A stretch of 33,852 bases of DNA. It comes from Opitutaceae bacterium (GTDB lineage: Bacteria; Verrucomicrobiota; Verrucomicrobiia; Opitutales; Opitutaceae). Under the pieces are notes generated by a model. That model was not told the DNA's origin. It was given only the letters and a program-made list of their open reading frames with translations, and ran no database searches. Shown piece after piece: positions 1 to 33,852 of the stretch. The stretch covers positions 1 through 33,852 of the forward strand of contig SXZN01000178.1 of assembly GCA_005787865.1 (NCBI GenBank). Direction: 5' to 3'. Both the position numbers and the translations under genes were made by a program. Numbering within the stretch: the stretch's first letter is position 1; the number at the start of each line of letters is the position of its first letter.

Positions 1-1
1 G

Positions 2-184
2 CGTGAAGATGTTGAGCGTGGACAGGTTGTTTGTAAGCCTGGCAGCGTTACACCACACACTGACTTTGAGGCATCTTCTTACATCCTTTCAAAGGATGAA
101 GGCGGACGTCACACACCATTCTTTAACAACTACCGTCCTCAGTTCTACTTCCGCACTACGGATGTAACTGGCGTAGTAACACTT
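2..184 (+). pseudogene. tuf: EF-Tu internal fragment (domain II/III boundary), joined to an unrelated gene
   Basis: Frame 2 translates as [61 protein letters not shown], an unmistakable EF-Tu signature. Similarity stops abruptly at about 185. Not in the ORF track. Confidence 0.93.
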
Positions 185-698
185 CTTCGGCATTGATGCC
201 TTCAAGATTAATGCCGGCATCGAGACAGATATCGATGTGCTTCTCGACGATTTCGCGCGCCACATCACCGACATTTTTGTAACCCACGCCGGTATAATAA
301 GGACCCTGCGGAGCCGGATAGCCGTCGACCGGAAAGCCCAAGGGGCGACCGTCTTGGTAGAAGAAGTATTCCTGCTCAAAGCCAAACCAAGTCCCGGCAT
401 CATCCGGAATCGTGGCCCGCGAATTCGAAGGATGCGCCACGCCCGTATGCAGGAAAGTTTCGCACATCACGAGCACCCCATTGATCCGGGTGCTATCAGG
501 GAAAACTGCGACGGGTTTCAGGGTGATATCTGAACTCTTGCCCTCGGCCTGCTGAGTCGAGCTACCGTCGAAGCCCCAAGGGGGCAAATCGGCGAGAGCC
601 GGGAAGCTGGCAAATTCTTTGATTTGCGTCTTGCTGCGCAGGTTAGCTAACGGGGTGTAGCCATCGAGCCAGATGTATTCCAATTTGTATTTAGCCAT
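156..698 (-). CDS. glnII: Glutamine synthetase type II, N-terminal part only (truncated at about 186 by the tuf junction)
   Basis: Motifs [31 protein letters not shown] and GINAE are present. Probable ATG at 698 (MAKYKLEY). Residues after INAE are antisense tuf sequence. Confidence 0.9.
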
Positions 699-780
699 AT
701 GATTTAAGGTTAAGGGGGAAACCACCTGAACACTGGCGCCGAAACAGCAGCAGGGCCGGGGTAAACTTAAGCCCTAATTC

Positions 781-796
781 AGCATCTCACGTGCCA
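781..796 (-). promoter_or_regulatory. sigma54 (-24/-12) promoter for glnII
   Basis: Minus strand reads TGGCAC-GTGAG-ATGCT, matching TGGCAC-N5-TTGC with one mismatch, about 80 nt upstream of a nitrogen-assimilation gene. Confidence 0.75.
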
Positions 797-922
797 GAGG
801 CAAAGAGATTTTAATAACATGACTCAGCTTTTTATCTATTTTAGGCTAAATTTACTCTTCCCCGACCAAAGCGCACTCTTGCCACCGCCCGCTCCCCCGC
901 AAATCGTCTCTCCCCCAGCCCC

Positions 923-2152
923 ATGCATGAGGTTAAAGATACCCAACGCGCCCTGGTCCGCATCGGTTTCGATGGCAGCGTCCACAAAACCTTCCGCGGA
1001 CCGGAAGCTTTTGTGCGTTTTGAGAACGAGGTTAAAGTTCTTCGCTACCTCGAAGCCCGAGGCTGCGATTTCGTGCCGCAGTTGCTGGAAGTGGATGAAA
1101 CTCACCTAAAAATAACTACCACCAATTGCGGCTCGCGGGTCGACCAACTGAACGCGGCGAGAATGCAGCAACTCTTTGCTGAACTCGCGGCCTTTGGCGT
1201 TCGCCACGATGACCCCGAGTTGCGCAATGTCACCTACCGCCGGAGCGACGGGCGCTTTTGCCTGATCGATTTTGAATTCGCGACCGTGTTGAGCGAAAGC
1301 ACCGCGGACGCCAGCTCCCAGTCGCCGCACCTTCGCTGGTCAGGGCTGACGCATCGCGGCCATGTTCGCCCGATCAACGAAGATCGTTTTCTGGCGCTGG
1401 AATTTGATGGCCACGAAGTTCGCTACCTCGGCAAGAACGGTGAGGCCTCTTGGACGAAAGCAGATTTTGTTTTTGCCGTGAGCGATGGCATGGGCGGCGC
1501 CAATTCCGGGGAATTCGCTAGCCGTATAACCATTGATAAAATCACGAGCCTGATGCCCAAAAAATTCCGGGGCGCCGCGCCTGGCCCGAATAGCGGCTAT
1601 GCCGAAATCCTCCTCGAGGCCTTTCGCGAGATTCATCAGGAATTAATTAAGCTCGGCGAATCCTACGAAGAATGCCGCGGCATGGGGACCACGCTCAGCC
1701 TGTGTTGGCTGACCCCCGGTTGGGCTTACTTTGGTCATATTGGCGACAGTCGCATCTACCATCTGCCGGCAACCGGGGGACTCAGCCAGCTAACTCACGA
1801 CCATGGCCACGTGGGCTGGCTGCGCCGTCAGGGCAAACTCACCGAACGTGAAGCTCGGGCGCATCCCATGCGCCACGCCCTGCACCAATCCCTCGGTGCA
1901 GAACATCAATTCATCGAACCACAATTTGGCGCCCTCCCCTGCACCCCCGGCGATCGTTTTTTACTCTGCTCCGATGGCCTGATCGAAGGTCTCTGGGACC
2001 GGCAACTCGAAGCAATGATCCGTGAGCCTGCCACCACCCCAATCGCGCAGCGACTGATCGAAGCCGCCCTCGAACGCGCCGGCCGGGATAACATCACCGC
2101 GTTGGTTTACGAAGCGCTCGCGGTCCCTGCGTCGGAATCGCCCAGTTCATGA
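923..2152 (+). CDS. Fusion of a minimal Ser/Thr kinase-like domain (about aa 1-125) and a PP2C/PPM-family phosphatase
   Basis: N-terminus has VHK, FENEV, HDDPELRN and IDFEFA kinase-like motifs. C-terminus has HRGHVRPINED, SDGMGG, GTT, HIGDSR, LLCSDGL and GRDNIT PP2C motifs. Confidence 0.88.
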   Translation: MHEVKDTQRALVRIGFDGSVHKTFRGPEAFVRFENEVKVLRYLEARGCDFVPQLLEVDETHLKITTTNCGSRVDQLNAARMQQLFAELAAFGVRHDDPELRNVTYRRSDGRFCLIDFEFATVLSESTADASSQSPHLRWSGLTHRGHVRPINEDRFLALEFDGHEVRYLGKNGEASWTKADFVFAVSDGMGGANSGEFASRITIDKITSLMPKKFRGAAPGPNSGYAEILLEAFREIHQELIKLGESYEECRGMGTTLSLCWLTPGWAYFGHIGDSRIYHLPATGGLSQLTHDHGHVGWLRRQGKLTEREARAHPMRHALHQSLGAEHQFIEPQFGALPCTPGDRFLLCSDGLIEGLWDRQLEAMIREPATTPIAQRLIEAALERAGRDNITALVYEALAVPASESPSS

Positions 2153-2514
2153 CGCTTATTTTTGTCTACGGCACGCTGATGCGCGGTGGCCAGAATCACC
2201 ATTATCTCGCGCAGCAGCAATTTATCGGCCCCGCCTGCACGCGGCCCGGTTTCACGCTTTATTCACTGGGCGCTTATCCTGGGATGGTCGCCTCAACCGA
2301 TCAGCAGCATGCGGTGAACGGAGAAATTTGGTCAGTGGATGAGCCGACCCTAAAAAAACTCGATGACCTTGAAGGGGTCGCCGAACAGCTCTACGCCCGC
2401 CAACCCATCAGCCTCGCCCCGCCCTACGGCCAACCCATGGTCCAAACTTATATTTACCTGCGTCATCTGTCCGGCTGTTCCCACCTAGGCGCAAATTGGC
2501 AGTCTCCTAGCTGA
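2149..2514 (+). CDS. Gamma-glutamylcyclotransferase (GGACT/AIG2-like)
   Basis: IFVYGTLMRG, YPG, GEIW and LDDLEG motifs. ATGA overlap with the upstream stop codon. Confidence 0.9.
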   Translation: MTLIFVYGTLMRGGQNHHYLAQQQFIGPACTRPGFTLYSLGAYPGMVASTDQQHAVNGEIWSVDEPTLKKLDDLEGVAEQLYARQPISLAPPYGQPMVQTYIYLRHLSGCSHLGANWQSPS

Positions 2515-2696
2515 CCACCATGGTTCCAACCCACGCTCCTCTTTTCGCAAAAGAACTGTGATTAAGTTTTAGGCGTGAGCTTTTTGTGCCCAGCCCCACC
2601 GTTCGATCGCTGTCCGCGCCTTTTTTTCGGCAGAAAAAATAATCTCCAGCTACTCCCTTAAAGAAAAAAGCAGATAATCCAAACCAGCCTCTCTCG

Positions 2697-4250
2697 ATGC
2701 GATTCCTATCCTTTGCCCTCATCCTAATCGTCAGTGCCGAATCAGCCTGGGCAGAAAATACTCCACTGCGAGTCGCCGCGCTGGAGTTTGCGATCACCCC
2801 AACCACCGGTGGGTACACGGCGAGCAAAACTGGGGCCCGGGTGACCAAGGTTGCGGGGCCTTTGAAAACCGCGGTGACGCTGCTGGAGGACGGGGATACT
2901 CGACTGTGCCTCATCACATCGCACATGAACTCGCCGAAGGGGGCGAACATCGCCCCGTTGATTCGTCGGGCTGTGGCGGAGGCCCTGGAGATGCCGATCT
3001 CCCATGTGCTGCTGATGGTCTCGCATAATCACACCGACCTCAATCTCGTGAGCAATCACCTCGAGGCCTTTTTAACGCTGTCGATGAAGCCGGAAGAGAT
3101 TCCCACCCCCAAGCTGGAGCCGGTGGGAGAAGATTTTATGCGGCAGCTCGTCGCTACGGCCAAGCAACTGCCTGCGCTGCTGCAACCGGTCAGCGTATGG
3201 TGGGCCGTGGGTTCCGAGAACCGCATCAGTTACAATCGCAAAGGCCGCCAGCCCGATGGCACAGCGTACCTCATCCGCGAAGAGGATCGCGACTTGTTGG
3301 GAGCAGATTTCAACGGCGACATCGACACGCAGGCCCCCATCGTCGTTTTCAAAAACGAGCGCGGTGAGTTCGTCACGGCGATCACGCAGTTCACCAGCCA
3401 TCCGTGCTCATGTTATCATCCAGAAAAGCCCATCATCTTCGGCGATTGGCCCCAGGTCGCTTGCGATCATGTCGCGCAGCACCTATCGCCAATGAAACCG
3501 ATCACGGTGAGCTTTCTGCAAGGCTGCGCGGGCGACGTGAACTCCAAAGGCATGTTTCGCGGTGATGTGGCGCTGTCGGAAAAATATGGTCGCTACCTCG
3601 CAGACAGCTACATCGCTGCTTTGGGTAATTTAAAACTCTCCCAGCGCGCCGGACTCGATTTTAGCCTAGAGCCAGTTTCCATCCCGCTCGCTCCCCTGCC
3701 CGCTGAGGCCGTCTTGAAAGCTGAAATCGCGGAAATGGAAGATTTCATCAAACGGGCGGCGGCTGGCGATGAAAACACCCTGCTCTGCGTGGGCCAAAAT
3801 TTTCCGCGTGAGCTGACTCCCGCCTATCGCGGCAAATTAATCGAAATGATCCTGCCGTGGAATAAATGGGCGCTCGCCATGCACCAGCAAGGCCAGGCCG
3901 CCACGGTGGCAAAAACGCTTGAGGTTGAAATTCAAGTCTTCCGCATCGGCGATGTGGGCCTCGTGGGCATGCCCTTTGAGCCATTTCAAGGTATTGGTCG
4001 CCAAATTCGCGCGGGCTCTGGTCTGCCGCTCGCCATCCCCTGCAGCTACACGAACTTATCATACGGTTACCTCACCGACTCCCCCAACACGGGCGATGTC
4101 GAATACCAAAGCGCCCACTATCGCTACAGCAAATACCGGCCGCCTTATGCGAAACCCGCCGGCGATGTGATTGCGATCAAGGCAGTCGAAACCTCAACCG
4201 ATTTGCCCAATAACGGGCTCTTTTTTGAAATCAGCGGGGATGCGCAGTAA
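2697..4250 (+). CDS. Secreted neutral/alkaline ceramidase-like metallohydrolase (true end possibly 4213)
   Basis: Signal peptide MRFLSFALILIVSAESAWA. Motifs SHNHT, YNR, FTSHP, FLQGCAGDVN, GMPFEPF and YGYL are typical of this family. Confidence 0.75.
   Translation: MRFLSFALILIVSAESAWAENTPLRVAALEFAITPTTGGYTASKTGARVTKVAGPLKTAVTLLEDGDTRLCLITSHMNSPKGANIAPLIRRAVAEALEMPISHVLLMVSHNHTDLNLVSNHLEAFLTLSMKPEEIPTPKLEPVGEDFMRQLVATAKQLPALLQPVSVWWAVGSENRISYNRKGRQPDGTAYLIREEDRDLLGADFNGDIDTQAPIVVFKNERGEFVTAITQFTSHPCSCYHPEKPIIFGDWPQVACDHVAQHLSPMKPITVSFLQGCAGDVNSKGMFRGDVALSEKYGRYLADSYIAALGNLKLSQRAGLDFSLEPVSIPLAPLPAEAVLKAEIAEMEDFIKRAAAGDENTLLCVGQNFPRELTPAYRGKLIEMILPWNKWALAMHQQGQAATVAKTLEVEIQVFRIGDVGLVGMPFEPFQGIGRQIRAGSGLPLAIPCSYTNLSYGYLTDSPNTGDVEYQSAHYRYSKYRPPYAKPAGDVIAIKAVETSTDLPNNGLFFEISGDAQ
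4205..4226 (+). terminator. Possible weak intrinsic terminator
   Basis: GCCC-aataac-GGGC followed by TCTTTTTT. It overlaps a TAA at 4211-4213 in an alternative frame. Confidence 0.4.
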
Positions 4251-4271
4251 TCTAATTTACAACTAAGCACC

Positions 4272-4613
4272 TCAGGATTTCAGCGCTGATTTTGGCACGC
4301 GCTTGACCGTAACAAAACGGGCGCGAAATAATTCTTCCAGTAAATCACGAGTGGCCGACGGAATCCGCTTAACCAAATCCTCGAGCGGGGGTAACGATTC
4401 CTCGGCGGTTACCGGCGCCAAATTCTCGGCGAGCGGCGCCTGTCCATAAAACTCCTCCGAGCCGCGCTGCGCCATCAGCAGAGTCGCTTCTTCCTCTGGC
4501 GATGGACCGCTGGGCATCGCCTCATCCGCGGGCGTGCCCCCCGCGCAGCGAGCGATCGGCGCATCTTCCTCGTCGGATTCCTTCGGCCCCACCCCCGGCA
4601 CCCCTCCATTCAA
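4272..4613 (-). CDS. Probable C-terminal extension of DnaX (tau-specific region) reached by -1 frameshift or slippage
   Basis: The frame is open from the A9 run at 4650-4658 onward ([19 protein letters not shown]...). It has only a weak TTG start, and encodes a Pro/Glu/Ala-rich linker followed by the helical tail LLEELFRARFV. Confidence 0.6.
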   Translation of the reverse strand: MNGGVPGVGPKESDEEDAPIARCAGGTPADEAMPSGPSPEEEATLLMAQRGSEEFYGQAPLAENLAPVTAEESLPPLEDLVKRIPSATRDLLEELFRARFVTVKRVPKSALKS

Positions 4614-4642
4614 AACACTCGCCCCACCGTCAGCCGGGGTCG

Positions 4643-5785
4643 TTAGTCGTTTTTTTTTGAGCCTTCGGGCAAACCTTCAGCCAGCGTCGCAATTTCTTTA
4701 ATCAAGCTGTCAATCGCGCGGGCTCGACTGGCCTCCACCGCCTTGAGCAAGGCTACTTCAAAATTAATTTTCTGGGACAGACCATGCTTCACGCCGTGCT
4801 CCCCTTCATGCAGCCCGTCCAGCAACCGCGTTAACTGTTCGGTGGTCAGCGGAGCCCCTAACCGCTCGCTGGTCCCGCCCTGCGCTATTGCCGCGAGCAA
4901 AGCCGTCTGCACGTGGGTCTGCAAATCTACCAGTAAGCGAAAAAGGTCGCGGCCATTTTCATCCGCTTCGTCGACCAGCTCGATGATTTTCTTATGATCA
5001 GCCACGGCCAGCGCCGCCGCGAGCGCCGCGATTTTCCCCTCGGCGACCAACCCATAGACATCGAGCACATCCGCCTCACCGACCTCCGTGCCGCAAAAAG
5101 AAATCATCTGGTCAAAAATAGATTGAGCGTCCCGCATGCCGCCATCCGCCATGCGCGCAATACTGGCCAAGGCCGCGTCACTGACTTTAATCTTATCGGC
5201 CACGGCGATTTTCTTCAGCCGCTGTACAATTAACTCACTGGGAATGGGCTTAAGATCAAAACGCTGACAACGGGAAATAACGGTTGCCGGCATTTTCTGC
5301 GGATCCGTCGTGGCGAAAATAAATTTCACGTGCGCGGGCGGCTCCTCAAGCGTTTTCAGCAAGGCATTGAAGGAGCCAGCCGAAAGCATGTGCACCTCAT
5401 CAATGATGTAGACCTTGAAGCGCGCCTGCGCCGGCGCATAGGCCACGGTGTCGATGATGAACTCGCGCACCTTGTCGACTTGCGTATTGGACGCCGCATC
5501 GAATTCGATCACATCTAAACAACGACCTTCTGCGATATCCGCACAAATGGGATCAAGCGGATCAAAGCTGGCGTTGGGGCCACCGGTGGCATTGAGCGCC
5601 TTAGCAAAAATCCGGGCCGTGCTGGTCTTGCCCGTGCCGCGTGGTCCCACCAATAAATAAGCGTGGGCAATCCGATTGCGCGCGATGGCATTTTTCAGCG
5701 TACGCACCACATGATCCTGCCCGACGACATCGTCAAAGGTCTGCGGGCGCCACTTGCGGGCAATGACTTGATAAGGGGTAGCCAT
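4643..5785 (-). CDS. dnaX: DNA polymerase III subunit gamma/tau (zero-frame product of 380 aa)
   Basis: [36 protein letters not shown] and GGMRDA motifs. Confidence 0.97.
4650..4658 (-). other. A9 slippery sequence (tcA AAA AAA AAC GAC TAA) at the end of dnaX
   Basis: Nine consecutive T on the + strand, two codons before the dnaX stop. One extra A fuses dnaX to ORF 4272..4613. Confidence 0.65.
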
Positions 5786-5886
5786 GATGGACGCTATGAC
5801 TGAAAGACCGATGCGATAAAAAATCCAGCCCGCGTTTCTGATTTCTTTCAGGCTTCACCGTTTTAGCCGGGCAGGCTTTTAAAAAA

Positions 5887-5985
5887 GTGGCTAGGCAATC
5901 CACGGCACTGGGAGGACGTCGTCACCGTTGCTGCCTTCCGGCCCTGGCGGGGTTCACGCGCCTACTCATGTATGGCGCCTAGCCA
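5887..5985 (-). ncRNA. ffs: Signal recognition particle RNA (4.5S, small bacterial SRP)
   Basis: Minus strand has the helix-8 motif GAACCCCGCCAGGGCCGGAAGGCAGCAA, terminal pairing TGGCTAGGC/GCCTAGCCA and a U-tract. It lies in the usual position upstream of dnaX and is preceded by TTGTCA-N16-TACGTT. Confidence 0.93.
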
Positions 5986-6094
5986 AGGCGGAACGTAGGC
6001 GGACACCTTACCCTGACAACTAAAATAAAAAACGCCGGCCAACCCACGCCACCCTGAGCTGGTAGAAAAAATAACCGCAGCGAGCCGACCCCGA

Positions 6095-6571
6095 TCAGTG
6101 ATGCCTTGGCTTCTCTGAGGGCGGACCATCGCCGGGCGGCAACGGCGACCCGCCGCTGGGGCGGGGCGCGTTGGGGCCACCGGGCGGACGATCATGGCCC
6201 AACCGTTTAGCGCGGTCCCGCATTTCTTTGTTCATCTGCTCAAACTTGGCGCGCTGCGCCGGACGCAATTTATCGGCAATTTCTCGTTCCATCTGTTCCA
6301 CCCCACTCTTGGTCTCAGCCAGAGAAAAAGCCCGTAGCCGATTAAGCTGCTCCATGTTGCGACGGACGATCGGCCGCAATTGGTCAACCTGCTCCGGCTG
6401 TAAATCCAGCCGATCGACCAGCCGCTTCAAATGGAGTGGAGCCCATTGCTCTGGTAGCGGACGTTTCGCCAACGCGGCTCGGCCAATTTTCCGCATGACC
6501 AAGGCGCCCGTCACACTGCCCGCGATAAAAATACCGATTAAGAGAAGAATTAATTTCCAGGGTTTATTCAT
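6095..6571 (-). CDS. Membrane-anchored periplasmic Spy/CpxP/heavy-metal-sensor-like protein
   Basis: N-terminal TM (IFIAGSVTG) and LDLQPEQ...LRPAQ helical repeats. Third gene of the ECF operon. Confidence 0.65.
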   Translation of the reverse strand: MNKPWKLILLLIGIFIAGSVTGALVMRKIGRAALAKRPLPEQWAPLHLKRLVDRLDLQPEQVDQLRPIVRRNMEQLNRLRAFSLAETKSGVEQMEREIADKLRPAQRAKFEQMNKEMRDRAKRLGHDRPPGGPNAPRPSGGSPLPPGDGPPSEKPRHH

Positions 6572-6572
6572 T

Positions 6573-6866
6573 TTAAGTCAGGTCCAGCAGTTCATTGACG
6601 GTATCCGCGTTCGCGTAATCTTCATTGGGCTCAGCGGTAGACACACTATCATCAAGAATTGCGGCCGCCCCACCGAGCGCCACGGCCACCATGAGACCCC
6701 GGAATGCGAAACGTTCCATCACCGCCCAAGGGCGCGGGGCTGGCTGGGACCACGCCCGGGCGACGACGCGCGTCGCCAACCAGAGAGGCGCTGACTCCAA
6801 CTCAGCGGCGGGAGCCTGCCGGGCGAGCGCGGTCAATTTTTGCCAAGAACGATCGAACGGGTTCAT
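6573..6866 (-). CDS. Putative anti-sigma factor (single TM)
   Basis: Overlaps the stop of the ECF sigma gene. Short cytoplasmic domain plus one hydrophobic helix. Confidence 0.65.
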   Translation of the reverse strand: MNPFDRSWQKLTALARQAPAAELESAPLWLATRVVARAWSQPAPRPWAVMERFAFRGLMVAVALGGAAAILDDSVSTAEPNEDYANADTVNELLDLT

Positions 6867-7456
6867 GATTTCTCCTTATTAGTTAATGCTTGAAATAATT
6901 TCTGTAATTTTCGGCGGGCGCGGAAAGCGCGCACTTTGATGAGCGTCTGATTCCAACCGGTGAGAGCGCTGATCTCGACCATCGTTTTTTGCTCCAAATC
7001 TAATAATTGAATGACGAGCTGATCATCCGGCTTAAGCTGCGCGAGCAATTTATCAACCAGCTCGCGCGCGGCTAAGGCATCCCCAGGACGCGGCTTGCGA
7101 CCATCAGTCAGGACCGCATCAAGCACCTCCGCCTCCTGTTCCGATAAGTCAGCCCAGCGAAATTCCGGCCGGCGCTGCTGCGCGCGCAGCTGATCAATGC
7201 AGGTCGTCACCGCGATCCGCGACACCCAGTGCGGGAACGGCACATTGCCCTGATATTGTTCGAGGCGGGTAAACATTTTCAGGAAAATATCTTGCACGAG
7301 ATCTTCTTCAGCGACGCGCCGCGGAAGCCGAGCGCGCACGATCCGAATAACCAGAGGGTGGAGATGCTCCACGAGTTCCCGCGCTGCCGTTTGGTCGCGG
7401 TGGCGCACCAATTCAAGACAGGCGGCCACATCAAAAGCGGCTTCAGCTGGATCCAT
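6863..7456 (-). CDS. ECF-family RNA polymerase sigma factor
   Basis: EDLVQDIFLK and WVSRIAVTTCIDQLR (region 2); EISALTGWNQTLIKVRAFRAR (region 4). Confidence 0.93.
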   Translation of the reverse strand: MDPAEAAFDVAACLELVRHRDQTAARELVEHLHPLVIRIVRARLPRRVAEEDLVQDIFLKMFTRLEQYQGNVPFPHWVSRIAVTTCIDQLRAQQRRPEFRWADLSEQEAEVLDAVLTDGRKPRPGDALAARELVDKLLAQLKPDDQLVIQLLDLEQKTMVEISALTGWNQTLIKVRAFRARRKLQKLFQALTNKEKS

Positions 7457-7485
7457 AGAGAGTTATAAACTAACACCTCACTAGA

Positions 7486-7511
7486 GACGCGCTACGGGTC
7501 GATGGGTTACA
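7486..7511 (-). promoter_or_regulatory. Probable autoregulatory ECF promoter
   Basis: Minus strand TGTAACC-N15-CGTC, the typical ECF AAC/CGT pattern, about 30 nt upstream of the sigma gene. Confidence 0.65.
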
Positions 7512-7536
7512 GGCCGCGATTTCGCCACGATATGGG

Positions 7537-8676
7537 CTAAGCACGATCAATTTTATAAAACAGCCAAAGCCCTAAAGCCTGAAAAGCGAGCGTCGGCACC
7601 CACATCAGCAGGTCGGGCCGTAAACCGATATAATTATCACACCAGCTTGCGATAATCGTCCCGAAATAATAGGCCATCGTCAGAGCTAAGCCCAGCCCAA
7701 GATTGGCCGAGGTTTCTTTACGCGAAGCCTTGATCCCCAGAGGAATAGCAATGAGCGCAAACGATAAGACGGAGAAGGCCGTAGCAAATTTCTCATGCAG
7801 GGCAATCTGCACGCGCATCTGTTGCTTGGCTTGCTCCGCGGTCGTCAATTTGGCATCCGGCACGTTCAGCCGGCGCCATTTTGCCACCAGCTGACTAAAG
7901 GTCAGCCATTTGTCCTTGAGCCCAACGGTGCGCTGCCCGGTGACCTTATCCAGCCGGAGATCAAACGTTGCTTGATCCCACGCGGCGGCTCCACGCGCCG
8001 CGGTAAAATTCTCAGGATCCTGTTCATCCCGCACCTCGGCCGACGTTCGTTCTAAAGTCAGAATTAATTTATTATTCGTCTCATCAAAACTGAGCCGGCC
8101 GGAATCAGATCGCGCAAATCGTTTCACCCGATTTTTTGCGTCCAACTCCCAGAGCCAAAAATCTTTGAGCGCGGCTCCTTTCTTTTCGCCGGCGTACAAG
8201 ACAATCCCCGGAAAATCTCGGATAAAGGTTTTGGGAACAATAAAGCTCAGTGGATTTTGCTGCACGGCCGCCGCCATCTCGCGGTGATAGCTAAGCCGCG
8301 CGACCGGCATAAATTGAAAATTGATCAAGGTGCAAAGAATTACCCCAAGAATCGCCGCAAATAATATCGGCGCGGATAACCAGGCCACACTTAAGCCCGC
8401 CGCCCGCAGCGCAGTAATTTCGCCTTCCGCGGACATCCGCCCCAACACCAATAAAATCCCCGTCAACATGCCCATCGGCAAGGCGTAGGAGACGACAAAC
8501 GGGACCAACAGTCCGACCAAGCGCAGGGAGGTATCCCAGGCTAATTGCCCCGCTAACATGAGCGGCAGCAGATCTTTCAACGCGTTGCCCATCATGAGCA
8601 CAAAAGCAAACAAGCCCACCGCCGCAGCACACGTCAGGACGACGTTCGCAAAAATATGCCGGTGAATGAGGTTCAT
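7537..8676 (-). CDS. lptF: LptF/LptG-family LPS export permease
   Basis: 3 TM + periplasmic domain + 3 TM layout; LGRMSAEGEITALRAAGLS motif. Confidence 0.88.
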   Translation of the reverse strand: MNLIHRHIFANVVLTCAAAVGLFAFVLMMGNALKDLLPLMLAGQLAWDTSLRLVGLLVPFVVSYALPMGMLTGILLVLGRMSAEGEITALRAAGLSVAWLSAPILFAAILGVILCTLINFQFMPVARLSYHREMAAAVQQNPLSFIVPKTFIRDFPGIVLYAGEKKGAALKDFWLWELDAKNRVKRFARSDSGRLSFDETNNKLILTLERTSAEVRDEQDPENFTAARGAAAWDQATFDLRLDKVTGQRTVGLKDKWLTFSQLVAKWRRLNVPDAKLTTAEQAKQQMRVQIALHEKFATAFSVLSFALIAIPLGIKASRKETSANLGLGLALTMAYYFGTIIASWCDNYIGLRPDLLMWVPTLAFQALGLWLFYKIDRA

Positions 8677-8797
8677 GCTTGGGCTAAACTTGGGCGGCCG
8701 CCGCTAGGCGAGCAATCCCTCTTTTAGCGATGCGTGCGGCGGACGACGCGCTTCATCGCTTGCCAGCTGGCTCCGACCAGCGCAAACCTCGCGAGTC

Positions 8798-9916
8798 ATG
8801 ATGCCCACCACCAAGCGCGCCCTCCACGGCGAAACGCTCGAATCCCTCACCCTGCTGCTGACCGAGCATGGTCATCCGGCTTTTCGCGCGCGGCAGATTC
8901 TGGATTGGCTTTATAAAAAACGCGTCAGCACTTGGCCTGAGATGACTAATCTTTCGGTGCCGCTACGCCAATGGCTCGACGATACGTTCGAGCTCAACCC
9001 GACCGCCTACGTCCTCACCAAACAATCAGAAGATGTGACGGATAAATTATTACTCGAATTAAGCGATCAAACCCTCATTGAGACCGTCATCATCCGCGCC
9101 CCCCAATTGGGCGTCGGCCAGGAAAACTCGCGCAAAACCATCTGTATTTCGACCCAAGTGGGCTGCGCCATGGGTTGCAAATTTTGCGCCTCGGGCCTGG
9201 AAGGCCTGAAACGCAACCTGAGCGCGGGCGAGATCGTGCACCAACTGATCCAAGTCTGCCGACAAGAAGATGAGCGCACGCCTCGTGCCCGGGCAGAACT
9301 CGCCTCTTTTGATAATCTGGTCGTCATGGGCATGGGTGAGCCGCTGCACAACTACGATGCCATCATCCGCGCTCTGACCATTCTGAATGCAGAATGGGGC
9401 CTAGGATTCGGCGCCCGCCGTATCACCCTCTCCACGTCCGGACTCGTCCCGCGCATTAAGCAACTCGCGGATGAACCCCTCGGCCTCCGCCTCGCGATTA
9501 GCTTACACGGGGCCACCGACGAAGTCCGCGAGCAGATCATGCCCGTCAATAAAAAGTGGCCGTTGCGCGAATTGTTACCGGCGGTAAAAGAATTCTCGGA
9601 GAAAAAAGGGCGCATGGTCACCTTGGAGTTTATCCTCATCGAGGAAATTAACGACTCGCTCGAACAGGCGGAAAAATTACGCGACATCGCCTACGATCTC
9701 CACGCGCACGTAAATTTAATTCCCTATAATACGGTCGAGGGCCTGCCATGGAAACGCCCGAGCCTCACCCGTCAGGAAAAATTTGCCAAAATTCTTTTTA
9801 ACGGCGGCGTCTCCGTGACCCTTCGCCGCGAAAAAGGCCACGCCATCGATGCCGCCTGCGGCCAACTGCGCTTAAAGACTGAGCGCGCCCGCGAAGCTGC
9901 GCCTAGCCAGGCCTAG
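8798..9916 (+). CDS. rlmN: 23S rRNA m2A2503 / tRNA m2A37 methyltransferase (radical SAM)
   Basis: CISTQVGCAMGCKFC, MGMGEP, SLH and IDAACGQL motifs. Confidence 0.95.
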   Translation: MMPTTKRALHGETLESLTLLLTEHGHPAFRARQILDWLYKKRVSTWPEMTNLSVPLRQWLDDTFELNPTAYVLTKQSEDVTDKLLLELSDQTLIETVIIRAPQLGVGQENSRKTICISTQVGCAMGCKFCASGLEGLKRNLSAGEIVHQLIQVCRQEDERTPRARAELASFDNLVVMGMGEPLHNYDAIIRALTILNAEWGLGFGARRITLSTSGLVPRIKQLADEPLGLRLAISLHGATDEVREQIMPVNKKWPLRELLPAVKEFSEKKGRMVTLEFILIEEINDSLEQAEKLRDIAYDLHAHVNLIPYNTVEGLPWKRPSLTRQEKFAKILFNGGVSVTLRREKGHAIDAACGQLRLKTERAREAAPSQA

Positions 9917-9973
9917 CCCAGCACTGGGCGGCTCCCTCGCGCACCCGCTTAGCACGAGCACTCTTAGCTTTAC

Positions 9974-9999
9974 ATATCATCAAATACAGATGTATTGAT
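9974..9999. promoter_or_regulatory. Palindromic operator candidate upstream of metF
   Basis: ATATC-N10-GATGT (9974-9993) overlaps ATCA-A-ATACA-GA-TGTAT-TGAT, immediately after a TTTACA -35-like hexamer and before the ATG. Confidence 0.5.
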
Positions 10000-10004
10000 A
10001 TTTA

Positions 10005-10883
10005 ATGCAACCCGATCGGTTAATCTCTCATTTACTAACCACGCAGCCCATCGTGCGCTCGTTGGAATTCTTTCCACCAAAGGATGAAGCCGGCCTTTTG
10101 ACCCTTCGCCAAACGGCCACGAGCCTGCAGCGCATCGCGCCGGATTTTGTTTCTGTGACCTACGGCGCCGGCGGCACCACGCGCGATCGCACCGCCCAAG
10201 CCAGCGCGATGCTGAAAAATGAATTTGGCTTCACAGTTATGCCGCACTTGACGTGCGTGGGCCACTCGCGCGCTGAGCTTGGCGCCGCCGCCGACCAATT
10301 GCACCAAGCCGGCTTTCGGAATATCATGACGTTGCGCGGCGACCCACCGAAGGGTGACACCGAGTTTCGTCCAGCGCCCGACGGTCTGAGTCATGCCAGC
10401 GAACTGGTGCAGCTACTAAAATCACGCCACGCCGACTTTTGCTTGGGCGTAGCGGGCTATCCCGAAAAACACCCGGAATCCCTTTCCCTTGAGGTCGACC
10501 TCGGACACCTCCGTCGTAAAGTCGATGCCGGCGCTGCGTTTATCACGACTCAGCTTTTTTTCGATAACACCGTTTATTATCGATTCGTTGAGAAATGCCG
10601 GGCCGCGGGAATTACGGTGCCCATTGTGCCTGGGATCATGCCCGTGCTTTCGCTCAAACAGGTACGCCGCTTCACGGAAATGTGTGGCGCGCACCTCCCA
10701 CCCCAACTCATCACTCGACTCGAAGTCGCCGCCGAAAATCCCGACGTGGTTGAAATGATCGGCATCGACTGGGCGCTCGACCAGATCCGCGGACTGCTGG
10801 CTAACGGCGCACCGGGGTATCATCTCTATATCATGAATCGAGCGAGAAGCGCGCTGGCTCTCGCCGCAGGATTAGCGGCGTAG
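10005..10883 (+). CDS. metF: 5,10-methylenetetrahydrofolate reductase
   Basis: SLEFFPPK, SVTYGAGG, PHLTC, LRGDPP, AGYPEKHPE and ITTQLFFD motifs. Confidence 0.97.
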   Translation: MQPDRLISHLLTTQPIVRSLEFFPPKDEAGLLTLRQTATSLQRIAPDFVSVTYGAGGTTRDRTAQASAMLKNEFGFTVMPHLTCVGHSRAELGAAADQLHQAGFRNIMTLRGDPPKGDTEFRPAPDGLSHASELVQLLKSRHADFCLGVAGYPEKHPESLSLEVDLGHLRRKVDAGAAFITTQLFFDNTVYYRFVEKCRAAGITVPIVPGIMPVLSLKQVRRFTEMCGAHLPPQLITRLEVAAENPDVVEMIGIDWALDQIRGLLANGAPGYHLYIMNRARSALALAAGLAA

Positions 10884-10919
10884 CGACTGACAGTCTGTCG
10901 ATTCGCGAGGCGAGATCGA

Positions 10920-11309
10920 CTAGCCGCCGGCCAAGACGGGACGGAAACCCGCCTCCGTTAGGATTTTGGCGACGATCTCACGGCGGTCTCCCTGAATTTC
11001 GATCCGCCCGTCTTTAACCGTCCCGCCGGCTCCACACGCATTGCGCATTTTTTTGGCGAGTTGCTCTTTTTCGGGCAAACCAATACCTGTAAAATTCGTT
11101 ACGACAGTGACTGTCTTTCCGCCGCGCCCAGCAGTTTCACGGAGAATATCCACCCGCCCACGATTTTTCGTAACGGCCTGCGCGACCGATGGGCGACTCA
11201 CCCCACCAGTCGGAGCAACGGGTAAACCGGCCGCACTGAGCGCACCAAAAGGGTTTTGCCCTAGCGTTTGGCCGCCCTGCACCGAAATTTTATGCCCATC
11301 ATTCATCAA
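10920..11309 (-). CDS. yciH: SUI1/eIF1-like translation initiation factor
   Basis: GRGGKTVTVV, CGAGGTVKDG and IEIQGD motifs. Confidence 0.92.
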   Translation of the reverse strand: MMNDGHKISVQGGQTLGQNPFGALSAAGLPVAPTGGVSRPSVAQAVTKNRGRVDILRETAGRGGKTVTVVTNFTGIGLPEKEQLAKKMRNACGAGGTVKDGRIEIQGDRREIVAKILTEAGFRPVLAGG

Positions 11310-11557
11310 TGTCCGCCGCAGCCTCCCGGGGGCGAGGCGGGTTGCGCGGTCAGCTCAGCGCCACCCCCTAAATAAGCCAAAGCCTTCGCGTAGCTGCGTC
11401 CGGCTAAAAAATGAACTAGCTGCGGGTGCAAGCTCTCACGGTGCGTTGCCAATAATTCTTCAAGCTGACCGAGCGTTTGTGAAATAACAGCGCCGTCGGC
11501 CTGCTTAATCCCCGCATGCAGCTGGATCAGGGCGATTTTTATTTGAGCTTCGGGCAT
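11306..11557 (-). CDS. Small helical hypothetical protein, coupled to yciH
   Basis: Amphipathic helices, LHPQLVHFLAGRSYAKAL, C-terminal GGCGGH. Stop overlaps the yciH start. Confidence 0.7.
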   Translation of the reverse strand: MPEAQIKIALIQLHAGIKQADGAVISQTLGQLEELLATHRESLHPQLVHFLAGRSYAKALAYLGGGAELTAQPASPPGGCGGH

Positions 11558-11796
11558 AGCGGCAAGCGGACGTAAAATGAGCGGTCAATTAAATGAATCT
11601 GATTTGCTCGGCACTAAGCGGGCGAGCAGATTTCTGCTCACTGAAGATGATGCTAATTGAGAGGCAAGCAGGATCACGGGCCGAGGTGAGCCACCATTAA
11701 ATGAGTCGCTGGGCACTCGCTTTATTTCTTGAGCTCCCTCGACGGCCCCGCCTACGTCGCGTCTGCTATGAACCTCCTTCACCGCCGCTTGGCCCC

Positions 11797-12483
11797 ATGA
11801 AAAAACTCATCCTCTGGGATATTGATGGCACCATTATTGTCTCCCACGGCGCCGGCGTGCGCGCGATGGAGAAGGCCCTCACCCAACGTTTCGGAAAAAT
11901 AGGTGACCTCACCCAAATTGATTGGGCGGGCCGCACGGACACTTGGATTACCGGCGAAGTTTTTCGCCACGTCGGCTTGCCCGATACGCCGCAGAATGCG
12001 CACGATTATCTGGAGACGTATTTACAAATCCTGCCGAAAGAATTGCGCGACGGCCCACCCGGCCAAGTCCTCCCTGGGGTGCGCGATCTGCTAGAGATTT
12101 TGCACCAACGGACTGACGTGGCCCAAGGGTTACTGACCGGCAACCTGAAGCGCGGGGCCGAAATCAAGCTCACCCACTTTCAGGTCTGGCACTATTTTGC
12201 ATTTGGCGCCTTCGCCGATGATAGCCCACGGCGCAATGACCTCGGCCCCCATGCCCTGCGCCGAGCCAAAGAACGCCACGCCATTGATTTTCGACCGGAG
12301 CAAACGGTCATCATCGGTGATACCCCGCACGACATCGAATGCGGCCGCGTGATCGGCGCCAAGACCATCGGGGTGGCCACCGGTCGCTACAGTATGGCCG
12401 AATTAGCCGCACATCAACCTACGGCCGTATTCCCCAATTTTGCTGATACCGCGGCCTTTCTTCACCAGATGGATACATGGTGA
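11797..12483 (+). CDS. HAD-family hydrolase (phosphoglycolate phosphatase-like)
   Basis: LWDIDGT, LLTGN and IIGDTPHD motifs. Start moved to the ATG at 11797 (MKKLIL). Confidence 0.9.
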   Translation: MKKLILWDIDGTIIVSHGAGVRAMEKALTQRFGKIGDLTQIDWAGRTDTWITGEVFRHVGLPDTPQNAHDYLETYLQILPKELRDGPPGQVLPGVRDLLEILHQRTDVAQGLLTGNLKRGAEIKLTHFQVWHYFAFGAFADDSPRRNDLGPHALRRAKERHAIDFRPEQTVIIGDTPHDIECGRVIGAKTIGVATGRYSMAELAAHQPTAVFPNFADTAAFLHQMDTW

Positions 12484-12590
12484 ACAGAGCCCAGCCAACG
12501 GGCACCACGCATAGAAATTAGTTTGCGGCCATTCCTACGCGTAGGAATAACGGCTGTCGTCACTTTCGCCAAAATCTATTCTTCGTTGTT

Positions 12591-13031
12591 ATGAAAAAAT
12601 TCACCATCGCGCTGGGCTCCGATCACGCGGGCTTTGCTTATAAGGAAAAGATTAAAACCATGCTGCTCGCCGATGGACACACGGTTCGCGACTGCGGCAC
12701 GAGTTCTGATGCCCCCTGCGATTACCCTGATTTCATACGCCCCGTAGCCATCGCCGTGGCCTCAGGCGAAGTCGAACGCGGCATCATTTTGGGCGGCTCC
12801 GGCAACGGTGAAGCCATCGTGGCCAATCGCATCAAAGGCGTCCGCTGCGGCCTCTGCTGGAACGAACAAGTCGCGATCTGGAATCGCTCCCACAACGACG
12901 GCAACTGCCTCTCCCTCGGCCAACGGACCGTCACGGAAGAGGAAGCTTTGAATATCGTTAAAGTGTGGCTCGAAACCGCTTTTGAGGGCGGTCGGCACTT
13001 AGCTCGAGTTAATAAAATTGATCTGGCTTAA
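12591..13031 (+). CDS. rpiB: Ribose-5-phosphate isomerase B
   Basis: GSDHAG, DYPD, GGSGNGE, HND and FEGGRH motifs. Confidence 0.95.
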   Translation: MKKFTIALGSDHAGFAYKEKIKTMLLADGHTVRDCGTSSDAPCDYPDFIRPVAIAVASGEVERGIILGGSGNGEAIVANRIKGVRCGLCWNEQVAIWNRSHNDGNCLSLGQRTVTEEEALNIVKVWLETAFEGGRHLARVNKIDLA

Positions 13032-13105
13032 TGAGTTAGGATTATACCAAGGCTTTTTCGTATAAATGCTTTGACATGAAACCATTGGCTTAAAGTATCG
13101 TTTTC

Positions 13106-13549
13106 ATGGGAACTCGACACCGCGGCACAAACGAGGAAATCAATGCCCTCAATGCCTTCATTAAATTAGCGCGCAGCGCCGAGTCGGTCACGGTCCGCAT
13201 CCAGACAGCCCTTCCAGCAACGCTCACAATTACGCAGTTTGGTGTCCTCGACGCGCTCTATCACATCGGCCCACTCTGCCAGAGTGAACTGGCCGAGAAA
13301 TTATTAAAGAGCGGCGGAAACCTAACCCTCGTGGTCGATAATTTGGAAAAAGCCGGCTACGTGCTCCGGGAACGCGACCCGGCTGATCGCCGCTTCGTCG
13401 TCGTTAAATTGACGGAAAATGGCCAAGCATTCATCGCTAATTTGTGGCCCAAGGTGGTGGGTAAAGTAACTCGCGAGATGAACGCCCTTTCCTTCACCGA
13501 ACTGGCCGACCTGAGCCGGCTTTGCAAAAAAATCGGCCTTCAGCGTTGA
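13106..13549 (+). CDS. MarR-family regulator (MhqR-like)
   Basis: LTITQFGVL, SGGNLTLVVDNLEKAG and DRR motifs. Lies upstream of a ring-cleaving dioxygenase. Confidence 0.9.
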   Translation: MGTRHRGTNEEINALNAFIKLARSAESVTVRIQTALPATLTITQFGVLDALYHIGPLCQSELAEKLLKSGGNLTLVVDNLEKAGYVLRERDPADRRFVVVKLTENGQAFIANLWPKVVGKVTREMNALSFTELADLSRLCKKIGLQR

Positions 13550-13576
13550 GCTAATATTCATTTTATTAAAGCCGGC

Positions 13577-14515
13577 ATGCACTCGACCACCACGCACGGA
13601 CTGCATCACATCACGGCGATTTCTTCCGACATCAGCCGCAATCTGCGCTTTTACACCAAGGCGCTGGGGCTGCGTTTCGTAAAACAATCGGTGAATCAGG
13701 ATGACCCGGGCACCTATCACCTCTACTACGGCAATTATCTTGGTTCCCCCGGGACCTGCCTGACCTTTTTCCCGTGGGCTGGACTCCAGCGGGGTCGGCC
13801 CGGCACCGGCCAAGCCTACGCCACAAGTTTTGCCGTGCCGAAGGGATCGCTGGATTTCTGGCAGCAGCGCTTCGCGCAAATGAACATCAAACACCTCCCG
13901 CGAGAAAATCGCTTTAGCGATGAGGTACTTCCGTTCTTCGATCCCGATGATCTCCGTCTTGAATTAATCGCCACCAGCGAAACCGATTCGCGACCACCCG
14001 CACCATCCGAGGAGGTGCCGCTTAAAAATGCCGTGCGGGGATTCCACAGCACCACCCTAGCCCTCACCTCAACCGCCGCGACCGCCGCGGTGCTCACCGA
14101 CTCCATGGGCTATCGCTTAATCGCCCAAGCCGGCTACCGCACTCGCTACACCGTCGATCAGGGCGGACCCGGCACCTATGTCGACTTATTGACCGATCCG
14201 ACTTTGCCACGCGGCTTAAACGGCAGCGGCACGATCCACCACGTCGCCTTTCGAGCCAACGATGATGCCAATCAATCTGCGGCGCGCACTGTAATCGTGG
14301 CAAGCGGCTTGGCCGTCAGCCCCGTAATCGATCGCGCCTACTTCAAATCAATTTACTACCGTGAACCCGGCGGCGTCCTTTTTGAAATCGCGACGGACCA
14401 ACCGGGCTTCACCATTGACGAATCACCAACCACGCTCGGCACGCGACTCTCCTTACCGCCCCACCTCGAACCCCATCGTGCCGCGATCCAAGCAGCCCTC
14501 CCCAAACTTATTTAA
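13577..14515 (+). CDS. Ring-cleaving dioxygenase (MhqO/MhqA-like VOC family)
   Basis: GLHHITA, SVNQDDPGTYHLYY, IHHVAF and DRAYFKSIYYREPGGVLFEIATD motifs. Confidence 0.92.
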   Translation: MHSTTTHGLHHITAISSDISRNLRFYTKALGLRFVKQSVNQDDPGTYHLYYGNYLGSPGTCLTFFPWAGLQRGRPGTGQAYATSFAVPKGSLDFWQQRFAQMNIKHLPRENRFSDEVLPFFDPDDLRLELIATSETDSRPPAPSEEVPLKNAVRGFHSTTLALTSTAATAAVLTDSMGYRLIAQAGYRTRYTVDQGGPGTYVDLLTDPTLPRGLNGSGTIHHVAFRANDDANQSAARTVIVASGLAVSPVIDRAYFKSIYYREPGGVLFEIATDQPGFTIDESPTTLGTRLSLPPHLEPHRAAIQAALPKLI

Positions 14516-14591
14516 AGCGAAGCGCTCACCCCTGAATCGACGAGCTTCACTCTTGTCATTCTGAGCGCAGCCCAGAATCTGGCCCCATTCC

Positions 14592-15101
14592 ATGTCGCAG
14601 CCTGCCTCCCCTCCCTCGCCCGCCCAGTGGGCCGCGATTCGCTGCTTCGCGATGGATGTCGATGGCGTCTTAACCGACGGCACGGTGGCCATCTCTAGCG
14701 ATGGCGTAGAAACGAAAAATTTCTCCATTCTCGATGGGATGGGCTTGGTCCGCTTACATCAAGCGGGGGTCATCGTCGCGTGGATCTCTGGCCGCGCCTC
14801 GGAGGCCACGACCCGCCGCGCCAAAGAACTCCGCGTGCCTCATCTCATCGAAGGCCGCACGGACAAATTAGTAGCCCTCCAAGAACTCGCGACCCAGTTG
14901 GGCTTCAGCGCCGCCCAAATTTGCTACATGGGCGATGATGATATCGATGCCCCAGCCATTACTTGGGCTGGGATCGGCGTCGCTCCGACTGCGGCCATGC
15001 CGACCGCATTACAGGCCGCGCGCTATACCCCAGCGCGGCCAGCTGGTCACGGGGCCGTGCGAGAAATCTGTGAACAAATCTTGGCCCAGCGTGGTCCATG
15101 A
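14592..15101 (+). CDS. kdsC: KDO 8-phosphate phosphatase
   Basis: MDVDGVLTDG, ISGR, YMGDD and GHGAVRE motifs. Precedes lptCAB. Confidence 0.92.
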   Translation: MSQPASPPSPAQWAAIRCFAMDVDGVLTDGTVAISSDGVETKNFSILDGMGLVRLHQAGVIVAWISGRASEATTRRAKELRVPHLIEGRTDKLVALQELATQLGFSAAQICYMGDDDIDAPAITWAGIGVAPTAAMPTALQAARYTPARPAGHGAVREICEQILAQRGP

Positions 15102-15108
15102 CCTCCCC

Positions 15109-15549
15109 GTGATCCCTTACCTGCGATTTTTTATCCTCCTCCTCACCCCGCTCGCGGGGGCGATGGGTGCCACTACGCAAATCTCCGGCAATCGCCCCAT
15201 TATTAATTTCAGTCTGCCCCACTTTACCGCAGAAGGCTATCGCGCTTGGCTCGTGCGCGGCTCTGAAGCGCGTTATTTAAATCCCAATCATATCGCGGTG
15301 CAGGAATTAACTCTTTCGATTTTCTCGGGCCAAGCAGACGAAAAAGTGCAGACCATGATTCTCAGCCCCCGTGCCGCCATTCAACCGACAGAGGCCGTCA
15401 TTACCGGCCCGCAAACGATCCGGGTGATTAATGATGAATTTGAAGCAACGGGGAGCGACTGGCGTTACGCCTACAAGGAACACCAAGTAACGATCGCGCA
15501 AAATGTCCGCGTTATTTTCCACGCCGAATTTAAGGAAATATTAAAATGA
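15109..15549 (+). CDS. lptC: LPS export periplasmic protein LptC
   Basis: N-terminal hydrophobic helix followed by beta-jellyroll-like sequence; kdsC-lptC-lptA-lptB synteny. GTG start at 15109 is inferred. Confidence 0.75.
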   Translation: MIPYLRFFILLLTPLAGAMGATTQISGNRPIINFSLPHFTAEGYRAWLVRGSEARYLNPNHIAVQELTLSIFSGQADEKVQTMILSPRAAIQPTEAVITGPQTIRVINDEFEATGSDWRYAYKEHQVTIAQNVRVIFHAEFKEILK

Positions 15550-16112
15550 ATCTGCGCCTCCTGCTCCCTCTTTTATTATCCGCCACGATCTGGAGCGCCT
15601 TAGCTCATGCCGCAGAGACTCAGCCGACCGTGATCGATAGCGAGCAACTCGATATGCGGAGCACGGATACGCTAACCACCTTCATTTTCACAAAAAACGT
15701 CAAGGTCAGCGGCACCAACCTCAAGCTCACCTGCGATCAGCTAACTGTAACCACGACCCGCAAAGGCGATCCCACCGCGACGATCGGCAAACTCGCCCGC
15801 TTTAAGTCGCTCATCGCGGAAGGCCACGTCCAGATCCTCCAATCCGATCGTGAAGCCACCTGCGGGCGCGCCGAAGTTTTACCCGATGATAATAAGATTA
15901 TTTTAACTGATCATCCCGTGATTAAAGATCTCGCGAACGGCGCGACCGCCACGGGCCCCACGATGGTGCTTTATCGGGGCGAACGCCGCGCCGTCATCGA
16001 AGGCGCCGAGAGCGCCCCCACTCGAATCACTCTCCCCGCGATTAAAGACTTGGGCTTTGATCAGGAAAAGAAATCCGCGCCCGCCGCCGTCCCTAGCCCT
16101 AAGCAACCGTGA
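15546..16112 (+). CDS. lptA: LPS transport periplasmic protein LptA (OstA family)
   Basis: Signal peptide, OstA-like strands (IDSEQL, NVKV, AEGHVQI) and synteny. Confidence 0.85.
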   Translation: MNLRLLLPLLLSATIWSALAHAAETQPTVIDSEQLDMRSTDTLTTFIFTKNVKVSGTNLKLTCDQLTVTTTRKGDPTATIGKLARFKSLIAEGHVQILQSDREATCGRAEVLPDDNKIILTDHPVIKDLANGATATGPTMVLYRGERRAVIEGAESAPTRITLPAIKDLGFDQEKKSAPAAVPSPKQP

Positions 16113-16846
16113 GCATGGCTACCACCGCAGAGATTCGCACCGAGGGTTTGGTTAAAATATACGGCCAACGGCCGGTCGTGAACGGCGTCAATATTAACGT
16201 CCAAGCCGGCGAAGTTGTCGGTCTCCTGGGACCTAACGGCGCCGGCAAAACCACCACCTTTTACATGGTAGTTGGTCTCGTCCCCGCCACCACGGGGCGA
16301 GTTTTTATCCACGGCCAAGATGCCACCCACCTGCGCATGCACCGCCGCGCGCGCCTCGGCGTTGGCTATCTGCCGCAAGAGTCCTCCATTTTTCGTAAGC
16401 TAACCGTAGCCGAAAATATTCTCGCCATCGTAGAGACGCTGCCCGTCCCCAGCCGCGAACGCCCCGCGTTAGTGGCCCACCATCTGGCGGAACTCAGCTT
16501 GAGCCATTTGGCTAAACAAAAAGCTTACACCCTCTCAGGTGGCGAACGCCGCCGATTGGAAATCGCCCGCGCCTTGGTCACGCGTCCCCGCTTTTTGCTC
16601 ATGGACGAACCGTTTGCGGGCGTCGATCCCATCTCCGTTGCCGAGGTGCAGAAAATTATTCTTGATCTCAAACGGCGCGGCATTGGCGTCTTGATCACCG
16701 ATCACAATGTGCGCGAAACCCTGCGGATTGTCGACCGCGGCTACATTATCCACAAAGGGAAAGTCATGACGGAGGGCTCGGGCGATTTCCTCATCAACGA
16801 CGCGCAAGCGCGCGAGCTTTACCTCGGTCAGGATTTTAATCTGTAG
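16109..16846 (+). CDS. lptB: LPS export ABC transporter ATPase
   Basis: GPNGAGKTT, YLPQESSIFR, LSGGERRR, DEPFAGVDP and ITDHNVRETL motifs. Confidence 0.96.
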   Translation: MSMATTAEIRTEGLVKIYGQRPVVNGVNINVQAGEVVGLLGPNGAGKTTTFYMVVGLVPATTGRVFIHGQDATHLRMHRRARLGVGYLPQESSIFRKLTVAENILAIVETLPVPSRERPALVAHHLAELSLSHLAKQKAYTLSGGERRRLEIARALVTRPRFLLMDEPFAGVDPISVAEVQKIILDLKRRGIGVLITDHNVRETLRIVDRGYIIHKGKVMTEGSGDFLINDAQARELYLGQDFNL

Positions 16847-16937
16847 CCTACTGGTGTCAGACTAATCGCCACGAGTAGGAGCTTGTTGCCGTAAACATCT
16901 TAGTCTAAGCCCAGCTCGTACCGTCACCCCCTCGCCC

Positions 16938-17966
16938 ATGCCCACCAAAACCTTTCCCGGCATCACCGTTGCTTATTTCTACGAAACCTATCGTGAGAAG
17001 TTGCACCTCGAACTCGTGACCAAAGAAGTTGATTTGGATCGCCTCATCCGAGAGGGCTCGATCAATCGACCATCGCTCGCTCTCACCGGTTTTTTTAAAT
17101 ATTTCGCCAACAAGCGCATTCAGGTTTTCGGCGCGGCGGAAATGACTTACCTCAAGACGCTGCCGCAGCGTCAGCAAATTGAGATTTTTCAGGAGATGGT
17201 GCGGCGCGGGATTCCCTGCATGGTGCTGACCCGCAATTACGTGGCGACCCACCCGATGCTGGCGGTCTCCGCGGAGATGAAGCTTCCGATTTTCCGTACG
17301 CCCCTCATCACGATGAACTTCGTGAATGCCGCCACGCTGTGCATCGACAATGAGTTCGCCGCCTCCGGGACCGAACACGCGACCACGCTAGATATTAAGG
17401 GTATCGGCGTCATGATTCGCGGCGACAGCGGCATCGGCAAATCGGAATGCGCACTCGCGCTGATCGAACGCGGCCACTCGTTGGTCGCCGATGATCTCAC
17501 CGTCGTCAAATTACTCGATGAACGGGAACTTGCCGCTAGCTCCCGCCCATTGAACCGCGGTTACATGGAGTGCCGCGGCATCGGCATTATCAACATCGCC
17601 GAAATGTTCGGCGTTAAAAGCATTCGCCTCGAAAAACGCATCGATCTCGTCGTTTCTTTACGCGAATGGTCACCCGAGGTAATTGAAGAACGCACGGGCC
17701 TTGAGGAAAATTATTACGATATCCTGGGCGTGCGCGTGCCCCACATCGAATTCTACGTGCGCCCCGGTCGTGACATTGCCCGCCTGGTTGAAGTGGCCGC
17801 GCTCGTCCAAGCTTTAAAAAACATGGGGCATGATCCGGCCAAAACTTTTAACGATCGACTCATCGCCCACATGGCTGACCCCGAGGGGGCTAAGCGGCCG
17901 AACCTCAAAGTCCACCTGCCGACCCGCGTTCAGGCTGATGATGAAGCTGAAGACGATGCCACCTGA
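16938..17966 (+). CDS. hprK: HPr kinase/phosphorylase
   Basis: GDSGIGKSE, LVADD, MECRGIGII and VRPGRD motifs. Confidence 0.95.
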   Translation: MPTKTFPGITVAYFYETYREKLHLELVTKEVDLDRLIREGSINRPSLALTGFFKYFANKRIQVFGAAEMTYLKTLPQRQQIEIFQEMVRRGIPCMVLTRNYVATHPMLAVSAEMKLPIFRTPLITMNFVNAATLCIDNEFAASGTEHATTLDIKGIGVMIRGDSGIGKSECALALIERGHSLVADDLTVVKLLDERELAASSRPLNRGYMECRGIGIINIAEMFGVKSIRLEKRIDLVVSLREWSPEVIEERTGLEENYYDILGVRVPHIEFYVRPGRDIARLVEVAALVQALKNMGHDPAKTFNDRLIAHMADPEGAKRPNLKVHLPTRVQADDEAEDDAT

Positions 17967-17970
17967 TTCT

Positions 17971-18711
<741 letters not shown>

Positions 18712-18724
18712 TTAATCGCGGCGC

Positions 18725-19222
18725 TCAGCTTTTCCGCCCCGCATTTGCCGCTCCGGCCGTCGAAGGAGCCTTCAGGGCGGCGAATTCGCCTTGTTCAGCG
18801 TGACGCACGAAACCCTCGGTGACAGACTTAAGGTTTTCCCACCGGCGGCGTATCGATTTGGCTTCATCAGGGGTAATTTGATTATCCGAGGCCGCGAGGG
18901 CGATCGCCCCCAACATGTCGGCAAATTCTTGCACGATGCTATTGGTGGAAGGAATTAACTGCTGTGCGTCCGGCTTGACCTTAGGGTTAGCAATATAAAA
19001 TCCCCCCGCTAACTCACAAACCCACTGCGCAATCCGGCCATCCCCAGTGATCCGCACCAATTGCTCAATGCGGTCGAGGGGATTATTAGCTCCACTGCCC
19101 GTACCGTCTACGGGCGGTTCGGCCCATTTATAAATCAGTGAGAGGGATAAGCTCATCTCCGCAGCGATCTGCTTCGCACTCGTCTTCTTCAGCACTTCCT
19201 TCAGCAACGCATATGATTCCAT
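18725..19222 (-). CDS. Phage regulatory CII-like HTH protein
   Basis: N-terminal HTH (AKQIAAEMSLSLSLIYKW) and C-terminal DNQITPDE helix pair typical of the 186/CP76 CII family. Start inferred at 19222. Confidence 0.6.
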   Translation of the reverse strand: MESYALLKEVLKKTSAKQIAAEMSLSLSLIYKWAEPPVDGTGSGANNPLDRIEQLVRITGDGRIAQWVCELAGGFYIANPKVKPDAQQLIPSTNSIVQEFADMLGAIALAASDNQITPDEAKSIRRRWENLKSVTEGFVRHAEQGEFAALKAPSTAGAANAGRKS

Positions 19223-19409
19223 AGAGTCCAAGTTGCGGACCCGACCCCGCATGGCAACCCCAGAGCCAGTCACGGCAAGGCCTGCCGCCACCCATTAGTT
19301 TACCCCGCCCCAAGCCAGCGAGGGATGAGCTTACGTAAATAATACCAGCCCAACTGTTTTTTCGTGTCATTCTCCCAAGCTTTATGGCAAATCACTGCAT
19401 CTTTTCCCC

Positions 19410-20591
19410 ATGAACATTCACGAATATCAAGCTAAAGCTATCTTCGAAAAATTTGGCGTGCCCGTCCCTCAGGGTGCGGTCGCAACCACGCCCGCGGGCT
19501 TTATCACCGCCCTCGCCCAACTCCCCGAGGGTCCCACCATGGTTAAATCTCAGATCCATGCGGGTGGCCGCGGCAAGGGCACTTTCACCAACGGCTTCAA
19601 GGGCGGCGTGAAATTCTGTAAAACTAAGGCCGAGGCCCAAGCCATGGCGGCCAACATGCTAGGTAATACCCTAGTCACCATCCAAACCGGACCCGCCGGT
19701 CGCAAGGTTCAGACGATCTATTTCACCATCGCGAGCGAAATTAAAAAAGAATACTATCTCGCCATTCTCCTCGACCGCAACAGCTCGCGGCCCGTCATCG
19801 TCGCCTCCACTAAAGGCGGCGTAGAAATCGAGAAAGTTGCGCATGAGACGCCTGAGAAATTATTTAAAATCCTCATCGATCCAGCCTACGGCCTCGCCGA
19901 TTTCCAAGTTCGCGAACTTATTTTTAAATTAGGCTTCACGGGGATCGAAGCCAAGAACGCCGCCAAACTTATCCGCAATCTTTATACGGCTTTCTGGGAA
20001 ACCGATGCCGCGATGATCGAAGTTAACCCGCTCATCACCACGCCCACCGGCGACGTCCTCGCCCTCGACGCCAAGGTCTCCTTCGACGCCAACGCCCTCT
20101 ACCGCCATCCAGAGATTGTCGCGCTGCGCGATCTTAACGAAGAAGACTCCAAAGAAATTGAGGCTTCTAAATATTCGCTCAGCTACATCGCACTCGATGG
20201 CAATATCGCCTGCCTCGTTAATGGCGCCGGTCTCGCGATGAGCACGATGGATATCATTCAACACTTCGGCGGCACCCCCGCCAACTTCCTCGATGTGGGC
20301 GGCGGCGCCTCCAAGGATCAAGTGATCGCCGCCTTCAAGATCATCCTCGGTGACAAAAACGTGAAAGGTATTTTGGTTAATATTTTCGGCGGGATCATGG
20401 ACTGCAACGTCATCGCCACCGGCATCGTCGCCGCGGTCAAGGAGGTTGGCCTTAAACTGCCTCTCGTGGTTCGCCTCGAGGGCAACAATGTGGCTGCGGG
20501 CAAAGCCACTCTGGCAGCTTCTGGCCTCGCCCTTGTCTCGGGCGACACCATGGCCGATGCCGCTCAGAAAATCGTCAAGCTAGTCGCCTAA
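19410..20591 (+). CDS. sucC: Succinyl-CoA ligase beta subunit
   Basis: [34 protein letters not shown] and NIFGGI motifs. Confidence 0.98.
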
Positions 20592-20615
20592 GTCCTCTCC
20601 CTCCTCCCCTTTTCC

Positions 20616-21539
20616 ATGAGCATTCTCATCACTCCACAAACGAAGATCATTGTCCAAGGCATCACCGGCGACTTTGGTGGCCGTCACGCCAAGCTTTCAC
20701 TCGACTACGGCACGCAGGTCGTCGCAGGCGTCACCCCAGGTAAGGGCGGCCAATTTTTCGAACACGGCACCCATAAAGTACCGATTTTTAATTCCGTAGC
20801 GGACGCGGCTCAAGCGACCAGCGCTAGCGTGTCGGTTATTTTTGTCCCACCACCCTATGCCGCTGACGCCATCCTCGAGTGCGTTGCTGCGGGCCTTGAT
20901 CTGGCGGTCGCTATTACCGAGGGCATTCCGATTAAGGATATGATCCGCGTGAAACGCGCCATGCAGGGCACCAAAACTCGCCTGCTCGGGCCCAACTGCC
21001 CCGGCCTCGTTACCCCCGGAACCGGCAAGGACTCCTCCGGCGGCTGCCGCATCGGCATCGCCCCCGGCTATATCCACAAACAAGGCCACGTCGGCGTCGT
21101 CTCACGCTCTGGCACTCTGACCTATGAAGCCGTCTTCCAACTCACCTCGAAAAATATAGGCCAGACCACCTGCGTTGGCATCGGGGGCGACCCCGTCAAC
21201 GGAACTAATCACCTCGATGTGATCAAACTCTTCAACGCCGACCCTGAGACGCATGGGATTATCCTCATCGGTGAAATCGGTGGCAACGCTGAGGTTGAGG
21301 CCGCGCGCTGGATCAAAGCAAATTGCACCAAGCCCGTCGCTGGCTTCATCGCCGGCGCCACCGCCCCTGCTGGACGTCGCATGGGCCACGCCGGCGCGAT
21401 CGTCGGCGGCGCCGAGGATACCGCGGCCGCCAAGATCGCCGTCTTCAAAGAATGCGGCATCGAAGTTGCCGTCACCCCCTCCGACATGGCCGACGCTCTC
21501 CTGCGCTCAGCTAAGGCCAAGGGTGTGACGCTGACCTAA
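20616..21539 (+). CDS. sucD: Succinyl-CoA ligase alpha subunit
   Basis: VQGITG, GPNCPG, SRSGTLTYE and RMGHAGA motifs. Confidence 0.98.
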   Translation: MSILITPQTKIIVQGITGDFGGRHAKLSLDYGTQVVAGVTPGKGGQFFEHGTHKVPIFNSVADAAQATSASVSVIFVPPPYAADAILECVAAGLDLAVAITEGIPIKDMIRVKRAMQGTKTRLLGPNCPGLVTPGTGKDSSGGCRIGIAPGYIHKQGHVGVVSRSGTLTYEAVFQLTSKNIGQTTCVGIGGDPVNGTNHLDVIKLFNADPETHGIILIGEIGGNAEVEAARWIKANCTKPVAGFIAGATAPAGRRMGHAGAIVGGAEDTAAAKIAVFKECGIEVAVTPSDMADALLRSAKAKGVTLT

Positions 21540-21567
21540 TCCACTAGGCTGCATCGACCGTAGCAAG

Positions 21568-21587
21568 AGCCGGACCCGCGTCCGGCT
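21568..21587. terminator. Hairpin between convergent sucD and DUF3050 genes
   Basis: AGCCGGAC-ccgc-GTCCGGCT, a perfect 8-bp stem. The U-tracts are weak. Confidence 0.5.
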
Positions 21588-21604
21588 ATTATTGTGGGCG
21601 CGTC

Positions 21605-22369
21605 TTAGGCCAACGTGGCGACGATCGCGTCCCACAAACGAATGCGGGCCTCAATCGAGGCGAGGGCCGCGCGCCCCGCCTCCTGCCATTTCAGCTCATC
21701 GTCGCCGCAAAGCCGCTCCACCATCCGTAAAGCGATCGCACCGTGATGACCACCATCGACCTCGATGTGCCGCTCTAAATAATAACGAAATGTATCAAAT
21801 TTTCCCGGATGCTCGCGGCTTAACCGCGTGACGAGTTGCATGAACATATCCGGAATTAGATCTTCTCGCCCAAAGGTGAAAGCGGCCGCTACTTCATGCG
21901 TTTTACCCTGACCGGCCAGCCGAAAGGTTTCCGCAGAAAATTCCGCCGCACCTAAGGGAACTCCCGCCTTCTTGAGTGCCACCGCCGTCGCTCCACCAGC
22001 GCGCACGCTGGCGAGGGCCCCGTTGATTGCCGTGGCGCCCGCCCCGGCTTCATGCATCGCGCGCAGATACAGCTCAAAATGGCTTATGCGCGTCCCCGCA
22101 GGATCGACGTCTGACTCTTCCCCGCACACAATTTCATTGATCAGGAATCGCACCTCTGCCTCACCCACCGGAACCCAAGGAAGATCGAGGCAGGTCAGGT
22201 CGCGCTGGAGCCGCTTGAGGAGCGACATGAAATCCCAAACCGCAAAAACGTGGGATTCCATGAAGCGCTGCACATCATCGAGCGAAGCCATCCGCGCATA
22301 AAGCGAATGAGCGAGCAAACGAGCGCGGGCTGGGGCGATTTGGGCACGAATATCATCAAGACGATGCAT
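21605..22369 (-). CDS. DUF3050 family protein (heme-oxygenase-like helical fold)
   Basis: HVFAVWDFMSLLK, INEIVCGEESD, SHFELY, FTFGREDLIP and YYLERHIEVDGGHH motifs. Confidence 0.88.
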   Translation of the reverse strand: MHRLDDIRAQIAPARARLLAHSLYARMASLDDVQRFMESHVFAVWDFMSLLKRLQRDLTCLDLPWVPVGEAEVRFLINEIVCGEESDVDPAGTRISHFELYLRAMHEAGAGATAINGALASVRAGGATAVALKKAGVPLGAAEFSAETFRLAGQGKTHEVAAAFTFGREDLIPDMFMQLVTRLSREHPGKFDTFRYYLERHIEVDGGHHGAIALRMVERLCGDDELKWQEAGRAALASIEARIRLWDAIVATLA

Positions 22370-22610
22370 CGCCTCAGCTTAGCCAACTCCCCTAAAACGC
22401 AAATCAGAGAGACTTTGCAGCGTGAAAACATTTCAGCCGCATAATATTCTTTCCGCGTTGCACCAATAAAACGCCTTGAGCAAAAAATTATTTTCCGGTC
22501 CTAGCTGACGTAACTATAAATAATGCAACAACTTGCTGATGGGGATGTATTTTTTCGGCGGTGATAAAAAAATTTATCTGGTCTTCCGGTCGCCGGTTTG
22601 CACTCTTCGC

Positions 22611-22741
22611 CTCGCATCAGGAAAGGATCGACTGACAACAGTCGGTTCTGCCAACCGGGTCTAGGAGTGATCACGGTGGTTTCGCGTGACGCAAGTCACC
22701 CGGATGTGAGAGGGGTCACACCTTCTAACAAAAAAACTCCT
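22611..22741 (+). ncRNA. SAM-I/IV-type riboswitch aptamer
   Basis: P1 CTCGCATC(22611-18)/GATGTGAG(22703-10); AUC-AGGAAAG junction; P2 hairpin 22625-48; P3 CCAACC/GGTGG with unpaired AA/U core; P4 GTGAC-GCAA-GTCAC; P5 hairpin after P1; pseudoknot between L3 AGGAGT(22663-68) and ACTCCT(22736-41). Confidence 0.85.
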
Positions 22742-22753
22742 CCTCAAAAAACG

Positions 22754-22791
22754 GAAAGCCGCCTGATGCTCTCAGGCGGCTTTCGTTTTTT
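22754..22791 (+). terminator. Intrinsic terminator of the riboswitch expression platform
   Basis: 13-bp stem GAAAGCCGCCTGA-tgctc-TCAGGCGGCTTTC followed by GTTTTTT, upstream of the CDS at 22845. Confidence 0.92.
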
Positions 22792-22844
22792 AGGAAACAC
22801 CCTGGTGCGCGAACGATTAGTTAAAACTCAACCGCTCACGCATC

Positions 22845-23096
22845 ATGTCCAACGTCATCACCCTCGCCGCCCTTCGCATCAGCGAAGCGAATCCCAACCA
22901 CCACCTCTGGAACAACAACGGAACGTGGTTCTTGCATTATACGGTCTACCCGACCCCTTTCACAAAAGAGCGCATCCGCCGCTCCTTAGGCACCAAGTGT
23001 CTCACGACCGCCCGTGAGCGCCGTGATCAGTTTTTTAATCACTTGGCCAAGCAGAGCACCACGCCGACTCTCGCCGGTCAGGTCGCTGTTGCCTGA
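22845..23096 (+). CDS. 83-aa hypothetical protein, riboswitch-controlled, resembling integrase arm-type/DUF6538 nucleic-acid-binding domains
   Basis: HLWNNNGTWFLHY...RIRRSLGTK...ARERRD pattern suggests three beta-strands plus a helix; the protein is basic. Confidence 0.75.
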   Translation: MSNVITLAALRISEANPNHHLWNNNGTWFLHYTVYPTPFTKERIRRSLGTKCLTTARERRDQFFNHLAKQSTTPTLAGQVAVA

Positions 23097-23315
23097 TGAA
23101 CGAAGCGGGCTCTCGGCTGACGATAACGTCAAACCGAGAGCGACTGCGACCCACCGCGCCCATCAGGGGAGCGTCGCCAAGCGGCGGCATACCGAGCAAG
23201 GCTTGGGCGTAAATATCCCCTAGCGCATCATCGTGCGTCGCTTTGGCTCGGGGCGGCGGCAAGGTCTCGGTCGCTGGCGCAGACTACAAACCGACAAAAC
23301 CGAGCAGGCCCGACC

Positions 23316-24755
23316 CTACCCCAAGGTGAACACTCTACACGGAAGCAAGGCTGCATCGACCATCCCGTGAATAATTTTTTTGTCGGGCGGGCAAAAAGTT
23401 GCCAGAGCCCCCGATAAGCGAGCCTGCCCTCGAACTACGAAATAGTAAGGACACAAGCGGAGCCGACCGGCCTTCGCTACAGCGGCCGGGCTCGGCCGAT
23501 TTTCTTCGTAGAGCAAGTGCTCGAGCCGTCGCGGCTTTTTGTATTCTTGGAGCAGATGCAAATTGCGCGGGGCCAACTCGAGCGCCTGCGCCACTCCGGC
23601 TTGCCACTCTTCGCGCGAACAATCACTGCCCAGCACTACACTGCGCGCGCCCCACGCCGTTTCATGAAAACCAGATATCTTGATAATTAAATCCCGCTCT
23701 TTCTGCGAGGCCCCACTGAGCTCGCGCCAGTCATTGAGCAGACGTCCACCGACCCGCGGGCCATCCAGAACCGCTCCGGGCGGAAGCACCGCGGGATCCA
23801 TCACCCAAGAGGCGGGGATAATCTTCCGCAGCAACTCGAGATGCGGCCGGCTGATATTTTCTGCCCAAAATTCCGGCAAGAGATGATGATGAAATAAAGC
23901 CAAAGCCAATTTCTCCTCCTGAAAAGGCCGCATCGGGGGCGAAATCGTCACCGCCCCACTCTGCCAAGCTTCTAAAATATCGGTGGCAATCCGCACATTC
24001 GCCCAATCAAAGAGTTCAAAAAAACGATAAATAATATCAATTTTCTCCGGCGTGCCCTCGACCGAAAAAAATAATTCCCCGCCGAGCGGGAAAACATCCT
24101 CGGGGCGCAGACAATAAACTCGCCGACCCAGGCGCTGCAATTGCTCGGCCAACCACCGCATCTCGGGACGGTAAGTCGCCGCTTCCTCACTCACGAGAAT
24201 GACGATGAGCGGGTTTCTCGACTCAGGCCGCAACGTCGCCAGGGCTTGGTAGAAATTTTCCACCATGCGATCACCCGCACCGAGGATCGTCTCACCACCA
24301 ATGTCCGGCGGCGCCATCGATTCCCCTGGGCTATACAGCCGATTTAAGAATGCCGTCAGCCCAACGCCCCCAGGGACGGAATCCAATTCCGTGAGTACAA
24401 AGCCGTCGTCCGTCAATAAAAGGTCAGGGCGGAGCACCGTCGGGAAAGCTCCCCGATTTTTAGGGTCACGCGCATGCTCCACCAAATTAGCCGGCTTACC
24501 GCGATCCAAGTAATCAGCCACCCACGGCGCTAATAATGATTTGTTGCGCAGCAAATTTTTTCCAGCCACCGAGCGGAGATAAAGAATCTCCAGCGCTTGA
24601 TGAAATTCTAAACACGCCGCCCCAATCTGCTCCAACTGGGTAATCTGCTCTGGTGTCAAGGGCCAGGCTTCCGGGGACAACTGCCAGGTCTTATTCTCAA
24701 ACAGCGACTGGCCATCGAAGGCGGCGCGGAGTGTCTGGTAGGACAAGGCGGACAT
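23316..24755 (-). CDS. Glutathionylspermidine-synthase-like / circularly permuted ATP-grasp amidoligase
   Basis: RPDLLL...ELDSVPGG (RxD/ExD-N metal-ATP motifs), IIYRFFE, EEK, IIK, WGARSV and LLQEY. Confidence 0.65.
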   Translation of the reverse strand: MSALSYQTLRAAFDGQSLFENKTWQLSPEAWPLTPEQITQLEQIGAACLEFHQALEILYLRSVAGKNLLRNKSLLAPWVADYLDRGKPANLVEHARDPKNRGAFPTVLRPDLLLTDDGFVLTELDSVPGGVGLTAFLNRLYSPGESMAPPDIGGETILGAGDRMVENFYQALATLRPESRNPLIVILVSEEAATYRPEMRWLAEQLQRLGRRVYCLRPEDVFPLGGELFFSVEGTPEKIDIIYRFFELFDWANVRIATDILEAWQSGAVTISPPMRPFQEEKLALALFHHHLLPEFWAENISRPHLELLRKIIPASWVMDPAVLPPGAVLDGPRVGGRLLNDWRELSGASQKERDLIIKISGFHETAWGARSVVLGSDCSREEWQAGVAQALELAPRNLHLLQEYKKPRRLEHLLYEENRPSPAAVAKAGRLRLCPYYFVVRGQARLSGALATFCPPDKKIIHGMVDAALLPCRVFTLG

Positions 24756-24807
24756 AGAATGGTAATCGAGCCGTCGCTCGTCCGGTTAGCCGGAACGAGC
24801 AAAATCA

Positions 24808-25951
24808 TTAATCATCCATCTGGATATCTTTGTTGCGATGCCGCGGGCAGCCCGCACGCAACCAGCCGTAGATGAAGCGATCGAGATCACCATCGAGGAC
24901 GCCTTGGGTATCGCTCGTGCTGACGCCCGTGCGCAGGTCTTTCACCATTTGGTAAGGTTGCAGTACGTAGCTGCGAATTTGGCTGCCGAAGCCAATCTCA
25001 CCTTTCTCGCCATAAAATTTTTCCATCTCGCTGCGCTTATCATCCAACCGTTTCTCGTAGAGGCGGGCTTTCAAGACGACCATGGCCGTCGCCTTGTTCT
25101 TGATCTGTGAACGTTCGTTTTGGCACACCACGACAATGCCCGAGGGCATGTGCGTCAGCCGCACGGCCGAATCGGTGGTGTTAACGCCTTGGCCGCCTTT
25201 GCCGGAAGAGCGATAGACATCGGTACGAATTTCGTCCTCCGGAATATCAAGGGCGATTTCCTCCGTAATTTCCGCCACGACATCGACCGCGCAGAATGAG
25301 GTGTGCCGGCGTTTATTAGAATCAAATGGGCTTATGCGCACCAGGCGGTGCACGCCGCGTTCGGCCTTCGCATAACCGTAGGCGTTCTCGCCCTTGATGA
25401 GAATGGTCGCTTTCGAAATACCCGCGGTATCACCCGGCTGCACATCCATCAGCTCAATCGTGTAGCCCTTTCGCTCCGTCCAGCGGGAATACATCCGGAA
25501 CAAAATATCCGCCCAATCATTGGACTCCGTGCCACCGGCGCCGGCCTGAATACTAAAAATCGCGTTGTTGCGATCAAACTGGCCGGTGAGGAACGAGGCA
25601 ATCTCGAGCTTGTCGAGATCCTCCACCATCGCCGGCACCGAGACATTCAGCTCTTTGGTGTACTCCTCCTGCTCAGCCGGCGAAGAGGCTTCGATTAACT
25701 CCACCATCACGGTGGCATCATCGACACGTTTATTGAAAATCACTAAGCCGCTAATCACGCGCTTCAAGCCATTTACCTTGGCGATGTGCTTCTGCGCCCG
25801 ATCAGGGGTATCCCAAAAACCTGGCTCACCCATCTGCGCCTCCAACGCCTCTATTTCTCGCTGCTTTTGTTCGACGTCAAAGAAACCTCCATAAGTAGCC
25901 GGCACGCTTCTTTATGTTCTCAAGGTGGGAAAAGGTCTCGGGTTCAATCAT
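24808..25951 (-). CDS. prfB: Peptide chain release factor 2 with programmed +1 frameshift
   Basis: ATG at 25951 gives [24 protein letters not shown], then CTT TGA C. The +1 frame continues DVEQK and contains the SPF and GGQ motifs. Confidence 0.97.
25876..25890 (-). other. prfB +1 frameshift cassette
   Basis: GGAGG-TTT-CTT-TGA-C: internal Shine-Dalgarno 3 nt before CTT TGA C. Confidence 0.95.
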
Positions 25952-26015
25952 GGCAATGCCTCAAGCTTGGCACTCGCGCCCCCTCCGCAAGCGGAAAGTC
26001 GCTCCCGGCCAATTT

Positions 26016-26951
26016 TCAGCGCCGCCACCGACCCGTGGCCTGCTCAGCGAGGAAGCTGGCATATGTTTTTGCGATGCCCTCGCGCAGACTGATCTGTGCC
26101 TGCCAGCCGAGCGCGGTTAGCCGACCCACATTCATCAATTTACGCGGAGTCCCATCGGGTTTGGTCGCATCCCAAATAATTTTCCCCGCGAAGCCTGTCG
26201 CGGCTGCGACCAACTCCGTCAGCTCTTTGATCGTAACATCGGTACCTGTACCCACATTAATCAGGTCGGGTGGATTCGCTAATTTCAGCAAAAAAGCACA
26301 AGCGTCGGCCAGCTCATCAACGTATAAAAATTCTCGCTGCGGTTTGCCCGTACCCCAAGCCACAACTTCCGGACGGCCGGCGACCTTGGCCTCATGAAAT
26401 TTTCGAATGAGGGCCGGGAGCACGTGCGAATTCTGCGCATGATAATTGTCGCCCGGACCATAAAGGTTCGTCGGCATGGCGGCATGATAAAGTACCCCGT
26501 ATTGCTTTCGATAGTACTCGCAAAGCTTTAACCCCGCAATCTTCGCAATCGCATAAGCCTCGTTCGTTGACTCCAGCGCCCCAGTCAGCAGAGAGCTCTC
26601 CGCCATCGGCTGAACGGCTAGCTTAGGATAAATGCACGAGCTGCCTAAAAACAACAACCGGGATACCCCCGCCTGATAAGCGCCCTGAATTGTGTTGGTG
26701 GCGATAGCGAGATTCTCAAATAAAAATTCAGCGGGATACGTGCTGTTAGCATGAATGCCGCCTACTTTGGCCGCAGCGATGATCGCGACATCCGGCTTTT
26801 CGGTCGCGAAGAATGCGGCCACCGCAGCCTGCTTGGTCAGATCAAGCTTCGCGCGAGTCCGGAGCAATAAATTAACCCCCGGGTCACGCTGGAAACGGCG
26901 CACTAACGCCGCGCCAACCATTCCTTGGTGTCCGGCAATGAATAGCTTCAT
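26016..26951 (-). CDS. fcl: GDP-L-fucose synthase
   Basis: [28 protein letters not shown] and KPDGTPRK motifs. Confidence 0.97.
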
Positions 26952-27982
26952 GCGTGCGCTGACTTATGCGGCGAAGGCAAACGAGCGATCTGCGCTTCGC
27001 GTTTGGCGAGCTCGAGGTCATGCTCAATCATGATCTTCACCAAATCCTTAAAGAGTACCTTGGGCTTCCAACCGAGCTGCTTTTCCGCCTTCGCGGGATT
27101 GCCAATCAGCAATTCAACTTCGGCGGGGCGCTCGTAACGAGCGTCGTGCTTAACATATTTAGCCCAGTCTAAGTCTAGCAGACCGAAAGCCACTTCACAA
27201 AATTCCTGCACGCTATGCGTCTCATTGGTGGCCACGACGTAATCATCAGGCTTATCCTGCTGCAGCATGAGCCACATCATTTCCACATATTCTTTGGCGT
27301 AGCCCCAATCGCGTTTGGCGTCGATGTTCCCGAGGTAAATGGAGTCCTGGAGGCCTAATTTAATGCGGGTCGCTGCCCGCGTGATTTTGCGGGTCACAAA
27401 AGTTTCCCCGCGCCGCGGCGACTCATGGTTAAATAAAATACCATTGCTCGCGTGAAGATTGTAGCTCTCGCGAAAATTTACCGTCAGCCAATAGGCGTAA
27501 ACCTTGGCACAACCATAGGGCGAACGAGGCCAGAAAGGGGTGGTCTCCGTCTGCGGCACCTCCTGTACCTTGCCGAACATTTCCGAGGACGAGGCTTGAT
27601 AAAAACGCGTTTTCTTCACCAATCCCGCTTCACGAATCGCTTCCAAAATGCGCAGCGCCCCCTGCCCATCGATATCACCGGTATACTCCGGAATGTCGAA
27701 CGACACCCGCACGTGTGATTGCGCGGCCAGATTGTAAATCTCATCTGGCTGCAGTTCGTAGAGTAGCTTCACCATCTGCACCGCATCAGCAAGATCACCG
27801 TAGTGGAGCGTTAACTTGGCCCCGTTAGCGTGACGGTCGAAATTCAAGTGATCAATTCGGCTGGTGTTAAAGGTCGAGGCGCGGCGAATGATGCCGTGCA
27901 CCTCGTAGCCCTTGGCGAGCAGCAACTCGGCGAGGTAGGAACCATCTTGGCCGGTGATGCCGGTGATCAGTGCTTTTTTCAT
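26948..27982 (-). CDS. gmd: GDP-mannose 4,6-dehydratase
   Basis: [28 protein letters not shown] and NHESPRRG motifs. Confidence 0.98.
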
Positions 27983-28042
27983 GGATGATAGGGAGCTAGA
28001 TAAATTTCCTGAGGACAGGCAAGCCCGGCAGCAGCTAGCCGC

Positions 28043-30763
28043 TTAGCCGAGGGCCTTTAACAAACGTTCCAGCTCAGCTTGTTTAGCTGTTTGCTCGGCT
28101 AATTGCTGACGAGCACCATCCAAGACGGCCGGCGGGGCCTTACTCACAAAAGCCTCATTCGCGAGCCGCGCGGTGGTGCCCGCGATATGTTTAGCGAGCG
28201 AGCCCAGCTCTTTAATCAGGCGCGCTTTCTCCGCCACAGGATCTCCCTTCAACTGTTTGAGCAAATTCCAGGAGCCATAATTTGTCACAATGGCCGGGGC
28301 GGCGGCAGACATCGCTCCCCGGAAAATGGAGCTAGCTCCCGTCATGCGCAGCAGCTTGCCCAGATTGAGCTCGAGGACCGCCCAATGAGCATCCGTCGTT
28401 TCCACGATAAATTCTGAAACCTTGCTCGCCGCTTCACCCTGCTCGGCCTTAAAAGCGCGCACCTGAGAGACGACGGCCTTTAACTGACCGATCTGGGTCG
28501 CTGCTGCGGTATCTAGTTGCAAGGTCTGACCCACGAGCTCCGGCAAATTGCCGAGCGGGGTATCGCGCATGAGGAAAGTGCCCGCCGCCCCGTAACCTAA
28601 TTGCTGCCAGAGCTCCTCGGTGATAAAAGGCGTGAAGGGATGCAGCAACAGTAACACCTGCCGCAACACAAGATCTTGCATCGCCAAGCAATTATCCTTG
28701 GTCGTTGGAGTTTGCAGCTTGGTCTTAGAGACCTCGACGTACCAATCGCAGAAGTCGTTCCAGAAAAACCCATATAAGGCTTGGACCGCCGCGCTAAACT
28801 CAAAGGCAGCAAAGCACCGATCAACTTCGTGCGTGGTCGCAAATAAACGATCAAGAATCGCATGATCATCGGCGTCGAATTTCGCTGGCTCCAAGCGCGC
28901 GAGCACGGCCCCGATCGAAGAATTATCCGCCATCGCGCCACTCATTTGGCGAAAGCGACACGCATTCCATAATTTATTACAAAAATTCTTCCCTGACTCA
29001 ATCCGGTCTTCTTGGAAGCGTATATCCTGCCCTTGGGGCGCGATGGAAATAATCCCAAAGCGCAGGCCATCCGCCCCATACTTCGCAATCAAATCAAGCG
29101 GATCGGGCGAATTGCCCAGAGATTTGGACATCTTGCGCCCCTGTTGGTCACGGATAATGCCGGTAAAATAAACATGCTTGAAAGGAATCCGGCGCTCCAG
29201 CGACTCGCCCGGGCGCACAAATTCCAGTCCGGCCATAATCATACGAGCGACCCAGAAGAAAATAATATCCGGGCCGGTGACCAGGGTCGTCGTTGGATAA
29301 AAATAATCGTAGCCGGCTGACTTCATCGCGGCTCCATCCGGCCACCCGAGCGTCGCGAATGGCCATAGCCAAGACGAGGCCCACGTGTCCAGCACATCAT
29401 CCTCTTGGACCCAGTTGGTAGGATCAACCGGACCAGTCAGCGAGACATGGACCTTAGTCGGATCATTCAGATCAGGAGCGGTTAATTTCTCCTTATCAAA
29501 ACCCTTGGCATACCAAACGGGAATCCGATGCCCCCACCAAAGCTGGCGACTGATACACCAGTCTTGAATATTTTCGAGCCAGTGCAGGTAAACCTTGGAC
29601 CAACGCTCAGGGTGAAATTGAATATGGCCATCACGGACCGCGATTTTGGCTTCCTCCACTTTCGGATAACGCAGCCACCACTGCCAGGTGAGGCGCGGCT
29701 CAATCGGCACATCAGCTCGCTCCGAATAACCGACATTATTTTCGTAAGGCTCTTCTTGCACAAGCGCCCCCACTTCCTGAAGCAACAAGACCGCCTGCTT
29801 ACGACCGGCAAAACGCTCGAGACCAGCCAATCCCGGACCGGCCAACTCGTTGAGCGTGCCATCAGGATTGAGCACGTCGATCGGCGCTAGCTGGTGGCGC
29901 TGACCAATCTCAAAATCCACCTTGTCGTGCGCTGGGGTGATTTTAAGTGCTCCGGTACCGAACTGCAAATCGACCGCGGCATCCGCAATGATGGTGATTT
30001 TTTCACGATTCAACGGCCGCCAAACTTGCTGGCCAACTAAGGCGGCGTAACGCGGATCATCGGGATGCACCGCAATCGCCACGTCACCAGGAATTGTTTC
30101 TGGCCGCGTGGTTTTGACTTCAATGAATTTCCCCGGCTGGTTCACCAACTCATAGCGCACGTGGTACATGAAACCCTTAACCGGCTTCATAATTACTTCC
30201 TCATCAGAAAGTGCCGTCAGGCTCACGGGGCACCAATTAACCATCCGCTTGCCGCGATAGATGTGGCCCTTCTGGAAGAGATCGACGAACACCTTAAGCA
30301 CCGCGGACGAATAATGAGGATCCATCGTAAACTGCGTACGACTCCAATCGGCCGAGGCGCCCAGCGCCTGTAATTGCTGCAAAATAATCCCGCCTTTCTC
30401 CTCGCGCCACGACCAGACCTTCTCGAGGAATTTCTCCCGACCTAAATGATGGCGAGTTTTTTTCTCCTTCCGCAATTCACGCTCCACGACGGTCTGCGTC
30501 GCGATCCCCGCATGATCGGTTCCCGGTAGCCACAGCGCTTGCTGCCCCTCGAGGCGAGCGCGCCGGATGAGCACGTCCTGGATCGTGTTGTTCAATACGT
30601 GACCCATGGTCAGCACGCCCGTTACATTGGGCGGCGGAATCATAATACAATACGGTGAGCGCGTCGGGTGCGGCTGACCCGCGAAGCAGCCAGCCTGTTG
30701 CCAGGCGGCATACCACTTACTTTCAACGTCGCGTGATTCGTAGCTCTTGGTGATCGAGGACAT
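28043..30763 (-). CDS. valS: Valine--tRNA ligase
   Basis: PPPNVTG, GTDHAGIATQ, WCISRQLWWGH and KMSKS motifs, plus a C-terminal coiled coil. Start at ATG 30763. Confidence 0.97.
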   Translation of the reverse strand: MSSITKSYESRDVESKWYAAWQQAGCFAGQPHPTRSPYCIMIPPPNVTGVLTMGHVLNNTIQDVLIRRARLEGQQALWLPGTDHAGIATQTVVERELRKEKKTRHHLGREKFLEKVWSWREEKGGIILQQLQALGASADWSRTQFTMDPHYSSAVLKVFVDLFQKGHIYRGKRMVNWCPVSLTALSDEEVIMKPVKGFMYHVRYELVNQPGKFIEVKTTRPETIPGDVAIAVHPDDPRYAALVGQQVWRPLNREKITIIADAAVDLQFGTGALKITPAHDKVDFEIGQRHQLAPIDVLNPDGTLNELAGPGLAGLERFAGRKQAVLLLQEVGALVQEEPYENNVGYSERADVPIEPRLTWQWWLRYPKVEEAKIAVRDGHIQFHPERWSKVYLHWLENIQDWCISRQLWWGHRIPVWYAKGFDKEKLTAPDLNDPTKVHVSLTGPVDPTNWVQEDDVLDTWASSWLWPFATLGWPDGAAMKSAGYDYFYPTTTLVTGPDIIFFWVARMIMAGLEFVRPGESLERRIPFKHVYFTGIIRDQQGRKMSKSLGNSPDPLDLIAKYGADGLRFGIISIAPQGQDIRFQEDRIESGKNFCNKLWNACRFRQMSGAMADNSSIGAVLARLEPAKFDADDHAILDRLFATTHEVDRCFAAFEFSAAVQALYGFFWNDFCDWYVEVSKTKLQTPTTKDNCLAMQDLVLRQVLLLLHPFTPFITEELWQQLGYGAAGTFLMRDTPLGNLPELVGQTLQLDTAAATQIGQLKAVVSQVRAFKAEQGEAASKVSEFIVETTDAHWAVLELNLGKLLRMTGASSIFRGAMSAAAPAIVTNYGSWNLLKQLKGDPVAEKARLIKELGSLAKHIAGTTARLANEAFVSKAPPAVLDGARQQLAEQTAKQAELERLLKALG

Positions 30764-30860
30764 GAGTCGGGATAAGAGCGCAGTCAAAGCCTTGGGTCCC
30801 ACCCTGACAAGCCTGCTTCCTTTGGCCTTACCCTCATGCTTCCGCCGGGGCAGCGGCGCG

Positions 30861-31110
30861 CTAGCTTTTTTTACGCCGAGACTGCTCGGCCCAGTCCAGC
30901 CGATCGGACTTTTTGCCCCGAGTGCCCGACTCAGCCAACTGATCTACGGCCGGATCGTGTGCGTAATAAGAGTAATTATTCGTATAGTAGCCGTAATCTT
31001 CTCCGGTGCCGGTCGGCACTTGATTGAGCACTACGCCGATAATGGGCACCTTTAAGCCCTCGATGATCTGGCGCGCGCGTTGCACCATGCTTTCCGGGTT
31101 ACGCCGATGC
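30861..31110 (-). pseudogene. C-terminal fragment of a Wzc/CapB-type polysaccharide-export tyrosine autokinase
   Basis: ARQIIEGLKVPIIGVVLNQV followed by the tyrosine cluster YGYYTNNYSYY. The Walker motifs and TM region are absent. Confidence 0.8.
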
Positions 31111-31176
31111 TCGTCGGAGCCACTGCCCGCCGCGGCCTTGCTCAAGCCAATGAATAAATTCCTGACTCGATTTCAT
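31099..31176 (-). pseudogene. 25-codon N-terminal stub of another gene (MKSSQEFIHWLEQGRGGQWLRRA), fused out of frame to the wzc tail
   Basis: ATG at 31176 begins an amphipathic, protein-like sequence that ends a few codons after the point where Wzc similarity begins in another frame. Confidence 0.5.
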
Positions 31177-31237
31177 GCGAGCAAGTAAAGGCGAGAGGAA
31201 CAACTGGACCGAGCTAATCGACTCAAAATAAAAAGCC

Positions 31238-32611
31238 TCATCCCCGATCGAGCACATCGAGCTCAGGTGACTGCGCCAACTTACGGTGCAGAGTCCGGCG
31301 ACTGATACCGAGTAATTGGGCCGCTTTCGTGCGATTACCGCGGGCTTCCATCAGCGCCTCCCGTAACAAAATTTTAGCATGAGCCTCTACGGAATAGGGA
31401 TTTGCCGGGCTCGGCGTCTGCAAGGAAGGCGGCGGGGCCACTTCTCCCCGAAATTTAGGCTCCAGATCGAACTCCGCAATTTTGCCACCCCGGCGCAACA
31501 CGACGGCGTTCTCCGAAAAATTGCGCAGCTCGCGAATATTACCGGGCCACGGATAACGTTGGAGATGCTGCATCGCCCCCGACTCGATCAACACCGGCTC
31601 GTAGGCATTCTCGGCCGCATACATTTTAATAAAATGCTCTAGCAGCACTGGAATATCATCGGTCCGTTCCCGCAACGGCGGCATGGTGATGCGCACCACA
31701 TTGAGTCGGAAAAATAAGTCCTCTCGAAATTTCCCCTCCTTCACCATCTGCTCAAGATTGCGGTTGGTCGCCGCCACCAAGCGGACATCGACCGTGATCG
31801 TCTTCGTGCTACCAATGCGCTCAAAACTTTTGGTTTCGATGAAACGGAGTAATTTAACCTGAATTTCTGGGCCAATCTCCCCGATCTCATCTAAAAAGAT
31901 GGTCCCCCCATCGGCACTTTCAAACCGTCCCTCCCGGCGCTCCGTGGCGCCGGTAAAAGAGCCCCGCTCATGTCCGAATAATTCGCTCTCCAGCAGCGCG
32001 GCTGGTAACGCGGCACAATGCACCGGCACAAAGGGCGCCCGCGCCCGCGGACTCGCCTGATGAATCGCCTGCGCAATTAATTCTTTGCCAGTGCCCGTCT
32101 CGCCTTCGATTAAAATCGTCGCCTTCGATGGCGCGACCAACTTCACGCGTGCAATCACCTCCCCTAATTTGGCGGAATGCCCGACAATGCCTTCAATATT
32201 AAATTTATGGTCGAGCCGTTCGTGCAACTGTTTCACCTCCACCTCTAAGGTTTTGGTTTTTAAGGCCCGCTGAATCAAAATTTCTAAGCGCTCAATCTGG
32301 ACCGGCTTGGTCAGAAAATCGACCGCCCCACGCTTCATCGCTTCCACGGCCGACTCAATGTTGCCGTAAGCCGTCATCATCAACACCGCGGGCTTGTTCA
32401 CGAGCGTCAGCGCCTTATCGATCACCTTCAGCCCACTTTTCCCCGGCATCCGCAAATCCGTCACGATGACTTCGAATTCCTGCGCCTCCATTAAATTGAA
32501 AGCTTCATCCGCGCTGGCGGCCACCGATACGTCATAATGCTCCTGCAAAGCCTGCTGCAAACCTTCGCGGGTATGCTTTTCGTCATCGACGATGAGAACA
32601 CTGGGAACCAT
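31238..32611 (-). CDS. NtrC-family sigma54-dependent response regulator
   Basis: REC domain (IVDDE, TDLRMP), AAA+ domain ([18 protein letters not shown]) and Fis-type HTH ([12 protein letters not shown]). Confidence 0.96.
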
Positions 32612-32803
32612 GCGACCATCTTTCTAAGCGCACTCCCTTCGGTCAACGGGAAATGAGACGAGGTGTCACAGTTTGCTTGATAACTAGAAAATTATTCGAT
32701 GAGGTCCCGCTACTCATCTGCGATCAAAACGGCCTAGCCCCAAATTACGTAGGTTGAGAGCTTGCCGACTACCAATTGCCCCCCCATCCACACTCCTCTG
32801 CCT

Positions 32804-33852
<1,049 letters not shown>

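Follow-up and report, generated by a model that had tools for sequence, protein, structure and literature searches.

Riboswitches of the SAM clan normally control enzymes and transporters directly, and the integrase-type domain, a sheet plus a helix, acts as a sequence-specific transcription factor in the AP2/ERF proteins of plants and apicomplexans. The SAM-I/IV class was described by Weinberg et al. 2010 (PMC2864571), and its architecture is given in PMC6890682; the RNA reported here shares with this class the stems P1 to P5, an undivided P2 without PK-1, P4, an L3/3'-tail pseudoknot and the SAM pocket. It differs from known SAM-I/IV riboswitches in that its score lies under the Rfam cut-off, in that it controls a putative regulator rather than an enzyme or transporter, and in that the predicted antiterminator is formed by the P1 5' strand plus J1/2, with a second anti-P1 word covering the start codon. 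The layout is like that of DseA in Desulfovibrio vulgaris, where (bioRxiv 10.1101/803072) a SAM-I riboswitch with a terminator precedes the lone gene for a small hypothetical protein, DVU1170 (189 nt), the RNA acts in trans on sahR, and SahR controls SAM-cycle genes. The likeness is one of layout: the riboswitch is SAM-I there and SAM-I/IV here, and in Desulfovibrio a function in trans is ascribed to the RNA and none to DVU1170. Protein regulators tied to SAM metabolism are also found in SahR and SamR, ArsR-methyltransferase repressors that are their own ligand sensors and recognize palindromes (Leyn et al. 2014, PMC4239095). The small protein described below is without a ligand domain and appears to form a separate layer.

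The window, that is, the whole stretch of 33,852 nt analysed here, carries a SAM-I/IV riboswitch ahead of a gene for a basic protein of 83 amino acids. The sensor is already known; what is new is an undescribed regulator family. A literature search, with most subscription papers outside its reach, returned no paper on the protein family, its candidate site or its sigma fusion, and none on DUF6538. As judged from sequence comparison, the protein is, with a probability of roughly 0.6, a transcription factor that binds TATGACA, is made when SAM is low and adjusts amino-acid, peptide and nitrogen genes.

Organization of the locus

The 83-aa ORF (pI 10.5) lies at 22845..23096 on the forward strand and is predicted to encode a three-strand sheet plus a helix, of an integrase arm-type, DUF6538-related kind. 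A sigma-70-type promoter (CTGGTC - 17 nt - CACTCT) is predicted at 22578..22606 (+) from a spacing conserved in related loci, which would put the transcription start about 1 nt ahead of P1; it is absent from the output of a consensus promoter scan. Metatranscriptome RNA contigs from four studies begin at 22653-22694, which cannot mark the true start, and run across the terminator into the ORF; such contigs show presence only, no start, end, strand or level being readable from them, and their uncovered parts prove nothing. The downstream gene (23316-24755) is convergent and encodes a 479-aa ORF with no Pfam or NCBIfam match, whereas the upstream neighbour (21605-22369, reverse strand) is divergent and belongs to DUF3050, which is heme-oxygenase-like. 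A small SRP RNA is encoded at 5886-5984 on the reverse strand. Every part of the layout given in the sequence-only reading (P1-P5, pseudoknot, terminator, small ORF and convergent next gene) was found; its description of the ORF as lone is right for the window and wrong for some other loci, since metK lies downstream in 4/54 distant matches.

A SAM-I/IV aptamer in the leader

The aptamer extends over 22614..22741 of the forward strand. In an E-value scan, the Rfam SAM-I/IV model (RF01725) matched 22609-22742 over its full length with 36.0 bits (E = 3.5e-4); this is less than the gathering score of the family, 41.1, and a whole-window gathering scan therefore misses the RNA. None of 20 close loci passed the RF01725 cut-off in a gathering scan (0/20), whereas two distant homologous leaders, L120 (43.7 bits) and L121 (44.9 bits), exceeded it (2/20 loci scanned). 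A riboswitch family search across the organism's own genome (G000) gave no match, missing even the known copy in the window. The 196-nt leader folds with z = -7.6, and 0/200 shuffles were equally stable. Its stems are P1 (22614-22618/22703-22707), an uninterrupted P2 of 11 continuous bp (22624-22649), P3 (22650-22680), P4 (22686-22699) and P5 (22709-22726), and the pseudoknot joins AGGAGT in L3 (22663-22668) to ACTCCT in the tail (22736-22741). P2 is without an internal loop or kink-turn, as the definition of SAM-I/IV requires.

The close relatives of the locus are from Opitutaceae, and the aptamer was found in 76 of the 76 genome loci with enough upstream DNA (the other four of 80 are truncated). 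Among more distant homologues, 33 matches with upstream DNA showed no aptamer by pattern, although one of them (L142) has one by eye; the association of riboswitch and homologue that was looked for on the strength of the sequence-only reading is supported, though the riboswitch does not accompany every homologue. In 28 aligned leaders, 92.8% of the cells were paired, against 31-41% in slid controls, and 14/27 pairs had changed on both sides, which was matched by 0/500 shuffles. Covariation was seen in P2, P3 and P5; P1 is nearly invariant and thus uninformative, and P4, present by folding and sequence, stands outside this count. The partners of the pseudoknot change in concert (AGGAGU/ACUCCU, GGGAGCG/CGCUCCC and GGAGAGU/ACUCUCC): for 24 types from 114 loci, the loop-tail helices averaged 5.9 bp for cognate and 4.2 for non-cognate combinations, and helices of at least 5 bp were formed by 79% of cognate and 32% of non-cognate pairs.

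The SAM-pocket nucleotides U7, G11, A45, U57, G58 and U88 (SAM-I numbering; positions from the PMC2864571 supplement) are invariant in the 28-row alignment, and 110/115 aptamers have the canonical core and pocket pattern, one of the misses (L061) being an artefact of the pattern. At four loci (L108, L122, L124 and L144) the riboswitch and the ORF are followed by a metK of the same orientation, either immediately or with one ORF in between (4/54 distant matches, with 107/145 neighbouring ORFs scanned), and this offers a separate pointer to SAM as the ligand. The metK of the L108 unit (genome G264) is a second, divergent one besides the ordinary copy, and was possibly acquired. From the full-model match, the covarying stems and the pseudoknot, we regard it as nearly certain that the RNA is a real SAM-I/IV riboswitch, so that the class first assigned by eye is upheld in spite of the score of the window copy.

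Terminator and predicted start-codon hairpin

The strong terminator noted ahead of the ORF was confirmed at 22754..22791 (+), with a 13-bp stem (22754-22784) and a U-run. The sequence of its 5' arm and loop, CCUGAUGC (22762-22769), forms the complement of the P1 5' strand plus J1/2, and in folds of transcripts ending at 22771 or 22775, 22614-22621 pairs with 22762-22769; this evidence for alternative pairing is drawn from unconstrained folds only. An antiterminator-type helix of at least 7 bp is present in 109/115 of the loci that have the aptamer, compared with 3.6% of shuffles, and compensatory changes in it occur in L108 and L144. A second anti-P1 word (22801-22812) can pair with UCACGCAUCA, just ahead of and into the start codon, in a predicted hairpin of -14.8 kcal/mol (22801..22847, +). 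Two anti-P1 helices exist in 78/115 loci and in 0.1% of shuffles, and the second one is likely to constitute a translational layer.

Thus the riboswitch very probably turns the gene off with SAM. When SAM is bound, P1 and J1/2 would be locked, the terminator would form and the gene would be off; when SAM is low, the P1 5' strand would capture the 5' arm of the terminator and RNA polymerase would read through, while translation may be regulated in addition by the hairpin over the start codon.

The protein family and its relation to integrase arm domains

A homologue search for the 83-aa protein gave 1268 matches among 1271 candidates, and the family is recognized in 943 clusters at 50% identity and in 72/401 sampled genomes of the phylum Verrucomicrobiota. 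The best 150 cluster representatives are all 65-159 aa long, and 28 columns are invariant across 47 homologues. AlphaFold2 predicts strands at residues 21-24, 27-35 and 42-47 and a helix at 53-72 (pLDDT 86-94 over residues 21-70). DUF6538 matches 81/84 family members weakly (E<=0.05), and the window protein itself reaches 20.6 bits, below the Pfam curated cut-off of 27. HHalign gave 83% (E 8.8e-6) to the N-terminus of a tyrosine recombinase, and the nearest Pfam-bearing Atlas clusters are the arm-binding families PF09003, PF14657, PF02920 and PF26003, at 0.90-0.91. Structure searches with two models returned integrase matches that were weak and not significant (Foldseek E about 0.1-1, VIA Z 3.5-4.4): the top-ranked structure was 3rmp (E 1.0), and lambda Int (2wcc; Z 4.4, rmsd 4.8, 56 aligned) was tied with unrelated folds. 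AP2 entries were among these weak rows, although the AP2/ERF factors are eukaryotic and no significant sequence match between them and the small protein was found; RNA-binding domains, too, are weakly matched by the three-strand-plus-helix shape. A PDB sequence search with the protein gave designed repeat proteins only.

In short, these comparisons, weak but consistent, relate the family to the N-terminal (arm-type) domains of integrases, as had been suspected from the first look at the sequence. Like the arm domains (DUF6538, PF20172; PF09003, PF13356 and PF14657; PF02920 of Tn916), the family has a basic sheet plus helix, the pattern R-x-R-x-S-L-x-T..A-R, weak profile matches and a candidate site that is short and non-palindromic. 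Unlike them, it is stand-alone, lacks a catalytic domain (an earlier statement that agrees with the lengths given above), lies below the Pfam cut-off, carries an NHHLWNNNGTW motif peculiar to the family and is under riboswitch control, and one of its subfamilies is fused to sigma factors. A whole tyrosine integrase is ruled out by the length of 83 aa, and none of 27 longer matches has an integrase Pfam domain.

Several divergent branches were seen besides. Members of family f11 (30/31 genomes; L111-L117 and L126-L128) have changed strand residues and neither the aptamer nor TATGACA; many of them follow a gene that by eye looks like that of ribosomal L28, and G186 has two tandem copies. The homologues L129, L148 and L149, one of them beside an AAA_22 gene, are embedded in strings of uncharacterised genes that may be phage-like, and these strings are a possible link to a mobile origin of the domain. 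The paralogues L132 and L150 have a different conserved leader, which closes with a terminator and is not SAM-I/IV, with TGTCATA upstream.

Of the 27 longer matches, 17 are sigma-70 factors (15 of full length and two partial) that carry the domain C-terminally, behind region 4. The full-length fusions have regions 2, 3 and 4 followed by the domain, and are 28-89% identical to each other. The position behind region 4 ties the domain to promoter recognition. In this subfamily (P0278-P0296; L652 2501-3736) the strand-2/3 residues of the domain are changed, and one cluster member is named Verrucomicrobiales. The sigma fusions, together with the candidate operator described below, support the role of transcription factor that had been proposed for the protein, its binding being putative.

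TATGACA at the promoters of the family

The strict 7-mer TATGACA, in either orientation, was found upstream of the gene itself at 19/22 distant loci that have the aptamer and 8/32 that lack it, at 21/93 close loci, and in 0/141 downstream controls. The other 72 of the 93 close loci have no such word at this promoter, and there is none at all in the 33,852 nt of the window, its own promoter included. A separate metagenome set (71 distinct homologues from 80 loci, at least one of which duplicates a genome locus) had it upstream in 39/47 cases with the aptamer and 8/20 without, against 1/53 in controls. The sigma-fusion gene of L652 likewise has the word upstream, 27 nt ahead of a TTGACA. Sites in forward orientation are concentrated at 52 and 61 nt ahead of P1, whereas reversed sites end 13-15 nt before TTG in 28/30 cases, a spacing suggestive of the geometry of an activator site. 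The candidate operator thus tracks the gene at the promoters of the family, absent though it is from that of the window, and is putatively assigned to the protein.

Use of the word as a -35 box was rejected (5/65 sites, against a background of 7%), and so was the view of it as half of a palindrome: the word is non-palindromic, no second half-site was found, and the TnrA/GlnR-type spacing occurred in 0/60. From this single non-palindromic site, the sheet would read the major groove as a monomer. Because the site directly precedes -35 at the gene's own promoter and in the metK units, the protein most likely activates there, and self-activation would give a positive feedback that is cut off by SAM.

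Genome-wide distribution of the word

In 15 Opitutaceae that carry the gene, TTATGACA was intergenic in 68/114 sites, against 37/160 in 14 non-carriers, where all sites were sampled for some genomes and the first 3-30 for others, and two of the carrier sites are the gene's own promoters. The last batch of genomes alone gave 18/30 and 6/20, respectively. Control words of the same composition showed the opposite order, being intergenic in 48/312 (15%) sites of carriers and 293/1092 (27%) of non-carriers, and in G000 TATGACA ranked 2/418 among same-letter words by intergenic share (16/35). Presence of the gene changes at least four times on a tree of MetK and MetF (28/30 genomes with both markers), and its absence from non-carriers was upheld by a broader profile. 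Related genomes and loci in these counts are not independent. The intergenic result also depends on a custom codon-based gene caller, the third one used, with matches at start codons set apart; a first, cruder classifier by ORF length gave no difference (26/59 vs 18/52), and a second caller was dropped because it assigned too much non-carrier DNA to intergenic regions (49/59 vs 23/52). Raw counts of the word separate carriers weakly (p 0.015 within the family, 0.25 outside it). Enrichment was absent from the carriers G264 (3/15), G156 (0/3), G192 (2/10) and G210 (4/15) and weak in G330 (4/15), and among non-carriers G303 had 3/5 intergenic sites and G159, with 59 copies, 9/30.

Genes for amino acids, peptides or ammonium lie beside 23/60 carrier sites and 2/23 non-carrier sites, in a count that leaves out most sites without a called neighbour and in which gene names are read from Pfam domains. 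Those beside carrier sites include metH, a cysK-like gene, a Cys/Met PLP enzyme, ilvB/N/D, gltB, gdhA, putA, ald, amtB, POT/OPT transporters and peptidases, and the neighbours in G000 include gltB, asd, an aminotransferase, prs and putA. Conservation of any single target is poor (gltB 5/14 vs 0/7, putA 4/14 vs 0/4, a comparison that is partly circular), and the genome-wide sites have no fixed spacing to -35. From those near start codons the protein may activate or repress. A global role in amino-acid and nitrogen metabolism with activator geometry is conceivable, at somewhat less than even odds. The gltB gene of many Opitutaceae (L455-L483) has a shared terminator-like leader hairpin, possibly an attenuator.

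Core SAM-cycle genes

A SahR/SamR-like palindrome, ATCA-N16-TGAT, was found before metF of the window at 9973..10002 (score 39.9). The 24-bp palindrome also stands before metK and metH of G000 (C195 and C121), is conserved across Opitutaceae (L151-L208) and resembles the 24-bp SamR motif (Leyn et al. 2014, PMC4239095). It is present at 30/30 metK promoters, 16/16 in genomes with the small protein and 14/14 in those without, and at 22/28 metF promoters (12/14 with, 10/14 without). Since it occurs with or without the small protein, the core SAM genes are not likely to be targets of the latter, and metK and metF were rejected as such; the suggestion that the protein acts at the metF promoter or on the core SAM cycle is thus abandoned, the more so as the window has no TATGACA. 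The core genes metK and metF would remain under a separate SahR/SamR-like repressor. ArsR-methyltransferase (SahR-like) genes were found in 4/4 other genomes examined, two with the small gene and two without, and Pfam confirmed two of them; none was found in G000, which is 80% complete. A weaker match to the palindrome (score 21) lies at 23658-23687, inside the convergent 479-aa ORF.

Alternative explanations

TATGACA might instead be the site of another global regulator of amino-acid and nitrogen metabolism, which co-occurs with the gene and controls it, while the SAM-controlled small protein binds something else, such as another DNA word or RNA polymerase. The neighbours amtB, gltB, gdhA, POT/OPT transporters and peptidases do look like a nitrogen regulon, some carriers show no enrichment, and the promoter in the window is without the word. 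We consider this explanation unlikely, though the most serious of those weighed here: the word stays upstream of this very gene in G192, G264 and G330, where genome-wide enrichment is lacking or slight, it also stands upstream of a sigma-fusion gene, and it has neither a palindromic half-site nor the TnrA/GlnR-type spacing. The protein might also be a partner of MetK, or a post-transcriptional RNA-binding protein at low SAM, rather than DNA-binding, in keeping with the same-strand metK neighbours of a few distant matches and the weak structural resemblance to RNA-binding domains. This is improbable, as the 27 longer matches include sigma-factor fusions but no MetK fusion, metK adjoins only 1/71 metagenome homologues, and the relatives by sequence are DNA-binding domains of integrases; a complex prediction of the domain with the MetK dimer of another organism (score 0.00) is no evidence either way.

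By analogy with DseA, which has the same layout (bioRxiv 10.1101/803072), the terminated riboswitch RNA could be the main product and target an mRNA, for example that of sahR, in trans, with the ORF secondary. The leader is very highly conserved, and SahR-like genes are present in all four other genomes examined; however, the protein is itself strongly conserved in its invariant columns, is retained where the riboswitch is missing and occurs in fusions with sigma factors, so that we give this idea little credit, compatible as an RNA acting in trans would be with a transcription factor. Least credible of all is that the aptamer is a variant for another ligand. The downstream gene is unusual, the Rfam score is below threshold, and spermidine-sensing SAM-I variants are a precedent (PMC10853860), but those variants alter J1/2 and the P3 loop, whereas the pocket positions are intact here, and at four loci this RNA also heads a unit with metK. 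We thus prefer the TATGACA-binding transcription factor. A wider form of this reading, in which an undescribed family of transcription factors was domesticated from an integrase arm domain, binds as a monomer at TATGACA beside -35, serves as a built-in upstream-element reader when fused to sigma-70 and acts in Opitutaceae as a riboswitch-gated global regulator that answers SAM shortage with a CodY/Lrp-like response in amino-acid and nitrogen metabolism, is put forward tentatively and may well prove too broad.

Implications

If the preferred reading is true, a riboswitch that gates a transcription factor without a ligand of its own would spread the signal of one RNA sensor over a regulon, and an abundant but little-studied phylum would gain a regulator with a predicted site. 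Bacteria, like eukaryotes, would then be seen to have turned integrase domains into transcription factors, and attention would be drawn to a subfamily of sigma-70 with an extra DNA-reading domain. In these freshwater and soil bacteria, SAM shortage would thereby be linked to amino-acid and nitrogen genes.
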